A stretch of 63,941 nucleotides of DNA, counting the filler, from Rhizaria sp. SCN 62-66 (Eukaryota): NCBI GenBank assembly GCA_001724265.1. It is 3 parts of 3 records of this genome, joined end to end, with 100 filler letters (N's around TTAATTAATTAA, not from the genome) between each part and the next. Parts side by side here need not be neighbours in the genome. Positions count along the whole stretch, not along the records: positions 1 to 28,051 come from MEDY01000392.1; 2 more parts are not named here. One strand, 5' to 3'. Made by a program: the position numbers and the translations under genes. The notes beneath the pieces were generated by a model. It was given only the letters and a program-made list of their open reading frames with translations, searched no databases and was not told where the DNA came from. Below, in pieces: positions 1-63,941 of the stretch (position 1 is the stretch's first letter; every line of letters begins with the position of its first letter).

Positions 1-809
1 CAGCGACGCATACACGGGCGAGAAGTGGGGCTCGTTGACGGCCTTCTCGAACACAGCCTTGACGATCTGCTTCAGCAGCTCCTCGTTTGTGATGTGCATG
101 TTGAGGATCTGATCAGTAAGCTTCTCTGAATTCTTGTCCGTAAGCTTGTTGAGCACCTGCATCACCTCGCACAGCACCTTCTCGTCGCCCTCGACGTCGC
201 GCTTGACCACGTAGGCCGTGTTGGACTTGACCAAGGGCAAGTACTCCTTGAGGTCGAAGTGGCGCCCGCGGCTGCCGCCGCCAAGGCACGACATACGGTT
301 CTCGAAGGTCTCCGCAGATGGTGCAGCGGCAGCTGAGATTGTTGAGTCTGGCCCGTCAACAATGTTGGACTTCTGAGCCAGTTCAGCCACCTCTGCAGGC
401 GCGGTCTCCGTTTTCATCACGTTAGACGTGGGGTCAGTGGTCTGATCAACGTCGGGACGCTCTGACAGCTCAGCAGCCTTGGTCGCTTCTGCCACTGTCG
501 AGGAGGACGTTGAATCATGACAAGCAGTCTCGGCCTGTTGTTTACCAAGGTGGAACGGAGAAAATGCGTGTTAGGATTTGTTTATATTTTTGACATGTCG
601 ATGTGGAACGCGTTCTATCTGTACAAAATGGAACCTGAGTAGCCTAATATGTGTCTTGGAAATCGTGTCCAGGAAATTGTTTGATGGGCAGGTGATTATA
701 GTTCAGGTATTCGTACCATCTTGCAGCTCTCGCCAGTAGTTACCGGCGAATCATCATACAACGTAACAGGAGAGCGACCGCAGAGCACCTCAGCGATCTC
801 TTCTGACAT
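1..809 (-). CDS. eIF4G-like MIF4G domain protein, 3' partial (runs off the window start); exons 809-717 and 534-1
   Basis: Not in the ORF track. ATG at 809, phase-0 intron 716-535 (GTACGA...CAACAG). Exon 2 reads EKVLCEVMQVLNKLTDKNSEKLTDQILNMHITNEELLKQIVKAVFEKAVNEPHFSPVYASL, matching the start of the eIF4G MIF4G domain (ILNKLT...IFEKAxxEPxFSxxYA). Confidence 0.8.
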
Positions 810-2165
810 AGGATGATTCACTTTGTTGCAGGGCGAGTTTGGTCACGACAGGGTAGGGGAGCAGGAACGAAGGTTGTGAGTTATATTCGTTGTTGTGAAA
901 AGAGAAGTTTAAGAGGATATATAATACTGCATATCAAATAAGAGTCCTTTATCAAACCTACTAAACACGGAGTACAATAGCGTGGTTGTGAAGTTTTCAA
1001 TGTCTCCATTGATCGGACACTTGCCGAATCCGCAAAAATATCCGTACCTGTGGCTAAAATATCCGCAAAAAATTGTGGTGGAAATTGATTTTGTGATACA
1101 ATTGATACATATATTCTTATATTTATTGATGAAATCTGTGAAACTAAATGAACATGTGAACTATATATTTGATTATTACATGTAATTCTCGGCCTTAAAC
1201 TCGATTACCATGTGGTAGTCTTTACTTACTGTTTTCTGCCTGCTCAGCCTTGCCTACACAGGTGGGAGAGGCACTGTTGGGTGCGACGGAGCAACTGCAG
1301 AAACATGTTGTGCAGCAGGTAGTGAGTGGGCGCTAGAGTGGCTCATGAGCTCGTTTACGCGCGAGATGGCTGCCACGTTGTCCTCTGGGGAGCGCATACG
1401 GCCCTCAGTAACAGACAGCACGTCCAGCAAGAGCAGATTACTCAAGCCTCTCTTTGTTGTGAGATCAATGAATGAGAGGGAGGAGAGACGCGAGCTCAAC
1501 TCACGCCACTGGGGCGTACCACAGGGGCGTTTGTCGAGAAAAAGTGACGCGTTATTACAGGGAGAGGAGCAAACACCAACATCCAAAACAATGACGAGTG
1601 CGTTGTATTACGTACTGGCCATGTGTTACTAACAAAAGAAGCAATGTATACCTCAGATAACGATAGAACTCTGATGCATATCTCCTCGCATATAAGTAAT
1701 TTCACACATAGAAAAATATAGCTTTCACGTCGATTTATCTAAGTGACCTTGTTAAGGTCCCAACTTCAAGTCAATTGTCACTTCATATTGTACTAATTGT
1801 ACTAGTCGACGTTCTGAACCGAAAAATGTTATGGCGATTTCTGTTCTGTTTGATTTGTGGCGGCCTGGTTCGAGGTTCGAACAAATAGCGGATTTGTCCA
1901 CGTAATAATCTGTTTGAGAGATTGAGAACATTTCTACATACAAACCTATTACATCTATTTCATATTTCTGTTCTATTACGTGATCACGTTGTTATGTAGC
2001 AGTGTATGTCTTTTTGATGTTTCCACCATGAGTCCACAAGACTCAGCTGACGCACCTGCTGGATAGGCGTTTCAATCCTCTTGCTTTCTTTCGTTTCTCA
2101 CAAAACTTTCTGTCTTGTATAACCCACCTTTTATGACACCTTTCCACAGACTTCTCACGTGGAAG

Positions 2166-5100
2166 ATGTCGCAACCCGTCGGCAATTTCTCGTCTGAGAA
2201 CCAGACTGCGGGGTCGATCCCCGCGTCCGTCTTTGCCCCCGCCGGCAGCGCCCCCGTCGCGCCCGCGGCGTCCGACAACGGCTGGGGCGGCCCTTCCGTC
2301 TGGGACGCGCCGATCCCTTCGCCGAACTTTCCCACGCCCGTCTCGGCGCTGCCCGCTGGCACGCTGACTTCGATCGGCTTCCAGGACCTCGGTCTGCCCG
2401 CGTTCGGCGGCTTTGGCGACCTCAGCGCGCCTGCTTTCACGGCCTCCGCGCCCGCCGGCGCCGACTCAACCAACGACGCCTTCTTCGCTCTGACTTCCTC
2501 CCTGGGTGATCTCACCCTTGGCGCGCCCCCCGTACCCGGCGCGGAGCCCGAGCTGCACAAGCAGCGGCCCATGGCCACGGCTGCCGAGATCGCCGCCTCG
2601 GCCGCCTCCGCCACCTCCGCCGCCATCGCCGCGTACAACACGCGCGGCGCCGTGGCGGCCGACGACGGAACGGCCCCGCGCGTGCGCCGCATGCCCCCAC
2701 GCTGGTTCATCCCGCTGCCGCGCCACAACTTCGAACTGGTGACGCCCTCTGAGCTCTCGATGGTGATGCGCACTATGATCGCCTACATCGAGAAGTTCGA
2801 CCCTTTCTCCAACGACTACTACCGCCAGGTTATCCTTACGCGTCTCGGCCGCCGCACCGAGGGCAACACCGTCGCGCCCCTGCCCGACCGCGAGGACAAG
2901 AAGGACAAGCCCGCCGCCGACGCCGACACCGCCGCCGCCGCGACTGACGCCGCCGCCGCCGCCGACAAGGACGCCGCCGCTGAGACTGCCGCCGCGGAGG
3001 ACGGCGCGGCGCCCGCGACCGCGACGGCGGACAACGTGCAGGACCGCGTTGCGCTCGACGCGGGCGCGCTGCAGTCGCGCATCGACGCCGCCATCACTGC
3101 TGCCGCCAAGCGCGCAGACGCCACCGCCGCCAAGCGTGACGCCGTCGCCGCCGCTGCCGCCGGCGCCGACGCCGCCGCTGCCGGCGCCGCTGACGCCGAC
3201 GCCGAGGCGGACGCGGGCCCGCGCCTGCGCGCGCTGGGCCGGCTCACCCGCACCTCGCTGCGTGGGCCTGCGCGCATGCTCTCGCTGGCTACGCTCGCTG
3301 GCGCCAGCGCCAGCGCGGCTTCCGACGCGGCCGCGGGCGCCGACGCGGCCGCGCTGGCGGATCTGCCCCCGTCGCAGGTGAACCTGTTCCAGGGCCTGAC
3401 GTACCCGTACCTGGTTGAGGAAGGCTTTGCGCGCCTCATCGCGATCGAGGACTTCGACTCTATTCTGTCGTCGATGCCCGCGCTGCCGCCCGCCGAGGTG
3501 GTTGAGGGACCCGAGCAGGAGGCCGCCGCGCGCGCCGCCGGGCGCCGCACGCTGGCCGAGCTGCGCGCCGAGCGCGCGACGCTGCTGGCGAACCGCAGCG
3601 TCGAAGTCGGCGAGCTGCTCAACGCGCTCGACCTGCAGTACCCGCTGCAGGCCGCCGCCGACATGTGCAACCACGTCGCCGCGGCGCACGCGCAGGCGCA
3701 GGCGACGGGCTCGGCCGTGCCTGCTGTTGCGCTCGAGCCGCTCGTGGCGGCGTACCACCAGCTCGCCGCGCAACAGCAGGCGCTGGGTGACGACGACGTG
3801 GTGTCTGTGTCTGACCCCATGACGTGCGCGCTGCTCGACACCGAGGAGGCGACGCGCTTCGGCGTGTACTTCGACTCGGCGCTCGTGTACAACCTCTGTC
3901 TCAGCTCCAAGGGGCAGCTGCTCTTTATGCGCGCGCTCGTGCTCGCAGGCGCGCCCACCTCGTACCGCCTGTTAGGTGTGCTGCTGCACAAGCTGGCGCA
4001 CTTCGCGGCGCACGTGACCACGCACGCGGACAAGATGGCGCAGGTCGTGACGGCCGCGCTCAACTCGGCGCCCGTCTCGGTGTTCCTCCGCTCCTGCGCG
4101 CAGGTCGCCGACACGCTCGTTGCCGCCTACAGCCAGTCGCCAGAAGCGCTGCGCGCGCTGCTGCAGTCGCGCATCACGGTCGCTGTGCTGACCACGCTCC
4201 TCACGCGCGGCTTCTCGCTCAAGCAGCAGCTCACGCAGACCGAGGGCTACCGCGGCCAGTACGCCGCGCACGTGTCTGCGCTGTCCGCGCGGCGCGATGA
4301 GATCCGCGCCCGCGCGACGGCCGCGATCGACCACGCCGAGAAGATCTTCGCCTCGCTCGCTGCGCCCGCCACGGCCCCGACCGAGGTCTTCTTCCCGCCG
4401 CACGCGACGCCCAGCGCGGCCGAGGTTGCCGCCGTGGCGGCGCTCGACGAGCCGTCCCGCGCGCGTGCGCTCGACCGCCTGGCCAAGGCTGCCACGGCGC
4501 AGTCGATGCACCTGTCGCAGGTCATGCAGAGCATCTCGGGCGAGATCGCCGCCGCCGAGCGCGCGGCGCAGGGCGTGGTCGAGACCGCCAACGCGCTCGT
4601 CGCCGTCGTCGCGCAATGGGAGGTTTCGTTCCTCCAGAAGGTCATGACCGTTTTCGCCGCGACCGCCGAGTCCGTCAAGAGCTCTGCCGCCGCCGCCGCC
4701 ACCGACGCTGCTGCGGCTGCTGCCGGTGCGGACGCGACGTCCGCGGCAGTGGCCGCGTTCGGCGAGTGGCTGCAAACGCTTTTCGCGGGCATGCGCCGCG
4801 AGAGCGCGTCTTCGTTCTGGGGCTCGTGGTGGCGCGGCGTGTCGGTCGTGCCCGACGACGCCGCGCTGGCCGCCATCGAGGCCACGGCCGCCGCCGCCGC
4901 GGCTAAGGCCGGCAAGCAGGGCGGTAAGGGCGCCAAGACCCCCGCCAAGAAGACTGCGGCTACCAAGGACAAGGCCGACGGGAAGACCGAGGACAAGGCC
5001 GAGGACAAGGACAAGAAGGACGCCGATGCCGACGACAAGGACTCCGAGGAGTCCGAGGCCGAGGACGCCGCTGACAAGGACGACAAGACCGATGAAAAGG

Positions 5101-6889
5101 ACGATGCCGCCGCCGACAAGGATGCTGCTAAGGACGACAAGGAAGGTGCTGTTGCCAAGGGCCAGCTCGCCGTCGCGGCCTCCTTCGTTGCCCGCTCGCG
5201 CCCCGTCGCGTTCGCGCGCGCGCTGCGCAAGATGATGCAACCCGTCGTCTTCCCGGCGCACACTAAGCCCGCGCCGCTGGCGCCGCCCGCGGCGAGCGCG
5301 CCCGCATCGTCCGCGGCCACCGAGGCGGCCCCGCACGTGGTGGCTTCTCGCTATACCGAGGGCGTCTTCGCCTCGACCGCCGTGGCCGCGGCCTCGCGCC
5401 GCCCCACGGCCGGCCGCCGCTCCCCCACGGGCTTCGCCGCGGTCGAGCACGTGTGGGAGATGCTGACCGCGTTGTTCCTGCACATCTGCGCGACGCCCGA
5501 GCTTACCGCCGCGCACAAGTGGTTCTCGGCGGCCCTCGCGCCGTTGGTGGCCGCCGAGCTCAACGTCTTCATCGAGCGCGCTCTGTCGGCCATTTTCTTC
5601 CCCTCTGTCACGACGCCTTTCCCAGGCTCGGCCGACGAGGCACTGAGCCTGCCGCTGTCGGTGCGGCTGATCGTGATTAAGGTGCTGGGTCAGGAGGCGC
5701 TCGATGCGCTGACAAAGGGCATGGCTGAGGTCTACGCCGACGCCCCCAGCCCCGCGCTGCTGGGCTTCGTCAAGGGCGGCCGCGCCTTCCCCGGCCCCAG
5801 CCACGGCCCCCACGGCCACGGCCACGGCCACGGCCACGGCCACGGGCATGCCCACGGCCACCCTGCCCACGGTCACCCTGCCCACGGTCACGGCCACTTC
5901 CAGCAGCAGCCTGGGTTCCGCCCTCACGGCTCCCAGCAGCAGCAGCAGCAGCAGCGTCCTGGCCAGTTCGCGCCGCACAACGCCGGTGGCTACCGCTACG
6001 CGCCTCACCACGGCAACGGCAACCAGCAGTTCCAGCAGCAGCAGCAGCACTTCCAGCAGCACCTCCGCGGCCCCAGCTACGCCTCCGCCGCCGCCGCCGG
6101 CCCCGGTGGCGCCTCCAGCGGCGTGCGCTCCTACACCACCCAGGGCTCCACTGCCACCGCCACCGCCAAGGACAACAGCAGCAGCAGCGCCACTGGCAAC
6201 GCCGCTGGCCCGCTCTCGTTCGCCGCAATCCTCCGCCGCCACCCGGGCGCCGCGGCCGCTGAGTCCGTCGACAGCGCGGCCGGCGACGCCAAGCCCGCGA
6301 AGCCCGCGAATGCCGGCAAGGCCGACGCCGACGCGGTCGAGTCTGCCGGTGACGCCGACAAGCGCGGACCTCGCGCGGGCCCCCAGGGCCTGCAGCCGTA
6401 CAACAAGCAGAACGTGCAGCAGATGCAGCAGCAGCACCAGGGCCCGCGCGGCGGTTTCCCCTTCCCTCAGGGCCCCCAGGGCGGCAACGGCATGCCCCCG
6501 CACATGATGATGATGCCCCCCGGTCCCGGCCACCCGGGCATGATGATGCCGCCTCCCCACGGTATGATGCCCATGCCCGGCATGCCCATGATGGGCCCCA
6601 ACGGCATGATGATGCCCCCGCCTCCTCAGTATGGCGGGATGATGCCGCCGCCGCACATGATGCCCCCCGGCGCCCACGGCCTCCCCATGATGATGCCTGG
6701 CCACGGCCACCCCGGCGGCATGATGATGCCCCCGCCCCACATGCAGCCGCAGTTCAGCGGTAACGGCCGCCAGATGCCCCCCGGCATGCACCAGCTGCCT
6801 CCGCATATGCGCAACGGCGGCGTCGGCGGCTTCCCTATGCCCCAGCAGCCTCAGCAGCCTCAGCAGCAGCAGCCTCAGCCCCAGCCTCC

Positions 6890-6928
<39 letters not shown>

Positions 6929-7043
6929 CGGCCCCCGCCCCCAGCAGCAGCAGCAGGGCCAGGGCCAGGGCCAGCAGGGCAAGGCCTGGAAGGCCAAGGG
7001 CGACAACAAGGGTGGTAAGCCTGAGTCCGGCGACAAGAAGTAA
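2166..7043 (+). CDS. PAT1: Pat1-like mRNA decapping activator / P-body scaffold with Ala-rich insertions and a His/Gln/Met/Pro-rich C-terminal tail
   Basis: Intronless ORF ending in TAA. LVTPSELSMVMRTMIAYIEKFDPFSNDYY, ALGRLTRTSLRGPARML, LVEEGFARLIAIED and LSSKGQLLFMRAL follow the order of conserved Pat1 blocks (LMTxxxxxxIxRxQ...DPYxxDYY; LGKxxxSSxxxPRxxL; IExxYxxLLxxED; xxKGKxxxxR). Confidence 0.72.
5811..5846 (+). repeat. (CACGGC)n coding repeat encoding a His-Gly run in Pat1
   Basis: Five perfect CACGGC units plus one CACGGG unit, read directly. Confidence 0.9.
6891..6926 (+). repeat. (CAG)12 microsatellite encoding poly-Gln in the Pat1 tail
   Basis: Read directly. Confidence 0.9.
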
Positions 7044-8236
7044 GCAAGTCAGTCAGTTCCTATGCGAGTAAGCGAGATCCTGCGTATTTTTACACTGCGT
7101 CGCTAGTTTTAGTAGTTTGTGTTGTATATTTTTTTTTAAAATGTTATGTGTGTTATGATAGATGCAAGATGAGTGTGGTGGTTTGGTGGCTATTATCTTA
7201 CTTCACTCACAGTCTAAGTTGGTTACGCACGCAATGTAGCGCTCTTGGGTTATAAATAGCCAGTGCTACCGTTGACGTAAGACTTGGCCGTGTTGAAGTA
7301 TGGGGAGACTGCACTAGTGGAGTTCAAAAGGGGGAGGTTTACACTTTAACGCGCACGTCACCGTGTTTTATTTCATAACGAGTTCATTCGATCAACACTG
7401 TATCATCAGCTATTCTTGGCGTTGGTGCATACGTGTACTGTGTTACTCGGATGTTTCTTGCTCGTGAAGTCGAGGCGTGGTATCAGGCGTGCGTAAGGGG
7501 CGCAATTCGCTCGGATATGATGTATTAAAGTTTTGATTACTGTAATACGTACCTTTTGATTTTGTATATGTATGTGTATGTTTTGTTGTTGTCAGTTTTA
7601 GTCGCTGCCGTGTGTCGGATCGCATTCTCTTTTGCAGACGCCGTTCAGCTCAAAAATGAAAAGCAAAGTTTCTAGTACAATTCTAAATCTAAAATCTTAA
7701 ACAACCGGTTTCTAATACATAAGTATTTATGCCACTCGCATGATATCTTGTTTGCCTTCTATGATGCTTTTCACTTGCTCAGTGTGCATCTCGGTTGTGG
7801 CAAGCGAGGGGGGTCATGGCCTTGGAGTCACGGTTTAGATGGTTTATTACTCTCGGTATTTCACAGCATATAAACCGTTCTCTGCGCAACTGTGTGATGA
7901 TATGGAACCAATGCAACAATTTTAATATTATACTTCACCATCATTTGAAAATAACACGATTCTCATGGTATTCCGCTTGCGAAAATCTTTTAACAACCAT
8001 TCTCATCTTCGTCCCTACACCCGCCCTTGATTTCCTTCTACCATGCTTCTGTTATCGCAGCCTTAGCACTGCTACTGGCTTTTATAGGTGTAGCGCAACA
8101 ATTTAGTTTGCAACAATACTGTTCTTGTTCTTAAGTCTGACGTACGCTTGCTCTAGCGCCCCCGGCGCCCTCCTTCGCCGCTCCACCACAGCTTGCCTTG
8201 CGCACGCCCGGCCGCGCAGCCCTTCCCGCTGCTGCC

Positions 8237-11200
8237 ATGCAGCCCCTGCCCACCTTCTCACGCTCGGCGACGATGCCTCACGATGCACCTCCGGATGACG
8301 CCTTTACGTTCATCCCCGGCTCTGCTTCGGGCGCGCTGAACTCTACCGCGAGCCACCTGCCCCGCCCTCCACCTCACTCTGCACATTCAACCTCTGCTGC
8401 CATTGCCACGGCGTCAAACTCATCCTCATCATCTGCCGCAACGACCCCGTTGAGCGCCGAGCCGTTTCCCGGTCACATTCTGCTCTCGTGCCGCGTGCGT
8501 CCCCCGCAGACGTCGTCCTGGCGCGCCGGCACCGGTTTGCCCGAGCGCGGCTCGCTGCCCTGCGTTTTCGTGGCCAATACCGACCGGCACGTCGTGCTCC
8601 GCAACCCCGTCGCCGGCGAGACCGTCTCGTTCGGGTTTTCTCGCGCCTTTGCCTCTGCAGCTACTGACGAGGACACTAACAACGCCGATGCAAGTAGCTG
8701 CGCTGCTGGTCCCAACGCTGCTGCCGTTGCGCCCCCGCTGCCAGTTACTGCTCTGCCCTCCGAGCAGAAGACCGTCTTTGCCCAGCTCGTCGCGCCTCTG
8801 CTTTCGCTCACCTACGCGGGCCTGAACACATCGTTCTTTGCGTTTGGCCCCTCGGGCGGCGGCAAGACGCACCTGCTGCGCGGCGCCAAGGGCCTCGTGC
8901 TGCGCGCAGTGCACGATGCGCTCCAGCGCGCGGCCGAGGCCAAGCGACGCTATGAAGTCACCGCCGTGCGCGTGCACATGGCGGCGATCCTCTTCCACTC
9001 GACCGGCTCCGTCGATCTTCTTGCGCCCACGTCAACAGCCCCCGCGCAGAGTGGCACCGGCGTCGCTGCCGGCGGCTCAGTGTTGACCCAGAGCGGCGAC
9101 GCAGCAGTGCCGATGGGTGGTGTTGCAGATGATAGCCCACACGCGTCGCTGGCCTCACTGGGATCATCGTTTGCGACTTTACCTAGTACACTCAATACCG
9201 GGGCGACTAATCCGGGCGCTGATGCTGCGGCGGCGCAACAGCAGCGCGCACCCGTGTTTTCGCTCTCGTTCCGCGACTGCACTCCGCTGAACGCGCGCTC
9301 GAATGCGAATCCTAACACTTCAACTGGCGTTGGTCCTTCGCCAAAGAACAATGTTGTGTCGCTGCCGGTGTCTGAGAGCGAGAACGTCACCTGGTCCGAG
9401 GTGGACTCGGTCCGCGCCGCCGTCTCGCTGCTGCGCCAAGCGCTGCTCGCACAGCATGCTGCAGAGTCGTCTGTGCCCGCGAGCCGGGCTGCTGGCGCAG
9501 ACAACCACCGGCGCGGCTCCATCAGCGACGCCGCTGCTGAGGCAAGCAGCGCGGTTAACACCAGGAGTTAGCAGCAGAGCTGTGCGTCCTTGAGAGATGC
9601 GCATGTTGTGTTTAGCCTGCGGATTACACAAGCGAATCCTAACTGGAGCACGTCTGACGCATCCAGGCCTCGTAACCTGAACGTAACTGCGGGCACTGGT
9701 GCTGGCCAGGCGCACAACGCGCACATCCACTATAACAGTAATGCTCCTGGCGGTGACGGTGACGACTTTGCGCACGGTGCACATTTTGACGACGCTGGCA
9801 AGTTGAGCTGTGTGACGGTAAGCCACGAGGCCGCGGTTGCTGAGGCCGCGCTTGATATGGGCGGCCTTGCCTCCATCCTCACCGAGGGCGGCTCAATCAT
9901 CACCGGCACGTCTGCATCCTCTCACTCATCGAACTCGCTGACGAGTGACTGTGAGCCCGAGTCCGCGGAGGGCGGCATTGGCGGCCGTGCTGGCTGGCCC
10001 TGTCCGCGTTATATTGTGTCTTCCATGCATTTTATCGAGCTACAGAGCAGTGAGTCTGTCATGCAGTCGGGATCCTCAGCTTTGAGCTCAGGCTCAAACA
10101 AGTCCGTGACCGGAGCTACAGCGCGCGGTGGAAACAGAGACGAGCCCGACACTGATGCGGCGTCGTCCTCCGTTGCAACCACGACGCCCGCAAACGCCGG
10201 TCACCAGCGCACTGGCAGCGGGGCGCCCTCCGCCGCCGGCGCGTCTGCAGTCGGCAGCCGTCCCTCGTCTTCCACGACCCCGTCCGTGCCCGCCGCGCTC
10301 GCCGCCGCGTTCGCGTCGCCCTCGGCGTCCGCGACCTCGCTGTCGCCGACTCTGCGCGCGCTCGCCGCGGTGCTCCGCGGTCCCTCGCGCTTTGCCTCCG
10401 CGCGCCGCGCGCTCGCCGCGCTGCCCATCACGCGTTACCTGGCAGACTCGCTGTATCATCCTGACGCGTTCGCGCCCGCCGCGGTCACTCTTCCTAGTGA
10501 CGACACTGCTGCTGCTGCCGCCGCTGCAGTCGCCACAGTGCGCGCTGCGCTTGCGACGGGTCCCGGCGACGCTGCGGCCGCAGTCGCAGCGACGACGGCG
10601 ACGGTTGTGCCTGCGCAGACGCTGCTGGCATTGGCACCGCGTATTCCGCAGGCGCCGTCTCTTGCGTGCCTCTCTGCCGGTCTGTCGCTCACCGCTCAGC
10701 TACCCGCAGTCGCGGACACTGCGACGCACGCGCATGCAGGCACTACTCTCTTGCCGTTGTCCTGGGCTAGCGCTCTGTCGCACACTGTAGCTGCCACAGC
10801 GGCAGCGACCGCGGCGACGACTTACTCCAACGCAGTAAACACTGCTTTCGCGGTGCCACCAGCGCTGTTTATGCCGCCGCCGTGTTGCGCGTTTGTGCTA
10901 ACTGTTTCTCCTGCCTCCGTCGCATTTACTGCGACGTACCAGGTTCTTCGGCTCGCGTCCGCTGTCTGCGGCATTGCTCCGAAGCGTGCCGCGCTGCCGC
11001 CTCAGAGGCTTGACCTGACGGTTGACCCCGCTACGGCAACTGCGCCTGCTAAGACTGCTTCCGCTGTTCCTGCTGCCGCGGAGGCGCAACGAGCGGCCAG
11101 GCCGAAGCGTGCGCCGGGCACTGCTTGGGGCGGCGATGACAGCGAGAGCAGCAAGGACGCCGCGCCTGCTGCTGAGCCAGCCCCGGCTCCGGCTGCTTCC

Positions 11201-14200
11201 ACACTGAATGCGCCTGAGCCCGTCGCCGCTCGTATCACCGCCCCGCCCCCCCCACCTTCGCCGCCGCAGTTGGCCCAGCCGCCGCCGCTTGCGCCAGCCG
11301 TGGCCGCACCGGCGGTCAAGCTCACAGTCCCTGAGCATGAGCCCCCCAAGCCTGAGTACGAGTCCGAGTCCGACGCAGCGCCGTCCCCGCTGCCCGTCTT
11401 CGCGTCTCTGGTACCTGCGCCGTCGCCGTCTCCGGCACTGTCTGCTGCGTTTGCCCCGTTCACGCCTGCTATCTCTGCGGCCGCCGCGCCCGGACACGCC
11501 GTGCCACCGCTGCCGCTGCAGACGCGGCCGCGCCCGGAGCCCGTCCCCGTCATCGCTGCCGCTACCACCGCGGTCCCTGCTGTGGCGTCGCCTGCTGCGT
11601 TTTATCTCAGTCTGCTGCAGTCTGCTGCCACAGCCCTGGCGCTACCGCCTGCGCCCGCGACTGTTGCGCCGTCGTCGTTGCCCCTCGCGTTCCTCATCCC
11701 CCTGACCGAAGATGAGTCGTCGGCGGACGCTGCGACCGCGACGCCGCTGCGGCTGCCGTCACTGCTGACGCGTTTCTGCTCTCGCGACGCGGACGCTGCG
11801 TTCCCGCTCACGGCCGCTGCGACTGCAGCCGCTGCCACAGCGGCGAGTGTCGCTGTACTTGGCGTGACTGGGCACGCGCTGCCGGTGCCGTTTGTTGAGA
11901 GCCGCGTCGTCACCCGCGTGATGGGTCTGGGTGACGCCGCGTTTGTTATTGCAGCGTTGCCTAACTCGTTGCTGTTTGGTCATTCAACTAACTCTAACGA
12001 CAGCAACAACGCGAGTTCAGGACAGCACCTGCAACAGCCCGTTCAGCAGCAGCACCACTCAGGCGCGGGCCGCCCCGCGTCCGCTCCGTCTCCACTCGCC
12101 GCTTCCTCGAACAGCTTCGGGCCGCATGCGATCGCAAACGCGACCGCGAATGCGGGTGTGGACTCCGCAGCCGCGAACCCCTGCGGTTTGACATACTTCT
12201 TGTTGCCGCTGTCGTCCCAGCTAACTGTTAGCATCAACGGCGCATCACCGCACTGGAAGCCTCTGCCGATTGTTTCCGCTCCTACTAGTCACAGTAAACA
12301 CTCTGCTATTGAGAGCAAAGACGGCAACGAGACTGACGCCGACACCCTGTTTCACGGACAGCCGCGCCGTTTACTGTTGCCATCCGAGGTGCATCCACCT
12401 ACCCTGCTCTCACTCTGTCCCATATCTGACGATCGCTGCAACAAGAGTAACGTCCGTGGTTTGTCTGTCTGGGGTATTGCGCTGAACGACAATGATCGCC
12501 TTTGCATTGGAACAACGCACTTCTTCCGCTTCAAGGATCCCGCCACTTTCCGCTCTCGTTTCGCCACCAGCACTGCCAATGCTGCTGTGACCGATGCTAA
12601 AATGGTTGGCCAGTTCAACCTGGACACCGCTGAAGCTTCTCGCGTTACTGCAGAGGCCGGTGACAGTGCCGCTGACTTCGATGTTCTTTTTGGCGCTTGC
12701 AACAACGTTGACTTGGAGTTGCTTCCGCCTGCAGCGCCTGACTTCGAAGTCGACATCACGCACCGTTTCGCACTCTTTGAGCTTCAAGCCACGAACCTTG
12801 CTCTCTCGCTTGCGGCAACAAGTAGTAACTGCTGCAACAAGAACATCAACACTGGGAACGTTTCTAATAACAGCAGCGTTGTCCCCGCGATTGCGGCAAC
12901 ATTCGCTCACCCATTGGGCCCTGCCTCAGCGCGTGCCCGCCTGACTCGTCTCTCCGCCGCGCTGTTGTCGAGCATGCACGCTGCTCCCCCGGTAGCGCCG
13001 CTGCGCACGCGCGTTGAGTCGCTGTTCCGCTCTGCCGAGGCGACCATCAAGGCGCGCAAAGCTGGCGGCACTGGCTCCGCCGCTGGGACGCCAGCGCCCC
13101 GCAACAGCATCAGCAGCAATATCAGTACTGTGGCTGCGTCCGTCGTCTCCGCGTCGCTGCTGTCTGACTTGTACACTCTCATGTCGTCCGTGTCACTGAC
13201 TCAGGCCACGCACACGGGTGCGCGGCTTAACTTCTCCTGGCTGCACCTTTCCGCGTCGCACCTCGCCGCCACAGCAACTGCACTGTCACGTGCGTTATTG
13301 ATGCCGCTGCGCTTTGACATTACAGCGATCCCTGCGCCGCTACCGGGGCAGAATACGCGTGGTTGGCACCGCGCCGCTGCCGCTGACGCTTTGGTCCAGC
13401 ACTTACCCTCAGCCTCAGTCTCCGCCTCTGCCTCCACTGCTGGCAATGCGGCGACCACAACTGGTGCACTTGGCAACGGTGACGGCATCAGTGGCAGCGC
13501 GGCTAATATGCATCCGAGCACACCTCAGCGCGCGCGCCACAACCCTACTGCTGCATCGGGTACTGACTTCTCTCTCACGGTTGACCCTGCTGCCTCTACA
13601 GTTGAGGGTGACGGCGACGACGCCGCTGCTGTCGCAGCTGCAGCCTCCTTTGTCGCAGCGTCCGGTATCTTCAACTCACCTGCGCCACACAACCACGCTC
13701 TGTCACCGCGCCGTCGTCGCCAGCGCGCTTCATCTCCGCCCCGCTTCTCCGCTGCTGCAGCGACGGGCGCGGCCTCGGGCGACGGCAGCGTGCGTGTGAC
13801 ATCGCCGCTTGTTTGCGCTGTGAACAGGTCCTGGGCGTGGCGCCTCGTCGCGGTGGCCACGATCGACACCGTTATGCTCGTCGATATTGCTCGTCAGACC
13901 ACCGTTGGCTCTGCTGCGCTTGCCGCGTTCAACGCCCACGCACCGCTCTTTGCCGCTGCACTTGCGCCACGTGCATCTCCTGACGAGATTGGTGCAGATA
14001 GTAACAACAACTCAAGCACGGCCTTGGTGACAGTGCCTCACGGCAGCTTCGGCGGCGACTCACTCTCCGCCCTTCGCTCGTCGCTGCTCACTGCCATCAA
14101 TAGCACGACCGGAAACACGAGCGTGATTGGAACTTCAACGGGTAGTTGTGATCCTTCTGATACTGGGTTGATTGCAGCGCTGTCGTCCACAATCACGTTC

Positions 14201-17200
14201 CCTTTGGACACGGCAACTGCGGATGCTGCGTTTGCATGGGCGCATGCTCTCGGCCTCACAGCGCCTCTGTTTTCACCCACGTTTACCACGAATGCGCTTT
14301 CTGCGAAGTCCCGTGCTTCCGCAGCCGCAGCCGCTGCCGCCGCAATGGCAGCTGCCGGCGTTGCGCCCCCCAGTGGCGGCGTCATCTCCCCGCTATCGGG
14401 CCTTATCTCGCCAACAGGTTTCCCGCTGCCCGCGTCGCTGCCGCTGTCTGGAGTGCCGCTGCAGCCCGCCGCCGTGGCCGCTTTGTACCGGTCGCGCCCG
14501 TCCGCGCTACTGCCGCTGTCAGCGCTGGCCGCGCGCGTGCGCAGGCTTGTCGCGGCGCACGACGTGTTCCAGTCCGAGCTCAGGGCCGGACGTGCGAGCA
14601 TGAGTGCGAATGCGAGCAGTGCACACGCAGTCGCGCACTGCCAGTTCCCGACGCCAGGTGTGCCGCTGACCTTCAAGCTGCTCACGCAACAACCTCACCA
14701 GCCTGTGGTCAAGGGCGGGGGACATAGCAGGATGCCGTCGTTGTCGTTGAACTCGTCCTTATCGGCCGCATCATCGTCGGCGTCGGCTTCGGCAACGTCA
14801 CTTGCGCTGACGATCCCGGGCTTGCCCTTGCACAGCATCACTGGTGAGCAGAACGCACACGCTCTCCCTGCCTCCGCATCGGGTGTGCTCTCACCTCGCT
14901 CTCGTCCTGCTCTTGCATCGATGTCTTCTCTGTCGTTATTCGACATTCAGAATCAATCCCTCGCATCACCCAAGCCTCTCGGCTCACCGTCGCTCACACT
15001 TCCCTCGCCGCCACCGCCCGCGGACGCTGCGACCGCCGCATTGCTGAGCCTCGCGTCCCGCCGTGGCCCTGCTGCCGCTGCTGCTGCCGCCGCCTCTGTC
15101 GCTGCTAGCTCTCGCGCCAGCGCCCGTGCTACTGCGAATGCCCGCGCTCCCTCTTTGTTTCCTCTTGTTATCCCGCCAATGCCCGCGCCGCCGTTGCCTG
15201 CGCACGCGTCCACGCTGGTTGCGGCTGCCTCCAAGTCGCTTGGCGGCCTGACTGCACTGGCACTTGCCCGCGCGCTCGACTCCTTCGTGTTGTGGGTGCC
15301 GCTGCCGCTGGAAATCCCGTCCAGCGCTGGCGCTGCCAACTCTGGCGCTGCAAGTGGTGCGTCGGCAGGTTCCATCGGAACTGCAAACGACTCCGCTGCT
15401 GCGACAGCGGCTGCAGCGTCTGCCGCTGCAGCTGCTGTGACGAGGTACTTGCGCGCCCGCCGCATCATCAGCCCGACGCCCGCCGCACTCGCCGCTGCCG
15501 CTGCCGCCGCCGCCAGTGCCGCTGTTGCAACCAACGCAGCTGCTGCAGCAGCGGCTGCTTCTAATGCTGAGTCGACTGCAGTTGTCGAGCACGGCAAGCG
15601 CAGTCTTCGTGGAAAGCCTGTGCGCACGCGCGCCGTCCTGACGCCTTTCCCGTGCATCAGTCCAGACAACCCATTCCTGCTCCTCGCACCGTTTACTCTG
15701 ACCTCTGCCGCGACGACCGCTGCGCGTGCATTGCGCACGCCGCTGCCTGCGCCGACCGGCTCCCGCGCTGCGTGTGACGGCGACCCAGCCGAGCTGGCGC
15801 TCGCCGCAGCTGCCGCGTGCGCCGCCCCGCCGCTGCTCGCGTCCCCCGACTCGCTGTGCCCGGCGCCTGCGACCGACGCCAGTGCGCCCGCACCCGCCGG
15901 TGTCCCTGTCGCCGTAGCTGCTGGCGCTCTTACGCTCGCGCAGGCGTGCTCTCACGCGTACTCGGCGTCTCACTCTGCGGCGACAAACTCGAGCAACGCA
16001 ACGAGTGCGACGGTTTCCACTTTGAAGGTTCCCTTGTACGCTCCTCCCGGTGGTCTCGCTGGTCTTCTGGGCGAAACCGGTCTCACGCTTGATACGTCGG
16101 ACTCACGCAGCTCTAATGCCACCGGATGGGTGCAGTGTGAAGTTCGGGTTGTGCTGCATAAACGCACTGCTAGCACGAGCGCGAGTGCAGCAGCTGCAAG
16201 CTCTGCGGGCACTTTGCTCGCGCTTGTCTCGGCCACAAGCAACACTGCGACCTCTGTGACATCATCACCTTCGGGAGCTGTGAACAACGCTACTCGCAAC
16301 CAAGGCGCTTCAGCGGCACTGTCTCCGATTGCTGCACACGCGATCACTGGTGCCGCGGCCACCGCCGCGGCTGCTGCGGCCGCTGCTGACGCGAACGGAG
16401 GCGGTGACAGTGATTTCTTCTACGTGTCCGACGACTCAGACTCTGCCTCTGACGCCGGCTCTGACTCGGCCTCTGACGCAGCGCCCGGCAAGCGCCGCGG
16501 CAGCGGCAGCGCGCGTCCCTCCACCCGTCCCAGCTCCGGCCGCAACGTCGCCGGCCGTCCAACCTCCGGCTCCAAGACACGCCCTGGCACAGCGACGACA
16601 GCATCAGCATCTAATGGCGCGACAGCGGGTGCGTCTGCCAAGCACTCCCGCGCCCCGTCGTTCTCGCGTCCCGTGTCGGCCACAGCTGCCAGCGCTGCCG
16701 CTGGCGCCGCAACTGCTGGTGGCTCGACCGCCCGCGGCCGCTCCGGCAGCATGAGTCGCCCAACGCCCGCCACTGCGCTGCCGCAGTCCAAGTCGTCTGC
16801 GCCCACCGCGTTGAACGCGGAGCTCAGTCTGGATCTGGGCCCGACGGCCGCGAGTAACGGCACCAGCACTCGCCCCGGCAGCGCGCGCAATCGCTCCGAC
16901 AGCAGTGCCCGTGAGGCCGCGGACTCCAAGGCTGCCAAGGGATTGTCTAAGGCGAAGGGTGCCGACGGCGTTCGCCGCGCGCTCGAGGCCGCTGGTGTTC
17001 TGCCGTCATCTGGTAACGGGGGCAAAGCTGCGGCTGCGAATGCGAGTGCGCGCGGCAGCGCGAAGATCAAGGTTGCCGCTGATAACGTCGAAGGCGCTGG
17101 CGGCATCAGTGATCTGTCGCTGTCGCTATCTGACATGGAGGTCGACACTGACAGCGAGGGCGAGGGCAACGGTGCTGATAGCGACTACGACGACGAAGAC

Positions 17201-18976
17201 GACGACGTGGGCACTGGCTTTGAGCTCGACCTCGGCGGCGCGCTGGGCTACAACGACTACGACGACGAGGACGACTACGACGACGAAGACAATGACGGCA
17301 GCGACTGTGAGCAAGTGACGCCACGCACGCGACGCGAGCGCAAGCTCGAGGTCCGCGCTGCGGCCGCGGCGGCCGCGCCTCTGCGCCCGCTGGTGCCGCG
17401 CCGGAACAAGAAGCTTGCACTGCGTCAGAGGCTTGTCGCAGACGCCGCCGCCGCAGCTGCTGCGGTTGCCGCTGCTCAGGAGGCGTCCGCCGCTGCTGCG
17501 GCTGATGTCTCTGCTGGCGGCTGCGGGTGTGGCTGCGCTGCCGTCTCCAACGTCGCTGCGTCTGCGGCCTCATTATTCTTGCCTGCCACTGCCTCAACTC
17601 CATCGGGCTGGGCTCCCGTCATCTCGCAGGGCCACAGTAACTGCGACAGCGACGCCTTTGCGTCTGCCCTCGCTGATGCTGTGGCGCATGCTGTCCCCGG
17701 CACCGCGTTTGCGCTTGAGCTCGTCCTCACGGTCACCTCAATCTCCTGCTCCGCGCTGAAGCCTGCGCACAGTCTGCTCGGCGTCGTCTGCGGCGCCCGC
17801 GCTGCCCCTGCACTGGCCCTCACGCACGCGTCGTCGTCGCCGGCGCCGGTCTCCGCCACATCCGGCGCAAGCACCGGTGCAGGTGCCAGTGCCAGCGCGG
17901 TTGCCGCGGGAACAATGCGCACTGTTGCGCCCGCTGCCGCGCTCTGCATCGGCGCTAATAGCGCCGCGAGCAGTGATGCAGCTGGAGCATCAGGTTGTGG
18001 TCATGAGCAATGCTTCCATCTGGCAGCGAGTGCTGGTTCTTCTGCAACAGGGAAGGCAGGCCGTGCGAGTCACTCGACAACTTTTGTGACAAGCAATACG
18101 TGCTCGTCAATGACTGCCCCTCAGACGTCTAGCAAGACTGCAGGCACGACTGTTGCCACCAGCTCAAGCCCGGCATCAAACAATGCTTGCCGATTCATCC
18201 AGCCTCCTGCTGTCTGCGACGCTGCCTTCAGTCTCACTGTGCCGAACGTAAGCACGGCGCCTTCTAATGCTGACGCGAGTGCTAGTAAGAGCGCTATGGA
18301 GGTGGCTGTCGGTGCGACTGTCCGGTTCTGGCTCCCTCACTTGTCTACTGCGACCATCTTCGATATCCTCTCTGAAGACAACCATAGCTCTAACTCGAAG
18401 CCTCTCTCCCCGTTGGAGTCGCACCTGCGTTTCGCTTTCTTTCAGGCAGCGCCTCCTGCAAACGCCCCCGCGCCCGCGCCCGCTCCCGTCGCTGCTAAAG
18501 CCGTTACCGCGCCGCCCGCTCCTGTCGCCGCTCCGGTCGCTGCCACGGCGACCGCAGAGCCGTGCTCGTGCGGCGGCGTGCCGTCTTCGCTGCGTGCGTT
18601 AGAGTCCCGACTCGCAGCAGTGGCGTCCTCTCTTACCGTTATCAGCACCCCGGACAGCGCAGCTAACACTCTTGCTGCGATTGCGCCGCTGAGTGCGACT
18701 GCCCCGGCGTCCGCAGTGGTGCCCGCGCTGGAGCGCCATGCCGCCGCCGTCGAGGCCGAGGCGGCGCGCCTGCGCGCGCTCGTCGCGACACTGCAGGCGC
18801 GGGACGCCAAGCTGAAGCGCGTGGCGATGGAGTACAAGACGCTATGCAGCGAGATGGCTGCGAGCGCGGTCAAGACGGCGGAGAAAGAGAAGACGCGCGT
18901 CGGGAACAAATGGGCGGCCGCTGCAGCAACGAAAGTGACTGCAGCTGAGATTGCCAAGGCTGAGAAGCATGGCTAA
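8237..18976 (+). CDS. Giant (about 3580 aa) divergent kinesin-3-like protein with motor and FHA domains, read through one in-frame TAG at 9569-9571
   Basis: ORFs 8198-9571 and 9590-18976 are in the same frame and separated only by TAG. Before the TAG: LSCRVRPP, FGFSRAF, AGLNTSFFAFGPSGGGKTH (P-loop). After it: SLRDAHVVFSLRITQ, SSMHFIELQSSE, PITRYLADSL, FVLTVSPASVAFTATYQVLRLA, then an FHA-like end LNDNDRLCIGTTHFFRFKDP as in KIF1/13/16, and a C-terminal coiled coil. Ends in TAA. Confidence 0.8.
9569..9571 (+). other. In-frame TAG inside the kinesin motor domain; putative sense codon (Gln)
   Basis: Context AGG AGT TAG CAG CAG AGC = R S * Q Q S. The frame stays open for a further 9.4 kb. Confidence 0.8.
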
Positions 18977-19326
18977 ACTAAACATGGATTCAAACAAGCA
19001 CATACGTGATTTTTCTGTTTTGAATTATGTATAACTTCTATTACTGTACGACTGTATAAACAATTTTACGTAGAATTCAACTCTGTTCTTTGATTGATTG
19101 TCATCACTGTATAACACTTATGCTACGCACGCGAGTCTCATGATGAAGATCATCTCGCCTCAATACATAATATTTTATTCGCAATTTAGTCTAATGTGTA
19201 AGAACTGCGCTTGTATTCAAGATATCAACAGCACAGCACAAACGAGTGGCCATTCGTAAGCCAAATCAATCATACGATGTGACCCCAAACAAAATCTCAA
19301 GCTTAGCGAGCAAACAATCAGTATCT

Positions 19327-20433
19327 TCAATCCATATCGCCAAACTCGTCAGAGCGCGGCTTCTTCCCGCCGTTGGCCTTGGCCCTCGCCTCTGCCGCCG
19401 CGGCCGCGACCTCGGCCTTGGTCTTGACGCGGTAGATGTTGCTCCACGACAAGGCTGCCGCGCGGTCCTGCTGCGAGATGGGCATGAAGTCTAACGAGCG
19501 CAGCTTAGTTCCGCGCAGCGCCCAGATGAGCTGCTCGCGGTAGAAGCGTGTGCTCTCGAGTCGCAACGTCTTCTTCTGGATGTGCACCACGGTGCCGTCA
19601 CGCTTGATCACGAAGCTCGCGCCGCCGCCGCTGCCACCGCCGCCGGCCCCACCGACGCCGCCCGCACCGGCCGGGATCGCCGTCGACGATGCAAAGGCCA
19701 GGTGCGGCCCCATCGCGCTGCCCGCGCCGTGAGCGCCCGCGGACGCGCCGGAGGCCCCGTCGGCGGCGTCGCCGTGCGCGTCCGACTGCTGCAGCCAGGA
19801 GTTGTCGTGCATGGTGAGCTTCGAGAGCCCCGTGAGTGCGGCCAGCTTCTTGACCTGTGAGACCTGCGAGATGTGGTTCGAGTGCAAGTACAGCGACGTG
19901 AGCGCAGTGAACTGGAGGATCTCGTCCTCGATGCTCGTGAGCGCGTTGGCCGAGAGGTCGAGCCACGCGAGCGTCGAGAGTACATCGGGGATCTCGGCCG
20001 ACAGCGCGGCGGCCAGGCCGCGGATTGAGGTCAGCGAGTTGTAACATAGCTTGATGCCCATGACGGGCGGTGCGCGGCCGCTCTTGCGCCCCGCTGCAAT
20101 CGCCACAAGCTTGTTGCGGACCGCGTCCTGAACGTCGGGGATGGTCTTGAGCTCCTGGAACGAGAAGTCGAGCGCGACGGCGCCGGACGCGTGGTTGTCA
20201 ACGCGCGCAGCAACAACGGGCGCGGCGGAGGACGAGGAACGGGCGGAGACGCGGCCCGTAGTCGTGGCCGTGGGAATGGAGCCGGTGGAGCCAGCGGCGG
20301 TGTAGCTCGCGTTGTGACTAGCGCTGCTGCCGCTGTGGCCGTGCGCCTGGCGCGAGGGCGAGTGTGAGGACCCGCCGATAACCCCAGAACCCGTGAAAGC
20401 AAGTGGGGATGGACGGCTGCTCATAGCAGACAT
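19327..20433 (-). CDS. LRRC51: Leucine-rich repeat protein, LRRC51-like
   Basis: LDFSFQEL, LAWLDLSANALTSIEDEILQFTALTSLYLHSNHISQVSQVKKLAALTGLSKLTMHDN and the LRR cap FYREQLIWAL...LDFMPISQQDR resemble LRRC51. Ends in TGA. Start at ATG 20433 or 20424. Confidence 0.7.
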   Translation of the reverse strand: MSAMSSRPSPLAFTGSGVIGGSSHSPSRQAHGHSGSSASHNASYTAAGSTGSIPTATTTGRVSARSSSSAAPVVAARVDNHASGAVALDFSFQELKTIPDVQDAVRNKLVAIAAGRKSGRAPPVMGIKLCYNSLTSIRGLAAALSAEIPDVLSTLAWLDLSANALTSIEDEILQFTALTSLYLHSNHISQVSQVKKLAALTGLSKLTMHDNSWLQQSDAHGDAADGASGASAGAHGAGSAMGPHLAFASSTAIPAGAGGVGGAGGGGSGGGASFVIKRDGTVVHIQKKTLRLESTRFYREQLIWALRGTKLRSLDFMPISQQDRAAALSWSNIYRVKTKAEVAAAAAEARAKANGGKKPRSDEFGDMD

Positions 20434-20897
20434 GTGGCAGGCTGCTGTGCAGTGGCAGGGAGCGAGCGGGAGGAACAACGAAAGGCTGGTGGTGGATTGA
20501 TTGCTTTGTGGGCAGGGACAGAGACTACGGAGGGATAGATGAAGATATGAAAGAAAATTAGAAGAGAAAATTATTATCAATATTGCGTGAAAACCAGAAT
20601 TGTTCAACGTTTCTCCTTTAACGGATGCGCCATAGCATACGAGATGGAAACAATAGCACCTTATCGGTTTCGTTTCGATGCGTTAGAAAACAAAAGCTGC
20701 TTTCGACCACGGTCTCCTCCGACTCGTCTCGAACTCCGCGCACACGTTGGATCGTCTTAAACACTGCATTATAGCCCGTCAATATCTTTAAGACAATGCA
20801 TATACCAGCTAAATATGTGTGATCTGTATTATACTCATTGGTTTCATCTTGAACTCTTTGCTATGTTGTGCATCCTCTCTCTTTGCAGTCCTCGACG

Positions 20898-23800
20898 ATG
20901 AACAGGCCCGTCAGCCTGCTCGCCCACGGGACCGTCCGCGCGGCCGCCACAGCAGTCTCGCGTTCCACCGCCACGCGCGCTGCAGCTCGCTTGCAGCCGC
21001 ATGCGTCGGCGGCTTTCACTGCATCTGCGTCCGTCTCAATGACAACGACATCTGGCGCGTGCACTGCAGCTACGGCTGCAACTTCGGCCTCCGGTGTGCG
21101 CCCCATCGTCATCCGCAGCGAGTTCATGAGCCACCCCGCATCCACCACGCTCAAGCGGGCCGCGTCGTTTTACACCAGCGTGGGCAAGAGCGCGGCCCAG
21201 CAGCAGATCCGCCGCCTGATGTCCTGGTCCTCTCTCTCCAGCACTGCAACCGCGGCCCGCACCCTCGGCGCCGTCCCCGTCACCGCGCCGCTCTCCCTGG
21301 CCGCCGCTGCCGCCTCGCAGCGCGCCCTGAGCACCGCCGCGGCGGCTAGCGCGGCCGAGTCGGCCGCCGAGCAGCTGCCCGTGCGCTCCGAGCCCGCGAT
21401 GGACCTCGCGAAGGAGCTCGTCCCCGGCGCCAAGCTGCATGGCTTCACCGTCCAGTCCGCTGCGCCGTACCCCGTGCTCAACCTCACGGTCTACACACTC
21501 ACGCACGACGCGTCGGGCGCGCAGTACGTGCACATCGCGCGCCCCGACGCCGACAACGCCTTCTGCGTTGCATTCCGCACGCTGCCGACCGACGACACGG
21601 GCGTCGCGCATATCTTAGAGCACACCGTGCTGTGCGGGTCACAGAAGTTCCCCGTGCGCGACCCCTTCTTCCTGCTGCTGAACCGCTCGCTCAACACGTT
21701 CATGAACGCGATGACGCGGCCAGAGGTCACGTTCTACCCCTTTTCGACGCAGAACGAGCAGGACTTCAAGAACCTGCTCTCCGTCTACCTCGACTCCGTG
21801 TTTTTCCCCTTTTTGGACGCGTATGACTTCAAGCAAGAGGGCCACCGCGTCGAGTTTGCCGACTCCGTCTCAGCTTCCAATGGTAACGCCAACACCGCAG
21901 CTGCTGCTGCCGAGTCCGAGCCTGTGTCTGCTGCAGAGACGGAGACTGTGCCTGAGTTCAACAGTGCCAGCGCCTGTGCCAGCACCAGCGGTGAGACGAC
22001 TGTGGGTGCCGACAAGGCCACGACCACGGTCGGCGCCGATGGCTCCCGCACCATCTCGATGGGCCGCGGCGGCCTCGCCTCTGCCTACACCGGCACCAAC
22101 AACAACAACGGCGCCGAGAGCGAAAAGATTGCTGGCAGCAAGTCAACTGCGACTGCGGGCGGCGCCAACGAGCCCAGCGAGGACGACATCGCCGTGGTGC
22201 TCGACTCGATGAAGGTGGACCCTGCGTCGCTGTCCCCGGCCGAGTGGGCCGCCGTGCGCGCGCGCGCCTCGGCGCTGGCGCGGGACGGCGGCGAGATCTA
22301 CAGCGAGAACGAGTCCGACACGGACGGCGAGATCGACCCGACGCTCGCTGCTGAGGACCAGAAGGTCTTCACGGGCGGGCTTTCCGACGCCGCCAGCCGG
22401 GCGGTCGAGGAGGCCGAGGCCGAGGAGGCCGCCATCCTCGCGGCCCGCGCCACCGGCAGCAAGAGCAATATCGATGCGAACACTGGGAGTAAGACGGCTG
22501 GTGCGACGGTGAAGTCTCGCGCTCAATGGGGCGACGAGACCACTTCCGCGAGCACTCTTGCCAACGCTCAGAGCAACGCAAACGCCGCGGACCAAGCCGC
22601 CTCTGCTGCCATCGCGACCAATGCGACTGCTGCTGCTGGTGTTGATCCTGTGACCGGCGCGGCGCTGCCTCTTGTCTTCAAGGGCGTCGTGTTCAACGAG
22701 ATGAAGGGCGCGCTGTCTGACCCGGCCCAGATCTTCGACGCCGAGCTCTCGCGCCACCTCTTCCCCACCTCGCTGTACCGCAACAACAGCGGCGGCGATC
22801 CCGTCGCGATTCCCGACCTCACGCACGCGCAGCTGCTACGTTTCCACCGGACCTTTTACCACCCCGCCAACGCGTGCTTTTACACCTACGGCGACCTCAA
22901 CCCCAAGCTGGCCGAGGTCGACGCAGTCATCACCAAGAAGCTCGCCGACCTCGCCGCCACCGCACCGCAGTCTCAGTCTCAGACCGGCGACTCCACGGCC
23001 GCGACTGCAACGGCGCCTGCGCCTGTACCTGTGCCTGCGCTGCTCGAGGCGGGCCGCCCGCCGTCTGCAGCGGACGCGCGCGCCGCCCTGTCTGAGCCGG
23101 CGCGCTTCACCAAGCCTCGCGCCGTGGTGGCGGTCGGCCCGGACTCTGCGCTCAGCGCGGACCCTGCCCGCCAGAGCAAGTTCATGCTGTCCTGGCTTTG
23201 CCGCCGCAGCGACGCTAGTAGCGGCAGCGGCAGCGGCACTCCTACTGCGCTGATCACGGACATCACGCGGCCGTCGCTGCTGGCCGAGACTGCTGACGTC
23301 AGCAAGATGTTCATCACGCACCCTTTCGTGCCCTCAGCCATCGCCGGCGTCCCAGAGGCCGACACCGCGAACGCTGACGCCGTCTCTGACGACTCAGTGG
23401 TTGTGCCCAATGCGCCCGCCAGTCTGGCCGAGTTCGAGGCACAGGGCGCTGCGCGCGCGGCTGAGCGCATGAAGCTCGCCCCCAGTGCCACTGCCGAGTC
23501 AGCAGCCGTGTCGGCAAACGGTGCGGCCACTGCGACTGACAAGAAGGCTCGCTCCAAGGACTCATCGGTCCCGGTGCCTTTAGTCCCCAGCTTCACCGCG
23601 ACCGCCGCCTCCGCCGCCACCAGCTCCACCGCCGCCGCCTCCGCTGCGGCCGCCTCCGCTGCGGCCGCGCTTGAGGCCCCCGTCCCCGCGCTGGAGGTGT
23701 CCTCGTTCGCGCTGCGGTCTGCGCCGGGCTTCGCCGCCCGCGAGGCCGAAATCGCCAAGCTGTCCCCCGCCGAGCGCGCCGCGCTCAACGAGTCCATGGA

Positions 23801-26570
23801 GACCATCGGTCTCTCACTGCTGTCCTCATTGCTGGTCGACTCCCCCGCCTCGCCACTATACGACGTGCTGACGGACCCGGCCCACGGCGCCGGCCCCGCG
23901 CCGGGCACGGGCATCGAGCTCTCGACCTATGAGCATCCCTTCTCGGTCGGCATCACGGGGTGCGCACCCGAGGCCGTCGACGCCTCGGCCGCGGCCGTCC
24001 TGGCCACGCTGGAGGACATCGCCGAGTCGGGCGCAGGGCTGGAGCGCGAGAACGTGCACGCGCTGCTGCACCTGGTCGAGATGGGCATCAAGGACGCCAG
24101 CAAGAACTACGGCGTGGGCCTCCTGCAGCGTCTGGTGCCCGGCTTCGTTTACGGCGACTCGGTCCACGCCGCGTTCGCCGTGCTCTCTCACCTGGACGCG
24201 ATCCGCCGCTCCGTCGACACACACGGTTCGCTCTACTTCCGCGCGCTGCTGCGGCACCACGTGCTCAGCAACCCGCACCGCCTGCTCATGGTCATGCACG
24301 CGAGCCCCGACTACGCGGCCTCGCTCCGCGCCGCCGAGACTGCCCGCCTCGCCGCCGCGCGCGCCGCGCTGCCCGCTGCGACTGCGGCGCAAGTCGCCGC
24401 CGACGCCGCCGAGCTGCGCACGCGCCAGGAGCGGGCCCCCGACCCCGGCTGCCTGCCCACGCTCACAGTCGATGACGTCGCGCCCGAGGCCGTGTCCTAC
24501 AACACCCCCGCGGCGCCGGCGGGCGGACTCGCGGCGGCCCGCTCGATGGCGCGCCTGGTCCCGCCAGCGCCCAGCCCCGCCGCCGCCGAGGCCGCAGAGG
24601 CCGCGCTCGCGCGCGCGCTGGCCCGCCCCGTGCACACGCAGGTGCAGCCCACCAACGGCGTCGTCTACCTGCGCGCCGTCGTCGACGCGCCGCTGCAGCG
24701 TCTGACCGCGCGCCAGCTGCAGCTGCTGCCGCTGCTGGGCGTGCTGCTGCCCGAGCTCGGCGTCGCCGCGCGCGGACGCCGTGAGCACGCGCAGGCCATG
24801 GAGCGCACGTGCACCGGGGTCCGCCTCAGCTGCGTCGTCGACACTCCCGACGACTCGACCGCGGCTGCGACCGTCCGCGTTGTGGCGTCGACCAAGGCGC
24901 TGGCCGACAACGCGGACAAGGCGGCTTACCTCCTGGTCGAGACTCTGACACGGCCTGACTTCACGGACCACCTGTACAACTCGCTGGTTCAGTACTCGTC
25001 GGTGCTCGCCAGCAACATGCAGGACAACGCGGTGCGCTACGCGCGCGCCGACGCGTCCTCGCGGCTTGAGGGCATGCCCGCCTCGCTCCTAACGCACTAC
25101 CTCACCGGGCTCCCGCATGCGCAAGCCGTGACTGCGCTGGCCACGGCCGTGCTCAACGAGACTAAGCTCATCGACGCCGCCGCCAGCGCCGCCGCGCCAG
25201 ACTCGGCCGCCGCGGCCGCCGTCGCCGCTGTCGCCGCGGGCACGAGCGACGCCGCGGAGCACAAGGATGCGATCGTCGGCGCGGCGGCCGCGATGACCCT
25301 GCCACCAGGGCTCACGGTCGCTCCCTCGCTAGCGCGGCTGGCCAACGAGCTGGCCGCACTCGTTTCGGCCCTCTTCCTCGGGCCGCAGCAGTTCCCCACG
25401 GACCCGCGCACGGGCGCCTTCGCTCCCGCGCCCTCGGCGGCCGCGCTCGAAGCCACCTTCGCGGGCGAGCTCGACTGTGCACCCCAGGTCCGCCCGCCGG
25501 CCACGTCCCCTCGCGGAGGGCTGTCGCGCCTGCTCATCACGGCCGACGCGGCCTCGCTGGCGCTGCCGCAGGTCAAGGCCGCGGCCGAGATCATCGTCGA
25601 CGGCGCCTACTGGACGCAGCCCGTGGCGTACTCCCCCCTGCTGACCGCGGTCGCCGACGCCGCCGTCCCCCACGACGAGTCGAATGACTCTAATGACACT
25701 GGCAAGTTTGTATCTGCGGAGGCGTGGCTCAAGGCTGTGGTCGACGGCAATCTCACAGGCGCCTACGTTCGCAAAGGCAATAGCAACAACAGCAACGACG
25801 CTGACGCGGCGAAGACGGCAACGACTGCAACCGTGACGACCAACGCCAACGGCCTGAAGCGTCGCAACTACGTGGCCGTGCCGGGCGCGGGCCAAGTTTT
25901 CACTGTCGCCATGGCCATCAAGACGGTGCCCTACACCCACCCCGACTCGCCGCTGCTGACGCTGCTGGCCGAGGTCCTCTCGGCGCGGTTTCTCCACCGC
26001 GAGGTCCGCGAGAAAGGCGGCGCGTACGGCGGCTTCGCGTCGCATGACCGCAGCGGCGTCTTCTCCATGGGCTCGTACCGTGACCCGCGGTCCGTGGAGA
26101 CGGTGCGCACCTTTGAGGCCGCCGCCGCCTGGGCCCGCGAGGACAACATCACCGCCGCCGCTACGCAAAGCGCGGGCGAGCCTGGTGTCCAGCCGCCGAG
26201 CGCGGGCCAGAACTACGGCGACCGCGAGGTAGCCGAGGCGAAGCTGAGTCTGTTCTCGGCCATCGACGCCCCCGAGGTCCCCGGCGACGCGGGTGTGTAC
26301 CCGTGGCTGCGTGGGACGCCCCAGGCCGACCGCCAGCGCTACCGTGACGCGCTGCTGGCAGCCACGCGCGACGACCTGCGCCGCGTCGCGGTCAAGTACC
26401 TCAACACGCACGCGGCGCAGATCACCATCGTGGGGCCGCGCGACGCGATCCCGGTCGAGGTCGACGAGTCCGCCATGGCCGACGGCGCCTGGAGCGTCAC
26501 CGTCATCGACGCGGGCGCTGCGGCCGCGGGCGCTGCGGGGCAGCAGGATGGCGGCAGCGAGTCCGAGTAA
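20898..26570 (+). CDS. PITRM1: Mitochondrial presequence protease (M16C; PreP/PITRM1/Cym1) with long Ala-rich insertions
   Basis: [27 protein letters not shown] (HxxEH), [53 protein letters not shown], SYRDP. Arg/Ser/Ala-rich N-terminus resembling a presequence. Ends in TAA. Confidence 0.95.
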   Translation: [1890 protein letters not shown]

Positions 26571-26808
26571 GAAACTCAACAGCATCAAACAGTAACAGAA
26601 TCGCGGTGGTTTTTTTTTTGCCGGTATAAGGGCTGTTGTTTTGTTTAAATGGGATTATTTATGTGTTGGTATGGTGCCATATGTGATCTTAATTTTTTTG
26701 AAAACTATTTAAATACAGATATGTGATATCTCACTCTGGTTCTAGTTGTTTTGTACTAATTGCTCTCAGCCGGTCCCTTATTACACAAATGACGCAAACC
26801 AAGTAAAC

Positions 26809-27596
26809 ATGGTACGTTGACATTTCTCTCATATCATATAACTTTCACTGCGATTTTCTATCTATTATCTTCATTCACACTTTCTTTGACGGTCAGTGGT
26901 GGGTACCCTATCGCCTCAAAGTGGTGCGCATTGATTGAAGCACAGAAGCTCCACTGAATCATATCTGCTGCCTTCCCATGCTCACCCTTGGCTTTGTTGT
27001 TTTCGTTAACCAATGTCAATAGGTCGAGCACATCTGGCAAAAGCCCGCTAAGACGGGCAAGGTCTTTGGCAAGGGTAACCGCACCTGGTACGTCTCTCTC
27101 TGTCTCTTTGTGCTCTCAGTGAGGACTGTTTTGTTCAGTCATAGAATATTGTTCCAGCTATTTCATGCACACACGTGACTTCTTTCATTGTGCCTTTATT
27201 TGCTGGTACCCGCGATATTTGTTCTAATCATTGGCATCCAGCTCATTCATAAACTCTGCTGTCTTATTGGTTGCCTGATCTCTATAGCCGCATCACTAAC
27301 AACCACCGTGGTCTGATCCGCAAATACAGCATCTACGTCTCCCGTCGTTGCTTCCGTGAGATCTCGGCTTCAAGAAGGTACGCTTGTCATCGTTTTCCCT
27401 TGTTGTCTCGTTCACGCGTGTTGCTTCACCAGGATATGCTTTGCGACTGCGTTCATGCGTGTCCATCGCTAAGCAACAATTGTGCATCCTTGCTTATCTC
27501 GCATTAAGCCCACTTAACTCAACAACATTCACACATTTACTCACTCCTTTGATACTCACTTTCTGCAACCCCTACTTTCACACACAGCTGAACTAA
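26809..27596 (+). pseudogene. RPS29: 40S ribosomal protein S29 (uS14), four exons (26809-26811, 27023-27087, 27288-27377, 27588-27596), frameshifted near the 3' end; pseudogene or assembly error
   Basis: Spliced reading MVEHIWQKPAKTGKVFGKGNRTCRITNNHRGLIRKYSIYVSRRCFREIS..., matching RPS29 (FGxGSRxCRVCxNxHGLIRKYxLxxCRxCFR). The conserved end GFKK|LN-TAA is present but out of frame. All three introns are GTACG...AG. Confidence 0.82.
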
Positions 27597-28051
27597 TGTT
27601 TCTGACCGATGACAGCGTGAACAGGGCAACTCCAGCATAATTGTTGCGGCTGTCGACTGGCATTGCTACGTAGTGGCGTGATGTTACCGCCGACATGCAT
27701 AATATATTAATACCAAGTCTCACAGGCTCACACTGGGGCAAACAACACCACCCACGGTCGTTTCAGGGCGGGTATATAAAGGTGGCGTTTTCCTGTGAAC
27801 ACAGACTTCTCTTTTCTGTGAAAACAACAATAACAATTCATATTAATATCATAGACACAGTATATAATTCGAATTATATACTTGGTTCTTATTGTTTTCA
27901 TAGAACAAGAGAGTCTGCGTTCACAAGAAAACGCCGGCAAAAGCTGTCAGAGATACAGTCCCGTCCGCAAACTCTTTCCGTGGGCCAAACACTGGCGGAT
28001 TTTTTCAGACCAAGAATTGATGCTCCCATCGATGAATGTGAATATAAAATT

Positions 28052-28151
28052 NNNNNNNNNNNNNNNNNNNNNNNNNNNNNNNNNNNNNNNNNNNNTTAAT
28101 TAATTAANNNNNNNNNNNNNNNNNNNNNNNNNNNNNNNNNNNNNNNNNNNN
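28052..28151. other. Artificial contig spacer (44 N + TTAATTAATTAA + 44 N)
   Basis: Exactly 100 nt with a central 12-mer that puts stops in all six frames; identical to the spacer at 55959-56058. Confidence 0.97.
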
Positions 28152-29291
28152 GGCGGCGCGGCGGCCAACAGCGCGCTGGCGGCGAGCGAGAGCGTGCGCG
28201 CGGAGCAGGAGCGCGAGTTCGCGTATGCGCTCGCCGCACAGGTCCGCGCCGCCGCCGCCGCTGCGAGCGCCAGCGCGGCCGCGGGCGGCACCGGGCACCG
28301 CGACGGAGGCTTCCTGCCCGGCTTTGCGCCCGCCTCGCTGCCCAACAGCAACTGCGCCGCCACGTGCGCCGGCAACGGCGACGCGCTGCTGCTGCTGTCG
28401 CCGTCGGCCGGTGCCGCGGCCGCTGCCCAAGGCGGCGCCGCGGGCAGCCTCACCAGCGGCAGCGCTGGCGGCGGCGGCAGCGTGTTCGGCTCGGTCTCGG
28501 GCCGCGACTCGCGCCACTCTTCGCTCGGCTATGACGGCGTCGGCCCGCTGTCGCCGCTCGCGCCGCTGGCTTCGCCGCTCTCCGTCACCGTCGTCGCTGA
28601 CCGCGGCGGCGGCGGCAGCAGCAACAGCAGCAGCAGCGCAGCAGCGGCGTCCGCGCCGGCGGCGCGCCGGCAGAGCGCGGCGGCGGCGGCCGCCGCTGCG
28701 GGCGTGCCGCACCCGCTGCCGCGCGCCATGTACGCGCTGCTGCACCGCGAGGGCGCCGCCGCGCGCCAGCTGACGTGCCTCGTGCACGAGCCCTGTGCGT
28801 GCTTCAGCGCCGGCGGCGCGGGCAATGCGGGCAACGGGTCTGGCTTCTACGCCGGCGGCCAAGGCATCGTGCGCGGCGTCCGCGTCGGCGACGGTAGTGG
28901 CAACGGCGGCGGCGACGGGAGCAGTAGCAGCAACACGACGTGTCCGCACACGCACATGGCGCTGCTGTACTCGATCACCAAGTCGGCCAAGGACGCCGAG
29001 CAGGACGCTCTCGAGAGCAGCCGCAGCGGCGCCCACGGCCGCAGTCTTGCCAGCGGCGGCAGTCGCGGCGGCTACCAGGCCACGGGCGAGGCCGGCGGGC
29101 TCGCCAGCCCCTCCGTCTCCGGCGCGGGCTCCGGCTCTGCTGCCGCCGCGGCGGCTGCTGCGGGCGCTGGCGCCGATGCGGGGGCGGCGGATCTCGGCGG
29201 CCGGCGCGCGGGCGTGGGGCTGCGCGGACTGCTGCCCGGACAGGGCGGCGTGCGCTACTCGCGCCAGCGCGACGAAGAGGAAGACAACTGA
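28152..29291 (+). CDS. 3' part of a Gly/Ala/Ser-rich protein of unknown function, truncated by the gap
   Basis: Frame open from the contig edge to TGA at 29289-29291; GC-rich coding composition drops to AT-rich DNA shortly afterwards. Confidence 0.65.
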   Translation, partial: GGAAANSALAASESVRAEQEREFAYALAAQVRAAAAAASASAAAGGTGHRDGGFLPGFAPASLPNSNCAATCAGNGDALLLLSPSAGAAAAAQGGAAGSLTSGSAGGGGSVFGSVSGRDSRHSSLGYDGVGPLSPLAPLASPLSVTVVADRGGGGSSNSSSSAAAASAPAARRQSAAAAAAAAGVPHPLPRAMYALLHREGAAARQLTCLVHEPCACFSAGGAGNAGNGSGFYAGGQGIVRGVRVGDGSGNGGGDGSSSSNTTCPHTHMALLYSITKSAKDAEQDALESSRSGAHGRSLASGGSRGGYQATGEAGGLASPSVSGAGSGSAAAAAAAAGAGADAGAADLGGRRAGVGLRGLLPGQGGVRYSRQRDEEEDN

Positions 29292-30024
29292 GTGCGCTGC
29301 GCTGCGCGGCGGGACGAGTGCAACGAGCGCTCAAACGACAGCAGCGACGCTTGCTCATTGAGTAAAAATGTGGTTATATGCTCTTGCAAGAGCAAAAGTA
29401 TTATGAGAGAGATATATAGCAATTACTTTTTTAACTGGTTATTAAACTAATAAGGTAATAAAACGTTACGTTTATCATACAACGCGTTGTGTGCCGTTTT
29501 AACTGACGGCTGGTGCTCACAGTCACTGCGAGTGGTGGGGTGCTCACAGTCACCCAGCTGACTCGAACTCAGCCACTAAGTAGCGTTCGAGATACGGTCT
29601 TGGGTGGCCTTTTGTGAGTGTAATGCAGCTCGCGTGTGCTATTGGCGGTCAACATGACAGAGAATATGTGCGGAAGTACTCAGTTATGTATTTGTTGAGC
29701 GGCCTTGCTGCCTTTACGGAGAACGTAATCACACCGCTTTGCATTCGCATCATTCCAAACCACCTGCTTAATGACGGATGCATTTTGAACGACTTTGCGT
29801 GCTTGCCTGGCACTGCAAATACGCATCTTCTCAAGTGCCAACGATGCTCCATGACTTGCGCAACCCGGATATTTCTTCGCATCTTGATGAACATGCGTGT
29901 ACCATTCGAAATGCACTTTCTTGTAAAGCTCCCATGCCTCTTTCAACCCCACTAACGTTCTCTTGATCTCGCACTCACCCCGTCCGCTCCTGTTATTGTC
30001 CTCCTGTGTCTCCCAGCTCCCAAG

Positions 30025-31987
30025 ATGCTGAGCCGTTCTATGAAGGGTGTCAAGGCATTCAGCAGCCTTGCCTCCATGGTTGCGCCTCGTGTGGTACGTT
30101 TCCCCCCCTCCTGCAGCTCGTATCTTTCCCTCTCTCCGCGCTTCTCTTGGCCACACGTGCTCATTCTCTCTTTTTTACCTCATCTCTCTGGCCCTTTTTC
30201 TTTCTACGACAGGCTGCTGTTGCGTCCGTGCCCCGTGTCGCCTCGGCTACTCCTCGCGCGATGTCCTCGGCTGCCGCGAGCGCTGAGCCCGAGTGGAAGT
30301 TCTCCTCCCCCAAGAAGGTGTTCGCCGACAAGCTGCCCGAGCTCCGCCACCAGTCCACCCTGGGTGGCGGCATGAAGCGCATCGAGGCCCAGCACGCCAA
30401 GGGCAAGCTGACGGCCCGTGAGCGCGTCTACGCGCTGCTCGACGCCGACTCGTTCGTCGAGTACGACCGCTTCGTCGTCCACCGCTGCACCGACTTCGGC
30501 ATGGACAAGGGCGACAAGATCATGGGCGACGGTGTTGTCACCGGCCGCGGCACCATCAACGGCCGCCCCGTCATGGTCTGCTCCCAGGACTTCACTGCCT
30601 TCGGCGGCTCGCTGTCCGAGACGCACGCCGCCAAGATCACCAAGGTCATGGACCAGGCCATGCTCGTCGGCTGCCCCGTCATCTGCCTCAACGACTCCGG
30701 AGGTGCCCGCATCCAGGAGGGTGTCGGCTCCCTCGCTGGCTACGGTGAGATCTTCTACAAGAACTCCATGGCCTCTGGCGTCGTGCCCCAGATCTCCGTC
30801 ATCATGGGCCCCTGCGCCGGCGGCGCGGTCTACTCCCCCGCACTCCAGGACTGGATCTTCATGGTCAAGAACTCGTCTTACATGTTCATCACCGGTCCCT
30901 CGGTCGTCAAGTCCGTCACTGGCGAGGACGTCACCCAGGAGCAGCTCGGCGGCGCTAGCACCCACACCACCAAGTCCGGCGTGGCCCACCTCGCGCTCGA
31001 CAACGACCTCGATGCCCTTCGCGCCGTCCGCGAGCTCGTCGACTTCCTTCCCTCCTCGAACCGTTCGCCTCTGCCCATCCGCGCGACGCAGGACCCCGCG
31101 GATCGCGAGGACGCGATGCTCGACACGGTCGTGCCCACCGACCCCCAGGCGTCGTACGACATGAAGCACATCGTCACCCGCCTCGTCGACGACGGCCACT
31201 TCTTCGAGCTCATGCCCACCTTCGCTAAGAACATCATCATCGGCATGGCCCGTCTCGACGGCCGCCCCGTCGGTATCGTCGCCAACCAGCCCCTCGAGAA
31301 GGCTGGTTGCCTCGACATCGACGCCTCGGTCAAGGCCGCGCGCTTCGTCCGCTTCTGCGACGCCTTCAACATCCCCCTCGTCACGCTCGTCGACGTGCCC
31401 GGCTTCCTCCCCGGCACCCACCAGGAGTACGACGGCATCATCCGCCACGGCGCCAAGCTCCTCTACGCCTACTCCGAGGCCACCGTGCCCAAGCTCACCG
31501 TCACGACCCGCAAGTCGTACGGCGGCGCGCACCTCGTCATGTCCTCGCGCCAGCTGCGCGGCGACATCAACTACTCCTGGCCCACCGGTGAGATCGCCGT
31601 CATGGGCGCTAAGGGCGCGTGCGAGATTATCTTCCGCGGCGCCGAGAACCAGGCCGACGAGGAGGCCAAGTACGTCGAGAAGTTCGGCAACCCGATGGTG
31701 CCCGCCCAGCGCGGCTTCATCGAGGAGATCCTCGACCCCCGCTCCACCCGTGCCCGGTACGTCTATGTTTACATCTTCACTGGGCTCCATGCTCGCTCTT
31801 GTGTCTTCAAATGTCGGCCTATTTATCATGCTCTTTCTTTTAATGTTCGCTTTCTCACCACTTGCCTCGTTGCTCTCCCTTTTTCGCGTTTTGTAACTCC
31901 CACCACAGCCTCATTCAGGACCTCGAGTTCCTCTCCACCAAGAAGAGCGAGAACCCCTGGAAGAAGCACGACACCCAGCCCCTCTAA
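30025..31987 (+). CDS. PCCB: Propionyl-CoA carboxylase beta chain, mitochondrial; exons 30025-30093, 30213-31756, 31909-31987
   Basis: [82 protein letters not shown]. Splicing restores the typical end [29 protein letters not shown]. Both donors are GTACGT. Confidence 0.96.
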
Positions 31988-33217
31988 GCGTACCGGCCCC
32001 CCGCCAGCTGTCTGTACGCTCCCGCGCACGCGGCACACGCGTCCGCGCGCCCACTCACACAGACAGGCACGCCTGTGCACGTGTGCGTGAGTGCTGTTAA
32101 GAGTGTTTGTTTAAGTCCTGTCTCGCCACGGGCTCGGTCCGGAGGAGGTATATAAGTAAGATTTATAAGTCCAGGTGGCGTCGCGCGCGATGGTGTGGTG
32201 CAGTGTTCACGACTGTGACTACCAATGCAGTGTATCAGTCGAGGCGCAGCGTCGTACCGCCCGTGTTGCGTCCACCGCAAGTTTGAATGATTGAATTTTT
32301 TGCTGCGTAATAAAGAACAACAATACGTACGAAACCCTTTAATATCAACTCCATGAGAGTCAATGTATGGAAACCTGCACGGAAACAACTTGAAGCAACT
32401 CGTGACTGTGCACATAGCGACTGTGAGCACTTATGCGATAGCGGTGGAAGAGTGTAACTCTCGAAGGCACAACTTTTCAAGTCAATTACGTTCCATACAA
32501 TGCGTCAAACGTGCATTCTAAAGTGAAATATTGTTTAAATTAAATGTTTGTATATTGTGTCTTTATATATTTGCGATACGTGTTGATTGTGATGAGACAG
32601 TTTCTCTTGGAGGACCTCGCTTCCGTACCGCCAGTCAAAACAGAAAATGCATTCTGCGAGGAGCCATCCTGCAGTATGTATCCGCGCTCAATACTACCTA
32701 TACGCATATGTAAAACTGCCGAGCTGGTTTATATTGACTACTTCTTTTGTGCAGCAATTGGCGGTGCTTAAAGCTGTGTACATCCACGTCGCTCTAGTTT
32801 CTCTTTGCGTTGCACTTGAACGAAAACACCTTCACTTTTCACTCGGATCCCTGCACACGCTAACCTTCTTTACAAAATCGTGACACTTTATGCACTTTGT
32901 TCTACATTTTTATGCTGTTTCTAGGGTTGACTTTGTCATCTGTCAATACCCCCCTCCTCGAATAGCACTGACGCACGGGTGCATCCTCTACGATGTCCGT
33001 GATAGCGTCTGCTTCACCGCTCGCTCCACTTTCGCGCGGACGATCATATGCGCCTGTCTTCCGTCCCAATCGCAGAGGCCGCTCAGGGCTTCTGTATCGT
33101 GCCCCACACTTGCCCTTCCGCAACGTAAGTGCTCCACTCAGTCATTCTGCGGCGTCTCAAAGTCACTCGTAGAATCACAGCTTCAACAACAACCTTGATG
33201 ATAGCATCGACAACAAT

Positions 33218-36200
33218 ATGACTGATGTTATTGACCGTGATACTGCGTTTATCATTCGCCTGTGGACCGCAGTGTCGCGCTACGGCCCCGCGCTGCTGCT
33301 GTTTGTGCTGCTGGACCTCGTCTCGCTCGCGCGCCGCGCCGCAGTCGGCGCGTGGCTTGCGGCGTGCTGGGCGGGGCGGCGCGCGGTGGACGGCTCGCTG
33401 TGGCGCGCAGTGACCGCACCGCTGAACAGCGTGTTTCGCGTGTGCTGGGCTGAGAACGAGCGCGCCATTATTGCCATGCTCGCGCCTGAAGCCGTGGCGG
33501 ACCTTTCGCCCGAACAGCAGCGGGGCGATGAGCCCGTCGACAGCGACAGCGAAGACGATCGCCGCCAGCAGGGCGGAAATGTTGACAATGACAATGAAAG
33601 TGGGCGCCATGCAGACTATCCGGCGCGGCAAGAGCAAGCACAGCTACACTCGTCTGTTTCTAGCATCGCTGTGGCAGCCAGCGTGCCTGCTTCAAGTGCA
33701 GCACCGCGTTCGCGGAGCGCAGGCGACGGTGACGTCGGTGGCGTTGCGCGATTAAGTCGCAACCGAGGCAATCAGGGCGCCGTCGGCCAGAGTCGCAGTT
33801 TTGGTGACAGCTGCAGCAACAGCGCGCGCCTGGGCTCCGGCCTTGGCCCGCGTGTTGGCAGCGTATCTCTCACACATCTCGCTTCGCAGTCGCAGTCCGA
33901 CACGCATTTCGAGCGCCAAGTTGATAACAATATCGATCAGAGCGAAGATGAAATCATAATTTACCGAAACCACTCTCAGGGTGACGGTCGCAATGGCAGT
34001 GTCAACCGCCGCGGCGCGCGCTTTTCCTCTGCGCTCGACGTCGAAGCCGACGCCGCCAACGTTGTCGCTGGCGCCGACGGCTGGGGCGGCGTGCTATGGA
34101 CCGCGCTGCCAGCGCCGCCGCTGCTGCGCGTACTGCGCCGCACTCTGCGCCGCTGCGTGCCTCGCCGCCGCATCCGCCGCGCCCGCGCAGCCGTGCGCCG
34201 CGCCGCTGCGGCCGCAGCGCGCGCGGCGCGGGCGCAGGCCATGGCTGTGCTCATGCTCATGCTTACGGTCACAGCCGTCGCCACCGGGCTCGCCCTGGGC
34301 GCCGTTGCTGGCGTGGGCTCTGCTGCTGCGGGCGCGTTCTCGCGCGCGATTAGTCGCGCCGCAGCAACCGCGTTTGCCAGTGCGGACTCACGTAAGGCCA
34401 GCCGCAGTGGCAACAGTCTGTATTCTGATGATGACACGGACGCTGGCGAGGACTACGGGTACTTCTGGAGCTGGCTGCATGCGACAGCCGATGGCTCTGT
34501 CGACTGCGACGGCAATTATTTTTATAGCTACCAAAGCGAAAACATTTGGATTAGCACCGGTATAAGCAATGGCGAGCAAAACTCTCGCGGTACTGGTAAC
34601 GACAGTCTAAGCCGGGCCGCTGCTACAACACCACTTCGCTTACCTCCGGCACTCACGTATGCAGAATCTGTTGTTGGCGTTGCATCTGACGGACTTTCAA
34701 GTAACGCTGCGCCTTCAACTGTGGCGAACAGTCGCTCGGCCGCGGACTCCGCATCTTCATTGCTGCGTGGTCGCGCAAACGTACGCTCTGCGTCTGCCTC
34801 CGCTTCAACGCCAGACATAAGCGCTGCCGAGGATGTTGACAGCAGCAGCAGTGACGGCGATGACAGCTATGACGGCGAAAACATGTTCGGACTTGCTACA
34901 GCATCAGCCTCTGCTTCTTTCTCGCTGCTTGCGAACGAGTCCGCGGCCGCCTTATCACTGCCGCAGTCGCGCTCAATGCCGGTGCGCGCACAGCCACTGC
35001 CAAGTACCGGCAGTGTTGACGACAGTCGTAACCAGAACTTACAACTTCAATCCTCGTCATCACAAATGTCATTGGTTGATTTGTCGTTTGCGTTTTCGAC
35101 AACGGTGCCATCAGCCATGCGTCGCGCGATTGCCGCTGTCAGGAGTCGAAACAACTTAGAAGACGACATGTTCTCCGTCAACGTTCCTGGTGCATCTGAA
35201 GCCGACCGCGGTGCTCTTGTGCGCGGTGTCGTCGTAAGTGTAAGCGCGTCGGCTGGACGTAGCGTGGCCGAACTGTTCGACCTGACGCCGCCCGACCTGG
35301 ACTACCTGGCTCGCAGCAATGCCAACGACAACGGCAGCGACAGCATCAGTGGTGCAATGAGTAGCCACCGCGCGCAGCGCAATAGCGCCGGCAGCGTAGG
35401 CCTCCGCGCTCGCAGCAGCGGCAGCGACAGCGAGCAGAGCGACGACGTGCACAGCCAGGGCAACTTGCTTCTGGGGCTGGCGGCCACGCTGATGGGCCTT
35501 CACCGCGGTCGCGACGCCAACGCCGGCAGCGACGCTGCAAACAGCGGCAGCAGTAGCAGCAGCGAGGTCAGCGAGAGCGAGAGCAGTAACAGCGATAGCG
35601 CGGACGGCAGCAATCGCGGTGCAGGCTACGGTGGCAGAAACCGCAGACTGGGCCTGCGCGGCGGCAGCGCGCTCAGCGACACTGACGGCAGCAACAGCGA
35701 TGCTGCGGCCCGCGTGATCGTGCGTCCTCGTCGCAGCAACGGCAACATGGGCGGGTACTACTACAGCGACTCGAGCGGCGATGACAGTGAGTGGCTTGAC
35801 GAAGATTTTGTTTTCCCCGCCGTTCAACAGCATCAACTGCAGCAGCAGCACTCGAGAGAACGCAGCGCCAGCGCCCAGGACTTGAGCGACAGCGAACGCA
35901 ATGAGCGTCATAACAACAGTCGCAACAGCAGTGACAACAGCAGCGACGAGCGCAGTGTTGAGCTTGAAGACAACAGAGCGCGCGCGCACGGCAGGAGCGA
36001 CGAGCTCAGTGATAGCAGTAGCAGCGGCAGAAGCAGCGGAGGCCGGCGCCGACAGATCAGACTGCCCGCTCACGGCCGCGGGCGCAATGTCGGCTTTAAT
36101 CTGCTGCGTCGCGCGCCTAGCGGCGCCGATGGTGCGCGCGAAGAGCTTGGGTTTGCTCGGAGCCACAGCAACAGCAACAGCAGCAATGGCAGTGACAGTG

Positions 36201-37114
36201 GCAGTGGCAGTGAGGCCGATGGTGAGGCAGCCCCCGCTGCTGCGTCAAACAGCAGCGCCACTGCTAGCGTGGTTACTAGTGATGATGAGAGTGCTGTAGC
36301 GGCGTCGGCTGCTAACGTCTCCGAGCAGCCGCTGAGCTCAAGCCTCGCGAATCTTCAAGACCTATCTGATCCCGACCTGAGCTACGCCGTCGCCTCAGTG
36401 TTGCAACAGCAGCAGCAAGACTCTCAGCAAGAGCAGCAGCAAGAGCAGTCGCAGTCTGGTGCGCAGGTGCAACCCACTAATGTGCAAGTGGGGCGCGCGC
36501 ACTTGTCGCCGTCGATGTTGCCGCCGCACTTGATCCAGACGCAGCAGCAGCGCCTCGACAGCGCCCGTCACAGCGTCAACAGCAGCAGCAGCAGCAGCGA
36601 CAACAATGTCGGCGGCAACGGTGCGTCGAACTACTCTGCAGCGGCCGCAGCGGCAATCTGGGGCCACGGAATCAACGTCAACAACCTTGGCCCCAACAAC
36701 TTCGGCCCCCTCGAAAGCCTCAATCCGCGCGCTGGCAACCAGCTGGTAAACGACAGCAGCAGCAGCGGTAGTGGCAGCGCCAGTGTCGCGGTTGGCGGTG
36801 GCGTGGCCGTGGGCGGGAGCGTGCTCGTCGGCGCAGACAGCCATCGCTACCAGGGCTCGCGGCGGCAGCGCGCGCGCGCGGCGGCCGTGGCGGAGCTGCC
36901 TGTGCACGTCACAACGCGCCGCTCGGTGCAAAAGCTCACTGAGGGTGGCCGTGACGGCGCGGGTGTGTGCGGCGTCTGCCTCGCCGATTTCGGCGCGGGA
37001 GAAGAGTGCTTTGTGTTGCGTTGCACGCACCGCTTCCACGTTGCGTGTGTTGGACAGTGGCTCGTGTGTAAGGGCGCTTGTCCAACATGCCGCGAGACTG
37101 CGTTTGACGTGTAA
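33218..37114 (+). CDS. Ser-rich protein with N-terminal hydrophobic segments and a C-terminal RING-H2 finger (putative E3 ligase)
   Basis: C-terminus CGVCLADFGAGEECFVLRCTHRFHVACVGQWLVCKGACPTCR is a C3H2C3 RING-H2. Ends in TAA. Confidence 0.85.
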   Translation: MTDVIDRDTAFIIRLWTAVSRYGPALLLFVLLDLVSLARRAAVGAWLAACWAGRRAVDGSLWRAVTAPLNSVFRVCWAENERAIIAMLAPEAVADLSPEQQRGDEPVDSDSEDDRRQQGGNVDNDNESGRHADYPARQEQAQLHSSVSSIAVAASVPASSAAPRSRSAGDGDVGGVARLSRNRGNQGAVGQSRSFGDSCSNSARLGSGLGPRVGSVSLTHLASQSQSDTHFERQVDNNIDQSEDEIIIYRNHSQGDGRNGSVNRRGARFSSALDVEADAANVVAGADGWGGVLWTALPAPPLLRVLRRTLRRCVPRRRIRRARAAVRRAAAAAARAARAQAMAVLMLMLTVTAVATGLALGAVAGVGSAAAGAFSRAISRAAATAFASADSRKASRSGNSLYSDDDTDAGEDYGYFWSWLHATADGSVDCDGNYFYSYQSENIWISTGISNGEQNSRGTGNDSLSRAAATTPLRLPPALTYAESVVGVASDGLSSNAAPSTVANSRSAADSASSLLRGRANVRSASASASTPDISAAEDVDSSSSDGDDSYDGENMFGLATASASASFSLLANESAAALSLPQSRSMPVRAQPLPSTGSVDDSRNQNLQLQSSSSQMSLVDLSFAFSTTVPSAMRRAIAAVRSRNNLEDDMFSVNVPGASEADRGALVRGVVVSVSASAGRSVAELFDLTPPDLDYLARSNANDNGSDSISGAMSSHRAQRNSAGSVGLRARSSGSDSEQSDDVHSQGNLLLGLAATLMGLHRGRDANAGSDAANSGSSSSSEVSESESSNSDSADGSNRGAGYGGRNRRLGLRGGSALSDTDGSNSDAAARVIVRPRRSNGNMGGYYYSDSSGDDSEWLDEDFVFPAVQQHQLQQQHSRERSASAQDLSDSERNERHNNSRNSSDNSSDERSVELEDNRARAHGRSDELSDSSSSGRSSGGRRRQIRLPAHGRGRNVGFNLLRRAPSGADGAREELGFARSHSNSNSSNGSDSGSGSEADGEAAPAAASNSSATASVVTSDDESAVAASAANVSEQPLSSSLANLQDLSDPDLSYAVASVLQQQQQDSQQEQQQEQSQSGAQVQPTNVQVGRAHLSPSMLPPHLIQTQQQRLDSARHSVNSSSSSSDNNVGGNGASNYSAAAAAAIWGHGINVNNLGPNNFGPLESLNPRAGNQLVNDSSSSGSGSASVAVGGGVAVGGSVLVGADSHRYQGSRRQRARAAAVAELPVHVTTRRSVQKLTEGGRDGAGVCGVCLADFGAGEECFVLRCTHRFHVACVGQWLVCKGACPTCRETAFDV

Positions 37115-37535
37115 TGCGTAACATTGCAAAACACTGAATATGTACTCCCAAATGATTGATCCTGGACATAATTTTGTGATTTATTTACATGATTTTATGA
37201 TTCTGAATTGAATACACAACGAAATTTGATCTTGTGATTGTCATAAAGTGGAAAGTGCATAGCTGTAGGTTGTTGCAGGTAGCAACATGTTTCATAATGT
37301 TTAATACGACATATTTCTGAAAATGTGGAAAAGTGTGGAGATAAAAAATTAATTAAATAAAGAAACTCTCAAAGTATTAAATAACTAAGTTTTATTGCTA
37401 TATCTACAAATCTCACATCATATATTCGTCAAATTAACATCTTCGGCATTTCGAGAGTGCGAAACGTGACCTGTACGTTTTCTCTTGCTTCTCACCATGC
37501 ACAGTTCGCGCCGATCATCTTATGAGTCGCGTCAC

Positions 37536-38225
37536 TCACTTCTTCTTGTTCCCGCCCTTCTTGACGCCCGCGTTGCCGGCGTTGAACACGCCCTCCATCA
37601 TGGCGGCCAGCTGCTCCAGCTCGGCCGGAGTCGGCATCCCGCCATTGGCAGCGCCGCCGTTGTTGCTGCCGTCGGTGAAGGGGGCGCCGAGCGAGCCCGC
37701 CATGTTGCGGCCCGCAGGGCTGGACAAAAACTGCATCATCTGCTGCAGCTCCGCCATCTCGCTCGCGCTCGGCATCCCGAATGGGTTCGCGCCAGCACCA
37801 GCATTCACACTCGCATTAGCGCTCGCAGCTTTGGGCTTCGAGGCCGTCTTGCCGCTATTGGCAGCGGCGGTGGCGCCCATGGCTTCCAGGTCGCTGGCGA
37901 GGCGCTCCAGCCCCGCGATGCCGCTGTCGTTGCCGTCAGTCGCGCTAGCGGCGCCGCCGGGGAACAACGGCAGACCGCCGAAGCCGCCGGGGCCCGCGGG
38001 CACAGGCGTCGCGGCCGCAGCCTTGGCCTTGGCACCGGCCTTCTTGCCCGCAGACGCAGGTGCACCGGGGAAGCCAGGCGGCATGCCAGGCATTCCGGGC
38101 ATGCCGGGGAAACCACCGGGGAACCCGCCGGACATGCCGGGGAAGCCAGGCATACCCGGCATGCCGGGCATGCCTCCAGGGAAGCCGGGCGGCATGCCGG
38201 GGAAGCCGGGAGGCATGCCACCGGC

Positions 38226-38261
<36 letters not shown>

Positions 38262-41200
38262 ACCGCCCAACAGCGCGGCGAGCCCACCGGCGCCCGCGCC
38301 CGCGCCAGCGCCGGGGCCGCCCGCGGCGCCGCCGCTAAAGAGCGCCTGGAGCTCCGAGAGGTCTCCGAGGTCGCCCAGCTCGGACAAGTCGCCCAGGTCC
38401 GACAGGTCGCCCAGGTCGCCGAGGTCGCCCAGCCCGCCCTCGGCGCCATCGCCGGCCAGGAAGGCCTGCAGCAACGACGCCATGTCGCCCATGCCGCCCG
38501 CGCCGCCGGGCCCGCCGGGGCCGCCGCGCGCGCGGGCCGCGGCGGCCGCGGCGAGCGCGGGTGGCAGCGGGGCCAGCAGCCGCTCGTGGGCCGCGAAGGG
38601 CAGCCCCACGGTGCGCAGCAGCGCGCTCAGCGCGGGCGTCGACGACGACAGCGCCGCCAGCGCGGTGCCCGCCGCGCCAGAGTACACCGCCGCAGGGGCC
38701 GCGGCAGACCTGCGCTTGGCGCCAGCGGTGACGGCGGCGGACGCGGGGGCCTCGAGGGGCGCGGGCGCGGCGGCTGTGACCGAGGGCAGCGCGCGCAGCA
38801 GCTCGGAGAGACTGCGCGCCTCGCTCGCACTGACACCCGCGTTCTTGCTGTTGTTTGCGCCGGCTGTGGAGTTAGTGAGCGCGGTGAAGAGCGAGAACGC
38901 AGGGTCGAGCGTGGGCGCGGCGGGCACGGGGCCAGAGCCCGCGGCCGCGGCGGCCACGGCAGCGTCGACCGCGGCCGAGTCGGGCGGGCACACGTCCGAG
39001 AAGAGCCCCGCGACACGCATCACCAGCGCCAGCGCAGACCCGCTGTTCTCCGCCGCTGCCGCGCTGGGTCCCGCCGCGCTGGGCCCCGCAGCGCCGTTGC
39101 CATTGCCGGTGCCGTTGCTGTTGGAGGATGCGGCGGCGGCGCTGAGCAGCGCGGCGGCGCGCGCAACGACCGCGGGCGGCGCCGAAGCGAGCGCGAGCAG
39201 ACTGGGCGGGGGCGCCACCACGGCGCCGGCGTCGTCGGTGGCCACGGCGACCTTGGTGAGCCCGGCCTTGACGACGGCGCGGTCCGCCAGCGCGGCCAGC
39301 ACGGCGCGCACGGCTTGCGCGAGCGCAAGCGCGAAGCCCGCGCTGCGGACCACAGCCGCGACCTCGGCCGCGATGTCCAGCGCGCGCGCGTGCGCCAGCA
39401 GCGGCAGCGACACCGCCGCCGCGCCCGCGGGCGGCAGCGCGGCCAGCGCCGCGGCGAGCTCCGAGTCCGCGCGCGCCTCGGCCGCGTCCGCGGCGGCCGC
39501 CGCCTTGCTCTTGGTCTTGGTCTTGGGCGCCTTGGGGCCCTTCTTGACTTTGGCGCGCTTGCTCTTGGCGCCGTCGGTCACGATCGCCCCGTCTGTCGCC
39601 GCGCTGGCGCCGTCCTCCTCCTCCTCTTCCTCCTCAGTCTCCTCCTCGTCGTCATCGTCCTCCTCCTCCTCGGCGTCCGCAGCGGCGTCCGCGGAGGCGC
39701 GGAGACGCTTCTCGCGCGCGCGCTGGTCTTGCGTGGCGCGCAGCTGCGCCGCCTGCTCCTGCCGCGCCGCGATCTCGGCCGCGGCCGCCACGAACACTGA
39801 CGGCGCCGTCGCCGCCGTCACGTACACCAGCGGGGGCGCGTGGCGCAACGCCACGGGGCTCACAGCGCCCGTCGTCGTTGTCGCCGTCGTCGTCGTCGTC
39901 GCCGTCGCGGCGGTGGCGTCGGCGGTGGTGTCAGCGCTCGCGAGGGGCTTGTAGCCGGCGAGCAGCGGCGGCACGGCGGCCGACAGCTGGCCCTGCGCGC
40001 GCGCGGCGGCCTCGGCGCGGGCCAGACGCGCGCGCAGCTCCTGCCGCAGCGCGCCGCGGCGCGGCAGCAGCAGCGCCGCAAACGCGAACTGCGAGCCGCG
40101 CATCCGCCGCGCCGCGCGCGCGCATCCGCGGGCCGTCACTAGCGCCGGCAGCGCCACGGGCTCGGAAGCGTTGCCGCTGAGAGAGGAGCTGGAGATGGAG
40201 CTGGCGGGGGCGGCACAGGGCGGGCAGCGCGCGCGGTTGGCGCGGCGGCGCGCGGCGAACTGCTCGCGGCACTCGGTGCACACGAACACACTGCTCGCCG
40301 CAGCAGCATCCGCAGCGGCAGTGGCAGAGGCAGTGGTAGTCGGGCTGCACTGCGCCGCGGCGTCCTTGCTCGCCACACTGGCGCTGGTGCTGGCGCTGGT
40401 GCCAACGGTGCCGTCTGCGCGTGTGAGTTCTTTGCGGAGCTGCGCGGCGCCGGCGCAGCCCTCAGCGTCGAAGGTGCAGTCCAGCGCAAGTCCCAGCAGG
40501 GCCTCGTCGTCGCTGTCGGGGGAGCCCGCGACGAGCTCGTGCACCACGGCGCCCAGCAGTCCACCGGCGCCGCCGGTCTGCGACAGCGATTGGGAGCCGG
40601 CGGCGGAGAGCGATGCGAGCGCGAGCGCGGCAGCGGCTGGTCCAGTGCGCGCCGTGCACACGGGACACCCGCCGCAGCCCTCGCTGTCATCATTTTCGTC
40701 ATCGTCATCGTCGTCGTCGCAGTCGTTCCCGTCGTCGTTCGCAGCGGCGGCGTCACCGTTGCCGTTGCCGTTCTTATCGCCATTGCCGCTGGAGCGAGCG
40801 CGCTTGCCGCCGCGCGCGGCGGCGTCCTCGGCGGCGGCGGCCGCAGCGGCGGCGGCCACGGCGACGGAGCCGAAGGGCACGAGCGACTGTAGCGCGACAG
40901 CGCTCTCACAGCCGCCACCGCCACCGCTACTGTTTGCACTGGCGCCGTGGCCGTGGCCGTGGGCGCCGGCGCCGGCGACGAAGGGCAGGGCGTGGGTGCG
41001 CAGCGCAAGCGCGAGCGAGGCGCAGGCCTCGGCGGTCAGCACCGCGGGCAGCCCCGCCAGCGGCGCCAGTGCCTCCCGTTGCTCGCGGTCGCCGCCGCTG
41101 CCGTTGGCGTTCGAGGTGGAGCGGAGCGCGAGGGGCACCGACGTGAGCGCCGCGACGAGAGGGTGCACGAGGCGCGCCCTGCGCTTGCCAGCCTTGGCGC

Positions 41201-41304
41201 TACTGCGGGACTTGCCGTTGCGGCCCTTCGATGGCGCGGCCTTGTCAGCGTTGTCGGCGTCGCCCTCGTCGTCGTCAGCATTATTATCGCCAACGTCGTC
41301 CCCT

Positions 41305-41342
<38 letters not shown>

Positions 41343-42968
41343 CGTGGCGCCGTCGTCGTCACTGTAGGCCTGGGGCTCGGCGGCGCGGCGCGCGACGCGG
41401 CTGAATAGCAGTTGCGCGTCGACGGCGTCGCCCGCCGCGCGCAGCACCGCCACCAGCGCGCGCGCGCCCGCAGGCAGCAGCGCCGCCGCGGCCGCCGCCG
41501 ATAGCGGCGCATTTGAGGGGGCGCCGTCTAAGGGGCTACTTAGCTGCGGCGCGCGAAGGTCGAGCGAGGTGCCCGCGGCATGCGCGACCGAGAGCCAGCC
41601 CAGTCCGCGCGCGCGCAGCACCAGAAGCGGCGAGTAGACCAGCGCGCTGCCCACCGGCAGCGCCGCCACGGCCGTTGACGCTGCAGGCGCACTCGCGCTC
41701 GCACTGCGACTGTCAGAGCTGCTGCAGTCGGTCTGCGTGATCGGGATCGTGAAGAGAGCGCCAGCGACGCGAGCCTGCGCCTGCGCCTGTGCGTTCGGGG
41801 GTGCGGCGATGCGGGCGAGCGCGTCGGTGGCGGTGCCCGCGGCGCGCCGGCCGTGGGCACACCGCACAGCCACAGCGTTGCCGCCGTTGCAGCCGTTGCC
41901 ACTGTTGTCGCTGATGCTGTCGACGTCGTGCGCGAGGACTGCGGCGACGCCGCGTGCGAGCGCGGGCAGCGTGCTGCGGAGACGGTGCGCGCGCGCCGTG
42001 GCCAGGTAGGCCGTGCCCGCCGCGGCGAGCAGTCCGCGCGCGACCTCGCTCGCGGCCGCGTTTGCCGCAGCCGCCGCGCTCTCATTCGCAGCCGCCGCGG
42101 CCACGGCTGCCGCGGCCGCAGTCGCAGCTGAGTCGTCGCCGTTGGTGCTGCCGTCCGCGGTGGGCGCGGCGGCGGCGGGCGGGGCGACGAGCGTCGGTGC
42201 GAGCGACGAGGCGGGCGGGGGCGCGAAGTGCGTCACGGCGTCGGCGGCGGTGTAGCGCGCGAGCACGGCCGTCTCGACCTTGTGCGTGGCGTACGCGAGC
42301 GCGGCGAAGTAGGCCAGCGCGACCACGCGCGCCACGCCGTGCGCCTTGAGCAGGCTCAGGTATTCGCCGCGCACCGCGGCCGCGCGGGCCTCCTCGGCCT
42401 TGCTGCTGGCCTCGCTGTCGCCGTCCTTGCTGTCGGCGTTACCGGCGCTCGCGCCGGGCTTGGTGGCCAAGGCGGCGGCCGCAGCGGAGGCGGAGGCAGA
42501 GGGCATGTGCGCGCGGATGGCGTCGAAGTCGAGCTGCTTGGCGAGCTTGGCCCGCGCGGCGGTGAGCTCCCTGTGCACGGCCGCCTCGGACGCGCGCAAC
42601 GCGGCCTCGAGCGCGCGAATGCGCGCCCCCATCACCGGGTCCGCGGGCGTGTCCTGCGCGGCGCGCGCGGCGGCCTCCTGGTCGCGTGACGCCTGCTGCA
42701 GCTGGTCCAGCAAGGCCTTGGACTTCATCAGCTCGTCGTACAGCGGGCGCAGCTGGCGGTACGCATAGCCGGCACCCACGAGCGCGGCCGCGCCCGCCGC
42801 GGCGAGGAAGTAGGAGCGATAGCGCTGCCACAACCCCGAGCGGTGGAGCGCAAAGGCGCCGGCCGCGGCCGAGGCGGCCGAGGTGAGCGCCGCCGAGGCC
42901 GGGTTGTCTATGGCCCACTCCGCCAGCGCCGACAGCGGCCGCGTCACGAACGACGGCAGGAACGACAT
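37536..42968 (-). CDS. PEX3: Peroxin Pex3-like protein, greatly expanded (1810 aa)
   Basis: Basic residues followed by a TM segment (LWQRYRSYFLAAAGAAALVGAGYAY), then LAKQLDFDAIRAHM, EYLSLLKAHGVARVVALAYFAALAYATHKVETAVLARY, AAEVAAVVRSAGFALALAQAV and AAVYS, collinear with Pex3 helices. Ends in TGA. Confidence 0.65.
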
Positions 42969-43797
42969 TGGGGCGCACGTGCGGAAAGGGGAGCTGTAGG
43001 TGAAAACAGAAAGGGCTTAAATGTAGGGTCTGGGAAAGAAAAAAAGTCGAAGGTGGAGGGCGGCAGAGACTGCGGCCTTGATGGCGCACAGAGAGGGGGA
43101 GAGGACAAGTCAAGATCAAACAGGTGAGTTTGAAGACCATCCACAAAGTTGTATCGAAACTGACAGATAGGATAATGTAGGAACACATGTCTTATATCTT
43201 AGAATTCAACTGAGAGCGCTATCGTCGGACTTGACACTATCAACGCCTTTGTTTTTGTTCACCCTTCACTCAGCCACACCGCAAAAATCTTGGGGAAGCC
43301 CGTCGGTCGAGTCGCTTTCAGTAAAAAAAGAATCAATGGTGCACTCATTACAGGATGGCATAGACGATCAAGGCACACTGCAAGGCAATATCAGTTCAAG
43401 AAAGATATAAACAGACAGAAATAAAGTGTGCTAGGTCTCAACGAACACCCTGTGTATTCTCATAAATACCGGAAACGGCACTGCACCCGCGCACAGACAC
43501 GCAGCAGTACATCGAAGTGTGATGAGTCGTGCGCATCCACGCACATACAACACCACACCAAAAAAACCGCAGACATAACACACGCACATACAACACCTTC
43601 ACACTTAGCTCTTCATCATAAGATGTGGCGCATATTATCATTTCGTAAACACCTCGTCATTTACGTTTACTTAAACTCCTTTCTCTTGGTTGATTGTCGA
43701 ACGCTTACTTGCCTTCGTCTGTTTCTTTTCAAAACAAAACTCAGCAATCAAGCAAACACCAGTCGGTTAGCTAGCGATCAGCTGAGAGCCGACTAAC

Positions 43798-43980
43798 TTA
43801 CTGGATGGCGGCGACGGCCTTCTTGGCAGCGTCGTCGAGGTTGGTGGCGGAGATGATGGGGAGGCCGGAGTCCTTGAGCATCTGGATGCCCTTCTGGACG
43901 TTGGTGCCCTCGAGGCGGACAACGAGCGGGACCTTGAGGTTGATGTTGCGGGCCGCGGTGATGATGCCCTCGGCGATGAC

Positions 43981-44012
<32 letters not shown>

Positions 44013-45765
44013 CCAGGAGGCCCTTGACCTTGGGGTCCGCGGTCAGGATCTTGAACGCCTCCTCGACCTGCTTGGCAGAGGCACCGCCACCGACGTCGAG
44101 GAAGTTGGCGGGGGAGCCGCCGTGAAGCTTGATGATGTCCATGGTGGCCATGGCGAGGCCGGCGCCGTTGACCATGCAGCCGATGGAGCCGTCGAGGCCG
44201 ACGTAGTTGAGGTTGAAGGCCGACGCGGCCACCTCGCGGGGGTCCTCCATCGAGGTGTCACGGAGGGCGAAGACGTCCTTCTGGCGGTACGACGCGTTGT
44301 CGTCGAAGTTGAGCTTGGCGTCGACGCAGTAGATCTTGCCGTTGGAGGCGAGCACGAAGGGGTTGATCTCGACCTGGGTGCAGTCGAGCTTGATGAACAT
44401 CTCGTACATGTTGGAGATCTGCTTGATCGCGTCCTCGCGGACCTCGGCGGGGAAGCCGAGGGCGTCGGCGGCAGCGCCGGCGGTGGCCGCGGTGATGCCC
44501 TGTTTGTGTGAGCAAGCAAGAGAAAGAGGGAAGCAAAGAGAGATGAGACATGGTCGTGATAAAGCCCGAAACACAGGCGACTTGAAGCATACCAGAGAGA
44601 CTGCAGATTGTTCTTTGTTTAGCGTTGTGTCGTACCTGGTTGATGTCGACGGGGAAGAACTGGATGGCGTTGGGGTCCTTCTCGTGGACCTCCTCGATGT
44701 CCATGCCGCCCTGCTTGGAGACGACGAGGACGGGTCCGCCCTTCTCGCGGTCCATGATGATGGCGAAGTACTTCTCGTCCTTGCCGCCGAAGGAGATACC
44801 CTCGTGGACGAGGACCTTCTTGACCATCTGGCCCTCGGGAGGGGTCTGCTTGGTCACGAGCGAGTGGCCGAGCATGGCCTTAGCGAACTCGCCGATCTTG
44901 GCAGAGTCGGTGGAGAAGTGCACACCGCCCTTGAAGCCAGTCTCGGGGAAGTGGCCCTTGCCACGGCCACCGGCGTGGATCTGGGACTTGATGACGAGCT
45001 CGGCAGCACCAGTGGTGTTGAGCTTGTCGGCAGCGGCCACGGCCTCGGCGGGGGTGGAGGCGACAATGCCGGCCTGCACGCGAACGTTGAACTTGTTCAT
45101 GAGCTCCTTGGACTGGTACTCGTGGAGGTCGAGGTAGCGCTTGGCGCCGACGAGGCGGTCAACCATGCTGGTGTTAAGACCTAAACAGACATAACGAGGC
45201 AGTTACACGCAGTAACAGATCAGGCAAAGCAAACGCGGACGTGGAAGAAACAGGATAGACCGGAGTGTGGTGTCGATGGGCATCGGATCACAGAGTAAAA
45301 AGAGAGATTTAAGAGGGATGGCAATAAAATGTGTGAGTTTAAGCGTGTGCATTAGATGTATAAAAAAAGGATCACGATATAACGAAATCCGGTATGCGCA
45401 GGGTATTGAGAAACGGAAGATATCAGTGCAGAGTTAGCGAGCGGGGATATGGGTCGGGGAGCGAGATGACGAAGGAAAGCGGCGGGGAAACGTACGAGAC
45501 ATCGTCTTGCGAGCGATCTGGCGAGAAAGAGCCTAGAGAGGAGCAAACATCAAGAGCATCACAACCCGATGCAAAGAAGCACATCGTGAGCGGGAGATCT
45601 GGGAACCCCAAGAGAGGCCGAGACAGACAGCGCAGGGTCGGCTTCGGTGGGCGTCGACGGGGTTCACCGGGCTCTTAACCGAGGTTCCACCGCGCGCCAC
45701 AAAAGCTGCCGTGCAAAACAAGAAGCAACAAAAGATGCAAATAATAGGAAAAGAAAACGTACCAT
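43798..45765 (-). CDS. Succinyl-CoA ligase beta subunit, mitochondrial; exons 45765-45763, 45532-45496, 45180-44636, 44499-43798
   Basis: Spliced protein [41 protein letters not shown]...[12 protein letters not shown]...[16 protein letters not shown]...NFLDVGGGA...[11 protein letters not shown]...VVRLEGTN. Three GTACG...AG introns. Ends in TAA. ADP versus GDP specificity not determined. Confidence 0.96.
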
Positions 45766-45995
45766 TGTTCCGATACTCAGACAGTGCGTCAGTGAGGACA
45801 AGGAAGCTCATTTTGACAACAGCTTGACCTCACGGCGGCGCTAAGGGTGCTTCGACCAACCGACCGACCGAAATACATTTTGTTTTTGCGACCATTTTAC
45901 CGTCCACAGTCACCGACTGCCCGACGATTCAGATCATGAAGACTCCCCAACGAAGATCTTTGAGTGCAGGTTAAACCTTCATCGAACCAACAATC
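45766..45995. promoter_or_regulatory. Putative bidirectional promoter region between the succinyl-CoA ligase beta and longin SNARE genes
   Basis: The two inferred start codons diverge and lie only 230 nt apart. Confidence 0.5.
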
Positions 45996-47637
45996 ATGGT
46001 ACGTGTTTTAAATTCCGACTTTTCCAAAACGAGAAGTTCCTTTTATTTTGTTTCAAATTGCACCCTGTCGTTCGCATTCGAAGTTCTGGGTGTTTTTGAG
46101 GAGCACACCACATCTCTCCTGCACCACTCGTCGTCATCTTTCTCTGCGTCCTGCACGACTCAGCACTTTTCTCTCGGAGGATCTCCACGGCTTGCCATGG
46201 TATTATGATTGCTATCGCAGCCTTGTACCGAGTCTAGAAGGAGATCTGGCCCGTGGAGGAGATCTCCGACCTTCCGCGTCTCTCTCTCGCGTTGTGGCTC
46301 GTTGGGTGGCCCCAGCTTTTTTCCAAGAAGATGCGCTTTGCCGTCCGACGCCCACGCGATCTTTTCGCATCTTGACACTTCTGCACACGTGCATGCAGTC
46401 TACCTTCCACACCCTGTGCTTTCAACTTCCCTCTCACTCATCTCTTCCCTGTCCCGTCTTGCTTCTATGATTTGTTGTCACCCCTTGTTGCTGCTATCGT
46501 TCTGTTCCCACTGTTCGCTCTTTTGCTGATTCTCATCTTCACCTGCGCGTGTGTAGGCTCAGAACAGCAGCGACGAGCTCGTCCGCTACCTGGCGGTGTG
46601 CCGCCCCGACCCCTCTGCGAACGACCAGAAGCACGAGATCATCGCGTCGTACCTCAACCCCAAGGGCGACCCCACGTCCACCAACGCGCCCAAGTACAAG
46701 GAGCACACGACCAAGATCATGGCCAAGGCGCACAAGCTCACCGTCGGTAAGCGCATCCGCCTGACGTGCGACACCGACTACGAGGTGCACGTGCACTGCG
46801 AGGAGATCGGCTCCCGCATCTTCCTCCTCGTCGCCATCACCTCTGTCTCCTTCGGCGTCCACCACTCTATCTCCGAGGCCTTCGAGGAGTGGCGCGCGCA
46901 GGTACGACCGACATCAGAATATGTTATTAAACTCACACGTAATATATCTCGATTTGCTAAATGTATCTCTAACTCGTTCGGTATCTTGAATGTGCCGTCG
47001 AACTTAACCTTGTGCAAACGTCTCTCAAACGTCCCTCATCTTGTTCCGTCCGCTTATTCACTGTCGCTCCGCTTCACTTGTCTTGCGCAGGTCAATAAGG
47101 CGATCCCCGCGAGCGACGCCAACGCGTCCAAGGGCTCCCTGTCGAGCCGCGTCAACGGCACGCTGCAGAAGTTCATGACGCGCTACAACACGTCGTCGCT
47201 GCTCGAGGCCAACCGCAAGGTCGAGCAGGTCAAGGGCGTCATGCGCGACAACGTCGACATCGCCCTCGCCAACGCCCCTAAGTACGTGGTTGAACACCAA
47301 CGCAATTAAAATGATTTATTATCAATCTGTTTTAGTGATGAGGCAAAGCGACTGCTACTCTTGTTGTTTGTGAATCGATCCGCACTTGTTAACAAAACAC
47401 TTCTGGTCTGTAGCTCACTCACAATTTGTCTTTTTATTCTCTTGTTTGCCTCGTTTTCCCAGGCTCGACGAGATCGACCAGCGCTCGGCCGACATCGAGG
47501 CGTCGTCGCGCGAGTTCCACTCCAAGGCCAAGGACCTCAAGTGCGCCATGTGCAAGCAGTACTGGAAGGCCACCGCGCTCATCGCCCTCATCATTATCGT
47601 CATCATCGTCATCATCGTCGTCGTCCTCACCCAGTAA
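45996..47637 (+). CDS. Longin-type R-SNARE (VAMP7-like); exons 45996-45998, 46557-46901, 47091-47281, 47463-47637
   Basis: Longin-like N-terminus, synaptobrevin motif KVEQVKGVMRDNVDIALANAPKLDEIDQRSADIEASSREFHSKAKDLK, and a C-terminal TM helix ALIALIIIVIIVIIVVVL. Three GTACG introns. Ends in TAA. Confidence 0.88.
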
Positions 47638-48318
47638 GCGCTGCGCAGTTGTGTGCGGTTTGTATTGTGCGAGGGACAGGCGTCCAAGCGCTGAGAAGAC
47701 AGTGCGCGCGCGCGCGGACAGTTTGACTTGACTTCACAGCCTAGGTTGCGACTGACGCGCAGTATCGGCGGGTGAGCTTAGAAGCTTGAGCCTGAGTATG
47801 CGGCAAGCCGTCGTCGCTTTCTTGAACTGATTGTGACGCTGGTGCGATGCTCTTTTAATTCTTTTTTATTTTTTCTTCTCTCTATCGTATCGTTTTGTTG
47901 TTTTTGTTTAATAACGTGACGGACTCGATCAATTAGACATTGTGCACAACAACCAATCACTACTATTTGTAGTTTTAGTATAATAGTAGTCGCTTTCCCA
48001 TTCCGTTGTGGCAAATAGATAGTACGCACAGTTTTAACTGATAGTTGTATTTCTCATATTGCATTGAATTTTATCCGTCACTGAAACTAAGTTTGCTGTA
48101 AGCTCATAGAGAAGACAAGAACGGCCTGTACATACAAGGTCGAAGTTAAATCTAAGTAGCTGCAGTCTTCAAGCCATTCATCTCTCGACTGCGCAGTTCA
48201 TCTGACCCCTCTTTACATCGTGATGTGACTCTGATAAAAGTGTTTGTTGCTTTGTTTTCACACTCGCATCACATGAAGTCTGCATTTAGACGTATTCATA
48301 TCATATGACATCGTATAC

Positions 48319-49183
48319 TCACATGAAGTCAGCCTCGTACTCGTCGGCGGTGACGTCCATGTTGGCGTTGCTGAGCTTCTCGCCCTTGGCAAAGATCTCG
48401 GTGAACGCCTTGAGCTCGGCGGTCTTCTTGGCCTCTGCGATGTTGCGCTCCTGGCGGTCCGCGACGGCTTGCTTGATCTTGCGCTTGTCTGCGCGGTCCT
48501 TGCGTTCCCATTCGTCGCGCGCGGCCTTGATCGCACTTGATGGCAACTCGCGCCGCGTCTTGTTGATGCGGTTCACCGTCTCATTGCTCTTCTTCTCCAC
48601 GTGCACGTAACGCAGCGCCGAGGACTGCGTCGAGTGGAAGCCGATCTGGCCCACGTTCATCGAGCCGTCCTTATGCAGGTTCGACCACATCGTGAACACC
48701 ACGCGCACAGATGTCTTTTTGCAGCCCTCGATCGAGTTTGCCTTGACCAGCTGCGCACAGTCCATTAGTACCGCCTCTGGAATGTCTGCCAGGCCCGTGT
48801 AGCCATCTGGGAGGCGGATGTAGACGTGCGCCGAGGACAGATTGTCGACGTGGAACCTGTCAAGCGCGAGTGGGTCAGATACGTAAATGATTCCATAGCA
48901 GAGCAATCAGGAGTTTATGAGACGACTTCGGGATAGAGTGCATAATAACACTTCTTGAATATTCCACTGAGAAATAGTGATCGTTTGATATGATTAAGAT
49001 AGTTGACGACAAGGAAATGTCGTTATCACCACATTCAGGAAATGGGATGGGTCGCAAGTTGCGAACGTACCAGACGTCGTGAGGGAGGCCGTACTTGATC
49101 AGGTCCTCGTTCTCGAACTTGTCCTTGCCCATGAAAAGCGTCCAGGTCGTACCTGCGTGCTCCGTAGTGAAGAAGTACACCAT
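48319..49183 (-). CDS. CCDC25: CCDC25/Jlp2 (DUF814, NFACT-R) protein; exons 49183-49071, 48856-48319
   Basis: MVYFF...FMGKDKFENEDLIKYGLPHDVW|FHVDNLSSAHVYIRL...DCAQLVKANSIEGCK...TMWSNLHKDGSMNVGQIGFH, ending EADFM-TGA. Confidence 0.95.
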
Positions 49184-49841
49184 CTGCGGGCTGTGTTAGG
49201 GTAGTGGTAGAGAGTGAGCAAGGGAAGTACCGGAGTGAAAAGACAGGCGCACAGACGACCAAGAACACAGTTGTAAGCCAAATAATTTTAGTTCAATGTG
49301 TAACAAGCACGGCAGATATGTATAGAGCGCAGCACATGCTGACTGACGGATCGCATGCGATGGTTAACCCTCAGAAAGGTCAAGCTCAAGTCCCGACTCA
49401 GCTCACCACGGTCGTCCGGCTTAACTTCGTGCCGGGCAAAGAGCTCCTCTGGGAAAACAAGAAAATCATCAGCCCCGAGGTCCATCCTTCTTTGTGTCAC
49501 TCCTTATTTTATTGAATTAACCAACTGCTGTTTTAGCATTTGGACTTTGTCCTGCACCCGCATCTGACGATCAGAAAGGGGCGAACAGCCTCACTCTTTA
49601 CCCTCGTCTGCTTTGACTTCTCGCTCTGTTTGGCGACTGCTCTTGCTTCTATCTCTCATGGACCTCTTCTCTGATCTATCATTTGCGTCACTGACACTTG
49701 CCACATTTTGTTTTATCCACATGCCCACTGCTGACTCTTCACTCTTTTGTTTTGCGCCGCAATTCCCTTCGCCCCTCTCTAACTTTGTTCCCCTTCTCTC
49801 ACTGCCCGTTGCTTCTGTCTTTACAGAGTGTCAGAGCAGCC

Positions 49842-51239
49842 ATGCGCTCTTTCGGCTCGACCCGTGCGATCGCGTGCGTCGTCCTGCTGAGTCTCGCTGC
49901 GCTCTGTTCCGCGGGCGCCTCCGCGTCTGCGGCGGGCCCCGAGGCGGTGACGACGCGCAGCGCCGGCTTCCGTGCGCAGACCGACTCGTGCTGGTCTGCG
50001 CCCATCTCGTCCCTCTGCGTCGGCGACCTGTCCACGCGCGCGCTGCCCGCGGGCGACGCCAACGGCTTCTCGCTGCTGTCGTTCCCCGACGCCACGCCCG
50101 TGGCCGGCGCGCCCGCGTCGCCCGTGGTCGGCTTCTGGGACTTCGAGGACGTGCTGGCGCAGGACTCGTCTCCCCACAACAACGCCTTCAACGACCCCAT
50201 CCCGGCCGTGGGCCCCGGCTTCCTGCGCGGCTCCTCGGCCCATTTCACCGGGCTTAGCGCGCACTCGCTGCCGCACATCGACGCCTACGCGGCCTCGCCC
50301 GCGGCCACGGTCTCCTTCTGGGTCTACCCCACGGGCGAGGTCCACGACGGCTTCCGCTCGCTGCTGCACAAGGGCGCCTCGCCCAACGCCGCCACGGGCC
50401 ATGTCGACGCCTTCTCGCTGCGCATGTGGTCCGACACGTACCAGCTGCGCCTCACCGTCGGCGGCCGCGACACGCTCGACTCGCGCGCCGCGCTGCCGCT
50501 GCGCCGCTGGTCCCACGTCGCGCTGACGCTCTCGCCCACCGCGGCCGAGCTGTTCCTCAACGGCCAGCGCGACTCGACGCTCGTCTTCGCCGCGGGCTCC
50601 CCCGCGACCACGGCGCTGCAGCGCAACACGGACTCGCTGTACGTAGGCTCTGCGCCGCCGCGCACCGTCTCTGGGCTCCCATGCTTCCTGGACAAGCTCG
50701 AGTGGCGCGCTGGCGTGGCGCCCGCGGCCGAGATCAAGGCTGCCGCGGGGCAGGCGCTGCTGGGCGTGCCCGGCGGCGTCGACTTCGTCTGGCCCGGCTG
50801 CGAGGACTGCACGCGCGCCGATGCTGACAAGGCCTGCGCGCAGGCTGCGCCTGTGACCGCCGCCGTGGCCGCCGCCTCCGCCGCCGCCGCCGCCGCTGCC
50901 GCCGCCAACGCGGCCGCCGCGACCGTCGCTGCAACCGCCGCCGCCGCGACTGCCGCGGCCGCCTCCGTCTCCAACGCTTCCGGCGCTGGCGCTGGCGCTG
51001 GTGCCGTGGCCGCCGGCGCGAACGGCAGCGCCATGGCGACCGCTGGCGCGGCGCCGCGGCACCCGCCGTCGCACGTGTGCACCGCGCGCGAGCTGGCGAC
51101 GTCGGCGCTGCTCGTCGCGCGCGTCATGGGCTGGGTCCCGATGGCGCATGTGCCGCGCGCGGCCGTGTTCGACCACGAGAACTCGCTTGGCGTGCCCGCC
51201 GCGGCGCGCGGGTTCGGGCTCTGCTGCCTCGACGAGTAA
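49842..51239 (+). CDS. Secreted concanavalin A-like/LamG jelly-roll protein with a Cys-containing C-terminal module
   Basis: Signal peptide (AIACVVLLSLAALCSA), then VVGFWDFED..DSS, TVSFWVYP, LLHKG, LPLRRWSHVALT, ELFLNGQRD, LYVG, typical of LamG-like domains. Ends in TAA. Confidence 0.75.
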   Translation: MRSFGSTRAIACVVLLSLAALCSAGASASAAGPEAVTTRSAGFRAQTDSCWSAPISSLCVGDLSTRALPAGDANGFSLLSFPDATPVAGAPASPVVGFWDFEDVLAQDSSPHNNAFNDPIPAVGPGFLRGSSAHFTGLSAHSLPHIDAYAASPAATVSFWVYPTGEVHDGFRSLLHKGASPNAATGHVDAFSLRMWSDTYQLRLTVGGRDTLDSRAALPLRRWSHVALTLSPTAAELFLNGQRDSTLVFAAGSPATTALQRNTDSLYVGSAPPRTVSGLPCFLDKLEWRAGVAPAAEIKAAAGQALLGVPGGVDFVWPGCEDCTRADADKACAQAAPVTAAVAAASAAAAAAAAANAAAATVAATAAAATAAAASVSNASGAGAGAGAVAAGANGSAMATAGAAPRHPPSHVCTARELATSALLVARVMGWVPMAHVPRAAVFDHENSLGVPAAARGFGLCCLDE

Positions 51240-51566
51240 GGTACTCGCTGTGGGGCCACGACAGAGTGGGCCAGCAAGCGGCTGGGAGCAAGTGCCGTGC
51301 TTCAGTTGCGTGAGGGGGTTTGGTGGTGGTGATGGGAGTAGTTTTTGTGGTTCGGTTGGAGGTGTAGTATTATTGTAGATTGAAGATGATATCACTAAAA
51401 CACGAGGACGGGCGGAAATGGACTTGTCTGCCTGTGTATTACATAAGAATACAAAGTCTTTTATTCAAAACAAATTATTAGCATCCGTATTTATCTATCA
51501 AACATACTAATATAATTTATATGCACGCAGTCACACGCTCGCAAAAAACAAATTCAGCTTGATGCT

Positions 51567-53427
51567 TCAGAGCCGCATGGTGCGGGCGCGCTCCCGGTCG
51601 CGTTCCGCGGCCCTGCGCCGGTCCGCTGCGTCCTCAACCGCCATCCGGAGCCGGTCGCCCTTGCTTTCGGCCCACTCGGTCAGCTCACGGTCCGCGCCAT
51701 CCCCTGCCCAGGCCCCGGCGCCCGCGCCCGCGCGCACGGGTCCGGCGCGCGTGCCCGCCGCCGCGCCCCCGCTGTAGGACGCCACAGCGGCCCCACCCAG
51801 CGCCGCCGCGCGCGCCGCAGCCGCCGCGCCCGCGGACGCCGCGAGCGCCACCGCCCCGGCCTCGCCCGCGCCCGGCAGCGGCGCGTCGGCGCCGGCGACC
51901 ACGAGTTCTGCGTACGCGGCGAGACAGTCAGCGCGCGCGGCCAGACGCGCCGCGGACACGGCGCTCGCGGGCAAAGCGCGGGCCGCAGCGGCGCCGCGGG
52001 GGCGGAGCACTTGACGCGCTGCAGTCAAAGTCTTGCTCTCACTCGCGTTCGGATCGTCGCAACTCTGGCTATTGTTAGGGAGCGCGAGCGCGTCGGGCTC
52101 CGCGCCCGCGGCGACAAGCGCGGGGATAAGCCGCACATACTGCGTCGCTGCGGTAGCTGCCGTGCTCGCGGCCGCCGTCACGGCAAGGTGCAGAGGTGAC
52201 TGGAACACACACGGCAACGCCACGCCACAGCTGTTACCAGCAGTGTTGCGCACTGTCCCTTGCGGTGCGCTGCTCACGATCGCTTGCGCGGGGACGGCAG
52301 TAGCGTCGGCCTTGGCGCGGTGGGTCAGCAGCAGCGCCGCCAGCGCCGCGCCAGACTCCTGCGCTTGCGCTTGCGGCTGAGGCTGCGGCTGGGACCGGGA
52401 AGACTGGGTGGGCAGAGCCAGCGTCGGCGGCGCAGGCAACGCTGCGGCCGCGGGCGGGAAAGCGTAGTGCAGAGGCCGGCGACCGCTGGGGTCCACGGCG
52501 TTCACGCTCGCGCGCGCGGTTAGCAGAGACGTGACGAGGGAGATAGACGCGCGCGCGTACACGGCGACCGATAGCGGGGACATCGCAGGCAGCGCCAGCG
52601 GCGCTGTGGTCGCGGCACTCGCGGCAACACTCGGGCCAGCGTTGTTCCCATGAGTGGATGACGAGTCTTCCGCGCCGTCGGTGTTGTTTGAGTCCTCAGC
52701 GGCGGCATTAGCGCTATCACAAACAACGCCAGTCAGCGCACTCGATGCGGGAGGCTTGTAGGGCGGCGGGTCGGGGCGGGCGCGGGCGGTTAACAGCGTG
52801 GCCACGGCGGCGTCAGAGCGCAACAGAGCGGCCAGGTGCAGTGCGGTCACTGGGAACGGGCACTGCGCAACGGCTGCGGACGCAACAGCAGCCACAGCAT
52901 TGCTGTCCGAGACAGAGTCAGTGACGTTGCCGCCGTTTGCGTTGCTGGTTGCAGCTGGAGGTGCGGGGACTGCGTATGCGTCCAGGTCAACAAACCAGTT
53001 CGAGTAAGGCAGCGAGAAGCCGTCGTCAGCGTTGCCGTCTTGCTCGGGATCCGCGCTCGCGCTGCCGCCACAGCTTGCGCTGCTCGCGTTCGCACTGCTG
53101 TTGGCGGGGAGCGGGCCGCGGATCAGGGTAGCAAGCGTCTCGGGGCCAGCAAGGGCAGCGGCAAAGATCTCTGTAAGGGCGTGCAGGATGAGAGTGTGCG
53201 GGAGCGTTCGAGTGAGTGAGATATACATAGATAGCGCGGTCGCAGATGCAGATGTGGGAAGTCGTGGTCGACACCATGAATAAGAAAAGCAACGATGTGG
53301 GTCCGGGAAGATGAGAGTTGGTGGGCGTACCGTAGGCAGAGGCACTAGAAGCGACGACGTAGTCATCAAGACCGCTGAAGTCGTACTCGTCAGCGCCTGC
53401 GTTGACGCCATCGTTGATATCACTCAT
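51567..53427 (-). CDS. Ankyrin-repeat protein with Ala-rich insertions; exons 53427-53331, 53170-51567
   Basis: TALHLAA...LLTARA, SPLSVAV...LLTARASVNAVDPSGRRPLHYA, SPLHLAV...LVAAGA, LVVAGAD. Phase-1 intron 53330-53171 (GTACGC...TTACAG). Ends in TGA. Confidence 0.8.
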
Positions 53428-54020
53428 CGATGAATGGAAGATCTGAACTTGTGTGAGACGGTGAAAAAACTGCAACATATGAAGGTGTATATCGCAATGT
53501 GTGAAGATGAGATTCTGATATAATGAAAGTGCAGCACATTTATAGGTAAGCATATACGCTGCAGTGAACAAGCATCTACTCCCACTTCCGTTTGCGTTGG
53601 ATTGAACAGTGTGGTGGGGCTTGTGGTGGACCGCGCTCCGGTGCCAGGTCTGCAGACTTGAGGCCATCGTCCAAGAAGCATTCGGAGATGTAGATACGTC
53701 ATCCAACATACGCAATTACATTACTGTTTTAGTTACTTTACACCATTTTCCGATTCAAATTCAGTACTCGTGCCGACGTTTTATATCCTGTCATTTTTAT
53801 GAGACGATGCAAGGTTCACCTGTCACCATCTTCCCGGCGTGCGGGGACGCTATCATCTCTTGTGCACGACACAATGATGTATTTTTCAGAATCCAGACGG
53901 ATGTCTCTATGTATTCTAATCTGTATCATACCATATATATCAAATTCTCGTTCAGCGCCTCACAGTCTTCCACTGCATTTGTTTCCCCTGATCGACTTCA
54001 CCTGTTCCAGCAGTACCAAC

Positions 54021-55133
54021 ATGAGCACGGAGCAGTCCGGCCTCCTGTCGCGCTCCAGCGCGCCCATGTACGACTCCGGCGACGTGGCGATGACGGAGCT
54101 GCACGCCGATGGCTCGCACAAGGGCCACGGCAAGGACAAGAAGAAGGACAAGAAGAAGGACAAGAAGAAGGACCACGGCCTGAGCAACAACAACAGTTTG
54201 CACAACGACTCGTCGGACGACGACAACGACGGACCCCTCCTCGCGCCCCCCGACGCCGACCAGGGCGGACTTGCGCTCAACGGCGATGTCTCCCCGCGCG
54301 GCGCTCACGGCCACGGGCACGGCCACGGCCACGGTCACCACGATGTGGATGCGCCGTCGCAGGAGATGCTGCAGCTGGCCAAGTCCAAGTACGACATGAA
54401 GAACCACATGGCCAACGAGCGCACCTTCTTCAAGTACCTCTTCACGGGGCTGCACCTGGGATCGATTGGCACGCTCGTGCTGACGTACTTCAGCGCCAAC
54501 GACGGCTCCAAACTTCTGCTCGTCGGCCTCATCTGGTGCATCGCCTTCGCATTCATGTTCTGGGGACTCAGCGGATACTACCGGTACGCTTCAAATCAAC
54601 ACCATATTGTCGCGTAACACACACAGTACCACTCACACTTGCAAAACGTCGATTTCTTCTGTAATTTGTTGAATCTTCTCACTCCTTAATTCCATTGACA
54701 TTCTTCTCACGATGCGCATCATTTTAATCTTCGTTTTTCGTGCTCTTGTTTCTCTTATAGCCGCAAGCGCCTGATGGAGACGGGCCAGTTTAAGGACACG
54801 CAACACCTGAACCCGCACATGCCGCTCATTGTCTCCGGACTCTTCTTTGCGGTCGTAGTGCTCGTCGTGGCTTACTCTTTCTACTCCCACCAGTGGCCCA
54901 ACAAGGACTGGAAGGGCGTCTTTAAGGTCGCCGCCGACGCGCACGCCGCCAACGCTGGTGCTGCCACCGTCACCGCGGCCGTCATCCCCGCCACTGCCGC
55001 CAGCGCCGCCGCCGCCGACTCAGCCGCGAGCGCTGCGACGACTGTGGCCGCGTCGCCGGCGACCGCGAGCGCGGCGGGCAAGCTGGCCGCCGCGGCCGCG
55101 CAGGCCGCGCAGGCCGCCAAGACGCTACCGTGA
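54021..55133 (+). CDS. VTC1-like / DUF202 three-TM membrane protein (vacuolar polyphosphate polymerase complex family); exons 54021-54583, 54761-55133
   Basis: MKNHMANERTFFKYLFTGLHLGSIG matches the VTC/DUF202 ANERTF motif and is followed by three hydrophobic helices. Intron GTACGC...TTATAG. Ends in TGA. Confidence 0.8.
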
Positions 55134-55825
55134 GCGCGCGCGGACGCAACGAGACAGCGCGCTGTGACATGACACGTGAGGCATTGCAGTCGCGTGGAAC
55201 TTACACGGAGTCCTGTTTGGTGACAAGTTCGTGTTCATGTTGGATGTTGTAAGTTCGCAAGGCACGTTTGCAACGAGAACTGTTCGAGCTGGCCAGAGCG
55301 GTGCAGTTACTGCGGCAATATCAATGCTGCGGGTAACGCCACCACTCCTTCGATTTCGATTGATTCCCAGTTCCACTAAGTTTTCACACAATGTTTAAAA
55401 AAGAACAATAACACAGTCCAGGTTCATCTTCGACTAGTCACCGCATACAAAAGTATGAACAAGACATGAAAGAATACATAATAATAGATTTCGTTTTGAA
55501 TTTGAGTTGGGGTGTATTGTTTTCACAGGGTTGCATTTTTAGTAGCACACGGACAAACGAACACACGCTTACACAGCCAAGCTGCGAGGCGCGATACGAC
55601 AGAGACACAATAAGTGTCGCGCGCGAGCGCCAACGCAGCCGCCGGTATTCAGAGAGAGGAGGAACGGAGGGGATGATGGAACACATTCACACACAAACAA
55701 CAAGTAGCTTATCAAGCCTATCAAAGCAACCAACACAAACAAACCCGACGGACGGACGGGAGAGCGGATAGACGCGCAGTCTAAGTAGTCCACCACACTC
55801 TCGTTTTAATCGTTCGCTGGTTTGC

Positions 55826-55958
55826 TTAGATCATGCTCTCGACCTCGGCGATGAACGAAGCGGGGACCTCCTTGCCGGTGGCGACAGACTTGAGGCCATC
55901 GATGGACTTGCCGAGGGACTTCTTGGCACCCTCGAGCTTGGAGAGCTTCTCCTTGAGC
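55826..55958 (-). CDS. C-terminal fragment of an unidentified, strongly codon-biased protein, truncated by the gap
   Basis: Reads LKEKLSKLEGAKKSLGKSIDGLKSVATGKEVPASFIAEVESMI-TAA with nearly all C/G-ending codons. Confidence 0.7.
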
Positions 55959-56058
55959 NNNNNNNNNNNNNNNNNNNNNNNNNNNNNNNNNNNNNNNNNN
56001 NNTTAATTAATTAANNNNNNNNNNNNNNNNNNNNNNNNNNNNNNNNNNNNNNNNNNNN
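55959..56058. other. Artificial contig spacer (44 N + TTAATTAATTAA + 44 N)
   Basis: Same structure as 28052-28151. Confidence 0.97.
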
Positions 56059-59000
56059 CCCTCGGCCGCGGCGCGCGCGCGCACGGCGGCGCGGTGCGTC
56101 TCGCGCAGCGCCACGTGCGCAGCCATGCCTCCCGCGTTGTTCGCCGCGTTGGTCAGCGCAGAGTGGCGGCGGAGGAGCTCGGCGGCGAAGACGAGCCAGG
56201 CGCGGCGCGCGCGAGCGGAGCCGTGGCCGCAGCGCGTGAGGCGCGCCCACAGCATCAGCGAGCGCCGCAGCGCCGGGGCGGGCCCGCTCAGCGCGACCTC
56301 GCCGCTCGTGCTCGCGCCCGGGCTCATCGCGCCCTTGCGCACAGTCAGTGTCGTACCGCTCACAGCCACGGCACTACCACAGACATCGTCGTCGTCGTCG
56401 TCATCGCCATCGTTGTTGGAGTTAGATTCGGAGTCGGAGCCGGGGCCGCAGCAGGGTAGCGAACGGCGCGCGCGCGCGGCGCTGCTGTTGTTGTTCACAA
56501 AGCGGTGCGCGCGGCGGCGGCGCGCACGGGCCTCGCCGTCCGACTCCCAGTCATCCGCTGCCCACTCGGCACTTGCACTCGCTGTTGCAGCGGCGCTCAC
56601 AGTGTTCAGAGAAGACTTGGCGCTGCGGCCGTGGGGGGTCTTGGCGGTGCCGCGGCAGTGCGCGAAGCAGCCCTGCGAGGCGGCGGCGGCGGCGCGGCGG
56701 CAGAGGCGCCCGCGGCGGCCGTTGCAGACGCACAGCAGCCACCACAGCGCGCGGCAGAAGCCGCCGCCGCGGTCCTCCCGCGCGTCGTCGTCGTCTTCGT
56801 ACGGGTCGTTGGCGCCCTCGCCGGCGCCGGAGGCGCGGGCTAGGAGCGTGCGCGTGCGGGGCCGGGCCGCGTACGTCAGCCACACACGCGTGCTGTTTCT
56901 GCTGCCGCTTTCACTGGACTGGGCGGGGCTCTTGGAGGGCTGCGTTGTACTGCCAGTGGCGCTTGCGTTCGCAATGCTGCTGCTGCCGGAGGTTGAGTGT
57001 GCGGGGAGGCTGAAGAGAGCGCGCGCGCGCGAGTCGAGGCCGGGGCGCAGCGGACGCGCTACAGACGATGCACTCACTGCTGAGCTCGCAGTCGAAGGCC
57101 GATGCTTGACAATCTTGTCGTCGTCGCTATCAGTCTCGTCTTCATCCTCATCCTCATCCTCATCCTCATCTTCATCCTCGTCCTCGTCTTCGTCATCGTC
57201 ATCGGTGTCGTTGTCATCGACGAGAGCGCCATCAGTCAACCTCTGCCTCTGCTGCTGCTGCTGCTGCTGTTGCAGCTCGCGTTGCCTTTGCTGCTCCTGT
57301 TGCTGCCGCTGTTGCGCCATCGCCTGCTGCCGCAGTAGCTCGCGCTGCCGCATCTGCTCCTGCGCCACAACTTGCTGCGCTTTCGCATCCGCCTGCGCCT
57401 GCTGCGTGGCCAGCTGCTGCAGCGCCTTGGCGTGAATATCACCGTCGCCGCTGCTCACCGCGTCCGCCGCAGCGTCAGTAACCGTAATCGTGGCGGTCGC
57501 TGCCGCCGTGGCCGCCGCAAGCGCACCCTCGGGCGACCAGCCCTCGAGCGCGGCCAGCAGTGCGGCGGCCACGGCGGGCGCGCGCGAGACGCCGTCGTAG
57601 GACGCGACCAGCACGCGCGCGCGCGGCGGCGGCGGGCGGCCCGCGCGCACGCTTGCGCTCCTCGCACCCGCATTCGCGGTGATGTTGTTCGCACTGGCGT
57701 TGTTGCTGTTGCTGTTGTTGTTGTTGTTGTTGTTGTTGGCGGTAGAGTTGAGCGGGACGGGGGCGCCCAGCGTGTGCGAGGAGGGATCGAGCCCGAGCAG
57801 CGCCTGCGCCGTCCACAGTGCCGTCTAGGTCAACAGCGAGCGCGTGAGGCCGTGCGCGGGGGGCGCCAACCAGCGCCCGGACACCGCGCTGCCGTTGTGA
57901 CCGTGGGCGTGACCGTGGGCAGCGCTGGCGGCGGTGGTGCTTTGGGCGACAGTGCTCACGCTCGAGTGCGGCAGCGGGACATCGTGGCGGCTACTTGCGC
58001 GGGCGCCAGCGCTGGAGCTACTTGTAGAGCTAGAGCTAGAGCTGTCGCAGGCGGTACTCGCAGAGTTCGCAGGCTGTGTGTCATTCACACTGAGACTGCC
58101 ACTGTTTATACTGCCAACGCTGCTGGTGCTGATGCGCGAGTTTTCGTACAGGCGCCCGTGCGCGCTGTCATTCGTCACCTGGTCCAGCCACAGGTACTTA
58201 ATCTCCCACCCGCGCTCGCCCTCAGCGGCGGTATTTCCCGTCGCGCTGGCCCCACCGCTTTGCGCACTCTGGCTGGCCGCAGCCGCGTGACTGGGGCGCG
58301 CACGGGCGAGGGCGCGCAGCGTGGGCTCGCGGCGCGTCGTCAGCACACCCTGGGTCACCGCGCGCAGATAGCGCCGGGAGCGACGTGAGGGGCGGGTTGA
58401 CTTCGGAGATAAGGGGTCTGCATTGTCTTCGTTGTCGTCGTCGTCGATGTCGCTGTCAGAGTCGTAGTCGTAGACGTCGTCGCTACCAGAACCAGAGCCA
58501 GAGCCAGAGTCTGCGTCGGTATTAGCAGTGCTGTTGCTCTTGCTCTTGCTGTCACCGTAGTCGTAATCCAGCGTCACTGCGCTTTTAGACTCTGACTGGT
58601 CTTTCTTACTCTGAATTTGACTCTTGCTCCTACTCTTGCGACGCCGATCAGCATGGCGAGCAGTCTCAGCCACGCCGCCGCTCGCGCCCGTGTCCGTGTG
58701 CGCGCGCATGCGCACCACGGTCCCCGCGAACGCCGGCCTGAGCGCGGGCCCGACGAGGATGACGTGCGTGACGCCGCTGGCGAGCAGGAAGGAGCTGTTG
58801 AGCGCGGCGCCGAGCCCGCCGACCAGCAGCCACGGCGAGGCCGCCGCGGCGAGTGACCGCGAGCACGGGAACTGCTCCAACCGCCGCGACGCCGCCGCAG
58901 CCGCAGTGCCGCCAGAACCGCGAGAGAGGCTGGCGTTCGTGGTGGAGTCGGGGTTGAGGCTGCGGAGCGGGAGGAGGTGAGCGGGGAAGGCGCGAGGCAG

Positions 59001-59174
59001 CAGCGCCGCGGCGGCCGCGGGAGAGGGGAACGGGTAGCTGCGCAGCAGCGGGTGCGCGTACGTCGGCGCGCGCACGGGCGGCGGAGGCGGCGTGGAGCGC
59101 GCGGAGTTGGGCCGGGGCTCGGCCGCGGAGGGAGCGCGCTGCTGGGGCTGAGACTGATACGGTGACTGCGACAT
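56059..59174 (-). CDS. Dual-specificity phosphatase-fold protein, probably catalytically inactive, 3' partial, read through an in-frame TAG at 57827-57825
   Basis: ORFs 59174-57825 and 57650-56007 are in the same frame with only the TAG between them. Before it: PWLLVGGLGAALNSSFLLASGVTHVILV and IKYLWL. After it: RVLVASYDGVSRAPAVAAALLAALEGWSPEGAL and GPAPALRRSLMLW. Confidence 0.78.
57825..57827 (-). other. In-frame TAG inside the DSP domain; putative sense codon
   Basis: Context CTG TTG ACC TAG ACG GCA CTG TGG = L L T * T A L W. Confidence 0.78.
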
Positions 59175-60015
59175 CGTTCTTGCTGCTCGGGAGCTACAAC
59201 AGGCTCAGGAACTCAAAGGCGCGCTGCCAGTCGTCAAGTGAAAACAGAGCAGTGATCAGGACTTGCACGAATGAGAGCGTGACGGGAGCCCACCTGGAGT
59301 GCAACTGCGAGTCGATTCTGTATCCCGCGCGAGAGCGAGGGCTGACGCAGCAGCGACACAAAGCGGCGCGGGAGAGCCGGGCGAGGGCACGGGACCAGTT
59401 GCCAGGTCGGAAGATGCCACGCAGCGTAGAAATCGAGCGGGACGAAAGACGCTGTCGCCACAGAGGCAAGGGACGCGAGCGCAGCGCTGACGTTGGGCTG
59501 GGTGGCTGCCTGGATCTCACAAGACGAAGGCGAGGCCCGACTTTGTGAAAAGAGAGGATTCAGGAAACAAATAACGGATTTGAGCGAAGAAGTTAAGAAA
59601 TGTTGCTAATTTTATACTATCGAGTTTATGATTAAAATTGTGTGGCTTTTGACGGAAGCTGTTCGTGTTATATTCAAAGAGAGATCCTCTTGGATTGTTG
59701 CCCGCGCACGAGGGTGGCGAAACCCCATTTGTGGACAACCATTAATAGGGACATTTACACTCGACATATTCATTAGTTTATGTTCATATTCAAATATGCG
59801 GTTAAAATGTACACACAATATTCATATTTTATGATTATTATTCAAATTTCATCATTAATCCACGTTAATCAGCCTGTCTGTCGGTCGCATCACTCACAAC
59901 CTATTCGAACTTCACTCGCGCCCCGCAAATGCCTCTTGCCCAGAAACCTTTGCATACGAAGAGTACACTCACATTTAGTAATTGAACCAGAGAGCGAATC
60001 TACACAATCCGCCTA

Positions 60016-63000
60016 ATGAACAGCCTTCAGCGCGCGTTCGCCGCGCGCGCTGCCGCTGCCACCGCCGCCGGGGCCGCGGACGACGACGACCCCAGTGCTG
60101 TCCCCGTCCCGGCCCCTGTCGCTATGGCAATAGCCTCAGTCTCCGCCGCAGCCGCGCCAGCGCCTGCAGCCACGAGCCCGCTGCGCACCCCGGCCCCGGC
60201 CCGCGGCCCCGGCCCCGCCGCGGCCTGCTCCATTGAGCGCTACCGGAACAGTCCCGAGTTGTTCGCCATCCTCCAGGAACAGGAGCCTGTCCACGAAGCT
60301 GGCGGCGCGCAGCGGACAGGCACACCAGGCCAGGCCCGCGCCACGCCGCAGGCGGGCCACGCGCAGCAGAGCGCGGGCTTTAGTGTGGGGCCGTTCGTGG
60401 GCCCTGTGCGCAGTGGCGCTGATGATGTCATGAAGACGCCTGCAACAGTCTCCGTCTCGTCCTCCTCCTCTGCTTCTGCCTTTTCGTCGTCGTCGTCTTC
60501 GTCGATGTATGCGTCGCCCTCGGTGGGGTTTATTTCCCCCGCAGTGTGGTCGCCTTATTGCAGCTCTAACGCGACTCTCTACGCCCCGGGCTTTGACGCA
60601 GGATTTGGCTCTGGCTCTGGCGATGCTCTGACACAGCAACAACAACAGCAGCGACAGCAGGAGTCGTTGCGCGGGTCGACCCTCAGGCTGGCTTTCTTGC
60701 ACGGCCGCCTGAGGCCGCTGAAAAACAACGCTAAAAAAGATGAAAGCAACACCACAAGCAACAGCGAGAGTCTTGAGCACAGCACTGCTGCTGCCGCCGC
60801 TGCCGCAGAGGCGGCTGCAGCGGCAGCACCAGCCACCGCGGCGGTGACAGTGGCTGCAGCGGATCAGCAGAGCAGCGATGCACTGGACCGCTCCGTCATC
60901 GAGCTCAGCGATTCCGACTCCGAGGCTAGTGTCGGCGGCGAGGGGCCCAGCAAGAGCATGAGCACCGACGGCGATGACATCGCCAGGACGGGGAGTGCGA
61001 GTGGGGATCTGCGCGTGCTGACGGTGTCGCCGATCTGCCTCGTGTCGCCCGCGCCGGCCGCCGCTAAGACCGTGGCTTGGACCACCCCACACAGCGGCGG
61101 CGACGGCGACGGCGACGGTGGCAGTAGCTCGCGTCCGGGTCAGACCCAGAGCTCGAGTTAGGAGGAAGAGCGAGCCCGCGCGCAGCGTCGGCTGAGCATG
61201 AGTAGCGGCGACGGCGTCGACGGCGACATCACCAGTAACAGTATCGCCAACGACCAGAGAAACGGGGACGGCGATAGTTAGCGCGAGCGCGAGCGCAACG
61301 ACGAGACTGAGACTGGTTACGCAGACGACGACGACTATAACTACCACAACAATGACAACAACGGCGACGACGGCGACTATACCCAGACCGGCAACGACGA
61401 CCTGGACGGTGACGGCGTGAATAACGTCGAGGTGATCGAGCTGAGCGACTCGCCCACAATCTCGCCCGCGCGTCCCGCGCCCAAGGCCGGCAGCGGCGAC
61501 AGCAGCACCGACACTTACAGTGCGGCCGCGAGCGCGAGTGCGGCGAAGGCCGGTGGCGGGGAAGAAGAGAGCGAGATGGCGCAGTGGCTGCGCGCGCTCG
61601 AGGCGTCGCCCCAAGCCACGACGCCCACCAAGCGGTCGCTCTCGCCAGCCCCGTGCCCGCTGCGCCACGACGGTGACGCTAACTCTGGCTATGTCAGAAA
61701 ATCACCTCTTGTGACGTTGTCGTCGTTCTCGTCATCGTCATCGTCATTGGCGGTTCCCAGTGTGCTGTTCTCTTGCGACGCGCGCGACAGCACAAGCTCT
61801 CTTCGCCGGTCACATTCGCGCTCACGGTCTCGCGACCACTCACCGCATACTTACACGCGCACGAGAGCTGACCCGCCGCGCAGCCCGCAGCACACGACGC
61901 CTCCGCGCCCGCCGCAGCCATCTCATTCGGAGTTGAGCGTCACGCCTGCCGAGGCGCGCTGCTGCGCCGTGTGCTCGCTGCCTTTTGCTACGCGCGCGCT
62001 GCGGGACTCCGCGCCCGCACTCCTCGCCGCTGCCGCGGCCGCGGCAGCGGCGGCGGCCGCGGCCGTGCCGGCGAACCACGTCCTGACTGACGCCGCCGAT
62101 ACCGCGGCGAAGCTGGCGTCGGAGGCCAAGGACGTGCCACAGCGCGCGCCCGCGAGCCCGGCCGAGTGCACGCACATGGTGTGCCAGCGGTGCCTCGTGC
62201 AATGGCTCGACACGGACTCGACCTGCGTCTTTTGCAAGGTGCAGGTGCGCATGGTCTACGTTTTCAACGACGACTACTTCGACCGCCTAGACATCTCTAA
62301 GCCGAACAGCAGCAACAGCAACAACAGCAACGGTCCCAGCAGCGGCGGCCGCAGCAGGCGCCCCCCGGTGCCTCCGCCCGCGGCGTACTCGTGGTACGCC
62401 AAGGAAGATTGGCCGGCCCGCGAGTCGGCCGCGCTGACCCCTGGCGCGGCGCCCATCGCGCTGGCCGACTATGCGCTGGCGCCGCCGTTGCGCGTGTTGC
62501 CACCGTGGCACGCGCTGTCGGACACGCGCGCCGCGCTCTTCGCTGGCCCGCTGGCGCCCGTGCTGGAGCTGCCGTTCGAGCGGCGAAGGCAGCCGATGGC
62601 TCACGTTTTCTCCGAGTTCACGCCGGGCGCGGGGCTCAGCGGTGCGAGCGCGGTGACGCACGCGGACATTGCGCGCGAGCAGAACGCCGATGCCGCCGAG
62701 TGCCACGTCTGCGGCTCCGGCGACGACCCGGGTCGACTGCTGCTGTGCGAAGGACTCATCGACCCCGTCGCGCCCCCCGGCGCCGCGCGCGACGCGGCCA
62801 GCGCCGCCGAGCTGGCGCGGGCGCGCGCGCGGTGGGTGGACCTGCTCTCGCGCGGCACCTACTCGGCCGACGTCTTCGGGCTTAACCCCAACGCGCCCGC
62901 ACTGGCGCCGATCGACCGCAGCCGCCGCGGCCGCAGTCGCAGTCTCCGCGACGAAGACGACGACGAGGAGGAGGAGGAGGAGGACGAGCACGGGACGGTG

Positions 63001-63941
63001 ATCAGCCGCGTCGGTGAGGGCCCCAACGCCAACGCGCAGCGCGTGTTCCGGCTCTCCGCCGCGGCGCGCGCGTTGGACCCTGACTTCGCGCGCGCAGTGC
63101 CGTGCCCGCTCGCGTTCCACACGTACTGCCTGGTGCCGCTGCTGCGCCACGTGCCGCATGACGCATGGCGCTGTCCGCGCTGCGTCGGGACCTGGGCCCA
63201 CCTCGACCCGCTCCGCAACATCGTCGCCGCCGCCGCGCGCGGGCCCGGCACAGCGCACTCCGCGGCGGGCTCCGGCTCGGACTCGGTGCCGGACTCGGAG
63301 CCCGACTCGGCGTCGGACCCGGACGGCGAGCGTGCGTTGGCCCGCGTGGCTCGCGCGGCCGAGAGCGAGGCCGCGCAGGCGGCGCGGCTAGCGGCGCTCG
63401 AGGCCGACGTGACGTCGTTGCTGCACGCGGGCGCGCTCGGCCCCGGCGACGGCGGCGCCGCCTACCGCCGCGACGCGTACCGTGGCAGGGAGCGGTGGAG
63501 GCGCGAGCGCAGCGCGCGCGCCGTGCGCAGGCAGCGGCGCCGAAACCTTCAGCGCCGGCGGCAGCAGCGGCAGCAGCAGCAGCAGCAGCAGGGCCTGCGC
63601 CAGCTGGGGCCGCGGCAGAGCCAGGTGCGCCGGCGCAGCGCGCGTCAGCTGAGTGACGACGACGACGACGACGACGACGATAGCGAAGACGACGACGGCG
63701 GAAGCGACGGCGGCGGCGGCGGTAGTTTCGGCGGCGCGCGGGGTCGCCCCCCTGCTGCGAACCGGCGCGCGTCTGCTCAGCCGCGCGGGGGCCCGCGCTA
63801 TTTCGACGACGACGACGACGATGACGACGAGGACGGCGTCAGTGCACGCGCGCGCGCCGCGGCCCCCCGCAGCCGCCCCGCCGCGCCGCAGCGCGCCGCG
63901 CGCGCCGTCGCTGACCGCGGCCGCGCCGCTGGCTCGCGCCA
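60016..63941 (+). CDS. SIM + RING (C3HC4) + PHD finger protein (PHRF1-like domain order), 3' partial, read through two in-frame TAGs
   Basis: Frame 1 is open from ATG 60016 to the window end except for TAGs at 61159 and 61279. RING: CAVC...CTHMVCQRCLVQWLDTDSTCVFCK. PHD: CHVCGSGDDPGRLLLCEG...CPLAFHTYCLVPLLRHVPHDAWRCPRC. The downstream part is missing from the ORF track. Confidence 0.82.
61159..61161 (+). other. In-frame TAG; putative sense codon
   Basis: Context TCG AGT TAG GAG GAA GAG = S S * E E E. Confidence 0.72.
61279..61281 (+). other. In-frame TAG; putative sense codon
   Basis: Context GAT AGT TAG CGC GAG CGC = D S * R E R. Confidence 0.72.

What the first reader, a model, noticed from the sequence alone, without database searches (positions are those of the whole stretch)
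9540..9630. TAG splits the kinesin motor between the P-loop and switch I
Seen: the P-loop half lies upstream and the switch I/II and microtubule-binding half lies downstream of one TAG in context S*QQS. Neither half can form a motor domain alone, and over 3100 codons follow without a stop, which argues against pseudogene decay. This is the strongest single site for UAG=Gln. Caveat: GTTAACACCAGGAGTTAG (9554-9571) is formally an 18-nt GT-AG, but the introns modelled here are about 120-560 nt with GTACG donors.
Basis: partly seen in the sequence, partly recalled or inferred. Interest (0 to 1): 0.75.

Follow-up and report, generated by a model that had tools for sequence, protein, structure and literature searches.

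The report
Protist reads UAG as glutamate
A 'stop' codon in the middle of a motor-protein gene is real and is read as an amino acid, most likely glutamate rather than glutamine, because this uncultured single-celled eukaryote seems to have changed the meaning of UAG alone while keeping its other two stop codons.

Summary
The TAG at 9569-9571 is real. It lies in frame in a 3,579-codon divergent kinesin gene, inside the switch I loop, and 3,134 open codons follow. It is a sense codon. In about 1 Mb of this genome, TAA and TGA end genes, no TAG convincingly does, and in-frame TAGs sit at gap-free positions of eRF1, FAP21/EFHB, UBE2J1, SUV3 and kinases. The only CUA-anticodon tRNA found has a tRNA-Glu body (47 of 73 bases match the host Glu(CUC), 33 match Gln(CUG)), and no Gln-type CUA or UUA tRNA was found. 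The two most conserved TAG columns are Glu: FAP21 (5 of 5 shown structures and a 75%-identical relative) and eRF1 (107 E, 0 Q of 117). Other columns are weak or favour Gln, and the kinesin site itself lies in a Gln-like context. eRF1 carries T32S, G57S and T58K. Best reading: a nuclear code with UAG=Glu and UAA/UGA=stop (0.78), which I did not find in the open literature searched. No RNA covers the site and no proteomics exist.

The parts
8237..18976 (+). Divergent kinesin-like gene, apparently single-exon, 3,579 codons plus TAA, one in-frame TAG
   Evidence: single exon is inferred from the open frame, not from RNA
8846..8869 (+). P-loop (GPSGGGKT) within the Pfam Kinesin match (residues 207-298, E 1e-10)
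9389..9448 (+). Probable alpha3 helix before the switch I loop
   Evidence: by eye against the paralogue alignment; helix in a low-confidence model; inference
9569..9571 (+). In-frame TAG, read as sense (most likely Glu), in an insertion of the switch I loop
   Evidence: residue inferred genome-wide
9554..9571 (+). Formal 18-nt GT-AG; judged not an intron
   Evidence: eRF1 introns are about 292, 134 and 169 nt; no RNA cover
9593..9631 (+). Degenerate switch I end plus beta6 (RDAHVVFSLRITQ)
   Evidence: colinear block test
10019..10057 (+). beta7 and degenerate switch II (ELQSSE)
   Evidence: weak KIF7 alignment, i-E 3.6
10421..10453 (+). alpha5-like block
10889..10966 (+). beta8/alpha6-like block closing the motor
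12188..12541 (+). FHA-like region, suggesting a kinesin-3-like layout
   Evidence: ESM Atlas 0.86 to FHA clusters, some with Kinesin_assoc/KIF1B (lead only); no Pfam hit
57825..57827 (-). Another in-frame TAG (contig C597 of the same genome)
61159..61161 (+). In-frame TAG upstream of a RING/PHD region
61279..61281 (+). Second in-frame TAG in the same gene

Best explanation
The nuclear code of this organism reads UAG as glutamate; UAA and UGA remain stops. A single nuclear tRNA gene with a tRNA-Glu body and a CUA anticodon (one change, C36 to A, from CUC) decodes UAG. It is charged by the ordinary cytosolic GluRS (inferred). eRF1 with T32S, G57S and T58K recognises UAG poorly (inferred). UAG is a rare codon. 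It arises both from GAG and, by transition, from CAG in unconstrained stretches such as this kinesin loop. The kinesin is made full length with Glu at this site. Shown from sequence: in-frame TAGs, absence of TAG terminators in the sample, the tRNA gene, the eRF1 substitutions. Inferred: charging, decoding, loss of termination.
For: tRNA(CUA) at G000:C84:76008-76080, single copy, Rfam 58 bits, followed by a T-run, between ordinary GC-rich eukaryotic genes. Identity 47/73 to host Glu(CUC), 40 to Glu(UUC), 33 to Gln(CUG), 29 to Gln(UUG). Its seven closest tRNAs in hand are all Glu; 16 of the 20 annotated rows among 30 listed phage-collection hits are tRNA-Glu. It carries U11-A24, U13-G22, A46, no residue 47, U35 and A37, the E. 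coli GluRS determinants (PMC9976931 passages). A human tRNA-Glu(CUA) variant inserts about 95% Glu (PMC12204705 passage). FAP21/EFHB TAG: E in 5 of 5 shown PDB alignments (8 matched) and in a 75%-identical relative. eRF1 TAG: E 107, D 9, V 1, Q 0 of 117; E 70, D 3 of 73 other loci. UBE2J1: D 37, S 12, E 8, Q 0 of 70. Pfam bits summed over 10 sites: E beats Q by 4.0, K 4.0, D 6.6, S 10.5, L 21.9 (my sum). Stops followed by non-coding DNA with no donor-like motif: TAA 96, TGA 63, TAG 6, none of the 6 a convincing gene end. eRF1: T32S 0 of 117 homologues, G57S 0, T58K 1; T32 contacts the G of UAG (PMC5304391 section 9).
Against: Few informative columns: two strong ones. 2.4 of the 4.0-bit Pfam gap comes from one kinase whose closest solved relatives have S or Q there; with the other kinase model the gap is 2.2 bits. 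NEK1 has Q at another site. A divergent ubiquitin has TAG where 7 matches in the paralogue loci (some overlapping) have CAG. SUV3 is near even (E 9, Q 7, D 96 of 149). The closest eRF1 relative has V at the TAG position. Several TAGs lie in poly-Gln tracts; TAG contexts (57 sites, including intronic ones) fall between true E and true Q. The tRNA is a single diverged copy with no evidence of expression, and no relative's copy was found. An E. coli tRNA-Glu suppressor inserts 59% Glu and 17% Gln. Only about 3% of the genome was read.
Confidence: 0.78

Rival explanations
1. UAG is sense but decoded ambiguously, mostly Glu with a sizeable Gln share, through mischarging of the CUA tRNA by GlnRS or near-cognate reading by tRNA-Gln(CUG).
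For: TAG contexts mix E-like and Q-like sites. The tRNA has U1-A72, U35 and G73; pair 1-72, U35 and the discriminator base are E. coli GlnRS contact points (PMC9976931 passages; that G73 is the matching base is recalled). The E. coli suppressor gives a Glu/Gln mix.
Against: The human equivalent gives about 95% Glu. The host's own tRNA-Glu also starts U1-A72, whereas host tRNA-Gln does not. A mixed context is also expected from mutation alone.
Confidence: 0.09
2. UAG = Gln, as in Iotanema; the Glu-type CUA tRNA is inactive and a tRNA-Gln(CUA) is missing from the assembly.
For: Kinesin context S#QQS; poly-Gln sites; ubiquitin CAG-to-TAG; NEK1 and RAF have Q at two kinase sites. Stop-to-Gln is the commonest change (PMC5304391 abstract and background).
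Against: FAP21 and eRF1 columns are E with no Q; UBE2J1 has no Q in 70. No Gln-body CUA tRNA by two patterns (40 of 42 hits examined or identical to examined ones; first 100 of 168 rows seen).
Confidence: 0.08
3. UAG is still a stop, wholly or by context: this TAG is a nonsense allele, an assembly error, a leaky stop or is removed with an 18-nt intron.
For: TAG is very rare in coding sequence (at most 71 of 196,384 codons). A formal GT-AG exists. No transcript covers the site. Switch motifs are degenerate.
Against: TAG splits the only eRF1 gene found (the other PF03463 hit reads as Pelota-like by eye) at a gap-free position, and an independent assembly is identical. FAP21 likewise aligns without a gap. 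X4 carries the kinesin TAG. No convincing TAG terminator among 41 sites.
Confidence: 0.05

Closest known systems
Rhizarian exLh (Sainouroidea; UAG=Leu) and Iotanema spirale (UAG=Gln), PMC5304391
   Same: UAG alone reassigned, UAA and UGA kept as stops; change at eRF1 Thr32 (T32G in I. spirale, T32S here); possibly the same supergroup as exLh
   Different: Residue: Leu scores 21.9 bits below Glu over 10 sites. The tRNA gene predicted but not seen in that paper is found here, and it is Glu-type.
Oligohymenophorea sp. PL0344 (UAG=Glu, UAA=Lys), PMC10553269
   Same: UAG=Glu with tRNA-Glu-derived CUA tRNAs
   Different: There UAA is also sense and only UGA stops; here UAA is the commonest stop and no UUA tRNA was found. 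Ten CUA tRNA genes there, one found here.
UAR=Glu codes of peritrich ciliates and Blastocrithidia (PMC11687900, PMC12153298 passages)
   Same: UAG=Glu; tRNA-Glu(CUA) in Blastocrithidia
   Different: Both UAA and UAG are Glu there, and the Blastocrithidia change is tied to AT pressure; here only UAG, rare, in a GC-rich coding genome.
Phyllopharyngean ciliates (UAG=Leu or Gln) and Scotinosphaera (UAG=Ser), PMC11687900 passages
   Same: UAG-only reassignment, found in metagenome-assembled genomes with CUA tRNAs
   Different: Other residues, other lineages
Kinesin-3-like motors (motor plus FHA)
   Same: N-terminal motor with P-loop, FHA-like region downstream (lead)
   Different: Motor stretched to about 830 residues by low-complexity insertions; switch I and II degenerate; family not tested by a tree

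Membership tests
UAG-only nuclear reassignments | In-frame UAG at gap-free positions of conserved genes | tested here: met
   eRF1, FAP21, UBE2J1, SUV3, kinases
UAG-only nuclear reassignments | UAA and UGA remain stops | tested here: met
   non-coding DNA follows 123 of 133 TAA and 93 of 99 TGA
UAG-only nuclear reassignments | UAG not used as terminator | tested here: met
   0 convincing of 41 TAG, one or two unclear (L174, L194); sample about 3% of the genome; rare dual use not excluded
UAG-only nuclear reassignments | tRNA with CUA anticodon | tested here: met
UAG-only nuclear reassignments | eRF1 that fails to terminate at UAG | not testable with these tools
   T32S, G57S, T58K seen; function needs an assay
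UAG=Gln code (Iotanema, Hartmannula, Trochilia) | Gln at conserved UAG columns | tested here: not met
   strongest columns are Glu with no Gln; three weaker sites favour Gln
UAG=Gln code (Iotanema, Hartmannula, Trochilia) | tRNA-Gln(CUA) | tested here: not met
   CUA tRNA is Glu-type; none Gln-type found; assembly may be incomplete
UAG=Leu code (rhizarian exLh) | Leu at conserved UAG columns | tested here: not met
   -21.9 bits against Glu; tRNA has a short variable arm
UAR=Glu or UAA=Lys/UAG=Glu codes | UAG decoded as Glu by tRNA-Glu(CUA) | tested here: met
   by sequence inference only
UAR=Glu or UAA=Lys/UAG=Glu codes | UAA also sense, tRNA(UUA) present | tested here: not met
   2 of 133 TAA continue in frame; 13 pattern hits gave Thr, Pro, Lys or no tRNA
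Pyrrolysine system (ARAGORN labels the tRNA 'Pyl') | tRNA-Pyl fold, PylRS and pyl genes | tested here: inconclusive
   canonical cloverleaf, best matches tRNA-Glu; PylRS not searched; the label follows the anticodon alone (recalled)
Rhizaria/Cercozoa | Insertion between polyubiquitin monomers | tested here: inconclusive
   no intact polyubiquitin junction seen; monomers start MSMQIF, consistent with the insertions in PMC12930898 (passages); no phylogeny run
Catalytically active kinesin motor | Intact switch I (SSRSH) and switch II (DLAGSE) | tested here: not met
   LRDAH and ELQSSE; P-loop intact

The most novel reading that the evidence does not exclude
Beyond a new UAG=Glu code with UAA/UGA stops, the change may have been seeded by a tRNA-Glu of bacterial type: it matches bacterial tRNA-Glu at up to 54 of 73 bases against 47 for the host's own, though those were picked by similarity. 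The change may still be incomplete, with one weak suppressor competing against an eRF1 that half-recognises UAG. The UAG inside eRF1's own gene would then set eRF1 levels by negative feedback, a living intermediate of codon capture.
Probability: 0.12. Interest if true: 0.92.

Novelty: new variant of a known kind. Interest (0 to 1): 0.78.

Why it matters
Uncoupling UAG from UAA in nuclear genomes is rare. In the papers read, UAG alone has gone to Leu, Gln or Ser, and UAG=Glu always comes with a reassigned UAA. This would add UAG=Glu with UAA and UGA as stops, outside ciliates. The parts are in one genome: the tRNA gene, one cytosolic GluRS and an eRF1 changed at Thr32 and Thr58. That makes it directly testable how eRF1 drops UAG while keeping UAA, a question that also bears on amber-suppression engineering. 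If the organism is a rhizarian, the group holds two different UAG-only codes. Practically, standard-code annotation truncates its genes: database protein P0284 ends exactly at the SUV3 TAG.

Tried and rejected
RNA check: X5 (polyA RNA contigs) covers 9256-9512 and 9797-10068 but not the TAG; X6 and X7 do not cover it either. No verdict on splicing or editing. Single-sequence AlphaFold of the motor: mean pLDDT 35, uninformative. MAFFT alignment with 17 paralogues put the second half of the motor upstream of the TAG; rejected because the block test places beta6, beta7, alpha5 and beta8/alpha6 downstream. The first stop-context script was contaminated by antisense frames and was replaced. Many 'TAG inside match' flags were intron acceptors or intronic (e.g. 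L017, L125, L133, L303, L304, L315) and were dropped. In one search, 11 sites were given; L311 was dropped from the sum because E, Q and D fell under the cut-off while K, L and S narrowly passed. Extra Pfam sites gave differences of 0.2 bits or less, slightly towards Q at two. Family searches with no usable TAG: kinesin, ABC, DEAD, WD40, dynein N2, myosin, SNF2, EF-hand, GluRS/GlnRS. Metagenome scan for a Glu-type CUA tRNA found none; the eRF1 scan found one identical contig and no close relative. Searches carried E at the site, one residue that could bias hits slightly; searches used X. Ciliate contamination as the tRNA's source was rejected: it lies on an 86-kb contig among GC-rich host-like genes. 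No extra GluRS: three GluRS/GlnRS genes. Earlier scan notes: none. Taxonomy was not resolved.

Full report
Observation. The TAG is at 9569-9571 on the + strand, codon 477 of a frame that opens at 8141 and has its first ATG at 8237. It is the only TAG in 3,579 codons, and the frame ends at TAA 18974-18976. The part after it is 3,134 codons without a stop. Pfam recognises only the P-loop half (residues 207-298). The second half is too diverged for Pfam or a paralogue HMM. Four of five motor blocks built from 20 of the genome's kinesins fall in order downstream: total 3.8, against -50.5 +/- 8.2 for 500 shuffles and -4.2 for the best of 26 other windows. The ESM Atlas places that half nearest kinesin motors (0.79) and a later region nearest FHA domains (0.86); both are leads only. 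The TAG lies in an insertion of the switch I loop. Switch I and II are degenerate, so this may not be a working ATPase (inference). A contig from another study has the same TAG, 27 bases from its end. The one RNA run laid does not reach the site.

The genome. G000 has 34.9 Mb in 714 contigs; the window joins several of them. Runs that hold the stretch are labelled bioreactor, wastewater or activated sludge metagenomes, three flagged as possible sources. It is a eukaryote with spliceosomal introns, axonemal FAP21 and 13 dynein N2 matches, so a flagellate. Ubiquitins starting MSMQIF and a very divergent 18S with long insertions hint at Cercozoa. No tree was built, so this stays a guess.

Is UAG a stop? 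I read the window plus 221 loci (about 1 Mb, roughly 3% of the genome; not random: kinesin, kinase and tRNA loci plus 340 kb of two contigs). After clearly coding upstream sequence, non-coding DNA follows 123 of 133 TAA and 93 of 99 TGA. For TAG the frame stays the best of six in 22 of 41 cases and looks non-coding in 14. Of those 14, 8 have a donor-like motif just upstream. Of the other 6, one lies in the same intron as a counted one, one is an AT-rich shadow frame by eye, and four continue in frame: for 583, 115 and 3,135 codons, and one inside a Pfam match. The matching counts without a donor are 96 TAA and 63 TGA. TAG sits at gap-free positions of eRF1 (human Glu107; identical in an independent assembly), FAP21/EFHB, UBE2J1, SUV3 and several kinases. 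It is rare: at most 71 of 196,384 codons in 293 frames, many of them intronic or upstream.

Which residue? The genome has one tRNA with a CUA anticodon, at C84:76008-76080. It is a full cloverleaf (Rfam 58 bits) followed by a T-run, between a formin-like and a GINS-like gene (names by eye). It matches the host tRNA-Glu(CUC) at 47 of 73 bases, Glu(UUC) at 40, Gln(CUG) at 33 and Gln(UUG) at 29, and it shares the first five acceptor pairs with host tRNA-Glu. Among 30 listed database hits, 16 of the 20 annotated ones are tRNA-Glu and none is tRNA-Gln. It has U11-A24, U13-G22, A46 and no residue 47, which PMC9976931 lists as E. coli GluRS determinants (passages). A human tRNA-Glu(CUA) variant inserted about 95% Glu; an E. 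coli one inserted 59% Glu and 17% Gln (PMC12204705 passages). No Gln-type CUA tRNA and no UUA tRNA was found; the assembly may be incomplete and long tRNA introns would escape the patterns.

Protein columns mostly agree. FAP21: E in 5 of 5 shown structures and in a 75%-identical relative. eRF1: E 107, D 9, V 1, Q 0 of 117, the V being the closest relative. UBE2J1: D 37, S 12, E 8, Q 0 of 70. SUV3: D 96, E 9, S 8, Q 7 of 149. Pfam scores summed over 10 sites favour E over Q and K by 4.0 bits, D 6.6, S 10.5 and L 21.9 (one site dropped). Against: 2.4 of those bits come from a kinase whose nearest structures have S or Q; NEK1 has Q at another site; a diverged ubiquitin has TAG for the paralogues' CAG; several TAGs lie in poly-Gln tracts. 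Context scores of 57 TAG sites average -0.21, between true E (1.46) and true Q (-2.37). A mixture is what UAG=Glu predicts if TAG arises both from GAG and by the commoner transition from CAG in loose regions (inference). The kinesin site is probably of the second kind.

Release factor. In human numbering eRF1 has T32S in the GTS loop (0 of 117 homologues), G57S (0), T58K (1, the close relative), L124M (0) and K130Q (0). PMC5304391 (section 9 read) states that Thr32 bonds the G of UAG and that Iotanema has T32G. PMC3384315 (passages) reports that T32A lowers UAA and UAG release alike and that T58 contacts RNA, so selective loss of UAG is plausible but not shown. There is one cytosolic GluRS, one GlnRS-like and one mitochondrial-type gene (the last two assigned by eye).

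Mechanism, most likely. A duplicated or acquired tRNA-Glu changed C36 to A and reads UAG but not UAA. eRF1 lost its grip on UAG. UAG became a rare Glu codon. The kinesin is translated through 9569 as one protein. Odds: Glu 0.78, mixed Glu/Gln 0.09, Gln 0.08, still a stop 0.05.

Comparison. PMC11687900 (passages) lists UAG-only changes to Leu, Gln and Ser, and UAG=Glu only with UAA=Glu (peritrichs) or UAA=Lys (PL0344; PMC10553269 passages). Blastocrithidia has UAR=Glu (PMC12153298 passages). PMC5304391 (abstract, background, passages, section 9) gives the rhizarian UAG=Leu code. Seven searches (listings only) showed no UAG=Glu code with UAA and UGA as stops. Word look-ups in two 2026 rhizarian papers found no nuclear code change (PMC12930898, PMC13746701). 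The library holds open-access papers only and no supplements were read, so a report in a subscription journal or a supplementary table could be missed.

Verdict. Observation confirmed; interpretation partly supported: sense codon yes, Gln probably not. A new variant of a known kind, interest 0.78.

Noticed in passing
L061:1594-1596 (-), G000 C63: The eRF1 gene itself holds an in-frame TAG (human Glu107), though the codon is rare; it could be chance or a feedback site.
   Followed up: partly
L067:1489-1561 (-), G000 C84: The CUA tRNA's D and T arms match bacterial tRNA-Glu better (up to 54 of 73) than the host's (47), while the acceptor stem is host-like; the bacterial hits were chosen by similarity.
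   Followed up: partly
L140, G000 C706:4459-8903: 18S rRNA gene of 4.4 kb, AT-rich and very divergent, with long insertions that look like group I introns, one with a possible homing endonuclease frame (by eye).
   Followed up: no
L171-L182: Ubiquitin genes appear as monomers starting MSMQIF and ending in a short tail after the GG; no intact polyubiquitin junction was seen.
   Followed up: partly
L166:2248-2250 (-) and L130 near 150 (-): TAA within or next to poly-Gln tracts with coding-like sequence after it; probably true stops or alleles.
   Followed up: no
window 28052-28151 and 55959-56058: N-run spacers with a stop-linker join separate contigs; the window is a concatenation.
   Followed up: yes
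window 8237-18976: Kinesin with intact P-loop but degenerate switch I/II and long Ala/Ser/Pro insertions; possibly a non-motile microtubule binder.
   Followed up: partly
P0005, P0349: Unnamed metagenome proteins 85% and 75% identical to this organism's eRF1 and FAP21 show close relatives exist; P0005 shares T58K but not T32S or G57S.
   Followed up: partly
G000 C164:48099-49313: A dynein N2 match with one TGA inside; intron or other cause not checked.
   Followed up: no
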